NCBI GenBank assembly: GCA_010015585.1 | Contig: ML975152.1 | Reading direction: 5' to 3' (one strand) | Length of the DNA: 64,000 nucleotides | DNA from: Eremomyces bilateralis CBS 781.70 | Taxonomy: Eukaryota | In this document: positions 1-64,000 of the stretch, piece after piece | How positions within the stretch are numbered: the stretch's first letter is position 1 | How the letters are laid out: every line of letters starts with the position of its first letter | The notes under the pieces: generated by a model | What the model saw: the letters and a program-made list of their open reading frames with translations, nothing else | Told to the model about the DNA's origin: nothing | Databases searched by the model: none | Made by a program: the position numbers and the translations under genes

Positions 1-220
1 ATCACGACGATCTTCTTCTTTTCCACATAGTCGATTATAATGGGCCGGAAGAGCAAGTCTTCTCCCTCCTACTATGAATATTCTGGCCCAGTCACGTAAA
101 GGAAGGATGAAAGGGACCGATAGGGGCAAGCAGACGGCTTTTCTAAGCATTCGATATCTACAGTACGACAAATGGGACCCCTCTAGAATCTGCTGAAGCA
201 AGTGATTGTATTGAGCGCAT

Positions 221-557
221 CGCCTCGCCTCGCCTCGTTCCTCGATCAAGGCATCGCATTTCGCAGTATCACGTGTTGCTAGTCCCGTTTAGTCGTATGC
301 TACCAATCTTTCATCGTCGTAGTCCGTATTTTCTGGTTCTGACCCAGATTCTATAGGATTCAATGACCTTAGCCACCGTGGTATTGGTCACTATATAGTA
401 TACAGGACTACGGATGGTATATTTAACTATGGTTCGCGCAGGCCTCGCGAGGCGGATTAGTATGTAATTGAGTCGAGGCGAGGCGAGGCGCTTAGTCATC
501 CCTCGCGACGCCTCGCGAGTTGTACATAAGATTACATAAGCCTGGGTATATATACCC
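221..557. repeat. Inverted-repeat/palindrome cluster, possibly the terminus of a degenerate DNA transposon
   Basis: Perfect 17-bp inverted repeat CGCCTCGCCTCGCCTCG (221-237) / CGAGGCGAGGCGAGGCG (474-490). Palindromes GCCTCGCGAGGC (442-453) and GGGTATATATACCC (544-557). Interior is TA-rich. Confidence 0.4.
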
Positions 558-1527
558 GTCAAGGTAAACTATGTACTTCTGACCGAATACAAGCATCTCA
601 CTGCCTCTGAACAGGTATCCTATTGTTTCCGTGATTGATTGACACGCCAAAACGATCAACAATTTGTATCACCTAATTACGGAAACTACCAATTCACTTA
701 TGACTTACCACTTACATTCCATTTATCAACACTAGGCTTCTACTCATGGCTATAATGACCTTGTCTATTTGTACCGCAATGCGAACCATCCCGGGAACCA
801 TCGCCGGATGTGGCAGTGAGGCCGAGAAATCTGCAGATTTGTCGTCAGCACGTGCCTTATGGAGAACAGTCAAAAAGGCCACACACTATCCATACCAAGG
901 CTCCTTGGCTGGTCCTCCCACCCCAGCCCCGCAAAGCAATGTTTATTACTCGGTTGCGAATCCCGGAGGTCGAGCCATGAACGAGATGACTCGGCCACTC
1001 TGGTCGGTCCTAGGCTCCTAGGCTCCATCCTCGACAAATGAAAATTGCAAGGTGAAACAAGACCGTTCAATCGTCGGATCGTCAGATCGTCACTTGGTAA
1101 TTGGTAGTTGCTGTATGTTCAATGTTGGCATGTTGATCGTCGACTCCTTCCCCCGGCTATCCATCTGGCCGAGATTTCCATTTCCGCATACCGGTACCGA
1201 GAGACGGGACTCATAATTCAACACCCGACTACCATCGCCCATAAAGCTCACAACCAGGTATTGGGACTTTGGGAGTCTTTAATTTACTAGCTTCTGGTCA
1301 TCAGCGCTTGGAAATCCTAGTCGACGACATCGGACATATAGCGAATAATATGGTGGGCCTTATAAACTGCCTGTCTGTCTGTACTCTATTCAAACCGAAC
1401 ATTTCACAATGGCGGCAGTTCACATCCTTCCCGATCATGAATTCATGTGATGGCAGTATGGCAGGAATCAGTATGCTGTGTAGGGTCTGGCACCAATTCC
1501 CCGCATCATGCAAGCTACAGCCTACAG

Positions 1528-1660
1528 CGTATCCGTGCCCCATGACCGCCCCACAACCTCCGGTTGTTGGTGCTCCCACACCAAAAGTCAAACCCACACC
1601 AAAAGTCAAACCCACGCCAAAAGTCAAACCCACGCCAAAAGTCCAATTTTACCATCATCT
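1528..1660 (+). repeat. Left TIR including 4 tandem 18-bp repeats CCCACRCCAAAAGTCMAA (1575-1646)
   Basis: Aligns with the reverse complement of 3380-3487; the tandem repeats are read directly. Confidence 0.9.
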
Positions 1661-1680
1661 TCAAATCTATACCACCAAAC

Positions 1681-3374
1681 ATGTCTAAACGCGTCAAATA
1701 TTCAGAGCAGACTATACAGAAAGCACTCAAGAAGGCTACAGAGCTAAAAAAAAAAAAGCAGGAAAATCGGTTAACGTTTCAGCGTTAGCGCGTGAGTTCC
1801 AAATCAGCCGGCCTGTCCTTCGAGGCCGCCTTGAAGGAAAAACATCCTATACCAAACGTTCTCCGTTCGTACAAGCGACTAAACTCGATCAGCTACAAGA
1901 AAAGGCTCTCCTAGCTTGGATCCATCAGCTTGATGAGTGGGGAGCGCCTCCTACGGCTACAGAAATCGAAGCGTGCGCCAACTCTATACTCCGAAGAAAC
2001 GCCCTCGATACAACGCAGCCACCTCACGTTAGTAAGAACTGGAAATATAAATTTATCAAGCGCCACACCCTTCCGCTTATCGACCAAAAACCAGTCAAAG
2101 ACGACCGCCTACGCGCTGAGGATCTTGGACATATACAGTATTGGTTTCAACTCCTTCAGGAGCAGATTCAAGAGCATGGAATCGAGGCACGGAATATATA
2201 TAATTTCGACGAAAGTGGCTTCCGCCTTGGTGAAGGGAAGCGGCAAAAAGTGGTTAGTTTCCGACCGGGGCCAAAACGAGGCAATCCTAGTACGGAGTTA
2301 GGCGAATCGGTTACGGATATCGAGTGTGTCGCTGCTGATGGTTTCGTTCTTCCGCCATACTTTATCTTAAAGGGCGAGAACCATCTTGAACGATGGTACG
2401 AAGGCCAGATTCCAGACGATTACTGTATCAACATCTCTAAGTCTAGGTGGTCAAACGACCTTATTGCCTTCGATTGGATCCAGCATTTCCATCGGTATAC
2501 AAGACACCTGGCTAAGAAGGGGAAACGACTGCTCTTGATGGATAACCACGCTTCGCATCTTACCCATGAGTTCATTCAATTCTGCGAAAAAGTTGATATT
2601 ATTCTTTTCCCATTTCCTCCGCATACGACCCATTTCCTTCAGCCGCTCGATGGGAAGCCGTTTCTTGCGTTAAAACACTACTTCCGGCAGACAAATACGC
2701 ATATCTCACGGTGGGGATTCGACGCAGCGGACAAGGCCTCATTCCTTACGGAAATGCCCCAGATCCGCCAAAACGCCTTCAAATCGCGTACGATTCGACA
2801 CGCTTTTAAAGAGAGGGGCCTTTGGCCATGCGATCCTGAGCAGATTTTGCCAACCCTTCGGCAACAGGTTGACCAAGAGGCAGAGGAGCTTCAGATATTC
2901 AATGGCTCGCCTCCACCGTCAAGTATTACGGCAACACCGAGCGCATCTCCACCAAATACTATTCGTACGGTACGCCGGAAACAACAGAAGATCATAAATA
3001 CGCCTGAGGCCCTACTTTCTAGCCGGAAATACCAACATCGCGTTCGCCAAGCTACAAACTCATTGATCAAGGCGGTCGAAGAGATCGAGGCGTATAAGGG
3101 GTCCGTTTCAGCCACACAACGCCAGCAAACCAAAAAGAGTCGCCGCCAGGTTAAAACAGGACTTAGCCAGACCGGTGCTTCGTACGTTAGTGAGGCGAAA
3201 CGCCATATCGAGGCGCGTGGTCAGAAGGAGCGGGAGGCGGTAATTAGGAAGGCACAGCGGGACTGGCGGCAGGAAAAACAACAGGAAAATCAGCAGGAAC
3301 CATCTCCTGCACTCGGTCAACCTACTAGTACGGAGGATCTCGGTTTTTTTATCGATTTACATCCTGAGTTCTGA
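1681..3374 (+). pseudogene. Fot1-like transposase (~564 aa if the frame is restored), frameshifted at A12 run 1746-1757
   Basis: MSKRVKYSEQTIQKAL... then the -1 frame reads AGKSVNVSALAREFQISRPVLRGRL (HTH), QEKALLAWIHQLDEWGAPP (CENP-B-like HTH), NIYNFDESGF, LLLMDNHASH and HFLQPLD (DD35D spacing). No internal stops from 1758 to 3374. Confidence 0.85.
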
Positions 3375-3379
3375 TATAT

Positions 3380-3487
3380 AGATGATGGTAGTGAAATTGG
3401 ACTTTTGGCGTGGGTTTGACTTTTGGTGTGGGAGCACCAACAACCGGAGGTTGTGCCGTTGTGGGGCGGTCATGGGGCACGGATACG
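3380..3487 (-). repeat. Right TIR with 2 copies of the 18-bp repeat and an extra 8 bp
   Basis: Reverse complement aligns to 1528-1660 with an 8-bp insertion (GGCACAAC) and two fewer repeat units. Confidence 0.9.
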
Positions 3488-3922
3488 GAAATGCCATTCC
3501 CCATTCCCCACAATCCACAGTGTGCAATTCCACAACAATTACGATTTAAGTACGTCGTACGCCAACTCCGCGTTTCCTCCACAAGTCTGGCGTCTGCCCC
3601 ACCCCTGGTCTAGCTGCAAGCCCTCCGCCTTGTCCACCTCTCCTCGGCGCCATGCATTTGCTCTGTATGGTTGCCCTTGAGCGACCGTCAAGCCTCACCA
3701 AGGGTCATGACTACCGTCGAGCGCTCCCGAACTTTGGACAGACCGAACCCAAGGAGCCGAGGGCAGGGGTGCATCGAATTAATTTGAGAAGGAGACTTTT
3801 CAAATAGAGCTCGGGATCCTCAAACTTCCCAGGTTTGGTAATTTCCTTTTTTCGCGCACCGCAATTGGGAAGCGCTTGTTTTTCTCATCTTCATCCATCG
3901 CTATCATCGTGTCACAGCAAAT

Positions 3923-5559
3923 ATGGCTGACAAGGAACACGTCGCGGAGGAAAAGGTGTCCGTCCAAGATGGTCCCGTCGAGAAAACTTGGGGGACCGCC
4001 CATGATGCCGCTGAGAGAGGCCATGCAGCAACAGACATGTATGCATGATTTTCCCTTTCAGTCGTTGTGTCGTTAACCCCCGTGATAGCTACGGGAATGC
4101 GCTCGTCCAATTTGACCCCAAAGCAGAGGCAAAGTTGCGAAGGAAGATCGACTTGATGATTGTACCTACCGTGGCATTATTGTATCTCTTCTGCTTTATT
4201 GATCGGGCCAATGTTGGTGAGTACTATTGATACATAAATACTTGTCCTAGTTTAACCCACTTCATAGGTAATGCAAGATTGGCAGGTCTCGAAAGGGATC
4301 TCAAGCTCAAAGGCTATGACTATAACACCGTGCTCTCGGTGTTTTACATCTCATATATTATATTTGAGATCCCCTCCAACATGGCCTGCAAGTACTTCGG
4401 ACCTGGCAAATATATCCCGGCGATCACGCTCGCCTTTGGCATCGTCTCCGTGGGCACTGCATTCTGCCACAATCTTGCGGCCGTCTGCGGCGTCCGCTTC
4501 CTCCTTGGTATCTTCGAAGCAGGGATGCTCCCAGGTATCGCATACTATATGTCCAGATGGTACCGGAGGACCGAATTGGCATTCCGTCTCTCCCTCTACA
4601 TCGTCATGGCTCCGCTAGCGGGCGCCTTTGGTGGACTTCTGGCGTCCGCTATCCTCACTCTGGACCATTTCGGTTCGTTGAAAGAATGGAGGATGATCTT
4701 CGCCATCGAAGGGATCATCACATGTGGCCTGGCCTTGATCGGGTTCATCACCTTAACTGATCGACCGGAGACGGCCCGTTGGCTGTCGCAGGAGGAGAAG
4801 GACCTTGCCATTGCTCGTGTCAAGTCCGAGCGAGTCGGCACCACGGAGGTTCTCGAGAAGCTGGACACCAAGAAACTCATCAAAGGCATTTTCAGTCCCG
4901 TGACGATCGGGACCTCGTTTATCTTCCTTCTCAACAACATCACCGTGCAAGGTCTCGCATTCTTCGCGCCCACGATCGTGCGCACCATCTACCCCGACGC
5001 CAGCGTGGTCACGCAGCAGCTGCGTACCGTCCCTCCGTACGTGGTCGGAGCGTTCTTCACCCTCGCGCTCCCCTTCATCAGCACGAAGACTGATAACCGC
5101 ACCTATCCGATGGCTGCGGGATCCCCGTTGGTGATGATCGGATACATCATGTTCCTTGCCAGCAACGTAGCGCAAGTGCGGTACGGCGCGACGTTCATCA
5201 TCGCGAGCGGTGCCTTCGCCTTGGGCGCTCTGTGCAATGCACAGGTCGCGGCCAACGTCGTTTCCGACACGGCACGCTCGGCCGCTATCGGCACGAACGT
5301 CATGTTCGGGAACATCGGAGGGTTGATCTCGACGTGGTCGTTCTTGCCGTCCGATGCACCGAACTACAAGATCGGGAACGGACTGAATTTGGCGACGTCG
5401 TCGACCATTTTGCTCTGCACGGTCGGGCTGATGGTCTGGATGCTGGCGGATAATAAGATCAGGGCGAAGCTGGAGGTGGACAAGGAACTGGAAGGCCTCA
5501 CTCAGCGTCAAATCCAGGACTTGGATTGGAAGCATCCTGGTTTCAGATGGAGGATCTAG
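3923..5559 (+). CDS. MFS transporter, anion:cation symporter (Dal5/Tna1-like) family; 3 exons
   Basis: ATG 3923, GT-AG introns 4039-4088 and 4217-4267. Motifs LRRKIDLMIVP, FIDRANVGNARLAGL, FEIPSN, RFLLGIFEAG, WRMIFAIEG; many TM segments. Confidence 0.9.
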
Positions 5560-6109
5560 TGGTGGTCAACCCGTCACGGAAGGCTTATTTACCTGGTTTC
5601 CTGTGTATTGTGATAGTGCTGTATCAGCTACTCGAATGTTTGCATATTCATTTATAATATCATTTCGAGTTTCAAAGTTTCGTCCGACTGTTGAGCGCGA
5701 GCGGATCCATTCTATTCGATTTTCAAGTCAGTGGATCCACTTTACGACCGGCGTCATCAAATCTGCTCTAGTGTCTCCATCGCGGCCATCCCCCACACTT
5801 CCCCGCAAAGTCGCTATGTTTCGGTACGTATTATTATGGCGGAGCCAGCGATCCGAGGTGGTGGAAATGGATGTTTAGTATATTGAGCGACGTCCCAATG
5901 GCCATGGCTCTTATTATTTTACCTAAATGTAAAGAACGGCAAGAAAATCGTCTTTTCGTCCGATAGGATTGCATAGCTTCCCACTTTGTTCTCCGCCCAA
6001 AGGCGTGTATCAAGGACATCCTTCATCGATTACTTCCTCCAAGGACACCCTTCATCGATTATTTCCTCCCATAGGCCTGATCGACTGATTATCAGTCAAC
6101 TCAGACACA

Positions 6110-8432
6110 ATGGTGTTACTCCCTGCCCTGGCAACTGCCGCAGGTGCCACCGTCGCCGCTCGTTGGCTGGACAAGAGGTATGCCATCTCCACGGACCTGG
6201 AGCAAATACGTGGCATGCGTCAGATGCGAGACTTCTACATGAAGCTAGCTAGCGAACATGGAGATGATGATTGGTCGTTCTACCACGTGCTCCATTCTAC
6301 TTATGGTACAAACGATCTGAAAGAGGCGTTCGTCTTTGAAGACCGAAGCTGGACGTATGGGGAACTGCGTGGGGAAATCGGCCGGTTGGCGGAGACGTTC
6401 AGGAGTATAGGGATCGGGAACCGGACGGTGGTGGGAATGTATGTCAACAATAGCGTCGAGTTCATCGTCTCGTGGTTCGCGTTGTACAAACTCGGGGTAC
6501 GCCATCCAAGATCGTGGTCGTTTCGGCAGCTCACATCTCTAGGCTATACCTGCTCCGGTCAATACCGCCGTCACTCGGGACCCGTTCCGCCACTGCCTCA
6601 CGATTAGCGCTGCCGAATATTTCATTACCACATATGAGCTGTGGGATGCTGCGGCTCGATCATTGGGCCTTGCCGATGAAGCCGACGTCGGTCGACTTCC
6701 CGGACTGAAGTCGGTCATCATATACGATTACGACAGCTATCCCAAGTCGACCACGGTGCCTCTCATCAACGCAGATGCTGTCTTAGCTCAGAGCACTTTG
6801 CCGCCCTTTGTCCCTTCAATGGCAGACTTTCCAAAACAAGACAGGCCCAAGATCGGGCAGGGGGATGCGTCCTGCTACCTATTCACCTCGGGGACAACTG
6901 GCATGCCCAAGGCAGCAGTTTGTAAGACAGTCAAGAATCTTCGCGGTTCCATCGCAGAACAGAGACTGACATAATTATAGGGCCGGCGGCCTATAGCCTT
7001 ATGACGTTGGCTAACAAGCGTTGGCCGTATATGCATGACGAGCCTCGCAGGTTCTATATCTGTATGCCTATGTTTCACGGGAGCGCGGCGTAAGTATTTC
7101 CGGTCTCAATGTATTGCAAGTCTTGACGGATTCTTTAGGTTTGCATGTCTTCCCGGGACTTTTGCCAATTCTGGCACCGTTATCCTTGCGAGACGCTTCT
7201 CAGTGAGTAGGTTCTGGCACGACTGCCGCCACTACAACGCCAATTCGGTTTTGTATATCGGTGAAATGATCCGATATCTTGTGCAAGCCCCGCCAGACCC
7301 CCATTTCCCCGACCCTAAGACTATGCACAATGTCAAAATTTGTTATGGCCTCGGACTCTCGCCTCATGCCTGGAAGACTTTACGCGAGAAATTCGGGATC
7401 CCTTGGATCATTGAATACTATAGTGCTTCGGAAGCACCCACATCGATATTGAATTCGAACAAGTCGAATGACGAGGGCGTAGGCTACGTAGCCAGATGGG
7501 GCCCGCTGATGCGCAGTAAATGGTTTGGGCAAGACGGGTTGTATATCCTGAAGACCGATCCTGAGATGACCGAGCCCATACGAAACAAGGCAGGCTTCTG
7601 CGTCCAAGCCGATCTCGGCGAAAAAGGCGAAGCCATTGCTCGAATTGAGTCGCCTTTGAGACGGAGCCATGATTATGTCGGAGAAAGCGGTGAAGAAGCC
7701 ACAAGGAAGAAAATGCTTCATGATGTCTTCAAAAAGGGAGACCTCTTCGTCCGGCTCGGGGACTCGCTTTCAATCGTATTAACCCTAGTTCTTTCTTCGC
7801 AATGGACCATGTGGCTGACTGAGTACAGAACAAGCGTGGTTGGGTCAAGTTCCATGACCGGTTAGGTGACACCTTCCGCGCGAAAGGCCACAATATCTCC
7901 ACGACGGAGGTGGAGATTGCATTCACCAAGCATCCCAGGGTTCTGGGTGCGAACGTCTACGCCATTCCCATGAACGAGTTCGGGTATGAAGGGCAACTAG
8001 GCTGTGCGGCGATCAGCCTCAAATCCTCAGGTGCAGACCCAACTGGTACCGACGAGGCAACTCTGCTCGCCGAACTGGAGCAGTGGCTGGTTGAAAAGGG
8101 AGGGCTGCCGACGTACGGAGTACCTCGTTTCGTCCGAGTGATCGTCGACGAGGGCGAAGCCACCACCCACGATGAAGGACGGCGCAAAGGGGATATCCCC
8201 GGGGCAGAGAGAGTTTCGATTATTATGAAAAAGCTGAAGACCGGACTTAGACGAGAAGGTAAGTAGAACAGCGGTTCAATTGTGTGCTTTACTAATGTGT
8301 CTCATTTCAGGTTTCAATATGCCACCAAGATGCAACGATCGGATGTATTTCATCGATCGGGAGGGGAATGGGTTCAAACCATTGACCGAGGAGATGAAGC
8401 AGTTACTCCTGAGCGGCAAGGCGAAGCTGTAG
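6110..8432 (+). CDS. Fatty-acid transport protein / very-long-chain acyl-CoA synthetase-like (FAT1/CefD1-like), multi-exon, C-terminal PTS1 AKL
   Basis: AMP-binding motif YLFTSGTTGMPKAA. FATP motifs FSVSRFWHDCR, YIGEMIRYL, DVFKKGDLF, DRLGDTFRAKGHNISTTEVE. Last exon from 8311 ends ...LLSGKAKL* (TAG 8430-8432). Confidence 0.85.
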
Positions 8433-9104
8433 TGATCTTTGATCCACTTGGCCTCGTGGGCCGGGCTAGGCTGCTATGTTATTAGTCCATAGTGAAAAAA
8501 GTAGACTAACCATCGCTCACAACGTGGCGGCCTCTGTATTGCTTGACGGTGGAATTGGTTGATCTTGTTCATGTTGTTCATCATCATGAGTGAAATCTGA
8601 AAGGTCATATATGTTCACGTGATGATATGGGGAGGTGCCTCCGGGGGGAAAGAAATTGAGTTACCTTTCTTGGCATTCCCCTAAGCACAGTTCCCACGAT
8701 CTTAACCAGAACGCGGTGGAGAATTCACCAAAACAGGCCTCTAATAGTTGCTTAATTAGGAAAAGAGTATACTTTTTGGTATTATGTTGTTTTTGAGCGA
8801 ATTGGGCCTGCCTGTGATGGTGGTGATGGTTGGGGGAATGCCAAGAGACGTAACTCAATTTCGTCCCCCCCGGAGGCAGTACTGGTACTGGTACAGGTAT
8901 GGTAAGACAACAAGGCAACAAGGCAAGAACTTTGGATCCTCCGATTGACAAGCCGTGTATTTGCACTTATGGCACTTATGGACCGCCGGACATGATGACC
9001 ATCTTCAATTTGATTTACCAAATGCTCGTGATAAAACGAAGCATGACTCAAGCGCAATTCTAAAAAATCCACGAACACAGGACCATTGCCTCACACCACA
9101 AGCC

Positions 9105-10587
9105 ATGTCTACGCCAGACTCAATATCAGACCCCCCAAAGCAGGTTCCTGTGACTGCAGGAACCCCAAGCTCCCAAGCTCCAAAGCCATCAACACCAGCA
9201 GAGTCGTCGAAACTGAGCAATGCGGAACTGAAGAAGCAACAGAAGGCCGAGAAGGCCGCGAGAAGACTACAGAAAAAGGGGGATCAAGGACCAAGCAACG
9301 GACAACCAACCACCCCGGCCCAGAAAGCGCAAACCAAACCAGAAAAGCACGCGAAACCGACGCAACCGCGCAATCAACCAGCCCCTCCCACACTCAAGCC
9401 TCCAGGGAAAGCCACGGCGACCAGACGAGGCTCGTCGTCCGTGCCGAATGTCATCGATAGCGAGGTGAAGAATGTGGCGCTCTTCAAGCACCTCTACAGC
9501 GTCCCCCGGCGGCAGCGGATCGAAGGCGCGTCGAAAGACGTGCATCCGGCTGTGGTGGCGCTAGGACTGCAGATGAGCAACTACCGAATATGCGGGAGCA
9601 ATGCCCGCTGCATCGCGATGCTGTTGGCGTTCAAGGAAGTACGTATGTCCAACACGGTGGCGAGGCGGAGACTAACGGGGATCTCAGGTCATTGAATCGT
9701 ACACGACTCCCGGTGGCACGTCCCTGGCGCGCCATCTCACCTCCCACCACCTCTCCCCGCAGATCGACTATCTCAAATCCTGCCGCCCCCTCAGCATTAG
9801 CATGGGCAATGCGATCCGCTACCTCAAAGAACTGATCATCAAGATCGACCCCGCCGTCCCGGAGCACGACGCCAAAGCCACCCTCCTCGACGCCATCGAC
9901 GCCTTCATATCCGAGCGCATCACCGTCGCCGGCACCATTATCGCGCAGACCGCGTCCACGAAAATCGTCTCCGGCGACGTGGTGGTCACCTACGCCAAAT
10001 CCAGCATCGTCATGCAAACCCTTCTCACGGCCCATCGGGCGGGTACCGCATTCCGCGTTGTCGTCGTAGACAGCAGCCCCCTTTTCGAAGGCAAGCGCCT
10101 CGCTTCCGTCCTCGCGTCACACGGGCTGTCCGTCTCCTACTCGCTGATCGCCGGCGCATCGCACGCGGTCACGGGGGCGACGAAGGTATTTTTAGGGGCG
10201 CACGCGATAATGAGTAACGGACGGCTATATTCGCGGGTGGGGACGGCGGTGGTGGCGATGCTGGCATACGAGCGGGACATCCCGGTCATCGTGTGCTGCG
10301 AGAGCGTGAAGTTCACGGAGCGAGTGGCGTTGGATAGCATCGTGGGGAATGAACTGGCGCCGGCGGAGGAGCTGTTGGCGGCGGGGTTGTCGGTGGAAGG
10401 GAAGGAGGGGTCGAAGGGGGTGGAGGACATGTTGAAGAAATGGAGGGAGACGCCGGGGCTGCAGGCGTTGAATGTGTTGTATGATGTGACGCCAGCGGAT
10501 TATATCAAGATGGTGGTCACCGAGTTCGGCAGCTTGCCGCCCAGTTCGGTACCAGCTGTTCTTCGCAATCTGAGCGGGAATGGTTGA
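9105..10587 (+). CDS. GCD2: Translation initiation factor eIF2B delta subunit; 2 exons
   Basis: Low-complexity N-terminus, VHPAVVALGLQMSNYRICGSNARCIAML, intron 9639-9687, and IF-2B domain (VFLGAHAIMSNGRLYSRVGTA, VCCESVKFTERVALDSIV, LYDVTP). Confidence 0.93.
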
Positions 10588-10967
10588 AAGATTATAACGT
10601 TAAATTTAATTTAGAGAGTTTGAGCGAGTGATCTACACCATCAAGTTCCAGTGCGATACGGTCGACATTGTGAATGAATGATATGTAAATTAATTAACAT
10701 CCACTGCTAGTAAACGTCTATGGTCCATCTTGATATGGTCCAATCCTTGCGATTCCTTGATCGGTAGTAGCCAACCTCTAAAGCGAATGGACAACGGAAT
10801 GGCGCAACTTGACCAGAACAATACCCTCCATGCGTGATATCTCCAACGCTGCACACCTGCCAGCCCTAGGCTATCAAAACATGTTTATCGCCAGGCAACG
10901 CGAAGACGAACTGGCTATGCAAGACCCAGCAGATAGGATCCGAACGGCCGAAAAAAATATACGGCAT

Positions 10968-12244
10968 CTATTGCATCGGCTCAGATTTCGGTGCTTCACC
11001 CTCCTCCACCTTGGCAGCAGTGGTCTCTGGTTGCGGCGTGACGGACTCGCTTTCCTTCACATCCTTCACATCCTTCACCTCCTTCACCTCCTCGGTTTGT
11101 GCATCCTCCCCTCCACGGAGGTAGAACTCGCTCTCACCGATCTTCTTCCCACGAGTCTCCCACCGCTCTCGCTGCTCCTTTCTCCTCGTCTCACACAGCG
11201 CGGTCAGGGCCGGCCAATATGCCGCGTGGTCATATTCGAACGCTACATCCCCCTTGAGATCGGTCGGCAATTGCTCTTTCGGGATGTAGGCAGGTATGTC
11301 GGGGCCGAAGATCATCTTGGTCTTGGTCACCGGGTCGATGAAGGGGGAGACGAGCTTGAAAAAGGTGGTGATGTACCAGGGCACTGAATGATCAGTTACG
11401 GATTCTTCAGTGGTCACAAGGAAGACTTACGGTCGTTGACCAGCGCTTTCCCAAGACGTTCCGGATAATGTCCCTGAAGGATCCGCAGCACCTCTCGTCC
11501 TTGGCCGACGCTGGAACCGCCGCCAGGGGGGGTACCCTTGAAGTTCACCAAGAGCGCCAACGTCTCTTGTCCGGGCGGCATCAGGTCGACCACACGCTCG
11601 AGCATGTAGACGAGCGCGTGCAATTGCCGGTCACTCCGCGCGGTGTTCTGGCGGCCGGGATTCAGGTGCAAGCACGGACGACCTTCGTTGTCGAAGCCAA
11701 AGATCATTTCCTTTCCGGTCTCCATTTCGGGGGAGATGTAGTCGGCGGTGAACGGCAGGCCGTACTCGCGGCGCCAGGTGAGGGTCGCCAGCAGCCGCTT
11801 CGGGGTTTCGGTGACGTTCCATTTGGTTGCGCGCAGGTATCGGAGCAGACATTCCTTGGTGAGGAACATCCGGTCTTCATCGGTAATGGGCTCTTTGGGA
11901 GCATTGCGACCTGATGATTTGGGCACTTCCGTCCATTCGGAGACCACCTTGAGGATCTGTTCATATTTTGTTGTTTGCTCGGGGGTGAGTTCGTGGTGCG
12001 GTGCGGGTTTGCTCGACGGCGTGGGAACGGGAAAAAGGACCTTGACTAAAGACGGTAGCTCTTCTTTGGCTGCCTCCTCTTCTTGCTTGGTAGCTGCCGG
12101 TTCTTCAGCCGCCGTGGATTTATCTCCTGTGGAAGTTGTCGTGTGGTCGGCGGGTGGACCGGCCTCCTGTGGCTTCTCTACAATGGCCAAATCTGCCACT
12201 CCACTACTGAGTTGCTCCGGTTCTGTCACAGCTGCGGTCGCCAT
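10968..12244 (-). CDS. Sec14-like CRAL-TRIO phosphatidylinositol transfer protein (Pdr16/Pdr17-like)
   Basis: FLTKECLLRYLRATKW, ETGKEMIFGFDNEGRP, ILQGHYPERLGKAL, FFKLVSPFIDPVTKTKM; intron 11384-11430. Confidence 0.9.
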
Positions 12245-12867
12245 ATTGAGTTGAAAGGTAAGGTATTAAGTCCAAGAGAAAATGAACCCGTTGAGGTTGC
12301 TCCAGTTGCCTTTCTGTGAGGGGGCTGATTGGCTTTTGTAGCCTTTATAGCGTATGCAGGTAGTTGACCGCTATATAGGGGAGAAATTAGCTGAGTGCGA
12401 GTGGCTGCAATTGGAACGGTCGTGAAGAATGGGTGTCAGAGACTGCTTCATTCCAGATTCCAAGGTGTGTGGTTAAGCGATTGCGTCAATTGAGGTAGAT
12501 ATTGACATCTATAAGTATTTATTTCTACAATGCAGAAATATTGAAACTCGAAAGATCGCCAGTCGCCACGAAGATCCAAGATGTCGCTGCTGGTCGGGTA
12601 CTCTAGTTGGATCAATCAATCAAGGGACCATGCAGGGTTGGGGAAGAAGGTGCGACCGGGGTCTGGGTGGGGTTTTCTGCAGGGGTTCGCGCCTTCCCTG
12701 TCGTCGCGTCTTGCGAGGTGCGACTTCCTATTCTTCACGCTCCCGCCGCACCGCGTTGTCTGAGAGAATCCCGTAGCGACGTCTAAACACCGAAACGATC
12801 GAAACGACCAACAGAGCAGGTCCTCCACACCAGTTCCTCTAGTTTGGATATCCGAATATCTACAATC

Positions 12868-14949
12868 ATGGACGACCATAAGCAAGCTCTCAATGAGCTG
12901 TTTGCTTCCCCCGATACCGAGTTGTCCCCCGAGTTATACGGTGAATTGCAGTCGATCGTGCGCCTCTACTCCATCTCCCCGCAGGAGCTCTTTTACAAAT
13001 GGGAGTCCTACTGCATCAAGATGGGCTCGGAAGAGACGAAGTTGAGCCTGAAATCCGCTCGGGATTTGAAGAAAGACATCCAGGATGCGTTGGAGAGGGA
13101 GAGTCGCGGCAAGGCGCATCCGAAAATGAATGAGAGACGGACAATCGGGGCAACGCCCAAAGCAGGGAGGCCGGCGGATGATGTTTTTGGAATGTGAGAT
13201 ATCCGTTCAAGTGCACCGGTTCTTAGAAGCTCAATTTGTCCTTAGGATCGACGGTTTGAATTTCAACACTCCTCGTCCCGGACCGGTATCCGCCGCGAAG
13301 AGAAAGTCCAACTTCGATACCCCCACTCCCAAATCGACCAAGAGTACTCGAAACTCTTCCCCCGGCGCTGGGGGACACGTGCAATTCCATGATCGTCCCA
13401 ACGCCGGCGTGGTCGTCGAGACCTTAAACCAGACGATCGACGTCCCCAGCGTCCCAGAGCAACCACCGGCAACCGCCCGAATAAAGCTGAAGGCCAACAC
13501 GGAGATGAGCAAGTTCGGGTACAAAACCATGGCGATGAAACTGACGGAGGCGTCGGAGATCCTGGACGATCGAATCGATGAGTTCATGAGCATCGTGCAG
13601 ATGCATCATCAGCTGGACGACAGCGCGTTTGGAAGCCCCGTAACGCAGAGCACCAGTGAGGTTGTTGCGGTGGGCCGGATTGCGTCCGATGCGGGGGAAG
13701 GGCGGCTGGTGCCTGCGTCGCTAGTTCTGGAAACCTCCCGTCGGACCGGCGCAGGGCTCCGAGTGCCGTTACGAGTAGATTCATTGCCTGGATATCATTT
13801 CTTCCCTGGAAAGATTGTGGCTCTCAAGGGGACTAATGCGTCTGGAGACTTCTTCCAAGTGTCCGAGGTCCTGGATACTCCCCTTCTCCCCCCTCCCGCA
13901 TCGCTCCCCGAAGAACTAGATGTTCATAACCAGCGACTCGCGGGTTCTGAGGGCAGGGACGGCGGACATAGTACACGGCCCCTGACCATCCTGGTCGCCT
14001 CGGGACCATATACGACGCAAGATCGGCTTGATTTCTCCGCATTTGACGCGCTCATGGATGTCGCTCGCGAAACCATGGCCGACTCGATCATCTTGGCGGG
14101 ACCGTTCATCGACACCGATCACCCCTTGATACGGAGTGGCGATTTCGATCTTCCCTCTGAGATCCCAGTGTCGCCGGACCAAGCCACTCTTACCGACCTA
14201 TTCCGACATTATATCTCGCGGCCGCTATGGGAGTTGACCAAAGCCAATCCATCGGTTAGCATTCTCCTCTGCCCGTCAGTGCGCGACGCCATCTCCAAAC
14301 ACGTGGCGTGGCCGCAAGACCGCCTCCCAAAGAAAGAATTCGGCCTGCCGAAGCAAGCATCGGTTGTCACGAACCCGGTCACGCTGAGTATGAACGAGGC
14401 GGTCATCGGGATCAGTACGCAGGATGTGCTTGACGCGCTTCGCATGTCGGAGTGCGTGGGAGGGAAAGCGAAGCAGGAGAATATATTCGCGAGGCTGTCT
14501 AGGCAGATCATTGAACAACGGCATTTCTTCCCGATCGTGCCGCCACCAGGTGCCTACGACTCGGGCTCTGGAGGAGTGTCTGGCGATGGGATGGAGGACG
14601 TGCAGTTCCAAGATGTCAGCGCAATGCTTGATGTGCCATACCTAAAGTTGGGCGAGTGGTTGAATGTCCGGCCCGATATTCTAGTCACACCATCGGTTCT
14701 GACTCCGTTTTCAAAGGTACGCATGGGCAAAGTCAAATCAATCTACGAGGTCCCTAGCTAACTGGTTCGTAGGTCATTGAATCCGTGCTCGTGGTCAACC
14801 CGGGAAATTTGTCCAAGCAAAAGGGGCCGGGGACGTATGCGCGGATGACCGTGGTACCTGCAGCGGTCACGGACAGGGATCGCGAAGAGGGTGAGGTTAT
14901 GGGTCACAGGCTATATGAGCGAGCTCGCGTGGATATCGTTCGGATCTGA
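12868..14949 (+). CDS. POL12: DNA polymerase alpha/primase B subunit; 3 exons
   Basis: ELFYKWESYCIKM N-terminal domain, VVAVGRIASD, FFPGKIVALKG, ILVASGPYT, ILAGPFID, VLVVNPGNLSK; ends RVDIVRI* at 14949. Confidence 0.93.
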
Positions 14950-15264
14950 TGGTGCTGAAACACTGTATTTAGCACCCTCGATGCTGGCGATTCGACTCGT
15001 TTCCTAGAAGATTGGTCCAATCCCGCAGTTCCGTTTCTGACGAAGGCACACGTGATGAATGAAACGGCGTTAATAGCGAAGACGATTTTGCAATCTCTGA
15101 ATTCCACCCGAAGGGCGTCCGAAGTTTTTCGACCTTGATAATCATAACCGTCCCAGTGACTCCGAATGCTACTGATAAAGCGATGCCGGCGGCGTGCTAT
15201 GTCCCTCCCATTTTCGTCGCGCTCTCAACTTCCCCTCCCTCACGCTCCATCGTCGACAGGTGGT

Positions 15265-15574
15265 TCATCGGTGCTGCGATCGTCAGATGGGAAATGTTGG
15301 AGCAGGCCGTGGTGGAAATTCGTACCTTGGTGAAGCCGATGTCAGCGGCTTTCTCGCGGAAGCACTGACGGCAGAGCTCGAGGCCGTATTTTCGGATCAG
15401 ACCGGCCTTGTGGGTGCAGACACGGCTACATCCACCATCAAGTCAGCGCAGTTCTTCCCAGCCAGGTATGTGTGTCGTCGCCCATCCGTAGACGTCTCGA
15501 GGCAAAACTCACCATTCGCGGGAGCCCTTGCCGTAGGTGCGCGGGCGGGAGAACCAGACGGATTCGTGAGACAT
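15265..15574 (-). CDS. RPS29: 40S ribosomal protein S29 (uS14); 3 exons
   Basis: [20 protein letters not shown](C)[35 protein letters not shown]. Exons 15574-15513, 15425-15326, 15273-15265. Confidence 0.95.
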
Positions 15575-15933
15575 CTTGATAATTGATGACGGAGGTGGTG
15601 AGGAAGACGTTTGTCGTTTGGAATCGGGTCGTGGATGCTGGGTGGTGGATGTCGGGGTGTGATGTTGAAAATGCGATTTGGCGAGGTGAAGTGCCAAGCC
15701 TTCAAGCGAGAGGGATTGGTCACGTGGAGGCGCGAAGTGGACCCACTTTTCGCCAACCCAACGAAGGGTCCGTAAACACCGCAGCCAAGTCACCAAATAG
15801 AACAACATGAACTAAAGTAACGATACAAAGCACGTAGTTCATACCATTAGAGCCTGGTCAACTGGATATCACACTTCACACAGTGTCTATCAAATCGTCT
15901 GTTTAGGACTCAATCCGTTCCCGATTCATAAAC

Positions 15934-16298
15934 ATGGTGAGCAAGCTTGTACAACACCTATCTGTAGATCCAACCCACTAACCCCTCACCAGAGCAAAGA
16001 CGCCTCCTACAACTTCCTCCACCTCCACGCCTCCCACCACGCCGACCTCCTCGAAGAATTCAACCGCACCCTCCTCCAGCCCGACGACATCTTCGTCCCC
16101 TCCCATCTCCAACCACTGAACCCGGAGGACGAAGACGACGTCGTACCGGACCAGCACGCGGCGTTCGGGATCACGCGCGCCACCCAGACAGTGAAGGAGC
16201 CGGTGTGGCGCGACCTAGGGCTGGAGGAGCTGCTGAAGAGGAAGCCAGAGGGGACGGAGGATCTGGGGAAGAAGCTGAAGGCGGTCACGATTCGGTGA
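15934..16298 (+). CDS. APC13: Anaphase-promoting complex subunit 13 (Swm1/Apc13-like); exon 1 is only the ATG
   Basis: ATG 15934 then GTGAGC...CTAAC...CAG intron (15937-15992). Exon 2 reads SKDASYNFLHL...DDIFVP...EDEDDVVPDQHAAFGI...EPVWRDLGLEELL. Confidence 0.8.
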
Positions 16299-16365
16299 AC
16301 GCGGCGTCGGGAGTTGATGACGTCCATTCGGAGTGTTCCACGATATCCATCTCTATTGCTTTAGG

Positions 16366-17969
16366 TCAAGGCGTGGCGTCTGGTTTTTGATTCGACGGAT
16401 ACGAATCATTCAACGTATTCCTCCGGCTCCGACTCGGGTCCCGTTTGCCGATCGTCGCCTCCAGCGCCTGCGTCAACCCTTTCCCATCGTACCCCAGTCC
16501 CTTCCCATTACTCATCTTCCGTCCGTACAACCGGATGGTCTCAATCCCCAGGCGGGAGAGTTCGTCTTTGTCGACCTTAGGTGCCCCGTCTCCGTCTAAA
16601 TGGATCAGATGCGTCACATATAACCTGTACTCGTGGGGGTCCGGCGGTTGATGTTGGCCGCGACTCGTTGCTGCGGCGCGGGCGATTGCGGCGATGAAAT
16701 CCACGGCTGTATACGGGTTGTTCGACGGTCCGGTCTCCCGATCGATCGTACCATTGAGAATGAGCACCTTGTTGCGGATGGCCGGGGACGCGAGCCGCTC
16801 TCCCACACCGCGAAGGATCAACGATGGGATGATGGAGGTATACAGCGAGCCGATGCTGAAGATCACGGCCGACGCGTCGTCCAGCGCCGCAACCACCTTG
16901 GGGTTCGCGAGGAGGCCGATCTCCTGGCCGTAGGGGTTGATGTACCAGATCCGGTCGATGCGCGACGGCAGATCTTCTTCGTGGTGTTTGGAGAAGGAGA
17001 TGTACTGTTTGCGCAAGGTGGGGAGCGTCCCCGGGAGATTGGCATCTTCGATCGAATCATGGGCATTCGTCTCCGCGTCGATGTTCGCGTGGGGGTTTAA
17101 TGAGGTTGGCTCACTCGGGTGGGAGATTGCATTTTGCCCGACGATGGACGTTCCATCGGTCAAACCCGCAGCGATATGATGTGCGAAGTTAGTGTTGATA
17201 GCCGGCAATACGGACACATGGTGTGGGACCCGGCAGATATTGCTCAGGAGGTATATAGCGCTTTCAAAGCTCCCTGTGAAGAGTCGCGCACTATGATACG
17301 TGAACGTTAGTAGACGCCCACATGCCCAACCCGGAGGTCCTACCCAGTCAAAAACAAGTTCCCAATGCTCGCCGCCGAGAAGTTAAAGGTCGACGACGGC
17401 CGGATTCGCTTCACGATCTCCTGGTTGACGTGGTTCAAGATAGAACGGATGAGCTCCTTCTTTTCGGACGGAATATGACTCCACAGGGGGCTTCGCGCTT
17501 CCACGATCTCGAGCCACTCGTGCCGTGCCTTGTCCGGGTCGGGTGCCAGCCGATGGTTAAAGAAGTTGTGGAGGGCGGTCCGCTCGGAGTTCACGTCGTC
17601 GTCTTCGGGGATGAGGCGGACCAAGCGGCCTGTTCAACATCAGCTCTCCCGTGCTCTTACTTCCAGATACTTCATATACTTCTCACGTCACCGATCCCTA
17701 TTAGCGATATAGTCAGAAACATGCTTTCGATTCGGTAAAGGGGACGTACCCGGTCCTCCCACGACTCTGATCAGTTCGGACGAACTTCCCCCGTTATCAC
17801 TGATGGGGATGACATAACTCAGGTTACATTTTCGGCTCTCAACAAGCGTCGAGAACACGTCGACGAGATTGTTGGCGGCGCTGCCACCGGAGAAAACCAC
17901 GATCCCCTTCCGATTGCGCGAGCCGTTCTGGAGCAGGAGAGCTGGGAGGGGTTGGAGGTGGTCATCCAT
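16366..17969 (-). CDS. UPF0052/CofD-like protein (yeast YNL011C-like); multi-exon
   Basis: IVVFSGGSAANNL, YVIPISDNGGSSSELIRVVGGPG, FNFSAASIGNLFLTG, IVGQNAISHPS, IWYINPYGQEI, SIGSLYTSIIPSLILRGVG. Confidence 0.88.
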
Positions 17970-18492
17970 CGCTTTACACAGATCAAGAAGATGGCGTTTT
18001 TGACTTCATCAGCACGATCCAAGATTATTTAAGTGGTGCCAGATCTGAACACGTTTCTTGAGTTGGAATTGATGTAAAGTTGCTTTCATATCCGTACTAT
18101 TTGTTGGCTCGGGATCTAGACAGCACGAGGCAATTCCGCATTTAGTGTACACAGCGCAAGCTACGTCTGCAAAGATAGCTGTAGTATTCGAGGACCTGCC
18201 TTTTATGTGACCCATCCTAAGCATCTAAGCGTAGGGCGAATATTCAAAACTTGATCCGGATATTGGCTCATGTTACGCTACTTCTTGTCACAATACAATT
18301 TCTCCAATGGTTGGTTGTAAAACGTTGATGATTCATTTCCCCTTACGCCAACTCATGATGGATACAACACTGAGCTCGAGCTCTTCATCGCGTGATGGCT
18401 GCTCAGCGCTTGATTTACAGAATGCCGCAGATCTTTGATGCAGCAGAGCTTAGATTTCGACCGACCACTCCGACGACTCGTCAGATGCCCAG

Positions 18493-18840
18493 TCATTCGC
18501 CCCCTGCCGCGGCCTTCTCGCGCGCCTCCAGCGCGGCGACCCGCTTCCTCTTCTCTATTAACCGCTCCTTCATGTCGGTCACGTATCTGAACTGTCGCTT
18601 CTCGAAGCCGTCCAGCCAGAACCCGAACCCGCCTCCGACTGCGGCGTAGATCGGGTAGGCGATGATGTGGCTGCGGTCGAACAGGGGACGCATTTGGATG
18701 CCGAGTTGCCATAACCGCACGGCGATGCCTAGTTCGTCCGGTCAGTTAAACGCGCTCGATCGGGGGATTGATGATATGAAGATCAGAGCAGGAATGGGGA
18801 GCGTACCAAAGCCGCCCCAGAATAGGATCTTGTGCACCAT
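18493..18840 (-). CDS. Mitochondrial complex I accessory subunit (fungal 14 kDa / NDUFC2-like); 2 exons
   Basis: MVHKILFWGGFG|IAVRLWQLGIQMRPLF...YPIYAAVGGGFGFWL...LIEKRKR. Confidence 0.8.
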
Positions 18841-19518
18841 ATTGGCGGAGTCGGATGTCGTTTTGATGGATGGAGGGTAGGACGTGGCGGTTGAGAGAAG
18901 GAAGTCGAAATGAGATGGTTCCGTTCTTCCTCCCCTATCTGCTTGGGCCTTGGAAATCAAGCGCTTCGGAAGCAATGGCGCGTGAAGGGAGCGGATCCTT
19001 GATTTTGGCAATGCACTGCAAGGTTCGTGACTTGCTCTGGTGATGATTTGTTCGGGATACTGGCGGTTGGCTGTTGGCTGAGGGAGTCCGTGCGTCGATG
19101 GTCGCTGCAGCACAGCAGCAGTGCAGCTAACCTTGGATCATCCCAAGCTCTCTCTCCAAAATTCAATCACGTCCCCATCAAAGTTAATATCACCAAGTTG
19201 TTTCCTCAAGAACGCATTTGAACCTTGATTTCAGATTAAAAGTCGAGCTTTCTTTCTCCAAGTCCTAGTTCATTTCTGGTCTTGATCTAGTCGACACACA
19301 TGATAGCTTCGTTCCACGTCATTGAATTCCCTAGATATATAATCTCTTTATGGTTCTCATGAATTTAGAATCTCGGATTGGGAAAACCCAAGGTGTCTAA
19401 GAAAGATTGCGCACATGTGCAGATGCAGACTGATCTATAGGGCGTCTTAAACGCAAACCCCCTGTTTGAACCAAGGCTACCTAGTGTGGAATCGGCCTCG
19501 AGTCATATCCCTTTGATA

Positions 19519-20727
19519 TCATGTTGTAATCGCAGTCATACCATCATTGGCAGGTTCAAGGAGCTTCCATTCACATGTTATACCTTGTTGTTTGAAGTCG
19601 TTCAGAATGTGGTCCGCAATTGATTCGAAGTTCCCGGTTGCAAGTGCAAGGACTATCTGAGTTAGAGACAGCTTGTGAAGTTCATTTGGAGATGGGACTA
19701 ACTTGTTGGACCCGCTCCAGACAGGCAGATACCCAGAAGGCCAGGGTGGCTCTTAGGGGTCATTGACAGAAGGATCTCAGTCAAGCCAGGTATGAGCCCT
19801 TTGCGGTAGGGTTGATGGACTACACCCGTCAGTACAACATGGCCGGACGGAGCATAATATATACCTTTATCCTGCATTGCCTCAAAGATCATGTCTGGAT
19901 CCGGCGGAGTCTCTCCCAGGGCCGTGGCGAGAAGGGCTATTCTCTGCATGTTAAACACCACATCTGCTCGTGGATAATGCGTCGGAAGAACCTCTCGAGC
20001 TTTGTGGGTGGCCACCTCGAAGTCGGGGATTATGACGATGCACTTGATCTCCTTGGCCCAGCGGAATCGTATATAATGCCCGATGTTGAGGGGTGGCTCT
20101 GGCGGTTTCAATCCCGTATCCACCCCCCCCGCCGGTTCAGGAAGGACTTCGCTCAGCGGGATCTCTTTCCTGGACGCTTGCTCGGGATCCAGCTCATTGA
20201 GATAGGTTCCGATGAATCCGCCATAAAGTGCTGCAGCAACATTGTCCGGATGCCGCTCAATCATCAGGCAATAGTCTAGCATGCGAGCTTTGGATAGACC
20301 CAGCTTGCCGACTTCATTGCCAAGAGACACGCCAGCTACCACGGCGGCACCTGAGGACCCAAGACCACGGCCCAGGGGGATATTGTTAATGATATTGACA
20401 TGAGTGCCCTTGGGGAACTGGCGCTGGTTATGGCATTTCAAAACATAAAGCGCCGTTCTTGTGATCAGGTTGACTTCAGGATCAAGGCTCACTTCCTCAG
20501 CCCCCAGTCCTTCGCATGAAACAGTGCAGTTGAGTGGATTTTGATCCGTCGAGTCGAATGTGACCGTCAACTCGAGGAATAGAGACAATGCTAGACCAAT
20601 CTATGTAAATTTAGCTATACAATAAAATCATGTGGAGTGCATTGGATTATGCATCGTTGGACTGACTCACCACATCAAATCCAGGTCCGATATTCGCAGA
20701 CGAGCTTGGCACTTTAATGGTGATCAT
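19519..20727 (-). CDS. THR1: Homoserine kinase; 4 exons
   Basis: MITIKVPSSSANIGPGFDV, GHMP motif IPLGRGLGSSGAAVVAG, ERHPDN, QDKVHQPYR, GICLSGAGPT; stop at 19519-19521. Confidence 0.95.
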
Positions 20728-21048
20728 CCTGCCACGGATATGAATGATTATCCACAAGAATAAGTACCACAGTAGCACCTGTACGGATGAGACGGATTCA
20801 CACAGATTGTGATAAAATGTGTCTCTTGGAATCCAATGGGAAATTCATATCCTCTCCATATTACGGCGGGTTGCGGTAACACCAAAAAATGAGCGTCGGT
20901 ACATTGTCGGTAGAACTTACTTTATCTATTCTTTGGCCAATCACATTCGATTCCTGACAACCTCACTTCCAACCCCAACGCGTCCAAGGGACTGACAGAT
21001 TACACCCATTTGAGCCATCGACTTCGCACCAGCAGTTGGTCTGGAATT

Positions 21049-23300
21049 ATGGCGACCGCAATGGAGAGTCCCGTGAAAAGGAAATATACCGGCGGCTCCA
21101 GCGATGGTCTCCCTCCAGATCGGAAACGGTTGCGCCTCTCCGACCTTCCCATTTCTCCAGCGAAGAGAGAGGTTTTGGACGGCCTGGTCAACACGTTCAA
21201 AAAGCAGGGAGAATTCGACGTCATCCGCAAGCATGTCTACAAGCAATTCGAAACTTCGGTATGGTACATAGTCACAGCTGAAGGAAGTCTGCTCACGTCC
21301 ACTAGCCGGCCAAACATCAGTTAACCACCGCCCTCATCCTGCTCGCCGAAGGGGAAATCGACCGCCACCCGGACCTCTTATCGAAAGATCGACGCATCTC
21401 CAGTGCCCTGATCGAAGGCGCCGCAGAACGCAATGACATCTACAAGGAAGCCCTGTCCACCATCGACGGCTACATCGGCCAGTTCCTCACCGATGCCGAA
21501 TCGAAACTCCGCGCCGTCCGCGCTACAGAGATCGGCTCGACCGCTGCAGACGATGAGCGCGAGCGAGGCAGCAAAACTGATGACCAATACGCCCAGGAAA
21601 GTGACGAGCGCCGAGCCGCGCTGTTGCAGAAGCTGGAGGCGCAGCGCGAGAAAGAACGGGAGCGCGAACGCGAGGAGAAGAAGATCGCCGCGGAGAAGAA
21701 GCGCCGGCAGCAAGAAGCGGAGGAGAAGCGCGAGCGCGAGCGGCAGGAGATGGAGGAGAAGCGGCGGCTGGAGCGGGAGGCGGAGAGGGAGAGGGAGCGG
21801 GAGGAGTTTGAGCGGGGGCGCGAGGAGCGGAGGCGGCTGAGGGAGGAGCGCGCGCGGGAATACGAGCGGCAGAGGGAACGCGATCGGTCGCTCTCGAGGA
21901 ATCGGTCGCGGGATAGGCGTCGCTCCCGGGACAGAGACCGAGATCGATCCCGAGACCGAGATCGGCATCGCGCGGGCAGTGCATACGCCGACAGACGGGA
22001 CTATACGGACCGAGACAGTCGAAAGGGAAGTGTGCAGATTACGGTCACCAGAACAGAAGACAAGCCATCGGCGCCGCCCGTGAGCGAGAAGGATTTGGAA
22101 GAAGCTGCGTTAGCGCAACTCCTGAAAGAGGGACAACAACTAGCGAAATCTAGGCAACGGCCTGAACTCGAGCGATCGGAGGATCTCGCTCCCCCACTAC
22201 GACGGTCGATGGCACCCAAGTCCATCATTCCTCGCGATCCCCTGGCCACTCGGCTCGCGAAATTGGAACGGCTTCCCGTCAAGGAAAAGAGCCGGGAATC
22301 GTCGGAAACACCGCTGAAAACGCCGGTCGATGCAAAGGCTACAGAAGACAAGGTCGTCAAGGTCGAGATATCCAAAACCGAGTTGTCGGTGCCAAAGCCA
22401 GTGCCGGAAGACCGACACCCATCTCGCGACCGCTCTCCGAACCTTACAAAGACCCGAACCCGCTCCCGCTCCCGCTCAAGAGCATCCACCCGCCCTTCCT
22501 ACTCCCATCGCTCTCGACGCGATGACGCCCGCGATGACTCCCGGCGCCCTCGAGACGACGCACCGGACTACAAATCACGCTCCTACCGCAACCACGACGA
22601 CTCCGATGACGACCGACACCGACGCAGCCATCGAAAACGCGCTCGGTCGGAGTCCCGCTCTCCCAGCCCTCCCCGTCGGTACAAGAACGAGCGACAGGCA
22701 CACAGCCGCCGCAGCCGCTCGCCCGGAGAAGAATCCCTTCGGTCGTATCGCGGAAGGGACCGAGACCGAGATCGAGATCGAGACCGCGACCGAGATCGTG
22801 ACTACCTTCGCGACCGACGAGACCGAGAACGCTCCCGATCTCGAGATCGGTATCGAGACAGGAATTCAGAACGATCCCGCTCTCGCGACCGGCGCCGCGA
22901 CCGCGACGAGCGGCCCCGCGAGCGGTCGTATTCCCGGACGTCGCGGCGGAACCGATCGCGGAGCAAGAGCGCGGTGGAGATTGATCGGTACGTGCCGAAT
23001 TCGAGCGCGCGGGCGAAGGAGAAGGATGAGGAGCGGGATGGGGATCGGAGGGGGTATCGGGAGCGGGATAGGGATAGGGACAGGGATCGAGATAGGGATA
23101 GGGACAGGGATCGAGATAGGGATAGGGACAGGGATAGGGATCGGGACAGAGATCGGGATAGAGACCGTGATCGGGATCGAGATCGAGGGTTCGTCGAGAT
23201 TGATCGATATATACCCGGGGGCTCAACGCGGAGTGACCGAGATCGGGAACCTGGGAGAGAGCGGAGAAGGGATCGGACGGGGAGTCCAAGGGATAAGTGA
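21049..23300 (+). CDS. Protein with N-terminal COMPASS Shg1/BOD1-like domain, charged coiled coil and long RS/RD low-complexity tail
   Basis: LVNTFKKQGEFDVIRKHVY resembles the Shg1/BOD1 signature. An intron from ~21259 joins to the frame of ORF 21624-23300. Confidence 0.7.
23065..23186 (+). repeat. Coding hexanucleotide-derived repeat encoding an Arg-Asp dipeptide tract
   Basis: GATAGG/GACAGG/GATCGA units translate as about 20 RD dipeptides. Confidence 0.9.
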
Positions 23301-24083
23301 ATGGGCATGGTACCCGAAATCATTGGCATACAATCACGGGTTCTACTATCAAGTGGTACATTCAAATATGGTTTCTAGCATCAGGCATGAGAGTTGGAGC
23401 GTCAACCGGGTTGCAGTGAATGACTGCTGGTAATTACTACCGCTAGGATATGGAATAGTCTGGTTACCTTGCCATGGCACTTGAAATTTTATTAGTGAAG
23501 GCAATCCGTGGATCAATAACTGCAGTATGCGAGACATGATCAATGAACCATGATATTATCATCGACCGTAGTACCGTTCCCGTATCAATGAACCAGGAGT
23601 TCCAGGACAGGCAGCAGTGGCACGCAATCAATGGAATCGGCGAATCGCAGGGTAAAACGGGTCACATGACCAGCAAGTCTGATTTGTCAGGGGTTCTTCG
23701 GCGTTCGGTGTGATTCGCCCAGGCCAAGAATCAAAGCATGCAGGCGACAAGGCAGCCATTCAGGCCACCACCAGCGTCTTTCTCGTGAAGCTCCACGTCT
23801 TTTGCCATCACAGAGTGAGTAACCACAGCATCGACCACCTCTGCTCTCTCTCTTGTTGTCACTTGTCACTTCATTCATTGATTCCCCCATCCCCAACACA
23901 CTTTTCCTCCTTCATCTTCTTTTCCCTCTCTGCATCTCTCCATAGCTTCCTCTTTGCTTCTGCAAATCCCCGGAATTCCCTTCGTACAGTTCCATTCCAC
24001 ATCCCCAGCTTCCAACCCAAACATCGTCATCAGCTTCATTCCCCCAGCCGCTCGCTCGGAGCTTCGCCTGAAGCTTCATCATC

Positions 24084-26820
<2,737 letters not shown>

Positions 26821-27567
26821 ATTTTCAGGTTACGGCAATAGGGTCCAGGAGGAGCTGGGCGTCCCGTCTAAGTAGCTTGCAGACTTCGCTAGAGGTCGTG
26901 CTCATGATTCGGCTACCCCCGACGCACACCGCATTTGTCTTTTCAACACGATTGATTTTCCCTGGTTGCTTTGTTTCCCTTCCCACTTCCCGCATTCCCC
27001 TGGGTTTCGTTCCTATGGACGCGGAGCTCGATAATGGAGGAACGATGGGGGGTTTTCGCTGAAAAATAGACATGATTAAGATAGTGCAATGCGACGTTGT
27101 GCCGTCTCCGTCGAAGGAGAGGCTTTTCTATATTGGGTTTGGTGATGGGACCTGTAGGCTGATGCCTCGGAGGCGTTGAACATTAGTACATTATTTCCAA
27201 AGCCAGGCATCGTATCATTAGCTGAACTCGATTTACACTACTTTACTCCGTATTCCTGTAATGTAGATATATCCCATCCATGTTTCCGTAATCTGCATGT
27301 GCTGTGGTAATGCCCGTCCTGGGTGTCATGACACCAGCCACCATCGCCACCATCGCCACCCACCGATTTTCGCCGAGCTCCCTTGTCAATTCGCCATCAC
27401 CTCAACTCCGATCCATCGTCTCACCTCGCCAACTTTCAATCCTCTTTTCACCACCACCATTCCCATACCAAACCCCCATCCTCCCTCTCAACCGCGAAGG
27501 AACTCCATCCCTCGCCAATTGACCTCTTTTCCCTACCCCATCCCGACCCAAACACACCACATTCACA

Positions 27568-28396
27568 ATGCTCACCGCACGCACATCCGCCGCGCTTCGT
27601 GCGCACCTCGGACGACGCATGACCGCCGGCTCCGCACGAACGACGACCGCCCGCATGCAATGGGGACAGGCAACGGGGCGGGCATATTCGTCGGGGCGGC
27701 CGGAGGCGAAGAGTAATGATCTGATTTGGTGAGTTTGAGCTATTTCCCTGGGCTGCTCTGTGGCGTTGGCATGTCGCCAAATGGTCATTGGGAGGCATTG
27801 GGTCTCAATGGATGGAACAAATGTTGATGTGGGGGATTATAGGGCGTTGGTGGCGACGGCGGTGACGGCTCCGGCGGCGTATATCTTGTGGGACGGCGGA
27901 CAGAAGAAGTTGGCTGAGGTGAAGGCGCACGCGGCGCATGCACATGAGGAGCATGCGGAGGAGCATGTGGAGGGGGCGGAAACGACGGAGCAGGAGGCGA
28001 AGGAGGAGGAGAAGTCGGAGGCGGTTGAGGAGCCGAAGGAGGAGAAGAAGGAGGAGGAGGAGGTGAAGGAGGAGAAGGTGAAGGAGAAGAAGGAGGAAGA
28101 GAAGGAGGAGGAGAAGCCGGCTGAGGAGAAGCCGGTTGAGGAAGAGAAGAAGGTAAGTGTTTTAGACCGGCTCATCATCTAGAGGCACGCTAACATGTTG
28201 TAGGAGGAGAAGCCGGAGGAGAAATCAGAGGACAAGCCAGAGACCAAGTCGGAGGCCACGCCCGTCGAGGAGGCCGCTCCGTCGAAGGTACCGTTCCTCC
28301 TCGCGATCACTACATTCGTTCCAATCACATTACTAACGTCTGCCGCAGAAGGACGAGCCTACACTCGAGGCCGCGACGCCCGTGGAAAAGTCATAG
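27568..28396 (+). CDS. Hypothetical protein: putative mitochondrial presequence, one TM segment, Glu/Lys-rich tail; 4 exons
   Basis: MLTARTSAALRAHLGRR...RAYSS...SNDLIW|ALVATAVTAPAAYILW then E/K-rich exons. GT-AG introns with CTAAC branch points; TAG at 28394-28396. Confidence 0.65.
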
Positions 28397-29614
28397 AACG
28401 TGCATCACACCCCGCGTGCCGTGCCTTAGCGATGGATATCCGGAGCCAATGAAATTCATAAAAAGGGCCTGCCTATAGACATGCGTCGAAGTCGAGCGAT
28501 GCCGCCGAAAATCCTGCAATTTTGTGTAAATATGTCGTTGCTTTTCGCTGCATGTTTTTCATACGTCCGTCTTTGGCAGTTGGTTGGTTGGGTTATGGGA
28601 GAGGAGAGGGGAGGAGGTGGAATAAATCTACTGCATTGATGGTGCGAGACTTGATACTCGATCTGAATTGGTCGAACCGGTGCCACTGGTAGTCGCATAA
28701 CCCATGGTCAACAGTGCTGTATACGAGAAGTCCATCCAAGCCCTACCTTGCGAAGAGAGGAGCCAATTTAGTACCCCTCTCCCCCAGCATTCTCATTTGA
28801 GGTGGGACTCCAAACACTTATGGTACCTACTTTGTATTGTCAGCAGCAGTGCATGACTTGTATTATGAATGGGTTCGCTTAGGTAAACGACTTGCCCTAC
28901 ACGATTTATGGAAACACCAACCTGTTTAATGAAGCAGAAGCATAGACGATAGCGCTGTGGAGAGTGCAATCTATGCTCGTGACAAGGTGATGGAAAGCTT
29001 TCCTGGATATCACAATGGCTTTGGGATGCGATGTGACACTAACCGACCGATAAACCACCAACTGATGATCAATAGTACTAGCATCCTTCCGCATGTTGGA
29101 TTATAGGTCCGTAGGCCCCAAGTCCGCCCATAATAATTTTAACCCAGGTCCCATAAAACCTAAAGGCGGTAGACTCCCGGATCGCCATAGGGCGTCCTCC
29201 ATTGACGCCTCCCCAAGCCGTGGCGGCTACAGACGCGATGGGCCAATAATCTTCCCCCGCGACCCCAACGGCGACCCGTCACAATGTGATTTGACTCCGA
29301 GGGGTGTTCATCCTCGCCTTTCGAACGTGGACGAAACGGATGTACCGCGAGAATGAAATGAAGGCCTTGGGGGTAAGCTGTGGTCTGGTCGTGCTGACGT
29401 CCGCCGCTGGAGGATGACGGATCTCCTAATTATAACACTGATTACTGTCTCACCCAGCAGATACTCCGCGTCCCGATGTGTGTTTACAGTTCTCGAATCT
29501 AGATCAGGAACATCGCGGTCCTTCTTTAGGCGTCTGGGTGAGATAAGACTCAGCGGTTGTACAAGGCGCCCCTCCATCTCTGACGTCGGTTCCCGAACGA
29601 GTACACATATCATC

Positions 29615-30773
29615 ATGGTCTACCATCACGATCCCCCACCAGCGCGTCCCGTCGCCCCGAACCACCATCCACCTGTCCGCTTCTCATGGCAAACCGACTC
29701 CTCTCGACCGTTAACCACACTAGCGACCAGGCAACATCACGTCCAACCCTCATCAACGAACAACATGACGCCACCGAGCGCTCGATACTCGTACATGAAC
29801 ACGCCGATCGAAATGCAGCAGGGACGGCCGTTCCCGCCCGCGCAACAGCGGCCGGCGGAGTCGACGATACCGCAGTCGCCGCGGTCGCCTGATGCGCCGG
29901 GGGGAGGGTATGCGTCAACACGATCGCAGACGTGGGAAGATGCGGCCGACGTTAAGAAGCAGTTGGTATCCACGCCCGTGGAAGGACACGCAGCGTACTA
30001 CGCTCCAGGGCAGGACCAGTACCAGCATCCATCCGAGTCCGGCTATCGCCCACCCGAACAAGACACGCAGAAACCCTACCCACCTCCTGACGACGAGATG
30101 CAGAAGCCGACCAATCCTCCAACCATCCCCATCCCCATCCCCCATCCCCTCTTCTCCCCCGACTCCCTCCCACATCCCACCAACACCCCCCTCCACCAGC
30201 CCGGCCAAATCCCCCATCCTAACCTCGACCCTTCCGCCTCGGGAGGCAAGCAACGGTGGCGCCACGGGCTCTGCGAGTGCGGCGGTGCGGACGTGGGGAC
30301 GTGTGTGACGGGGCTGTTGTGCCCGTGCGTGCTGTACGGGAAGACGACGTATCGGCTGGAGCGGCGGGGGCGGCGGGAGGATCCGACGGAGATGTTGGGG
30401 TGGAGGTGGCTGAATGGGCGGTGTGGGATGATGGGGGTGGCGTGTGGGTTGTGGTGTGAGTTCTTCCTTTTCCTTATTCCCTTAGGCGGTGGTACCCTCG
30501 ATTTTTCGCTTAAGGCGTCGTCGGATCTGCCACTGACAAATGGCGACCACAGGTCTCTTCCCATTGTTCAATCGCACCCGCATCCGCCACCTCTACAACC
30601 TCGAAGGCTCCTTCGGTGGCGATCTGGTCGACGCGTGCTGTTGCTGCTGCTGCGTGACGGTGCAGTCGGAGCGCGAGATTCGCGATCGGGAGGAGAAGGC
30701 GAGGCGGTGGGAGGGGCCGGGGCAGGGATACGTGCCGCCGGATCCTATGGTGTATGCGCCGCCGCCGCGGTGA
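29615..30773 (+). CDS. PLAC8-family cysteine-rich protein with Pro-rich N-terminus; 2 exons (start codon uncertain)
   Basis: WRHGLCEC...CVTGLLCPCVLYGKT and RTRIRHLYNLEGSFGGDLVDACCCCCCVTVQSERE are PLAC8 signatures. Confidence 0.85.
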
Positions 30774-31457
30774 TGGGGTTGGGGTTGACTGGTAGTTCTG
30801 TTTTGGGAAGGGTAGGTTGCCATGGTGCTCGGGATGGGGAGGCGTTGAAAACACGCGACTCTTGTTTGTGTGCCTCTCTCTGTTACGAATGATGATTCGG
30901 ATATCCACTTCTGAGCGTTCGGGTGTGTATATACCGAGCAACTTCGATAGGGTCGGGATGGGGGCCATTATCGTGTCGGTGCTGGTAAGCAAGATCGTGT
31001 CTCTCGTAACCGACTCGGGGGGGTTGACTGTCAAATAAATATGCCTGTGAGGGGAAGTCAATAGGTCTCAGCGCCGACAGTAAACAATGCGAGATTCCGT
31101 CATGATGATGCATATCAATTTCCTTTATCGACAAATGCTGTGGGGTATCGAATTACATGCCGACCTACTCCGATTCCCAACCTAATCCACATAGGAAAAT
31201 CCACAACCGAAGAATAACCCAAGGATGAGGTCGAAGACCCGCCGAGTCTACCATGTTACTCCAACAAAAGGAGAGGATCGAAGTGTGAAAGGTTCGAGTT
31301 CTCTCCTGGTGGTACGTCATACAGAGGCCGAAGTCGGTGAGTGTGATCGTAAATTACAAGCGATAGAAAAGAAGGCCGTGTCCATACTCCAGGACATTGC
31401 CGTTTGATATATGGTTGGTATTCGTGATTTCGTCATGGTTCCCGGGCTAAGCATTGC

Positions 31458-32474
31458 TTAATCAAGCATTCCATGGCTATAGAAATAAAGTCAGTGATAG
31501 CCGGGTCGAAGAGAACAATGTGGTCCTTACCGAGCCATGACCGACCCCAAAACATCCATATCCAACCGTCGATCGTCGGGCAGTTCATCCACCACGGGAA
31601 CCATGCCGGCGACCTTCTCTCCCCCTCGGTAGGCGATTAGCGCCGGAACGCCAGCGATGTCGATCTCCGCTTCTTCGTAGTGGAACTTGACGAAGCGGGT
31701 GGTGTCGTATGCACGAGCAAGCTCGTGGACAACGGACTCGATCTCGTGGGAGACTCGGCTCTGTGGCACAACGTTAGAAACATCCAGGAGTGTGCGGGGC
31801 GAGAAGCATACCTTGTCATCGTAGATGAATACCACGACCGTTGTGTCTGGAGCAACCTTCTCGATCGCATCCAGATACCCCTCCCCATCCACCGTCACCA
31901 GGGATCCGAACACCCTCCTATTCTTCCTCGGGCTTGCCGTCCTTGCCCTCTTCTGCTGCAGTTTCAACTGCTCGGGCGTCTGCATCTCCCGCAATCGGTT
32001 CTCCCTCCACCTCGACAGGAAGCCATCGTCACCATCCTCGTCCAGAGCGCGGTCATCGTCCGACGAGCTCGGGCTGCGGTTCTTCTCGTTGGAGGGGGAG
32101 AGCATGGTGCGGGGGTTCAGGCGCAGGGTGCTGAAGCGGCTGGTCTTCTTGGCTTTTTCGAAGGCTAGGGCGTCGGCGATAACGCCTTTGGGGCCGGTGT
32201 TGCCCTCATAGCGGCCTTTAGGGAGGAAGTAGCGGGACCGCATGTCGGTGGTCGAGGAAGAGGCGTGGTAGAGGTCGTCGTCGTCGTCGGCGTCTTCGTC
32301 GGAGGCGGCACGGTTTCGGTGGGAGGACCGAATACCACGAGAGCGCTTCTCGGTCTCGGATGAGGAGTGTTGAGGACTGCCTTCGATATCGGAAAGGCCG
32401 GCGTCTTCGTAATGATGTGATGGACGATCCTTCTCGCTGAAGAGCTTGTTGTATTCTTCCTGTGCTTCTGACAT
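31458..32474 (-). CDS. phnA: Phosducin-like protein (PhLP1 class, PhnA/BDM-1-like); 3 exons
   Basis: NTGPKGVIADA signature, WRENRLREMQ, and a thioredoxin-like C-domain (VVVFIYDD, FVKFHY, VPALIAYRGGE). Confidence 0.85.
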
Positions 32475-33766
32475 GTTGTAGGGAGAAAAAGTCGTCGGGT
32501 TCGGGGACCAGGTGAGATCTTATGCGTTTGAGCTTAGGGCACTTCACGCGGGCAGCAGGGGAGGGACAGCGGGACGGTGACCGGGATTTCAGGATTTCAG
32601 GATTGGCAGGTTTTCTTACTAGGTTCAGAACGTGTGGTGGTGAGAGCGTGATAGCGGTAGCCGATACGACTTGGGACTTAGGAGTTAGGACGTAGGAGTC
32701 AGACTGGAACTCCGAACTCAGGAGTGGTGGACCATGGGCCTCGTGCGCAACAAGGAACATGTGGTGCTGTGGCCGAGTGAAAAAGCGCCGATCTTCCGTC
32801 ATCAATGCACGATTCTAATTTCTATGGGTTGACGTTGTTTCGAGCCTTGAGGCCACTTCACTGAGGCTTAGAAGGCCCCAGGCTGAAGATTGCGTAGGAA
32901 GAAGACCAATAGCCGGTCTGTGTGTGTGTTAGCACTTCTAGACTCCTGAATTAACTGGTCAGGGAAAACTGGAAAAGGGGGGATACACATGATGGTGGTT
33001 CAGCTGCACAATTGGGACAGGCCCCAGGGTCAATGCAAGCAGGGCATGAAATCAATGTAGTCACTTTGTATTGGGATTGGTAGGCAGTTCATTCGCTTGC
33101 AGATTCTTGCAGCTCAGCCATCTGCAGTCCTCATTCCTCAGTCGTATTGGTGATTAGAGACAGGAGAAACCGAGAAAAGGTAATCCTCATGTTTCGGATT
33201 GGACGTTGGAGGAGAAGCTGGCAGCACATCCATCGCCACGTGTAGCCCCTGCATGGCATCTTGCCCTACCGTGATTAATTCTTATTTTTTCTCCTTGGCT
33301 TCGTCTGCCACTAACCCCTTTTCTAGTTCGCGCATGGTGGAATCACTAGAATGTGCAGTGCTGATGCGCTGGAAATCTCTCGGTGACCGGTGCGTGTCTC
33401 TCTTCACTCTGTGGCCGTCACGGTGTCGGGAGTCCCGTCTAGACTCTTATAGGTCTACCACATATGCAAGGATGGTCCCATCGTTGTTTGACGGTCTTCT
33501 TTGAAACGTCCAACGAGTCAGCCTACCAGAGACTCAGAGTTGAGTTTCGCATGAGTCGCATCAAACTGACACCTTCAATTTTCATCGGAGGTGGTCCACC
33601 AGGAGGGACAATGCCCGTTTTCCCACCACCGGGACACTCCGATATCCGGCCCCGATTGAAGGTGGACGAGCAGTGAGAGCGTTTCAGAAAACATCCAGCG
33701 AACCAAATATAGGATCCTGAATTTCTGAAGGGTTTCAGAGTGAACGACAGACACTCACGCCATATG

Positions 33767-33803
33767 ACGGAGCGTAACGGAGCGTAACGGAGCGTAACGG
33801 AGC
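33767..33803. repeat. 10-bp tandem repeat ACGGAGCGTA x3.7
   Basis: Read directly from the sequence. Confidence 0.9.
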
Positions 33804-36248
33804 TGGACGTCCTCTGCGAAGATGAACCCCAGGCCCCAGCCCACGGACTCAATGCCTAACGGTCAACGTCCTTCTAGCGTGTTGCTAGAACATCGTAGCG
33901 TACCCGGAAATCCATGGAGTGGCATGGACAATATATTCGAGCCGCTGAGACCACGTAGAAGATTAATCTCGATTAGACCAATCAATTAGTTTGTGAGATG
34001 ACTAGACATGGGAATGGAGATCCCAGTAACATCGGATCCAGATATACGGATCCAGCACACAGAAGGCATCTTCAGGACTAGGCTACTACATATCATGATA
34101 CCGGTTCTCCAAATCTTCACCTCGTCACCGTAATCATCCGCAGATCAGCACTCATCTTCAGGCGACCACTTTGAGACCGCAATCATGCCCTTCTCAACTC
34201 CCCAACCCCTTCCCAATCTCAGATGGAACCATCCGACCAGCGATGATATCATCATGCGTGTCCACCAAACCGACGTACCTACATGGTCCTGCATCGGCCA
34301 CCTGCGGTGTCACCGACAATGCGAGGCAGGCGATGCACGAAGGCGGACCTGATCGTACTATGTATAGTACGAAGCCGTGCAAGTCGAACGTACTGTACTG
34401 AGGATAGGACGGCCACGACCTATCTGATTTTAGAACCTGCGTGATGAGGGTCGTAGCGAAGGCGGTCGTAAATTCGCACTCCGGATCGATGGTCAGTTCA
34501 CGCTTCTCGAGCGTCGCGGCAGAAGAATGGCCGGGTGCAAAGGATTGATGGCGGATCCCAAGCACTGTGCCCATCACCAACACGACATCAGTCAATCACG
34601 ATAGTAACACCCCTCAACCCCTCCGGTCGATCATCAAAAGGGCAGTCCATCAGTCCATGACGCCATCCCATCTCAACTCTCGACTCAGGCTCAAGCGACG
34701 TCGCCGTGCAATTTGATCCAAATACCCTCGAGCCTCCCTACCCGGCGGAGATCCCCACCCTTGAGCGGCACAGAGTAAGACATGGATGAAGGGCCGATCT
34801 TTGACACTTGGGAGTCACAAGAATAGACTATCGCGCGGCGTGTAAATGGGATGGAGCTCTCTGGTTTTTTGTTGCGTTGGTTGCTGTCCTCGGTTGTCTG
34901 TACAAGAAGTTCCCTGGGGTGTTGGTGATAGCTGTTCCTTATATCCAGCCTACATCTACCCTCACCAGCGTTCAGTCCGCTCGCTTCGATTGGGATGCAA
35001 TCGACGAGACTTCCCACCTTCGAACTAGGCAATCGAAGGCTGGATCTCCGGTCTCTCCGAACCAACCCACGCCATAGGATCGTGAAAGCAGGGTAACTGT
35101 TAACGGACTCATATTCTCACAAGCACGAGCGAATCTTGAATAAAGCGTACAAAGAACACCTCAGCGGCATCGAGACCCCGTTCTTCCCCATTTCCCTTCC
35201 CGTTCGATCCTTGCGTAAACGTTGTCGGTTCCTTGCGCATCCTATCGCCCCCGTTTGAACGATGTCGGCGTTCCTGTAACCTCGCACGACTTCACCGTGC
35301 CAAACAGCACAGGCCGGACCGCTTCCACTCCCCTCCACTGCGTTCGATACCCTACGAAACTACCGCACTCTCTTAGATGCGAGGGAAGGGAGACGCGAAG
35401 AGAAAATAACCGAAAGGGGAAGGAAAATGCCGATGCGCACGAAACCGCCACGGAATAGGAGATCGGGGAAAACTTGGGAAAGGGGATCTGGGGAGATGAG
35501 CGTGAGAAAGCGACGGGGTCGGAGATATCCAAGACGCCGACGAATCGTCTGAACATCTTTCCCACTGCGGGTCTGACACTTGCCCATCGACGGTGTTCTT
35601 TCAATGAGACGGGTGAGAAGGGGGAATGGAAGGCTGTGCGAAGGGCCGGGAAAAAGGTCACAACACAACTTCATTGTTCTCATTACGTTCCACGCCCGCG
35701 GTTTCACGAACCTCCAACCTCCAACCCCTACCCAACCCTACTCACGCGTCCTGACGTTGAAGAGAAAAAAAGGGGTCGGAGAGAAACAAACAAACAAACC
35801 AAGACCGTGCTTGATGGAACACGGTGATTTCCCCGAACCGGGGGATCATCACCCGACGGCGGTCTCTCCTTCGGCTTGATTTGTAGTTTCGAACAATAAT
35901 TGCTTGCAAAGGAGGTGGAACAAGACTTGGAATGATTGCGCCCCAATTCGTGCCGTTCGAACACCGGTCGAGAGAAAGAAAAAAACACAACAGATCAAAT
36001 CGGAAAGCCTTCCACTCCACGCCAAAGTTTGAGGGTGTCAATACTTTTTCCCGGGGAGGACGGAACGGAAAAACTCGCACCGGGAATGCTGAAATCGCGA
36101 TATCGAAGAAAGGGAGGCGAAACATGGGGGCTTCTCAGAGGAGGGACGGGGAGGAAATGGAACGGTGATTCGCGTCGTGGGGTATTAGATGTTCCAGGGC
36201 GGGTTGGATGTCGTATGTATGAGGTTCAGGAAAACGACCATGCAAGGC

Positions 36249-37650
36249 TTAGGCCCAGATTCGGAGCTGTTGGAGAGAAAACGGATTAGCAGCCAGATCG
36301 CTTAGAATTTACGACAAGATCTGAAGTCAACATACCATTGAATCCCAAGACCCGGTGCACAGACTGATCGCATCATTGCTCACACCCAAGCAGCTCACGC
36401 GGTTGTCGTGTCCTTGTAGAGTACCCACGCGTTCACCTCGAAGCACATCCCAAACCTATAGGCCAATGAGTTATTTGTTTCGACCATCGTTCTCGTTGGA
36501 AAGCATACCTTGCACTCAAAATCGTCATAACCAGCGAAGAGAAGACGCCCTGAAACTGAGAAAGCAACCGATGTGATCCCGCAAACAGGCTCACCGATCT
36601 GGAAAGTCGTCAGTTGGTGGATACTTGCAACGAGAATCGCAACGGGACGGCCTGCAAGCCGATCCCTTGCGCCAATATGTACGCACCGTGTAGCTCTGCA
36701 ATTCCCGGTCGGCGCGAATGTCAAACAGACGGCAAGATGCATCGTCGGAACCGGTACCGAACGCGTTACCGTTCGGGAAATACTGAATCGCGTTGATATC
36801 CGAATCGTGCGCCGCGAACGTCTGCACGCATTTCTGCGCGCGGATGTCCCACAGCTTCGCGAACGCGTCGCACGCGCCCGACACGAACTGGTTGTTGTCG
36901 AGCGGATTGATGCTCAGGCTCATCACGTCGCCCAGGTGGTCGGCGAACTCGTGGATCTTCGCGCCCGTCTCGACGTCCCAAAGGACACAGGTCATGTCGC
37001 CGGAGGAGGTCAGGATGCGGCGGTCATTGATGAACCGACAGCAGCTGAGGTAGCCGGAGTGGCCCGAGAGCTCGCGAGCGACGCGCGTGGGCCCTTCTCG
37101 CGCCGACAGGTTGTAGATGGAGCAGATGTTGTCGAGGCCACCGCAGGCGACGTAGTTGCCGGACGGTGAGTAGGCGCAGGTCATGACCCAGGAGGAGCGG
37201 AGGGGGATGGCATGGACTTTGTTGGTCGTGTAGGCGTCCCAGATGATGAGTTTTCCATCCTGCGATGCCGAGACGAGATGTCTTCGGTCCGTGGACCAAT
37301 GCATCGCGTAGATTTTGGCGAGATGGCCTTTGAGGGTTCGCTTGGTTTTCATCGCAAGCCTGGGAAGTTGGTCGACTCGTGACCGGGCCACATCGCGCAC
37401 TAAAGACCACATCAATTAGCGAATCCATCGTGTCAATTAACGGATATGAACGAAGATAAGTCGATTGCAGCAACGGTCGACCGACGACACGTCGGATGCA
37501 TTGGAAGGTCGACGGAGCTGGAGGAAGCAGCTTACGTGTTGTGTCGGCAAGTTCATCCTTCTTTCGCTTTATCCGGTCCTTCAAAGCTTCTGCATCGCGG
37601 CGAGCGGCTTGAATGCGCTGTTGGAGGGTATCAGCGTTCATGTCGGACAT
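36249..37650 (-). CDS. sfaD: Heterotrimeric G-protein beta subunit (SfaD/GNB-1 orthologue); multi-exon
   Basis: [69 protein letters not shown]40 repeats; ends LRIWA*. Confidence 0.97.
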
Positions 37651-38649
37651 GCCAGGTGGTCGACGAGGTCGAATCGCTGATCGTAGAGCGAGAGAGAGGA
37701 GAGAGCGACGACCAAAGGAGGAGAAGTCAGAGGACAATCAGCAATCACAGCCCAGGGATAGTGGAGATGCGAGGTGGTCAAGCGTCCACTGTTCGGGTAC
37801 GGCACAACTAAAATACGAGGTATGAGTTGGGGTGGGGGGGAGCCGAATCACAACGGGGAATGGCAATGACGAGAACAAGGCAGATGATGACAAAATGAAG
37901 ATTCGGTGATGGCAGAACGGAAGTGGGACGATTGAGGAGTGAGAGGAAGACCGAGAGCTGGAGATCCAAGGTGGTCGGACTAGTGGTAGTAGGCCAAGGC
38001 CCGAAGCTGGAGCAGTTGGTCGGCAGACTAGTGGTTGTACCGTGTATTAGGCACTAGGTATACCGTATAGGTAGGCTGAAGAATAAGAAGCAACCAAGTC
38101 CGTGAGGATGGAGGAAGTATTATGAAGCAATGAATTCCAAGGACGAGGTTGCGCCGGACGTGGAAGAGGAACGTGCGGAGTAGTGCGATACGGTGGCCGG
38201 TGCAGCGATGGTATGTGCGCCGGATGAGAGGGAAATAGGATAGACAAATAGGATGGAGAATTAGAAAGTTGAAGGATAAGGTTGAAGGATGAACGTCGTG
38301 TAGTGGTGCAGTTAGAGTCTGAGGAGCGAGGAGTGGGTTGCCGCAGCGAGATTATTGATGGATTCGGTTGAGATCTGGTGCCGATGGGGAACGGCGGAGA
38401 ACTGGCTGTCGAGTGGAGAGGGAGGGAAGGATGGGAGAGAGAGACGGGGGAGTCAGTTTGGTCACTGGAGTGTCTGTGTGCCCAGTACCAGCCCAGGACC
38501 CAGGACTCAGCAAAGGAGTGTGTGCTGGTGCAGTCCTGACTTATAGAGTGTGGGTGATGGAATAATAGTATGTAGAATAACAATACTGGAATTCCACTCT
38601 GACTGTCACTGGGCCGAACTTTGAATTGAAGAAGCTCCTGCTTGTTCTC

Positions 38650-40692
38650 CTCTCTTCTATATCGAGATGTATAAGCCTATCAGGCGTCATCTTCTGCTTC
38701 TGTTTCTTCTGCTTCTTCTAGATTCTACAGACTACAGCCGCACAGGGATTATTAACATTGCAGGTTCTACCTAACTGCGGACTAACTCCTAAGCCCTTCC
38801 ATAGACTCGTAATGTTCATAGAACAGAGCCAGGGAGAGCAGCCTTAGAGAGAGTTAGAGGCGACAAGGTCGAAGCACTGGTCGGCGGTGCGCTGTGCGGA
38901 TGTTCAACCCTAATTATTATCGACGGATTGGTCTTTTATGGCCCAGTTAAACCTGTTTCCAAGCCTGGACCTAGTTCAACTGGATGATGGATTTGCTGCT
39001 AGGACGAATCACGAACCCCTCGAAATATGAACAAGCTATTGAAGCCTCAATATTAATGGGTACAACGGCTTCTGTTCATCCTGACCATTAAACACTTGGT
39101 ACAGTTATGGATTGAATATAAACTAATGATACCTCTAGATCTAATGTGCGGTTCGTATTGTTACCGGTTTATGTATCATATCTGCTCCCTCTCCTGCTCC
39201 TTCCAATTCCCTTGCGCGCTTCCTAGTTTGGCTTGGAAAGTCGGAATGAATGAAATGGGAGTACGATGTCGCTACTTACTCCACCAATTAGCGGTCCGTG
39301 CTTCATCCCGCGCTTGCCTTCTTTGCTTCACTTCCCCGGCTTCCCTGCCTGCTCATTTCTCCAAATCTCTGCTCAGTGCTCGCATTGTCCTCTCCCCATG
39401 CCAACAGCCAATATTCAATAATGGTATGTATGGAATATTCTTAAGCATTATCCTTTGCTCCTTCCTGATCTGGTATTATGATGATATCCCAACCCCTTCT
39501 GCGTTGGCTTGCTGTAACTCAGGTACGTGTCTATGCAGTATTATGCAGCTCGCCCTGACAGTGCCGTATTATCCCTGAATCGTGAATTCCCTTTTGGATT
39601 TGCCCGACTTTGCTTCGATGTTAGTAAAACGGGGTTTCATTCTTATTTCTCCGGGTTTCCCCCCTCCGGCTTTTCCATCTGACGCCCCGGCACACCGGAT
39701 CCCCTCCCTGCATTTCTTCACTCCTTCTGGACTTCTAGTCTTATGGCTGAATTCAACGGAACAGCCCGAGTTGAATGCCGCTCATCTGGCCGCAGTTTGT
39801 ACCGTCAACGGTGACACCACTAAGCACCGACACCATCACAACCGCGATCTGCAGGCTGCAGCGGTACAGCGCCTCCCATTCTGCAGGAATAAAACGATTC
39901 TTTTTCCATTCCCACCGATATACCCAAATCAGGTAATATTCCGTACGTCCCTTGATACCTATGACCGCGGAGCCCAGATTCCCAACCCCGAGCCCACAGC
40001 AACATCCATCCCCTGCCCGTCACAATGCAAGGAAATAGAGGGCGTGAATGGTCTGCAATCACATCGGTGATTGGACAGTTCCACCGACTTTAATTTGACC
40101 CGCACTGTGTTCGGTCGAATGGTCGTGCCCGCATCAATCATCAGTCATGTTCGCGGGTTTGCCGCAGGTCCGCTGCTCGAGCCGAGAATTAAAGGTCCGT
40201 ACCACCATGTAATATGGCAATTGGGGCATTGACATACCACAGTCCTACTAATAATGATGGGTTCCCCCGCTGTGTATTAAACGCGGAACACTATTCCATG
40301 AAGCCGTTTCATCAATGACCCTCTCGATGAGGCATGATAAGTCCCGATTTGGTGTATCGAGCTTCGTATCGGGCCTTGCAGCCTCCATCCCATTGCCAGG
40401 ACGATTTCTCATTATTAGGGGAATCAAAAAACACCGGTATTTCGGCACTGGTGACGACTCTGAGCGCAGCGCCCGATTCCGTGTGGTCAACGTGTTTCGA
40501 GCTATTCGTAATCAATATCTCCGTTGATAGGGTTCTGCATTGTCAAAAGACCCGAGGCTTTGTGTCTGCCTGCCTGGCCTCCGACGCGCTGGTAAACGAT
40601 GCGAGTCATTCCCAGCGCATCTGGTAGATGAACTTTTGGGGACCAATCCCGGTTCCGTGAAATCATATCGATCCCGATGTGGTGGATTGGTC
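38650..40692 (+). ncRNA. TER: Candidate telomerase RNA (TER/TR), ~2.04 kb; ends approximate
   Basis: Template AACCCTAA 38906-38913. Template-boundary helix 38734-38745/38892-38903. Pseudoknot: P2 39630-39635/39684-39689, P3 39638-39650/40031-40050. Core-enclosing helix 38728-38734/40049-40055. P6 40530-40553. P6.1 AGGC-TTTGT-GTCT 40555-40567. Sm-like AACTTTTGG 40631-40639. Terminal hairpin 40641-40649/40684-40692. No credible ORF. Confidence 0.82.
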
Positions 40693-41364
40693 ATGGACGA
40701 CGGAGGTCGTGGGCGTGCATGCCGAGTTTGTAAACCATGTCAAGGCCATGATGGACGTCCTGGGCCCGATCGGGACTGCTTTGAGGTGATATGGCTGCAC
40801 GTCGATGATCTGCACAACTGCTACTGGTGGCATTCGGTATCAGGTGCCCGCATTGGTAATCCCGTGTGTCTCTATAGTTCTACAGAGCAGTCAGCAGGTG
40901 CCAGGTATATGCAATATATGATCCACAAGCCGATATCCGACATGAGTGAACATCCGAATGCCTTGCATGTGCCTGAACATCATGGGTCACGTGCAAACGC
41001 GTCTTGGAGAGATTATTATGGGTCCTGCATCACGTCTTTCTCGCGCCCGCTGCGCTGCGTTGCCATCAGAGGTGTGAATAAAGTTGGAATACTATGTATA
41101 ACAGTATTGCAGATACTGTATGGATAATGGCTTTGCCACTGGCTCTGAAGTCACTCTATGTCTACAGCATTTCTCCAGTCCCAGCCCTGCCGATCAAGGT
41201 CTGAATTGCCTCATCCAATTCCACATACCAGTAACCATTTTGTAGAGCACAGGACGCTCTATCTCTTGAATGCATCTCCGGGTTTGACTACGCCCCCAAA
41301 CTCTGTCCGGCTATCACCTATCATTGGATGCTTATACTGAAATAACAGCTCCTCTCCTGTCACG

Positions 41365-43676
41365 ATGGGACGCAAACTACGAAGCCAAAAGCGCCAGACC
41401 CGCCTCACCTTTGATCCTGTGCCTGCAGATCACGAGGTGCTGGCTGCCGCTCATCCCGCTACTCGGAAACGAGCGGCGTTTGTTGGATATGAAGGCTCAC
41501 CTGTGAAGAGGCGAAGGGTGGATGCATGGGAAGCAGGAGACGATCATAAAGAATCAAGCGATAGCCCGAACTTGCATGGTGAGTGATACCTGTACCTGTT
41601 CAAGCTCAATATATGCCTATCCTCGCGTCCGTCTCTAACACAGGCTGGAGAAGTCTGTTGAGGAAATCCATTTGAGTTTCACATGTTTATATATCCCATC
41701 AGTAAATCCAAGTCTGTGGCTCACTTTTGACTTTTCAGAAAACGACATCTCCAAGAATTCCAGAGATAGTCCTAAACAGCCACCCCAAAACTCATCACCT
41801 TTGCCTAAGGATGACTCTGACGGGATGGTTGCACCTCCAAGAACAATTGCTCTACGAAACCATCGCCGAAAATCTCAAAAGCAACTGCATTTCGCCGAAG
41901 ACGGTCCGCTAGAGAAACCGAGAGAGCCAGCAACCATACCATGGAGCAGCTCACCAGCGACTCGTCAGGCCCGGGAATCACGTGCGGGTTTCTTTGGTTC
42001 AGATGCACCAGTGATTAAGAGCTCTTGGAAGGCTCGTCGTCGTTTGCTGGATAGTGATGACGAGGACGATACTGAGGGTGAGGGTTGCAGAAAACGGATT
42101 CCGGATGAGTCCGATCACTCGGATGGGTCCGAAGAATCAAGGCCCTCGAATCAAAAGAGCAAAGGGAAACAGAAAATGAAGCAGAGTTCGAAGCATGGTT
42201 CAGATGCAGCAGGGGATGGGGATTCCGATACGGGCCATGATGAAGCTGATGACGATGTCCCCTCGTTAAAGAGGAGCCGGAGTGCCGTAGCTGTGAATCC
42301 CGAAGAGGTTTCAAGCGACGAGGATGATATTCCAGTGCGCTCCTCAGCATTGAAACGCCGTCAAGTCTTCCGTCGTCCTTCTTCCCCTGTCCAGGTTAAC
42401 TCTGACTCCGACGAGGAAGAAGTGGAAGAGGAGGATGACTCGGACGTGCCCCGAAGTGCAAGAAGGCGAGGCACCAGGCTATCAAAACAGCCACGACCTA
42501 GTCTGCGAGAGCTATGGGAGGAAGCGGATTTGGCCGAGGATCTCGAATTTCTTGAGTCTTCGCCTCCTCCAGCGCCTCACAGTCGTGGTGCGCGGTCATC
42601 ACAGGCAACGCCGAAGAAAAGCAAGAAGTTATCTGCCCTCGAAGAGCTTCGTCGGCGCCGACAGAGGCAAATTGAGCCAAGTGCAAACTTGCCAGTACCT
42701 CTCGTCGACGAAGACGAAGATGAAGGCTTGGAAGAGGAAGAGGACGCGGAAATTGTCGACTACAATGGAGAAGACGATGTTGATGAAGAGGATTTCATCG
42801 TCGAAGACGATCCCGACGATCCGCTTGGCGCGCCTGAGATGCCCTTGCAATTCACCAGAATGGGCACCGCAAAGGCCAAAGACTTATTCCAGCATGCGGT
42901 TGCTTGGATGGTGCATAAGAAATTGAACGCCCGATTCCGCATGGACGATGAAATCTATCAGCTCACCTTCCGTAAACTCAGCGACGAAGTCAAGGGTCTG
43001 GCTGGCAGTAAGTTTATGAGCTCGATCTGGAGACCCGATTTCACTCGAGCATTGCGCTCTCGGCCAGGAATTATCATGGAAAACGTGGGCATCGAGGCTA
43101 TGGCGCATTGTGAAGCCTGCAATCGAAAATCCCACCCAGCGACTTGGACCGTCCGTTTCGAGGGCAAGCCTTATGACCCGGAGACTCTCGACGAGCTCTA
43201 CCTCAAAGACAGTAGCTCAAGTTCTGAAGATGACGAGGAAGGATCGAATGAACAACGGAAAATGAAGGCTCGAGGGCCTGATTACGATGCACAAGGCAAC
43301 GAACTCCCTCCCGAGCGGAAGTTATTCTACGTGGGCGTCCACTGCAAAGCCAATGCGACCACGGCGCATACACTGACGCACTGGAAAATCCACCTCTACG
43401 AATGGGTGGTGGACTACTTGGCTCAGAAGGGTCATTTAGCCGCCGAGAAGATCGTCGACCGTGATTCCTGGAGCGACCGAAAGAAGGAGAAGTTCGCGAA
43501 CCGGGTTGCGAAAGGGATGGTGGACGATGGCGAGGTGAAGAGGCTGTATCGCGATTTCCATCATAATGTGGACGATGCGCGGGATGCAAAGGTAAATCTT
43601 CAAGATCATGTTTACCCCGAGTCGTCGCACCGGTGCTAACAGTTGCTAGCAACAATACGGCCGCTGGGGACACTGA
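41365..43676 (+). CDS. Acidic, disordered nuclear-type protein with C-terminal DUF4211-like domain; multi-exon (5' exon structure uncertain)
   Basis: MGRKLRSQKRQTRLTFDP start, DFIVEDD, AGSKFMSSIWRPDFTRALRSRP, CEACNR, FYVGVHC...HTLTHWK; last exon QQYGRWGH*. Confidence 0.7.
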
Positions 43677-44787
43677 TGGCAGCTCAGCATCGTGGGCGTC
43701 CACATTGAGCGATGATATGCAGCATGCATGGATGGGCGAGACGTGGGTCTTACGGATTCTATATCGCACTATTTGGGCATTGATGAAGCTCATGATCGTC
43801 ACGAGAATACGATGATATCCCCTGCCTAAACATCTACCCCATCCCCACACGCCGATCTGAGTAATTCGAATCTCATGTCGCTGTTCAGCTCAACAGAGTG
43901 AGCATCATCCATCCAGCACTGAAATCCTTAAATGACGTCACACACTCGTACCCCAGTTCTGCAATCTCCATGCTGTAATTGTGAGCGACAGATCGTAAGA
44001 TGAAAGCGAGCTTAGGTATTTCCGTTTAAGGCATCTTGTCCTCGTATCCTGAAGCATTGGTGCTTCTGCTTCGCATCTTCCTAGTAATACCATTAGAGAA
44101 ACTCCGACATTGTACCCTATCCAAGCAGAAGTAATACTTAACCGGGACAACTTAAATATTTACTTTTTTTTTACTACACCGATTTGTACCAATTACCAAA
44201 ACAGGAAACCGTATTAGCTAGTTATCCAAAGTTACAATGGGAAACGACGCTGACCAGCCGCCACTTCAATACATTCCGATCCCTTCCATGAGTCAGGAGT
44301 GGGGTGTGATGCTCGGTTTCATAGGTAAATTCCCGACCCTGCACCAAGCGTCGTCTCGATCCGACTTAATCTAATTTCGGTGTGCCAGGTCTGCTAATCA
44401 CTAGCCTGGTTGTATATATCGTCTTCTGGCGCCTTGGAGAAAGGCAAAGGAAGCGAAAGGAAGCGAAGCGTGTCGCCGATCTACGGGCGAGGGGCATCTT
44501 GAGAGACGAGAAGTAGGGTGTCGCTGTCACATATTGAGGCTGCCGTGAGGAAGTCCGAAGCCGCTACGCTATGAATTGAGCAAAAATAAATGAATGGAGA
44601 GGGTCGGGAAATAGATGCCGCGGCTCGTTTCGCCCAATGTATCTCGCGAAAATGGCAACTTGCCATACTATGTCCATGCAACTGAGTCGATATTTCTGAA
44701 AACAGCCGAAGGATTCAATGCTGATGGGTATCTAACTGATTACTGCCTCCAAGATCGCCGAAGAACGAAACGTAAAGTTAAATCCCA

Positions 44788-47700
44788 CTATGCATATGGA
44801 GCCCAGCCGGCAAATAAGACGGCAAGGTTCTGTGCATCCGTCGCTTGCTGGATTAGCTCATTTACAGTCGCCGCAACGCTCAAGTCTTTGGTGAGCTTCT
44901 TTTCGACGGCAGATAAAGCTCTACTTGCCTCTCCGGCCTCGTCCGGTTTGTTGGACGATGACTCAGTCACCCCTCCCAGCGGGCCGACTTGGTCCTCGAC
45001 TTCTTCCTCATCCTGCACTCGTTTGGCTTTCAAAGGCGATATCGTCCAGCTGTACAGGGGATCATAGCGAAGCACGTTGAGAAGTGTCATGATACTTCCT
45101 TTCTCCTCCCGAAGCGCATCAAGCGTAAACTCGCAACAACGCCTGAACACGCCCTCGGTCTTTGTATAGCCCATCGCATCTACGATGTCCCGAGTCAGTC
45201 GGAATGGAACCACTTCAGGAATGGGCAGGACACGTCCCGCCTCGAATGCCACTCCAAGGTCGATATGGACGACCTCGCCCGTCTTTGAGTCGAGAAGAAT
45301 GTTCTGAAGATGACGGTCGCCTAGGCCTAAAACATGCCCAAGTATGGATATGGCAGCGGTAGTCCGGGTGTAGGCGAGTCGCTTTTCGAACCACTCATCC
45401 GGGTCGGAATAATTTTCAAAGAAGAAATGTCGGAGAACCGGATGGTATCGATCCGCTACGTCTTGATAAGCTTTCAGCCTGGATTTTGGATCGCTGCCCG
45501 TAGCCTCGTGGACCCGCTTCCGGCATTCGGAAGCCTTTATGTCTTTGGGGTAATACCGTTCATGCGCTGGCGCAAGGAAATCGTTTAGGGAGATGGTATC
45601 TTTGACGAACTCAATAACCCCGGAGCGGGGAGTGAGAGGGAGGACTTTGTAGGTCCGAATCTTGAGATTTCGCCGACGCGTATTGAAATGGTCACCGAGG
45701 AGCCTGCTAACGTGTTCAAAAACTTGCTCCATGATCGCATCTTGTCTGAGGTCATCAGAGCCTCCTTTGACCTAGCAATTTATTAACCGAGACCTCAGCA
45801 ATAATCTGTTCGGAACTTACCAGCTCTTTGAAAGTATTCCCATCCGATGTCACTGCGGTGATGATCTTTGGCGTACTAAGCCCCCCGGCTATTTTCATCG
45901 TGGTCTTGTAGCGCTCGACAACGGGAACGCTGGAATAGTCACAATCGCTGCGAACTAGGACGTTGAAGCTGGGTGGAGGAACACCAAGGGCAGGGACTGT
46001 CTTTATAAGCCTCTTTGTCGCGGAAAATCGGTCCAGAGACAGTTCTCGGCCAGGTTGCAGCTTTTCTCCACGCTCCCCGTAGATGGGATGGGACGCCTCG
46101 TGATATGCGGCATCGGAGAGATCGATGTTTGACCACGTCCGACTTGACCGTTTGTTGCCTTTCAGGAGAGCTGCGATGCGTTTCGCTGCGTTTATCTTAG
46201 ACAGTAGAATTTCGTCAGCCCCTCCAGGTTGTCCGCTCTTCCCTATCTTCTCCAACTTCGTCCCAGAATGGATGTGATGCATCGCATGGAAGGGATGATC
46301 CACGCAGATCCGAACGACCAAATCCGACAGAAGCGTCTGAAATTTGGATTGGTCCGTTTGCAGTCTCGAGGCTATTTGGTTCATGAGGAACACAAATTTC
46401 CTCGAGGGGACTTTGTCTAAGTGTTTCCCAACGGCAGTATTCGCGAGGTCCATCTCACAAAACTCGAGCCAGAGTGCAAAGAAACGGAGGACACTTAAGT
46501 CGAAGTCGTCGCATGCTGTCAGCCCAAGGAGGTAGTTCTCAAGACTCCGTACAAGAAGATTTTCTCTGCTGTCTTTGATTCTTTTGAGTTCACGAGTCTC
46601 AATGTCAGTCCATCTTCGGACAGCTACCATTTTGCTGGTGTATTCGTTTTTTGCTTTCTCAACCTTTGGGGTCTTCATGAGATCGCGATATGCCTGAATT
46701 TCTGCTTTCTGACGGTCGATGATCCTTTGGATTCGATCCATTTGTTCGGCATGATCTCCACTCTGCAACTGGCGGTCACAGAAAGTGGCGAATTGATTGT
46801 AGACTTGACCTGCGGCCGATCCCTGTGAATGTGGCCTCAAACCGTGAATCGCTGGTTGCAGGTACTCTCTGATAATGTCGTCCGGCTTCTCCAACCGTGC
46901 TTCATCCAGTTCGAATGCCTGGTCAATGATTAGCAGAAGAAGTTCGCTCGACCGGGATCCTTACCAATCGTGCAAGCAGAATTGGTCGATTCGATGCCGC
47001 ACCTTGTGACTTCCGAGCAGTTGTGCCGTTGTTTAGGTTTTGGAGCATCTGGATCGAGCTTTGGTGCTCTCCCTGGTCCCACAGAACCAAGGCCGTCTCG
47101 TACTCGATATCCGCTTGGTAATTGAGCTGCAACGCGTTGTATCGTCTTGCAATCTGATTGAGATACGCCACAGTGGAGAGAGATTCCTGTACAGCATGAT
47201 GGCTCCTGGAGACCTTCGCGGAAGCAAGCAATGAATCGAGTTCGAGTTTCTGGAGAGCCTGCCCCGACATGTGGAAATGGTCATGCAATCGTTCGTTCTC
47301 TCGAAGGGTGCTGAAGATAGTTTCACGCCGTGACATTATGGCCTGCACATCTTGAAACCTAATAAGACGCCTGTTAACGGATTCAACATATGAGTGGTGC
47401 ATCTCCTGACTTACTTAAAATCCTTCAGGAGCTCATTTCGGGACTCCATGGTCTGTTGCACTTCCGAGAATTGTTCTATTCCCTTACAGGAGGCCAGATC
47501 GTCGATCTCAGTCAAAGTTGCCAGTGCTCTTAATTGTCCATTTGCCAAGATGTCCCAGTCAAGAGAATCCAAGGCGTTCAGCGTCGTCAGGAACGCCGTG
47601 TCAATTTGCTGTTTGACGAAGCTTCCATTGGGAGCGTTGCGAAGGCCTTGAAGAACCCTATACAGTGTCGACGACTCATTTGTCGTAGACTCAGGTGCCC

Positions 47701-50700
47701 GCACGTTCCACTCCTCGAGCCGTCTAGCAGTGTTGAGGACGCTGTCCGTGAGATTCAGCTTCTGGTTTTGGAAGACGCCGGCCGTCGGTAGTACGTGGGC
47801 GAACGTCAAAAGATTCATCTGAGTTAGAGCTTTGATCGCGCCTTCGCCATCGGACTGGTCGATATGGGACCTATCCCTAACATGAGCGTCCAGGCGGGCA
47901 CCACGAAACATGAGATGTTTAAGCCCATCCTCTTCGTAATCTAGCCGCTCAATCACGGTAGAGAATCCCGGCTCCTGCTGGACACCATAGAATGAATCAG
48001 GTTCGTCTACGCCCCTGTATATTTCGAGAAGCAATTCCGACGATATTGCAGGTGGAACACCCATGGAAGACCGTCGCCCGCGGGGTTGCGGCTTCACAGT
48101 AAGCTCCGCGAGCATGAGTGCTGTGGTGAACATTCCGCACTGGGATGCTGCTTTCGATGCATCGAGGTAGTTGACATCAAGCCAGCGCACCCTGTCCATA
48201 TGCGTCAATTCGCGTGGATAGCGTTGGCGCTGGAGAAAGAGAAGAATATGGAGAAGGTTCTTCAAAATTGGCTTGCTGGGAGGGTCCATGCCGAATTGGA
48301 TTGCAAATGCCTCGGACAGAAGCTGCTTGGCTATGTTTCTGGATTCTAGCTGCTGGTGTAAAACGAGGTAAGCAAGGGATGGCAACAGTTCTTCGGACAG
48401 ACCTTCGATACGACGGAGTGCGGTCGGCATCACAGAAAGCACGCTGGTTTTGGCCGTGGACTGAACCAGCGACAAGGCGAGTCCACACGACCAAGTCGAC
48501 ACATCATGGGCACGGTCTGCGAACAATGAGGGACTTTGCATACGGGGATGCAATGACGCGTTCGGAGGTAGCATAACGCTCTCATGTGCGCTATCCATCA
48601 ATGCTTTGACAATCTCCTCGTCGAAATCCTCTTGCCAATACTCTTGTTCGGTAGCGGACAGCCAAAGACAGTTCAAAATCGATCGTAGGGTCCATTCAGC
48701 CACTCCTGCCTCGTTAAGATTGTCACTATACAGAACAGAGCCCAGTTTCTGGACAATCGCCGTCGTTGCGGGAAGTTTAAGCGTTTCCCGCTTGTGAAAG
48801 TTTGTTTGAAGCAGGCGACTAGTACCGAGCCTGAGAAAATAGGCTCGACCGAGGACTCTCGCGCACCATTGGAGGTAATTGACGGAAACCCCTTCCAATT
48901 TCGACGATTTCCACAGTTGGACGGCGTAATTGGCTGCTAACTCTTCCGATCCTAGAGCATCATCGCTTTGACGGGGCGGTGGGTCAAAGTTGCGCGTGAA
49001 GAGTCGAAGGGTCAGATTTCGTGCCGCCTCGGAGAGCATATATAGGCCGCTTCGCTCGTCTTCGAACACAGCCAGCAGGAGCCGACTTTCGGCCGAGCCC
49101 CTTTTTGCGTTGCCAACGCCACTTGCATCACAAGCCGAGCGAACAAGGGATTGAAAGTGCCCTTGGTCCGAATTCTGGTTGCCGCCGTGGTTGAGTGCGG
49201 AAAGATATGTTGTGTACCAATCGATGAATTTCTTCGTTTTCGTCTGGGTGATATTGTGTTGGCTCTCCTGGGTCGTTTGATCTTGCTTAGATACGGCGAA
49301 CTGCCGCAATTCTATGAGCGTTGTCAAGGCGATTCCAGCCGTGAATCTTAAGTTGGTACGAAGCGAAGGTGCTCCGTGGACGTACAAATATTGCACAATC
49401 CCGATTGCGTCGTCCGCACAATGCCCATTCACAAGAAATGGCCGAAGAGCATGTAAGGTCATTTCCAAAGGATATCCATGTAAGGCAGAATCTCCGGCAA
49501 AGCAGATCGCTAGTCTGATGCGTCGCAACATTGAAGCGAAATATAACGGCCCCAAGCTTTTGTGTAACTTGTTCAACATCATTCGGAGGACAACCACGAA
49601 TGTTTGTGGGGACCAACTCCTTTTCGCGTCTCGTGAGCCACGGCGGCACATTCGATCGGTTTCTTCCATTAAGAACTGAGTTGGAAAGTCCGGTTGCATC
49701 GCCATCCCCAGGACGCTCTCTGCGTGACTGAACTCCATCATCTCGCTCAGGGCGCCGTATACCCTTTCGTTATTCTTCTGCTTCGCAAGGATCGTCCGTA
49801 TATCACTTTCGTCCCGGACAAGGCATAGAACATGCCCAAGGACTTGTGGAAAGGATTCCCGCACCATTCCCAGGTACTCCGACTTGCCAAGGACCAGCAT
49901 CAACTGATTCTCCATGCTTTTCGGCCCTTTAAGTCCTCGTGCCGTGTCGTGGGCGATCGTATAGGCCGCGGAACGCGCAAAGTTCTTGATCAACATCTCC
50001 TTTTCTGAGCGTTTACAGCAGGCTTGGAGAAGTTCTAAAGAAGGACGGTGAGCTCGTAGGTAAGCCTGTGCGACGGCCTCATCTTCAACGTCGTGCAACA
50101 AGTCACATAAGCCGTTGTATCCGAAGGATGAATGAGGTATCTCGCTTAGCTCATGCGAAGCCGACATCCATGCGAATAGAATTTGCGGTGCGAAAAGTCG
50201 AAACAGCTCTTTCGGGCTCTCCAGCATCAAATTGCGAGACATGTCTGCAAGGCACTGCGTTGCATGTCCGTCGGAGCCGTCGACCATCGCTGCTGTTTCG
50301 AAAATATGATAAACACAGCGACGGAGAAGCGTGTGCCATGATGAGCCGAGTTGGCATAGCACAAGCAGCCGCATAGCAATGCCTTCCATGTGATCCTTGT
50401 CGGATGGCAGGTTTGCTTGTATGTCGTCGAATATGGCTTCGTGGTTTGCCAACGTGAACAAGTTGAACATGCTTGCGATTTGATTGGCAATCTGGAATTT
50501 GATTGGAACCTCAGCCTCATCCAGGAGACTGAAAACTGACGTCCGAACGGACGGCAATCCTTGCTTCTGGCCCATGTCGGGTTGAAACTGCATGAGGCGG
50601 AATAGTAGGCGTGCAATGATTGAATGAGCATTCGCGGACACGATCTTAGCCTTTAAGGCCTTTGAAACGATCCATTCATGGATACTCTCACCCAAGTCGT

Positions 50701-53700
50701 AGAGATCCGGGTTTTGAGTGTCCGCCCAATACTCAACAAATCCGTCGAATACTTCAAGGGCAAAACATATGGCGGCTTCACTCCTCTCCATGTCATAGTC
50801 CTGAAGTAATGATCCTGCGGCCTGGAGAAGGATCTCCGCATCTTTCACGCTGACGGCGATAGAACTGCGGAAAAGAGATCTTGTGAACAAGCGGCAACTG
50901 CAGATTTCGTCCGGAGGTATGTCTGCGAGATAGGAAATGAAGCTAGTGGGAACCCGGTTGTCTTCTGTAGGTTCATCCGCGGCGCACGAGAATAGCTTTG
51001 CAAAGCAGGACACGTACGAACGTACGCTCGATATGCCGAAAAGCTGGGCCGTTTCGCCGCGAGCCGGAACCAGCAATGACTTGACAGGCTTGGCGGTACT
51101 TCTCTGAGAGTCAAATTCGGTGTCCCAATCCATAAAATCCTGGGCATCTTCTTCAACCCATACGGAGGGAAGTTTTTCTCTTCGAACATCGAATGCATTG
51201 GCAAGCCTGGTGCAGAGATGTGATATACCCGGAGGTCGTATCGTATCAACTACGGGGCTTGTAAGAGTTTCTGCGTCTGGTAGGCATTCTCCGATTGTTT
51301 GCACGACCATATCCACATACTCTAGTGGACAGAACCGGGTTTGAACCTGTGCTGCTATGATATCGAAGAGAGAGGATAATTTTGCAGAAACAGATCTGTA
51401 CTGTTTGTCAAGGCGGGGGTTAGGATGCGAAACTAAGGTGCTTCCGAAGATACCGAACATTAATATTAGCCTGAGTCCGGTGGGGGCTTTATTTGTATGC
51501 GTAGAATCCTTGCTCCACACATCGTGAAGTCTATCGGCTTCATGGGACAGAAGATCAAGCAAATGTGCATCGATTTTGAAGGAACGTTGAGAAGCGATGG
51601 GTTCTGCGCCGCCCGATTGGGCTGATTTTGCTGGTGGGACTGTGTCAAGTGATTTTGGAGAACGAGGGAGAAGGAGAAGATATGAAAACACAGCCTCGGC
51701 CTGTTCCGTCTCGGTAAGGACTTGTCCCACGCTGTCCAGAACAGCAAGCGGTGCGGGTACGATGGGAGACCAGGTGAGGTTAGAGCAGGCGTAGAGCGCC
51801 TGGGCGATGTCTTGAGCTATGAAGCGTATTGGAGACAATGGCGAGGCGAGCCCGTCGTCGGAGGTGGCTGGCTTGGTTAGATCGATCTATTGGACGAAAT
51901 GGAGGACTTACTAGCTCGCCACTTGTTGAAGATCCAGCTTATAATACTGACTGCCGTCTGCTCGACAGTATTGGGGTTCTCGGAGGATTTGAGGCGTAGA
52001 ATGCTCTGCCACAAGGACAAAGTTGCATCCGAGAGCACAGACGGCCCCGAGAGTTCTGTCGCATTGAGACATGCTTCGATCGACCCAGAGATATCGACAT
52101 AAGAAACAATCTGGGTTCTCAACATGAGATCTAGAAGATGTGCGGCAGCCCTTCCAGTCAATGGCGATGGAAGTGCTCGGAAACTGACTTGCCACACTTT
52201 TAACCAGGTCTCTTTCATTCCATAACCCTTGGATTGGGGGTGCATAATGGCAGCCGCAAGGACAACCATAGCCCATGCCGACACAGTTGAATTCTGATCA
52301 GAAATTACTCCAGTCAAAGACTCGACTAAAACAGCGAGACGGATTTCAGAGAGGGCGTCGTGGTGGATCATAAATGCCAACACTTGAAGCGCAAGAACCC
52401 TCTCCTCCTTGGGCGAGGATTTGCTTGCGACTCTAAGAAACTCTTCAAAGTATGGTGCACGACGCACCCTTTTCCGTGGTCCATCGAATTCGTTGTTGTT
52501 GTCGTCTCTACGGTTCGAAGGAACGCTTGTGTCAATTGCCGTCATAAAGTATGCAATCATGTACGGGAATGCCCAGGCCATGCCAACAGCATTCTCGCGA
52601 GATCCCTTTTGTTTGGTATTCAGTGTGCGCAGAGAGAACGTGGCGGTACTCAACGCATCCAGATTCTTGTGGGTTGTTTGTCGATGGTGCAGCGTAACAT
52701 TGTGGAGACGCAAGTGGTTGTCGGGTTTTTTGTAGTGGTAGTCGGAGATCATGGAAGCCAGGAGGGACTCTAGGTCAGGCAGATCCATCTGGTTGCGTAG
52801 CATAGACTTCAAGTGGAAACGACCGATTGTTAGAGATATTAATATTTGCTCCTTCAGCATGGGAGTTTTGTTGCTCCAATGCTGCTTGAACGCCCCGAGA
52901 AGCTCGCTCAAAAGATTTTTCGTAAGATCATGTCTCTCCGGTGCCACTCGTAACAGAAGGCTGTTAATGCACGTTACAATATCGAGAGTCCCACGAGAAA
53001 AGGATCTCAAGAGTTCCACGAGACAGAATGCTAACTTTTCTGCCCTCTCCAATGTGGGAGCATTGGCGGGCATCAAAAGAAGTTTCATGCAGTATACGAG
53101 CTCAAGAAGCTTATCGTGATCAGACTTCTGGGAAGTCCGATTGCTTATCTCTTGAGTTGGAGTACGGCCTCGAGTTGGAGTATGACCTCGAACCTCGAGT
53201 GATGCGGGAGAAACCAAAAAGGAGTTGGAGCCATTGCTTCGTAGACTGAAAGATGCCCCTGAGATGATGCTTCGGAGTCGCTGGCAACTGTCCAAGCAGA
53301 AGTCCATGATTTTTAGCCACTGGTTGGCTCGGAGGTGCTCGACATGAGGCTGATATTCGAATATCGTCCTGACACACTTCAGATAATCAAGTCCAAGGGG
53401 TTCGCAAAACCCGTCGTCTCCCACTCGGAGCGTCTGGATGATGTGATCGAGAATTGACATCAGCAACTTGGTATTAAGACAATGAACGCCCCCTTCAATG
53501 ATTTCCCGCAAAGCAACGCCAATTGGTCCTAGGCGTAAAGCAGCAGAATTGGATGTTGCCTTGCTGACTTTCAGCCAAAGTGAACGATCGGAAGATACGA
53601 GCTCGAACAAGGCATTGAATGCATCGTTCCATTCTTCCTTTTTGATCTCCTCAATTTGTTGTGCCTTCCGGATTCTGGAAAACCATTGACGAAGTTCTGC

Positions 53701-53781
53701 AACGCCTTCCTTTTGGTTTTTGAGGACGGAAGACTGCATGGACTTTACAGCGTCCGAAAGACTTGCGCCGTTCTCCTTCAT
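44788..53781 (-). CDS. TEL1: PIKK serine/threonine kinase Tel1/ATM; multi-exon
   Basis: Very long HEAT-like region, FAT region ([16 protein letters not shown]), kinase motifs [52 protein letters not shown], and FATC end [12 protein letters not shown]. Confidence 0.95.
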
Positions 53782-54265
53782 TGTGCATTATGCCGAAGCT
53801 TGGGAGCTTTCTAAGCTTTTAGGTGGAAACACGAATTAATGCAGTGCTACTGTGAAGAAGGGGAGGGAGTCCCCAATTGTTCGTTTTGATGTCTGTTGTC
53901 GATGTAGTAGTAGGAGTATGGAATAGTAGTAGAAGGAAATATCTGGGAGGCTGTTGATCGCGTTGAGACGAGCAACGCGACTGGGGGAACCGGAAGAGCT
54001 GATTGGTGACGCCACTGGATGACAAAGGGGAAGTGGAGAAAAAATATGTGTAAATGCCTGACAGCCTGAGGTTTAAATATGTGGAGTGTCCCACTGACCA
54101 ATCGGCGCGTCTTCTCACCACCGCGTTTCTACATCCCAGTTTCTAGTGTTTCTACACAGACGGAGACACTCAGATACATGCACATACTCTTTTGTTCTCA
54201 TAGCACCACCAGTTCCCTACCCGTCTAACATCGCCGACGGTGCAGGAGGTGTTGCAACGCCCCCG

Positions 54266-57200
54266 ATGGATGACGTTGACGACCTAGCGGCTCTCGAAGA
54301 GCTCCATCGCGACCTCCTAGGCCTCCAAGCAAGAAGCCTTGGTGTGCTACAACGACTGGATCCGCTACTCGATGAATTGCGCAGCTGGATTCCTACTTTT
54401 AGAGAACTTCTCAATAAGCCCCAGAGAAATGAGAGCAGCCGGAGAACGCTTATGACAGGTAAGCATGCATCATTCGTCCCAGGAGAGCGCGGATTCTTAT
54501 AAAACGTACAGGGACCATCACAGTCGATGAAGTGGAGTACTCAATCACAGACGAATTCAAGGTCCAAGTTATCGAAGTTTCCGATGAACTAGATCTCGAT
54601 GAACTCCGAGCCTCGAAGCTCTATCTTCAAGCTCAAGATGATGCCGTGGAGCTGGACCGAAGCCCAACAACAACCGCCGTGATAAGATTCCACAAACGCC
54701 GCCAACTCCTCCTCGAATGCCTACGATTACTCCTAGTCCGACCATGGAGTGCCTCGGAAGAGGATGAGGGCAACGACGAATATTTTGCTTCTTTAGGGGA
54801 GGGGACGTTGGAGAGCCTGGAGAGGGAATGGTCGACTATCCTCGATTTGTTACTCGGAAGAGACGAAGGTGACAACAGTGTGGACAGAGGCTCCCAATTC
54901 TGGAACCGATGCCAGAATTACATGGAAAACGTTGAAAAATGGATAGCGACACTTTTGACACGTTTCAAACGCTACGAGCTGGTAGACTTGGTCCTTCCAG
55001 CAGAACTCCAGGAAGTTTTTACCTTCCAACTGAGCTCTCTCTCGAATCAGCATGCATCACTTTCTGCCATCTGCGTGCATCTCACAAATCGCGCTTTTAC
55101 GACCTTTGTGGACTTCCGGAACCTCCTTAACCGGTTATCGAAATTGGATAAACACGACGCAATTCTCTTGCACTATTTTCCAATTTACATGGCTTTTGTT
55201 GCCCAATTCGGCAAACGAAATACGGCGCTCTCTCCCGAAGAGGATCGACAATTGACCCAGCTTCTGCATCCGGCCAAGGACACAGATCCGTGGATATTAC
55301 GGAATTTCCATGCCGCATGCTTGGTCTGCTGGCTGAGCGAATATGGAGCCTCCGATGCTGCGCGGGAACGTGTCAATGCGAATGACCGAGCCAAACAGAT
55401 CGAATTGCTGTTCACCGAGGCATTAAGGAATGGTGCATTTCATTTCCTGCTGTCCCTTGCGAAAGATGTACACCGCGACGAATGGTACGATCCCGCCAAA
55501 GTTGGACTAGTATCCTTTCTTCTCCAGGAAACCCCCTCCCTTCCACAGGGCACGTCTGCAATGTCGGAGCACATTGAACAGCTCATTGTGAAATCGTTGC
55601 AGGCCTTCATTGGGTCTTTGATCACCAACATGCCGGATGCTTTGAGAAAGCTCAAAGAAGAGGAGGATGAAAATCGGCGACTTCTGCAATCGAGATTCCA
55701 ACGGGGGACCAAAGAATACGATTTGCACCTAGAAAGATTTATGGTCATCATTGCGTATGCCTACGAAGGAAAGCCACAGAACGCATTGGACTTTTGGACG
55801 GAAACCGATGGGAACCTACGTGGCTTCCTGTCTTGGGCTGCAAAGCGACAGACGACGCCTCGTGCGGCAGCATTTTGCGAAATGCTATGCTCACTCTCCG
55901 AGGACGAGGCGTGTGCAAATTACGCCCACGGATTCCTTCGCGACGAGAGTGATTCCACCACGGGAAAGCTCCGACGGGCGACGTCGCTCAGTTGGACACA
56001 GATCTTCAACGAGCTTCAATTCTACTCGAACACCATGAAGGACCGACCCGCGATTGCTCCAAACCCCTCCTCGGCCCATTCGTTTAACGACCAAATCATA
56101 GAACCCGAGTCGCAACTCATGCTAGAGTGCTATTTACGGCTTGTGTATCATTTATGTCGCACGAGCCCCGATGCGCGGGAATGGGTCATTTCACATCCCG
56201 TGATCAACCTTCCTGGGATCCTCTTTCAGCTATGCAGCAGTGGCATTGAGAACCGGCTGAGGGCATGCGCCTTCAACGCGATAACAGCGTTGCTAACCAA
56301 CAAGAGCGTGGAGCTTGGGAGAGCCTTGTGGAATGCCCTGGATCATTGGATTTTCGGATCTCTTTCGTCGAGTCCCAAATCCGGAGCAAGTCTCGAGGTA
56401 GCGGCCCAAACGGAAATGCTGACGTTCAATGCGATTGCATCTGGTTTCGAGGAAGCGAATGCCTTTGTTGGCCTTGTCAACGCACTTGTCGCACCATTCC
56501 CCTCGGAATTCAATATATTCGATTCATTGCCATTCCCAGAGCAACTTGGCGCGGCATATCGGATGCCGGGTATCGAATCATACATCGATTTTACGATTGG
56601 ACGGCTGTTTGCCGAAACGTCCGTGGATATGTCAGATCGGCTGCAGCAACAGGTCCTTCGATTGAATTGCCTGACCCTTATTGCGACTTGCCTGTCAACA
56701 TTCAACGACAATCTTGTGGCTATTGCAATGCTGTCTAATATCAAAGTGGACTCGGCGATCCAGACCACCTCCCTATCTGCGTATGTCAGGCTTCACCCGT
56801 TTGCCCGCGTGATGGACTGGATGTTCAATGACAAGGTCCTCTCGGCGTTGTTTGACACCGCCAACCAAAAGATCGACGAGGTCAACAGCGTCACTTCTAC
56901 ATCCCCGCAAATCGCGGCGCTTCTCAAGAGCATCGAGGTCATGGACCTGATCATGAAACTACAGTCGACATATGTGGACTATGTCCGCCCCATTATCAAA
57001 ACTCAAACCACCGAGCGAAGGGCACCGGTCGCAAATTCCGCGCTAGCGTCTTTCGAAGATGCTGTGTTGAATAACTTGAGGCTGGTGGTTGATCTTGGCC
57101 TCTACTGCGGTACAGGACATGAAGAGCTGACCATGGTGTGTTTGCGGCTGCTAGAGAAATTGTCTTCCTCAAGAAAACTCGCGTTATCGACCACCTCCTC

Positions 57201-59394
57201 CTACGGGTCACGCGCTGAGAAAAGCAAAATCATCATCATTATGGAAGGCGAGAACGACTCCGAGCGCATATCCCGTGGCCTCATCCCGGCGATGCAGCTC
57301 GACGTGCGAGAGCTCGAGGCCGGTCCTGAGACTGCAGGATATCTCATCAAGGTTCAGATACTGGATTTCCTATACCGGGGCTTAAGCACCTTATCCGACC
57401 GAGCCGGACTTTCGCATCTTTTGCTCGGGTTCTCGAGCGGACCGTCGGCTGGCTCGATCACCATATCGGACGACGGCTTGTTTACTAACGGAATGTCCTT
57501 GTTTCATTCCCTCGTTCGTCTTGCCGTTGAGCATCCTATCTGCGACGGAGACCTGATGATAGGATGGCAACTCAGGATCAGGCAAGCATGCATCGACATC
57601 CTGAGAACACTGTGGAAATCCCCTCTCTCATCGCAGCTCGTCATGCTGGAGCTTCGCAATCACGATTTTGCGTTTCACACCGCCCTCCGGAACGTTCTCG
57701 TTCACTCACGCACGCTTTGGGATGGAAGGACATTGGACGATGATGACTTCCTTCTCTCTAGCTCTGCTTACTGCCTGCGATACTTTCTGCAGCTGAGGGC
57801 AGCTATGTACGACTACATTGCCCGAGAATTACGAGCGGCAACCTTGGCCAAGCAAACCACGCTTGTTGCGCGATTGAAGGGGATGATTCTTGGAACCACC
57901 ACGGTCCCTGGTGGGGATCCCCTTCCGAACCCCACCATATTCGACCTCTTCGACTTCGCCGAATTCGAATTCCCGGAATCAATCCCCTTTCCAGAGACGA
58001 GGCTTTTACAAGGCTTAGATCTTGCAATTTGCGAGACGGAGGGAGCGGATGGCACGCCTCATCTAGATTTGACTCGCGTCGAAGAGCTGCTCCTTCTGAA
58101 GCGGAACGAATTGGAGAGGGACGTCAAGATCTCCACCGCCGAGGAATCTGCGGTGGTCAAGCAGGAATGCCTCCAGGTTTTAGCATATGTGCATGCGCGG
58201 AACCAGTTGGAAGCGATCAACGCGGCTCGTATTAAGACGTTGAGGTCCTGGATACAGCTTCTGACCGTCGTATTTGAGACGTGCTCTCTGGAGGCCAACA
58301 TCAAGGATCCGATCTTGATGCATGCTCTTCAAGTCATTCTACCGAAACTCGAGCGCGCCATACAACAGAACGCCGAAGAAGCTTCTTATCTTACAGCTGC
58401 AGCGGGCACGATATTGCAGCATTCCAACCACGCCGCCTTCGCAAGGGCCAACCGGAACGGAGACGTAGCGAACGACATGCTGTTCCAGCTCTTCCGAATC
58501 TTACTGAACGGCATCGCAACCCCGAGTTCGGCGCCCGAATTTAGACATGCGGCCGAGCAGGTCACCCATACCTACCTTCGAAACGTCACCGCAACCTCGA
58601 CCAAGGCATCCCCACTGTCCAAGCAGATCTTACGGATCCTGAAGCTCTGCGGCGATCGCTTGTTCCAGGTCCTTTGCGACGACGCCCAGTCGGGCGGAAA
58701 CATCGGACGTCTACCGCCCATCCTCTTATTGGAAACCATGGTCTCCCTGACCGCCCGCGAAGAATCGAAGCTTGTTATCGAACAGATGTCAAAGTTGAAT
58801 TTCACGGGTCTACTAGTCGATAGCATCAAGTACATTCCCGCCGAAGTCGCCGCGTCTCCACCCGCCGACATCCCCCAACTCGTCACCTGCTACCACGCCA
58901 TCCTCGCGCTCCTCCTCCGCATCTGCCAGACGCGCACGGGCGCCATCCAGATCCTCAACGCTGGCCTATTCCAGGCCGTCCGCGAGTCCCAGCTCTTCTC
59001 CGCCGACCCCGATATCGGGCTCGAAATCGACAATCCCCAGGCGCTGCAGCGTTTCTACGAGGTCATGCTGGCAGTGCTCCGGGTGATCAATGCCGTGGTG
59101 TTGACGCGCGGCCCGCAGAACGAGCGGGTGCTGCAGCAGGCGCGCGCGTTCGTGCGGGAGAACCGGTCGTCGATCGTGGGCGTGTTCAAGCGGCAGGCGG
59201 GCATTGGGAGCGCGGCCGGCAACGCGCAGGACGAGCTGAACGAGTTGGTAGATCACTTCGCACTGCTGATCGCGGCGACGGAATTTATTGAGGTATGTGA
59301 ACGTGTCTTGCCATGCCCTTTGCCGGTGCTAACGAAACCGCAGCACGAGGATAAGACGGCGTTCACCAAGGCGCAGTCGACGCTCTTTTCATGA
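54266..59394 (+). CDS. NUP192: Inner-ring nucleoporin Nup192/Nup205; 3 exons
   Basis: ~1650 aa helical protein. FRELLNKPQRNESSR, SDELDLDELRA, LERFMVIIAYAY, DSLPFPEQLGAAYRMPGIESYIDF, YVRLHPF, FSADPDIG. Confidence 0.88.
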
Positions 59395-59539
59395 ACGACG
59401 AGCGGGTGTTTTATAGAGCGGAATGGTTCAGTGGGTCATTTGGATCATCCGGGTGCGGCGTAAATAGGGCGACGTGTGGTCAACCACGAGCGGATATGTA
59501 TATGCGGTGCAACGGGAGGGGTGAAAAAGTTATCGTAGA

Positions 59540-60097
59540 TTAAGCAACGGTCGACGGGCCGGCTGATTCGTTTATTTCCGAAAGTCCATCGAGCCCTCTG
59601 CTCGTTCGCTGTGAGTCCGTATTCGGGACGAGGGTTCCCCACGGCGCCGTCCCTCCGACGTCCGCAATCTCGTCCAGCTTGTTCCCCAGCTTCACGACGC
59701 TGTACCGGATTAACCGCGGGTCGTTGCTCAGCGTCCGCTTCATGGAGTGCTGCGCCTTCGCCGAGGAGTCGAAGCGCATGATGAAGTAGTGGCCACGGTT
59801 GAAGAGGCCTTGATCCTTCTTCCGCAGCGGTTTGGGGAGGAGGAAGGTGCCCCAGTTCGTGTAGCCGCGGACGACACCGCCGGAACCGAGAATGATGCTC
59901 CCGGAGCGCTTCGCTATCCTGCGTGTGGTCAGTTCGAGTTCGACGGTCGTCGCGGATGTGCGGGAAGAGGTGGATGGGCGTACTCCTTGACTTCATTGAG
60001 CCTTGATGGTCTCACCTAGTCGGGATATGTTAGCGAAGGGGTCATATTGTGACAATGTTTGAAGACATCTTACCACTCCAATCAATTCATAAAGCAT
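59540..60097 (-). CDS. MRP17: Mitochondrial ribosomal protein S6 (bS6m); 3 exons
   Basis: MLYELIGV|VRP...EVKE|IAKRSGSIILGSGGVVRGYTNWGTFLLPK...GHYFIMRFDSS...DPRLIRYSVVKLG. Confidence 0.88.
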
Positions 60098-60478
60098 GAT
60101 GGTCAAACAAATGAATCATTCCTCCGTGTGGTGAACTCGGATCGTGGTTTGCGGCTGGTGGTCGCGAACAATGAGAACTTTCGATGAGCGCTGCATGGAC
60201 TACATTAGGTGCCTTTATGCCTTGGCGCCTTGGTGCCTCTTCCTGTTCTGCTTCACTTTGCGGTTGCCCCTGCAAAAGCCCAAAACCGACGACCATCGCG
60301 CGAGAGAACAGAGGAAACGACGACCCACAACGGTGGAACGTCATTGCACGTGGATTTGGATTCTCCGAGCTCCCCTCCGTTGTCCAGCTCATTGTTTGGT
60401 GATATTCAATCGGTGATATTCCATACCTGAACGCACCAATATCCCGCTTTTCGTCTCAGTAGCTATAACCACCTCATC

Positions 60479-61141
60479 ATGGCTGCCCGAGTCTCAATTG
60501 CTCGAGCTTCGCGCTCAATGGGGTCTTTGATGGCTGCTCCTGTCCGCCGACCGTTTTTGTCAGCCCAACAACCGCGGATAACTCACAGATTCCCCGACGT
60601 GCGGTCGTTCAGCGTGTCGGCTCTGCGTACGTATCTGGGGCCCATGGAACCGCCTGATCACCACCCAGGACGCTAATTGTTGTTTAGAGCGCGCGAAAAT
60701 ATACTCGGAAGATCATGAGTGGATTGAGGTCTCGGAAGATGGCAAGATTGGTACGGCGCCGGACGGAGTGTCGGAGTCCTTCACGACGAGGGCACGCATG
60801 GCTAACCACTTCCCCGAGCAGGTACCTTCGGTATTAGCACCTACGCCGCCGAACGGCTCGGTGATATCGTCTACGTGGAGCTGCCGGAGTTATCCATCGA
60901 CATCCAAGCCGGCGAAGCCATTGGCGCTGTCGAGTCGGTGAAGAGTGTCTCCGATCTCTTGTCCCCGGTGTCGGGGAAAGTCGTGCAGACCAACGCCGCC
61001 GTAGAAGGCAAGCCGGCCACGATAAATCAGAGTCCGGAAGGGGAGGGGTGGATTGCGAAGATCGAGCTCGCCGATAAGGGGGAGCTGGAGACGCTGATGG
61101 ATGAGGATGCGTATGTCAAATTTATCAAGGAAGAATCATGA
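60479..61141 (+). CDS. GCV3: Glycine cleavage system H protein, mitochondrial; 3 exons
   Basis: Arg-rich presequence, KIYSEDHEWI, LGDIVYVELP, lipoyl motif GAVESVKSVSD, INQSPEGEGWIAK. Confidence 0.95.
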
Positions 61142-61338
61142 GCCGTCGATATTTTACTAGATCCGGTGGAAAGTGAATATATTTCAGAATTGGCATCTGT
61201 CTTGAGAGCCATTATCGAACCATTGCGCTGAGAGCTTGTCCGTCGCCTGTATCCGGCCTTCGTCCACTTCTGGTTGTGTTGGTTTTGAATATAGACTATT
61301 GCCCAACCCAATTGAAGAGAAGTTGAGGATATCATATT

Positions 61339-62474
61339 TCACAGATACAATGTTTTCCTGGATTCCGAGCTCTCTCTCGCCAGCTCGACTACCCTCATCA
61401 CCGTACTAGCCTCTTCACCGGACACCAACGACTTGGATATCCCCCTCAAAGTGTCCGCAACGTTTTGATAGAACCCCTTGTACGTCTCCGGTACAGCGGT
61501 GGGCAATGTTTGGACTTCGGGTCGTCCATCCACCCATCGAGTGAGCGTCCCATAGTGTTCTTCCGGATCCACTCCAAACCCTTCCTGTGACGGCGCCCAG
61601 CCCGCACGCAACTGGTCTTCCTGGACGTCCAAGTACGATTTTCGGAACGACGCGTTCGTGCCCCGGACCCAGAAACGTAGCTGCGCTGCCTCCGCGCTGA
61701 CGACGCCGGCCTTGAGCGTGACAAGAGGAAGCTCGGGGTCCCTGTACGTGAGCAGAACCGTGAATGAATCGTGCGGAGCCTCCGGTACGTTTCGTTGATT
61801 GGTAAGGAAAGCAGTGACGCTCTCTGGCGCGCCGAAGAGACAGACGGCCTGGTCGATCAGATGGGTTCCCAGGTCGAAGATGGCCCCCGTCGCGGGCTGG
61901 GACACGTCGACCTTCCAGCTCGTAGCTGGAGGGTCCGGCCGATGCCGGTCGAAGTGGGATTCAAACTCGGCGATGCGGCCGAGGACGTTACCCTTGATCA
62001 ACTCCGACACGGTAAGGAAATCAGAATCGTACCGCTGGGGGAAATGTCAGTGGTTGGATCCGTCAAGCATGGCGCATCAGGGTGACTAACGCGATTCTGA
62101 TACACCATTATATGCAAGCCTCTTTCGTTCGCAAGTTCGAATAGCAATTGAGCCTCCGTTGCAGTCGGCACGAACGGCTTTTCGACAACGACGTGCTTCG
62201 ACCTCCTCAAAGCGCTTTCGCACATTCCAAAATGCGACTCGGGCGGAGTGGTCACCACAACGACATCGACTGCCTCATCTTGCAGCATTTCGCTGTAGTC
62301 CGTCCACGTCTTAATTCCGGCATGCTCCGCTCCTGCATCGTTGCCAGGCTGGGGAGACCGCTGCACAATCCCATAGAGCTTCAACGATGGTATTTGCGGG
62401 ATGAATGGGATGTGGAAAACTTTGGCGGAGAGACCATATCCGACTACAACAACGTTGAAAGTGCTTGGAGCCAT
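61339..62474 (-). CDS. Gfo/Idh/MocA-family NAD(P)-dependent oxidoreductase (YdgJ-like); 2 exons
   Basis: VVVVGYGLSAKVFHIP, VDVVVVTTP, HVVVEKPF, VYQNR|RYDSDF, GAIFDLGTHLIDQ, DVQEDQL. Confidence 0.9.
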
Positions 62475-62885
62475 TTCGTTGGAATGGATGCACAATTATA
62501 TTTGTTAGAACAAGAATATTCCAACTTGGAGTTGACGGTAAGGTTGTATTGGGATGGGATTTTAGTGGTGCAATTGTACGGTCCACTCATTCAAGCTCCG
62601 ACTACAACAGAATGCGGTGGATAATATATTTACCGTATAACTATAACATCCCTACCTTGTTCAGCTAAGGTAAGTTAGTAAGGAAGATATAGAATGTGAG
62701 TCTTGTTCTCAAATTAATAGATTTTACCGGTCTCGCATCACTAGTAGGGGGAATACTCTCGAAGTCTCGAAGTGTTTAGGAGTCATGAATCATGAAATTC
62801 GGTCAAGCCCCTATACCATTAAGAAATAGTCAAGCGCACACAGGTATATACCTGTAGGTATCATAGCTAACTATCCAAACATCCT

Positions 62886-64000
62886 CTAGAACACTTTCGT
62901 GTTGTCGTCTTGCTTAAGTTTCATGGGCTCGCCAGTGACCACTTCCTCGTCATACGCATCGCTGCTATTGTCATACACGACGCTGAGATCGTTAATCTCA
63001 TCCCCGACTTCCATCCACGTCTCCGCGCACGCGGGGACGGGGAAAAACCTGCAGCAAAGCCAATAAACGCCCGCCGAAACGATAAACCCGGTAAAAAAGT
63101 TCAGCCGGTAGATATACGTGGCGCCCATGGGGACCTCGGTGCCCACGGCACCAGCAAACCCAACCACGTTGATACAGATGCCGGCGATATATGCGGCATA
63201 GGCGCGCCAGTTGATCCCCGCGGTGAAGTAGTAGGGGCCGGTCTTCCGCGCGTCGTAGAGCTCCTTGATCTCCAGGTACCCCTTGCGGACCACGTAGTAA
63301 TCGCAGCACATGACGCCTGCGATGGAGCTGAGGAACACCGAATAGGCCGAGAGGTAGGTCGTGAACTGGTTGCTCGAGGTGAGCAGCGTCCAGGGGTTCA
63401 TCGCCAAGCCCACCGCTGCGCAGATATAGCCACCCCGGCGGATGTTGATGTACCGGGGGAGTAACGCCGTCATGTCCGTTCCCGCGGAGACGGAGTTCGC
63501 GGCGATGTTGGTGCCCAACTGCGCGAGGGCGAAGGCCGCCGCGATGATGAACACGCCGAACCGTTGGCCGGAACCACCATCGTCGATGAATCGCTCCAGG
63601 AGTTCGAGAGGATCCCAGATGGGTTCGCCGCCGTATATCACGGTGGAGGAGGAGGAGACGATGATGCCGATGAACGAGGTGAGGGCAAAGCCGATCGGGA
63701 TCGTGAAGAGTTGGGACCAGAGCGCATCACGCGGTTTCCCTGCGAAACGACTGAAATCCGGGTCGTTGACAATCAGGGTAGCGAAGTTCGCGATGGAGCT
63801 CATGACGCCGTTGACGAACGCCCAACCGAGTTCGCTACCATGGATTGTGGATCCTTGGCGAACAATAGGACCGGCGCCACCAGCGCGAACCAGCGCCCAG
63901 ATGAAGAATGCAATGCCGGCGCATGGTACAAAATACGCTTTCACGGTGAAGAGATGGCGGATCTGGTGAACCGGGAACCAGATGGCGGGTAGTGATCCGG
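62886..64000 (-). CDS. NCS1-family nucleobase permease (Fur4/Dal4-like); 5' part outside the window
   Basis: NFATLIVNDPDFSRFA, WDPLELL, LAQLGTNIAANSVSAGTDMTALLPRYINIRRG, FTTYLSAYSVFLSSIAG, GINWRA. Confidence 0.92.
   Translation of the reverse strand, partial: GSLPAIWFPVHQIRHLFTVKAYFVPCAGIAFFIWALVRAGGAGPIVRQGSTIHGSELGWAFVNGVMSSIANFATLIVNDPDFSRFAGKPRDALWSQLFTIPIGFALTSFIGIIVSSSSTVIYGGEPIWDPLELLERFIDDGGSGQRFGVFIIAAAFALAQLGTNIAANSVSAGTDMTALLPRYINIRRGGYICAAVGLAMNPWTLLTSSNQFTTYLSAYSVFLSSIAGVMCCDYYVVRKGYLEIKELYDARKTGPYYFTAGINWRAYAAYIAGICINVVGFAGAVGTEVPMGATYIYRLNFFTGFIVSAGVYWLCCRFFPVPACAETWMEVGDEINDLSVVYDNSSDAYDEEVVTGEPMKLKQDDNTKVF

Follow-up and report, generated by a model that had tools for sequence, protein, structure and literature searches.

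A transcribed, unspliced gap between the G-beta and DUF4211 genes of Eremomyces bilateralis whose telomerase RNA-like features are mostly at chance level

Does the gap between the G-beta and DUF4211 genes of Eremomyces bilateralis CBS 781.70 contain the gene for telomerase RNA (TER)? In the window, by which we mean the whole 64-kb stretch of DNA that was analysed, Pfam places a minus-strand G-protein beta gene (frame 36591-37415) on one side of the gap and a plus-strand DUF4211 protein gene (frame 41639-43639) on the other, and an earlier note based on the DNA letters had proposed a probably unannotated TER gene between them. Exon 2 of the DUF4211 gene showed 100% identity to 'hypothetical protein P152DRAFT_464923 [Eremomyces bilateralis CBS 781.70]' at NCBI, and the closest other relative of the DUF4211 protein is just 55% identical. 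The remaining relatives are mostly from Dothideomycetes, which identifies the source as a filamentous ascomycete, a group in which TTAGGG-type telomeres and 1.6-2.4-kb TERs are expected. A TTAGGG-type repeat is described for Pezizomycotina (PMC3592445; PMC8146201) and was assumed for E. bilateralis, and the TER size in Pezizomycotina is given as 1.6-2.4 kb (PMC3592445; PMC3603654).

Our analyses indicate that the locus is real and transcribed, with defined limits, without splicing and without a conserved frame, and that its public annotation consists of an orphan 150-aa frame only. Nearly all TER-like features of the gap are no better than chance. The most likely reading, in our view, is real noncoding transcription, unrelated to telomerase and without a conserved coding frame; we hold it at slightly less than even confidence. 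Identity as telomerase RNA is neither refuted nor shown and constitutes a minority possibility that we regard as unlikely.

The RNA evidence consists of the contigs of one public run, X1, that were placed on 36300-43800. Five introns with GT..AG ends, three of G-beta and two of DUF4211, are skipped in these contigs, and run X1 is therefore derived from RNA; the contigs carry neither strand nor true transcript ends. The gap between the two genes was found to be transcribed without splicing across 38649-40921, in two contigs termed A and B (Table 1). Among the flanking mRNA contigs, that of G-beta (depth 1035) ends at 38564 and that of DUF4211 (depth 40.9) starts at 41084; the outer ends of contigs A and B lie 85 nt (38564/38649) and 163 nt (40921/41084), respectively, from these flanking mRNA ends.

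Contigs A and B share only 28 nt, which is shorter than a single 31-letter word, and they lack a bridging record. Furthermore, depth changes 4.4-fold at their junction (5 versus 22). The 100-nt window of lowest GC content within the transcribed stretch, a possible terminator or promoter, begins there as well. The template-like 8-mer lies in the thin contig A and the P6.1-like hairpin in contig B. One thinly covered, 3'-biased RNA across the gap is possible, but two RNAs that meet at the junction, in convergent or tandem orientation, are at least as likely as one. The plus-strand transcript of about 2 kb that the earlier note predicted is borne out at its left end, where coverage begins one base off the predicted 5' end, and in continuing unspliced to 40921. 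A single plus-strand molecule would have to join two strandless contigs of depths 5 and 22 that no record bridges.

Table 1. Coordinates of transcripts, frames, motifs and helices in and around the gap
Feature	Position	Strand	Remarks
G-beta mRNA long 5' leader	37653..38564	-	RNA contig ending at 38564, 85 nt from start of contig A
RNA contig A	38649..39056		408 nt, from run X1; word depth averages 5; includes template-like 8-mer
Perfect 8-bp helix CCGCACAG / CTGTGCGG	38728-35 / 38892-99	+	Closes a 156-nt arm
AACCCTAA, candidate template of 8 nt (1.33 TTAGGG repeats)	38906..38913	+	Flanked by C (5') and T (3')
RNA contig B	39029..40921		1893 nt, from run X1; word depth averages 22; no joints
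Lowest-GC 100-nt window of transcribed stretch	39050..39149		GC 0.35; starts at A/B junction
Orphan 150-aa ATG frame	39618..40070	+	In NCBI/UniRef as protein of the same contig; no Pfam family
ATAAGT, given as TER-type 5' splice site of Aspergilli in PMC3603654 and PMC4299874	40337..40342	+	Only one in 38600-40950
P6/P6.1 look-alike, hairpin GGGTTCT...AAGACCC	40530-53	+	G follows, then P6.1-like stem
P6.1-like 4-bp stem AGGC/GTCT, loop TTTGT	40555-67	+	Loop fits NUNGN
Sm-like AACTTTTGG	40631-39	+	Sequence reading
Perfect 9-bp hairpin GACCAATCC / GGATTGGTC	40641-49 / 40684-92	+	Directly after Sm-like AACTTTTGG
TCACGTG-N4-CGCG motif, DUF4211 promoter	40987..41001	+	83 nt before mRNA contig start at 41084

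Comparison of the gap frames with Pfam gave no match for eight of the 10 frames and noise for the other two (E=0.2 and 0.006, well short of the cut-offs). ATG frames in the gap include two of 150 aa and one of 144 aa on the plus strand, with none above 61 aa on the minus strand, and frame 39096-40070 is open apart from one TGA at 39576-78. The plus strand is pyrimidine-rich in the gap, with values of about -0.2 to -0.5 for each of GC skew and AT skew, which leads to few stop codons, long open frames, and translations rich in Ser, Leu, Pro, Cys, and Phe. A search with frame 39582-40067 against 1.84 billion representatives matched only itself and one low-complexity insect protein. The recorded orphan protein, listed on a contig of 1,593,860 nt that equals in length the contig of the DUF4211 protein, forms a single-member cluster among about 15 billion sequences. 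For the 150-aa frame 39126-39575, our searches found neither a homologue nor an NCBI/UniRef record of the same frame.

Together, the Pfam and homologue searches show that a conserved reading frame is absent from the gap transcript. The view that the gap has no credible ORF therefore stands as far as Pfam families and real homologues are concerned, but one 150-aa frame (39618-40070) is recorded as a protein. For the same reason, the expectation that the locus was probably unannotated proved wrong, as NCBI/UniRef lists this orphan protein at the locus. Annotation of an orphan ORF within a TER has a precedent in P. chrysogenum, as described in PMC3603654.

The sequence AACCCTAA has its sole copy in the 64-kb window in this gap, with 0.91 copies expected. 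At least one copy occurred in 56 of 100 window shuffles, which places the count at chance level. A template is expected to exceed one repeat, with no fewer than 2 nt repeated between its ends, and the 8-mer holds the minimum of 6+2 nt. Its 8 nt compare with 9 nt in N. crassa and more in Aspergilli, the range for these Pezizomycotina TERs being 9-17 nt. The TTAGGG-type template motif proposed by the earlier note is present, once and on the plus strand, but at a frequency that shuffling assigns to chance.

A perfect 8-bp helix (Table 1) ends 6 nt 5' of the 8-mer and is a possible template-boundary helix. Helices as long that end within 10 nt of the template arose in 82 of 2,000 dinucleotide shuffles (p=0.04). 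This helix 5' of the template is mildly unusual and the only structural feature of the gap that is mildly above chance. In Aspergilli, the boundary helix is mostly 2 nt from the template, whereas here the distance is 6 nt. We also observed TACAGA at 38716-21, 5' of the 8-mer; the same hexamer is invariant 5' of the template in the 10 Aspergillus-group TERs aligned in the supplement of PMC3603654.

The core-enclosing helix, template-boundary helix, pseudoknot, and P6/P6.1 had been proposed without coordinates, and these features were searched for afresh. Five hairpins with a 4-bp stem and NUNGN loop occur in 38600-40950, and the one at 40555-67 directly follows another hairpin, as P6.1 follows P6. 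This composite of a hairpin and a 4-bp/NUNGN hairpin was found 701 times in a 1.6-Mb background made up of the window and 79 fungal loci. At 0.43 per kb in the background, the P6/P6.1 look-alike is nonspecific and at chance level. An invariant A between P6 and P6.1 is reported in PMC4993307, and the junction base between the two candidate hairpins is G. By eye, no P5 helix was seen beside them. Also by eye, TCAAAAG..AGGCTT..GTCTG at 40543-68 resembles the three-way-junction block GGATCAAAG-N3-AGGCTT-N-TC, which is invariant in the 10 Aspergillus-group TERs in the supplement of PMC3603654. Short motifs from this supplement were the sole basis of our comparison with published TERs, and the resemblances at 40543-68 and of TACAGA are post hoc and differ in spacing from the Aspergillus TERs.

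Aspergillus pseudoknots contain two U5 runs and a ACAAAAAC strand, according to the same supplement. The transcribed stretch has five U4+ runs and four A4+ runs, and a run and duplex search detected no pair of U-runs with a downstream A-run suited to a U-A.U triple-helix pseudoknot. The only 8-bp U4/A4 helix, 38930-37/40545-52, clashes with the candidate P6, and the best duplexes of the four A-runs are formed without U-run partners. Folding energy was ordinary, with a mean z of about 0 on both strands over 29 windows and z of +0.28, +1.30, and +1.25 for three larger pieces.

The Rfam check for telomerase RNA was negative. Rfam 15 returned nothing at gathering score for the whole window, and none of its telomerase families appeared at E<=10 in 37700-41400, 40450-40720, or 38649-39450. 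The telomerase models in Rfam represent vertebrates, ciliates, Saccharomyces, and perhaps ascomycetes, and this null result is weak evidence against a Pezizomycotina-type TER.

The 5' and 3' parts of the candidate are complementary as the earlier note had claimed, TCTAT at 38656-60 with GTAGA at 40624-28 and AGATGT at 38665-70 with GCATCT at 40617-22. This closing helix nevertheless ranks at chance level, 42nd of 213 by duplex energy when windows along the transcript were paired with the same 5' 42 nt (-18.1 kcal/mol; mean of the 213 windows -14.9, sd 3.9, best -25.5). The Sm-like site and the terminal hairpin were both found (Table 1). Relative to TERs of Schizosaccharomyces and budding yeasts, AACUUUUGG resembles the Sm consensus AU5-6GR, quoted in PMC3603654, and lies near a terminal hairpin; unlike in those TERs, a C breaks the A-U junction here and a 5' splice site is not within reach. 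A 2013 paper on N. crassa reports that a canonical Sm site is absent from Pezizomycotina TERs.

Aspergillus TER 3' ends are described in PMC3603654 and PMC4299874 as a hairpin, a U-tract, AUAAGU, and GCUAACU, and a review states that spliceosomal cleavage is used by all known filamentous-fungal TRs. The single ATAAGT of the gap is not preceded by a U-tract, and neither CTAAC nor CTGAC follows it, both being absent beyond 39679; ATACGT is missing from 38600-40950. Five splice site-like hexamers occur in 40200-41090, none of them followed by a YTRAY branch site and then a YAG at intron distance. The arrangement of pyrimidine or Sm-like tract, AUA(A/C)GU, branch site, and 3' splice site that marks a 3' end made by spliceosomal cleavage is thus lacking at the proposed 3' end. 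The ATAAGT at 40337 is 190-230 nt upstream of the P6/P6.1 look-alike at 40530-67. We considered an alternative 3' end at 40336, just before ATAAGT, and rejected it: the 540 nt upstream lack a canonical P6.1, 40000-40336 shows nothing unusual in its fold, and the sole branch-site candidate seen by eye is a weak CTCAT at 40403.

All probabilities that we attach to the readings of this locus are judgements and were not computed. Noncoding transcription unrelated to telomerase is favored by the unbridged contigs, the low-GC junction, the missing coding signal, the ordinary folding, and the chance level or absence of the TER features. In the simplest form of this reading, there would be two RNAs of about 0.4 kb (38649-39056) and about 1.9 kb (39029-40921), and we infer their number, their strands, and their origin in the flanking promoters. 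The short RNA would begin 85 nt away from where the very active G-beta mRNA starts, and the far end of the longer RNA would lie 163 nt from the DUF4211 mRNA start. The two may meet at the low-GC stretch around 39050-39150. For convergent RNAs, this stretch would serve as a common terminator, and for two plus-strand RNAs, as a terminator with a promoter behind it. Under this reading, AACCCTAA and the hairpins would be functionless. Divergent and convergent noncoding transcripts from bidirectional promoters are known from yeasts. The gap resembles them in the 85- and 163-nt distances from the flanking mRNAs, in the lack of coding signal and splicing, in low depth beside a very active gene, and in contigs that meet at the lowest-GC stretch. 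Unlike a promoter by-product, however, the 1.9-kb RNA is long and abundant, at about half the depth of the neighboring DUF4211 mRNA (22 versus 40.9). Against two RNAs, it can also be said that the two missing 31-letter words can occur in one thinly covered RNA and that the depth step is also expected from a 3'-biased library. A minus-strand RNA B would be at odds with the recorded orphan protein on the plus strand, if its model was built from stranded transcripts. A single plus-strand, lineage-specific RNA, either a long noncoding RNA or the mRNA of the orphan 150-aa protein (39618-40070), would accommodate that record as a protein of the same contig, the plus-strand ATG frames of 150, 150, and 144 aa versus at most 61 aa on the minus strand, and the single in-frame stop in 39096-40070. 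An orphan mRNA is opposed by a protein that is the sole member of its cluster among about 15 billion sequences, has no real homologue in 1.84 billion representatives, and belongs to no Pfam family, by a pyrimidine-rich plus strand that depletes stops, and by the absence of the sister frame 39126-39575 from the record; we hold such a lineage-specific RNA to be improbable.

If the gap instead encodes telomerase RNA, one plus-strand Pol II transcript would start near 38649 and carry the template AACCCUAA at nt 258, with the 38728-35/38892-99 helix as its boundary, and P6/P6.1 at 40530-67 as a putative TERT-binding element; the mature 3' end would be near the Sm-like site at 40631-39 or at the hairpin end at 40692, and a polyadenylated precursor would extend to about 40921. 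An 8-mer 257 nt from a transcript end, preceded by the 8-bp helix, is what a TER would show and counts against transcription unrelated to telomerase. Like Pezizomycotina TERs, the candidate is intergenic and unspliced and lacks a conserved ORF. Its transcription begins no more than 1 nt from the predicted 5' end and covers 2.27 kb, inside the 1.6-2.4-kb range; as a single RNA of about 2.3 kb, it compares with 2049 nt for the TER of Neurospora crassa and about 1.6-2.1 kb for those of Aspergillus. It has a TTAGGG-type motif about 260 nt from one end, with a helix just 5' (6 nt upstream; p=0.04), and a canonical 4-bp/NUNGN hairpin with a 5-nt loop right after another hairpin in its 3' part, about 360 nt from the transcript end. 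TACAGA precedes the template as in Aspergillus-group TERs, the block at 40543-68 has its post hoc, by-eye likeness to the Aspergillus three-way-junction block, and an orphan ORF within a TER is not without precedent (PMC3603654). Other observations separate the gap from these TERs, including the failure of short subregions to match any Rfam telomerase family, even at E<=10, no U-run pair and A-run for a recognisable U-A.U triple-helix pseudoknot, with the sole U4/A4 helix in conflict with P6, and G in place of the reported invariant A between P6 and P6.1. Likewise, the U-tract, AUAAGU, and GCUAACU module is missing from the 3' end, with only the ATAAGT at 40337 upstream of the proposed P6.1 and neither a U-tract nor a CTAAC/CTGAC branch site beside it. 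The template is just 8 nt, the RNA contigs break 116-150 nt after it with a 4.4-fold depth step, the closing helix and the P6+P6.1 composite are both at chance level, conserved Aspergillus blocks are matched by short motifs only, and the gene neighbors differ, with no synteny to the Aspergillus TER locus. In our judgement, the positive evidence (template near the transcript end, boundary helix, and size) amounts to a likelihood ratio of roughly 100, of which the negative evidence (minimal template, pseudoknot, 3' module, and contig seam) takes back a factor of 5-10. A genome, perhaps 30-40 Mb here, has one TER gene versus an estimated many transcribed ORF-free gaps. Starting from this base rate, these factors place telomerase RNA between very unlikely and somewhat unlikely, and we adopted a value in the upper part of that range. 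An atypical TER of an isolated Dothideomycete lineage, with a minimal 8-nt template, a yeast-like Sm site, a terminal hairpin, and no AUAAGU module, we consider very improbable. Its 3' end would be made differently from those of all filamentous-fungal TERs described so far, and it would be transcribed back-to-back with the G-beta gene from a shared promoter region of 85 nt.

Were the gap to encode telomerase RNA, the known TERs would gain a representative of a lineage without a close sequenced relative, the next DUF4211 protein being 55% identical, and the locus might reveal a second 3'-end pathway in filamentous fungi. More generally, template 8-mers, P6.1-like hairpins, and end-to-end helices are insufficient to identify a TER without homology, covariation, or stranded RNA.

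For relatives of the locus, 27 DUF4211 proteins were aligned, and a metagenome scan with this alignment gave 79 loci. The gene arrangement of the window was found in none of the 79. In three of them (L001, L004, and L042), G-beta was near DUF4211 but on the opposite side, separated from it by a phosducin-like gene or in a different order; template 8-mers in these three loci were at chance level. A homologous locus was likewise found in none of the 79, and blastn of 38600-40950 returned four matches, the best at E=0.1. A TWJ-like motif in L050/L053 was rejected, as it falls within a 453-aa frame. In the window itself, Pfam placed no Zpr1 or TIP49-type neighbor among 24 frames, and the region shares no synteny with the TER locus of Aspergillus.

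The E-box/MCB-like motif TCACGTG-N4-CGCG heads the Aspergillus TER alignment and was considered as a TER promoter. We rejected it in this role because it sits at the candidate's far end and because DUF4211 genes carry it as a conserved upstream motif. At 40987..41001, this motif forms the right-hand boundary of the unexplained transcript.

Upstream of the DUF4211 gene, and on that gene's own strand, the composite TCACGTG-N4-CGCG was found in the window as well as in 11 of the 79 metagenomic loci that carry DUF4211 relatives, against a chance expectation of ~0.4 matches per 0.8 Mb. The same composite heads an Aspergillus telomerase RNA (TER) alignment, where it is labeled "Promoter?" (PMC3603654 supplement). 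For DUF4211 genes, TCACGTG-N4-CGCG appears to be a promoter element that has been conserved.

Positions of features in the window and in metagenomic loci (L handles) carrying DUF4211 relatives
Feature	Locus	Position	Strand	Description
TCACGTG-N4-CGCG	window	40987-41001	+	E-box plus MluI-box-like composite
TCACGTG-N4-CGCG	L002; L003; L004; L005; L015	822; 17; 8330; 4320; 9257		
TCACGTG-N4-CGCG	L033; L058; L059; L074; L075; L076	8561; 7160; 8920; 677; 8989; 8989		
Phosducin-like; G-beta	window	31527-32519; 36300-37652	both -	neighbors
Phosducin-like; G-beta	L004	11430-12511; 14300-15500	same strand	
Phosducin-like; G-beta	L001	2163-2891; 4923-5720	same strand	
Tel1/ATM-type kinase	window	44788-53787	-	TAN, PI3/PI4-kinase and FATC domains
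Pogo/Tc5-type transposase	window	1689-3374	+	561-aa frame; DDE_1 endonuclease and Tc5 transposase DNA-binding domains

In the window, and likewise in two relatives from the metagenomic loci (L004 and L001), the phosducin-like and G-beta genes adjoin on a shared strand. Linkage of these functional partners seems to have been conserved, whereas the DUF4211 gene moved. The G-beta mRNA contig has a leader of ~900 nt (37653-38564, - strand), pyrimidine-rich on the transcribed strand and containing short direct repeats of families D1, D3, and D5.

Within the gap between the G-beta and DUF4211 genes, a 325-codon frame (39096-40070, + strand), broken by one TGA at 39576-78, probably reflects the pyrimidine-rich strand; the recorded orphan protein is the downstream half of this frame. 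The first DUF4211 intron is covered by its own low-depth RNA contig (depth 2.5), which fits it exactly (41578-41736), and the intron is therefore retained in some transcripts. Directly downstream of the DUF4211 gene lies the gene for the Tel1/ATM-type kinase, and the occurrence of this telomere-length gene beside the TER candidate is probably a coincidence. Elsewhere in the window, the frame of the pogo/Tc5-type transposase is apparently intact.

What the first reader, a model, noticed from the sequence alone, without database searches (positions are those of the whole stretch)
38728..38913. Template flanked by a long template-boundary arm
SEEN: AACCCTAA (38906-38913) is complementary to TTAGGGTT, one TTAGGG repeat plus 2 nt of alignment. 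The helix ACAGCCGCACAG (38734-45) / CTGTGCGGATGT (38892-903) has 8 perfect bp plus 3 bp across one mismatch and ends 2 nt 5' of the template. Inside the arm, CTAACTC (38781-87) pairs with GAGTTAG (38851-57). INFERENCE: a yeast-like template boundary element. The base before the template is C (CAACCCTAA, not TAACCCTAA), so the template may be a minimal 8 nt, which could affect processivity or repeat fidelity.
Basis: partly seen in the sequence, partly recalled or inferred. Interest (0 to 1): 0.7.

Follow-up and report, generated by a model that had tools for sequence, protein, structure and literature searches.

The report
Fungal telomerase RNA template and boundary
A short telomere-template sequence next to a stem in a transcribed, apparently non-coding gap of a filamentous fungus is likely the template and stop signal of its telomerase RNA, an ordinary known arrangement except that the template is probably one base shorter than usual.

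Summary
In detail: an 11-of-12-bp helix ends 2 nt before AACCCTAA (the inner 7-bp strand is at 38782-88, off by one). The 8-mer alone is chance-level; the helix is not (10 of 1000 shuffles). RNA contigs of one run cover 38649-40921 unspliced. The host is a Dothideomycete with a TERT gene. TACAGA, invariant upstream of Aspergillus boundary helices, is present, and this site has the strongest template-adjacent helix of 12 TACAGA…AACCCTAA sites in the genome. Verdict: likely (about 0.85) the template and yeast-type boundary element of a Pezizomycotina telomerase RNA, a described feature. By Aspergillus register the C is linker, leaving an 8-nt template. Such templates are already proposed for three Aspergillus species, and rodents have 2-nt alignment regions. 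Two downstream U's could add wobble pairs favouring TTAGGG. Not shown: covariation (no orthologue in 72 loci), strand, pseudoknot, CR4/5, 3′ processing signal, or the telomere repeat itself (none at 190 contig ends). Rfam gives no hit. The scan noted similar fungal telomerase RNA genes in other genomes. New member of a known kind; modest interest.

The parts
38649..40921 (+). Stretch covered by unspliced RNA contigs; inferred telomerase RNA precursor (strand inferred, true ends not mapped)
   Evidence: run X3 records 6 (38649-39056) and 7 (39029-40921), no joint inside, while X3 shows spliced joints in both neighbouring genes. ORF checks negative.
38726..38731 (+). TACAGA, the motif invariant upstream of the boundary helix in Aspergillus telomerase RNAs (core-enclosing helix 5' strand); partner strand unassigned here
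   Evidence: 10 of 10 rows of PMC3603654 Fig. S1; candidate partners AGTTTGTA at 39794 and 40725, 8 bp each
38734..38745 (+). 5' strand of the predicted template boundary helix
38782..38788 (+). Inner helix, 5' strand CTAACTC (corrected coordinate)
   Evidence: P about 0.83 in local folds
38851..38857 (+). Inner helix, 3' strand GAGTTAG
38892..38903 (+). 3' strand of the predicted template boundary helix (8-bp core 38892-99; outer 3 bp 38901-03)
38904..38905 (+). 2-nt linker TC, as in Aspergillus; C38905 inferred not to be copied
   Evidence: register comparison
38906..38913 (+). Predicted 8-nt template AACCCUAA (6 templating + 2 alignment nt)
38914..38915 (+). UU 3' flank that could extend primer alignment by two dG·rU wobble pairs (inferred)
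   Evidence: register table
39630..39894 (+). One unproven pseudoknot candidate: stem 1 39630-34/39649-53; stem 2 39640-48 (bulged C)/39887-94
   Evidence: Region flagged by the scan, pairing refined by hand from the sequence (coordinates). Register resembles the Aspergillus stem 2, but there is no five-U loop and one pair is flipped. Not tested against chance.
40530..40567 (+). Unproven P6 / P6.1-like element (AGGC-UUUGU-GUCU, NUNGN loop)
   Evidence: chance-level (112 of 200 shuffles); junction base is G rather than the invariant A; no contiguous P5

Best explanation
This is likely the template and template boundary element of the fungus's telomerase RNA: the helix is predicted to stop reverse transcription at A38906, so that the 8-nt template AACCCUAA would add TTAGGG repeats. 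Shown: the sequence, the helix complementarity, RNA coverage of the locus, and a TERT gene in the genome. Inferred: plus-strand transcription of a precursor of about 2.3 kb; folding of the helix; a 2-nt linker (UC) that is not copied. After each round the primer would end in GGGTT and realign with TT on A38912-13, helped by two dG·rU wobbles on U38914-15. That register favours TTAGGG over TTTAGGG and would give lower repeat-addition processivity than a 9-11-nt template. The 146-nt arm interior is probably a dispensable insertion. Component odds: telomerase RNA about 0.85; helix is the boundary element given that, about 0.9; 8-nt boundary yielding mainly TTAGGG given both, about 0.75-0.8.
For: RNA contigs of run X3 cover 38649-40921 with no joint, while the same run skips introns of both neighbours. 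The two 150-aa ORFs have no relatives: 0 hits in 1.84 billion representatives and only the window's own record. There are no Pfam hits for 4 of 4 gap ORFs scanned. The host is Dothideomycetes/Pezizomycotina with one TERT. Helix beyond chance: 10 of 1000 and 26 of 1000. TACAGA 90-230 nt before AACCCTAA arose in 1 of 5000 shuffles of the RNA-covered stretch. Of 12 such sites genome-wide, this one has the most stable template-adjacent helix (-21.3 kcal/mol, 2-nt linker). It is 1 of 3 with TCG just downstream. Published Aspergillus geometry is the same, and the RNA-covered length lies within the published 1584-2425 nt. Register table: run of 4 pairs for the TTAGGG register, 1 for TTTAGGG. The human enzyme holds about 4 primer-template pairs and tolerates non-Watson-Crick pairing at the 3' alignment end (PMC8648750 passages).
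Against: No Rfam hit, including RF02462 Telomerase_Asco (in the genome was run with a stricter filter and is uninformative). No orthologue in 72 related loci, so no covariation. The helix vanishes in two unconstrained long folds, and its outer 3 bp plus A38906 pair elsewhere in larger contexts. No canonical U-rich triple-helix pseudoknot could be assigned. The P6.1-like motif is chance-level. The only ATAAGT (40337) has no branch-site match within 90 nt and lies upstream of that motif. TACAGA is only 2 nt from the helix, against about 17 nt in Aspergillus, and its partner is ambiguous. Strand is unknown. The three Aspergillus species with an 8-nt AACCCTAA template are reported to make TTTAGGG, not TTAGGG. 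The motif set was partly chosen after seeing the sequence, so the shuffle figures flatter it.
Confidence: 0.6

Rival explanations
1. Same telomerase RNA and boundary, but the primer often realigns by one base, so the enzyme would make TTTAGGG or mixed TTAGGG/TTTAGGG repeats.
For: TeloBase Table 1 assigns TTTAGGG to 3 of 28 listed Aspergillus species with bracketed template AACCCTAA, and mixed CCCTAA(A) to 2 more. Kuprys et al. note extra T residues from slippage.
Against: Here the 1-nt register gives T-A followed by a T·U mismatch (run of 1), against 2 Watson-Crick plus 2 wobble pairs for the 2-nt register.
Confidence: 0.12
2. The terminal helix pairs fray and the boundary lies further 5'. Copying C38905 (template CAACCCUAA) would end products in TTG, which could realign on UAA through a wobble and give TTGGGG or mixed TTAGGG/TTGGGG repeats. 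Still further read-through would give 11- or 13-nt repeats.
For: The outer 3 bp are context-dependent (P 0.05-0.96). The C-copied product has a run of 5 pairs (wobble, WC, WC, wobble, wobble) in that register. Fission-yeast telomerase reads into its boundary helix (PMC4993307, PMC7857110 passages).
Against: The 2-nt linker rule in Aspergillus places C in the linker. It needs extension from a 3'-terminal wobble. Long-repeat readings have only 2-nt end repeats, unlike most long Aspergillus templates.
Confidence: 0.08
3. Not telomerase RNA: an unrelated long non-coding transcript, possibly read from the minus strand out of the DUF4211-gene promoter, that carries the 8-mer and a helix by chance.
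For: The 8-mer is chance-level in the window and occurs in 129 of 5000 shuffles of the stretch. No Rfam hit; no secure pseudoknot, CR4/5 or 3' processing signal. No 200-nt window folds better than shuffles (best z -0.82 of 15). A CACGTG-N3-ACGCGT element sits at 40986-41003, at the far end.
Against: It needs the conjunction of transcription, TACAGA at the expected spacing (1 of 5000), a 2-nt TC linker and a helix in the top 1-3%. The first 74 nt are 69% pyrimidine on the plus strand, as is usual at fungal transcript 5' ends (recalled; weak). None of the other 11 genomic sites is a better candidate, though that search only sees loci that keep TACAGA.
Confidence: 0.15
4. It is the telomerase RNA, but the described helix is not the boundary element; a different pairing, such as TACAGC 38733-38 with GCTGTA 39511-16 as core-enclosing helix, sets the boundary.
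For: In Aspergillus the TACAG strand pairs with a CTGTA strand (alignment read). The only CTGTA in the RNA-covered stretch is at 39512. The helix is absent from unconstrained long folds.
Against: That pairing is only 6 bp, and no A-rich pseudoknot strand precedes 39512 (sequence). The described helix is the most stable template-adjacent one and has the published spacing.
Confidence: 0.05

Closest known systems
Aspergillus telomerase RNAs (Kuprys et al. 2013, PMC3603654; main text parts 1-4 of 6, Fig. S1 alignment and Fig. S3 read; Figs S2 and S4 not readable)
   Same: Template core CCCUAA; boundary helix of about 8 bp ending 2 nt before the template; TC linker; TACAGA upstream; TC(R) shortly after the template; intergenic, about 2 kb.
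   Different: Here only 2 nt separate the helix end from AACCC (3 nt in Aspergillus: the U is missing) and C precedes AACCCTAA. The arm is longer. TACAGA abuts the helix. The Aspergillus pseudoknot, three-way-junction, Sm/AUAAGU/branch motifs are not recognisable. RF02462 does not match.
Neurospora crassa TER (Qi et al. 2013, PMC3592445; main text parts 2-5 of 7 read; supplement unreadable)
   Same: Pezizomycotina layout: template, boundary element, core-enclosing helices. Its minimal core keeps activity with nt 256-433 deleted, which I infer is the equivalent long arm.
   Different: Its template is 9 nt (UAACCCUAA) and experimentally validated; extending it raised processivity 2-3-fold. The pseudoknot and P6/6.1 defined there could not be assigned here.
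Aspergillus species with proposed 8-nt AACCCTAA templates (A. terreus, A. carbonarius, A. allahabadii; TeloBase, PMC10767889, section with Table 1 read)
   Same: Same 8-nt template proposed.
   Different: They have U, not C, 5' of it and are assigned TTTAGGG. No row of the 28 has C directly before AACCCTAA.
Rodent telomerase RNAs with 2-nt alignment region (PMC4993307 passages; PMC3592445 Discussion)
   Same: Minimal 2-nt alignment, linked to low processivity.
   Different: Vertebrate RNA type; in some rodents the boundary is set by the RNA 5' end, not by an adjacent helix.

Membership tests
Pezizomycotina telomerase RNA | Template of more than one telomeric repeat with a CCCUAA core | tested here: met
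   AACCCTAA at 38906-13, one repeat plus 2 nt
Pezizomycotina telomerase RNA | Template complementary to the organism's own telomere repeat | tested here: inconclusive
   No telomeric array at 190 of 190 contig ends or by pattern
Pezizomycotina telomerase RNA | Template-adjacent boundary helix about 2 nt 5' of the template | tested here: met
   (predicted by complementarity; context-dependent)
Pezizomycotina telomerase RNA | Covariation support for that helix | not testable with these tools
   No orthologue among 72 loci
Pezizomycotina telomerase RNA | Transcribed, long (1.6-2.4 kb), intergenic, no conserved ORF | tested here: met
   (one run, contigs only, strand and ends not shown). Two of the three ATG ORFs of 144 aa or more were searched for homologues; the third only against Pfam.
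Pezizomycotina telomerase RNA | Core-enclosing helix (TACAG strand paired 3' of the pseudoknot) | tested here: inconclusive
   TACAGA present at 38726; two equal 8-bp partners, neither securely behind a pseudoknot
Pezizomycotina telomerase RNA | Pseudoknot with U·A-U triples | tested here: inconclusive
   The scan gave several candidates, none canonical; compared by eye
Pezizomycotina telomerase RNA | CR4/5 three-way junction with P6.1 (4 bp, NUNGN loop, junction A) | tested here: inconclusive
   Candidate 40530-67 is chance-level, lacks the junction A and a contiguous P5
Pezizomycotina telomerase RNA | 3' end signal: U-rich tract, AUA(A/C)GU 5' splice site and branch site | tested here: not met
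   ATAAGT at 40337 has no U tract before it and no branch-site match within 90 nt; no ATACGT. The consensus used is from Aspergillus, so a divergent Dothideomycete signal would be missed.
Rfam RF02462 Telomerase_Asco | Score at or above the gathering threshold | tested here: not met
   genome search found no match anywhere (strict filter)
Pezizomycotina telomerase RNA | Binds TERT and templates telomere synthesis | not testable with these tools
   A TERT gene exists; no biochemical data

The most novel reading that the evidence does not exclude
The real template is CAACCCUAA, one base away from the Tetrahymena template (recalled as CAACCCCAA). The weak outer 3 bp of the boundary helix act as a switch: stopping at A gives TTAGGG, copying the C and realigning by wobble gives TTGGGG. 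This fungus would then carry ciliate-like or mixed telomere repeats and offer a natural snapshot of how a one-base boundary shift changes the telomere motif.
Probability: 0.08. Interest if true: 0.65.

Novelty: new member of a known kind. Interest (0 to 1): 0.3.

Why it matters
It likely supplies an unannotated telomerase RNA gene for a Dothideomycete order for which my literature searches found no report; the species table of Qi et al. 2013 could not be read, so prior listing of a relative is not excluded. The boundary element itself is a described feature. The point of interest is a natural one-base-short template with a C at the boundary and a UU flank. That is a clean system to test whether wobble pairs can replace Watson-Crick alignment and what decides between TTAGGG, TTTAGGG and TTGGGG repeats in filamentous fungi.

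Tried and rejected
Telomere repeat: no TTAGGG x4, CCCTAA 16-mer or direct TTAGGG tandem. TTAGGG pairs with 0-12 nt spacers gave 34 hits, none with spacer 0 and none at a contig end; the one triple is internal. TTGGGG-type patterns gave 2 and 7 internal hits. All 190 contig ends lack telomere-like arrays, so the assembly says nothing on the repeat. Repeated helicase-like contig ends did not lead to a telomere. Orthologues: 72 metagenome loci with the DUF4211 neighbour gave no blastn match to the template region. Their 24 ACCCTAA sites show no telomerase-RNA-like context by eye (four read in full). Three loci keep G-beta and phosducin nearby, in other arrangements. Rfam: negative. Run X3 leaves 38565-38648 and 40922-41083 uncovered and has lower depth on the 5' contig; I do not use either as evidence of ends or strand (one run, contigs only). 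No holder was on record as RNA; X3 was shown to be RNA by its spliced joints. X1 and X2 may be the source DNA and are not independent. X3 shows no sequence differences, so no variants test the helix. Global folding is uninformative. Pseudoknot candidates at 40083-40111, 40343-40372, 39744-39776 and 40630-40692 were set aside for lacking a U-rich loop or an A-rich partner (and inspection). ATAAGT 40337 was rejected as 3' signal. A coding transcript, as reported for Ustilago (search listing only), was rejected. The 11- and 13-nt long-repeat templates were judged unlikely. Supplements not seen that may bear on the claims: Qi 2013 Table S2 and Fig. S2, Kuprys Figs S2 and S4. The second 2015 paper on Neurospora 3' processing is not held; the TeloBase supplement has no entry for the genus or class.

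Full report
Observation. The sequence is as described. AACCCTAA occupies 38906-38913. The strands 38734-45 and 38892-903 form 8 Watson-Crick pairs, a G·A mismatch and 3 more pairs, and leave TC (38904-05) before the template. The 8-mer alone is what chance gives (1 in the window, expected 0.91), and neither the 201-nt region (z -0.78) nor the arm interior (z +0.07) folds better than shuffles. The template-adjacent helix does exceed chance: 10 of 1000 dinucleotide shuffles of the 300 nt upstream, and 26 of 1000 random window positions, gave a helix as stable ending within 4 nt. In partition-function folds the 8-bp core is near-certain in three local or span-limited contexts and absent in two unconstrained long ones. 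The outer 3 bp fall from about 0.9 to 0.05 as context grows.

Setting. The site lies in the gap between a G-protein beta gene (minus strand) and a DUF4211 gene, with phosducin and a TEL1-type kinase gene nearby (TEL1 is my reading of the PI3/PI4-kinase plus FATC domains). A protein identical to the DUF4211 product carries a genus name placed in Dothideomycetes, Pezizomycotina. The genome has one match to the telomerase RNA-binding domain family, followed by reverse-transcriptase motifs. Run X3 is RNA: it skips introns of both neighbours that the DNA runs X1 and X2 keep. Its contigs cover 38649-39056 and 39029-40921 without a joint. Contigs show neither strand nor true ends, and this is one run. 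The ORFs in the covered stretch have no Pfam match, and the two 150-aa ORFs have no relatives.

Identity. Published Pezizomycotina telomerase RNAs are 1584-2425 nt and intergenic (PMC3592445; PMC3603654). In Aspergillus a yeast-type boundary helix of about 8 bp lies mostly 2 nt from the template. In that paper's alignment TACAGA is invariant upstream of the helix in 10 of 10 rows, the linker is TC or CT, and TCRG follows the template. The window has TACAGA at 38726, a TC linker and TCG after the template. TACAGA 90-230 nt before AACCCTAA arose in 1 of 5000 shuffles of the covered stretch. Genome-wide there are 12 such sites; this one has the most stable adjacent helix and is 1 of 3 with TCG. 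These motifs were partly picked with the sequence in view, so the figures are optimistic.

Evidence against. Rfam gives nothing, including RF02462 (one search is uninformative). No canonical triple-helix pseudoknot could be assigned. The best P6/P6.1-like element (40530-67) is matched by 112 of 200 shuffles and lacks the junction adenosine that PMC4993307 calls invariant. The only ATAAGT has no branch site and lies upstream of that element. TACAGA has two equal candidate partners. A scan of metagenomes through the DUF4211 neighbour returned 72 loci and no orthologue, so covariation is untested. I put the telomerase RNA identity at about 0.85; strict family membership remains open on three core features and fails on the Aspergillus-type 3' signal.

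Mechanism (inferred). In Aspergillus, helix, 2-nt linker and a U precede AACCC; here the helix and 2-nt linker lead straight into AACCC. If the spacing rule holds, C38905 is linker and the template is 8 nt. Products then end in GGGTT. The register table gives two Watson-Crick pairs plus two dG·rU wobbles on U38914-15 for the TTAGGG register, against one pair and a mismatch for TTTAGGG. Human telomerase holds only about four primer-template pairs and is lax at the 3' alignment end (PMC8648750 passages), so the wobbles may be enough. Shorter alignment lowers processivity in Neurospora and rodents. If C38905 were copied, the product would end in TTG and could realign on UAA with a run of five pairs starting with a wobble, yielding TTGGGG; this is the most novel open reading. 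The Neurospora minimal core keeps activity without nt 256-433, which I infer is the same arm, so the long arm is probably dispensable.

The repeat is unknown. None of 190 contig ends carries a telomere-like array, and pattern searches found no terminal TTAGGG, TTTAGGG, long-repeat or TTGGGG arrays.

Novelty. The boundary element is a described family feature. TeloBase Table 1 proposes the same 8-nt template for 3 of 28 Aspergillus species and assigns them TTTAGGG; rodents have 2-nt alignment regions. None of those 28 rows has C directly before AACCCTAA. Searches for a Dothideomycete or genus-level report found none beyond Mycosphaerella graminicola, but the species table of Qi et al. could not be read. 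Papers seen: PMC3592445 parts 2-5 of 7; PMC3603654 parts 1-4 of 6 with Figs S1 and S3; PMC4299874 part 2 and passages; PMC10767889 passages, one section and a supplement search; PMC4993307, PMC5175330, PMC7857110, PMC8648750, PMC10035886 passages only. The Tetrahymena template and repeat are recalled. Earlier scan notes list a 2-kb telomerase RNA candidate on this window and similar genes in other fungi; they are leads, not support.

Verdict. A real but ordinary feature: likely the template and boundary helix of a new, divergent member of the Pezizomycotina telomerase RNA family, with a probably 8-nt template whose output repeat is the one open and testable question. Interest 0.3.

Noticed in passing
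window 40986-41003: GTCACGTG-N3-ACGCGTC closely resembles the putative promoter motif upstream of Aspergillus telomerase RNAs, but here it lies beyond the far end of the RNA-covered stretch, upstream of the DUF4211 gene.
   Followed up: partly
window 37536-38564 (minus strand): The G-beta RNA contig extends unspliced about 0.9 kb upstream of the start codon and stops 84 nt from the next RNA contig, which suggests a long 5' UTR and a compact divergent promoter (ends not shown by contigs).
   Followed up: no
window 38723-38731 and 40879-40887: TTCTACAGA occurs near both ends of the RNA-covered stretch, and the 8-mer AGTTTGTA, complementary to TACAGACT, occurs twice inside it (39794, 40725).
   Followed up: partly
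window 38916-38925 with 40800-40809; 38917-38927 with 40520-40530: The segment just 3' of the template has two long-range partners of 10-11 bp; either could be a core-enclosing helix.
   Followed up: no
window 40560-40800: A long irregular stem-loop (-89.9 kcal/mol over 241 nt) near the far end of the covered stretch; not better than shuffles in 200-nt windows.
   Followed up: partly
L063, L064, L086: DUF4211, phosducin and G-beta stay clustered in 3 of 72 related loci, in shuffled order and orientation; a database protein (P0025) fuses DUF4211 with PI3-kinase and FATC domains, which suggests DUF4211-TEL1 adjacency elsewhere.
   Followed up: partly
G000 contigs C7, C17, C20, C26, C28, C29, C35, C37, C44, C50, C72: A repeated helicase-like element occurs in 11 places in two identity classes (100% and about 76%), mostly at or near contig ends.
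   Followed up: partly
L228:1-260 (start of C64; same start in C57): Degenerate GGGTT/AACCC inverted repeats at a contig start; not a telomeric array.
   Followed up: no
window 22747-23177 and 27983-28262: Low-complexity tandem repeats (6-nt GGGATA/GACCGA and GAG-rich), probably coding repeats.
   Followed up: no
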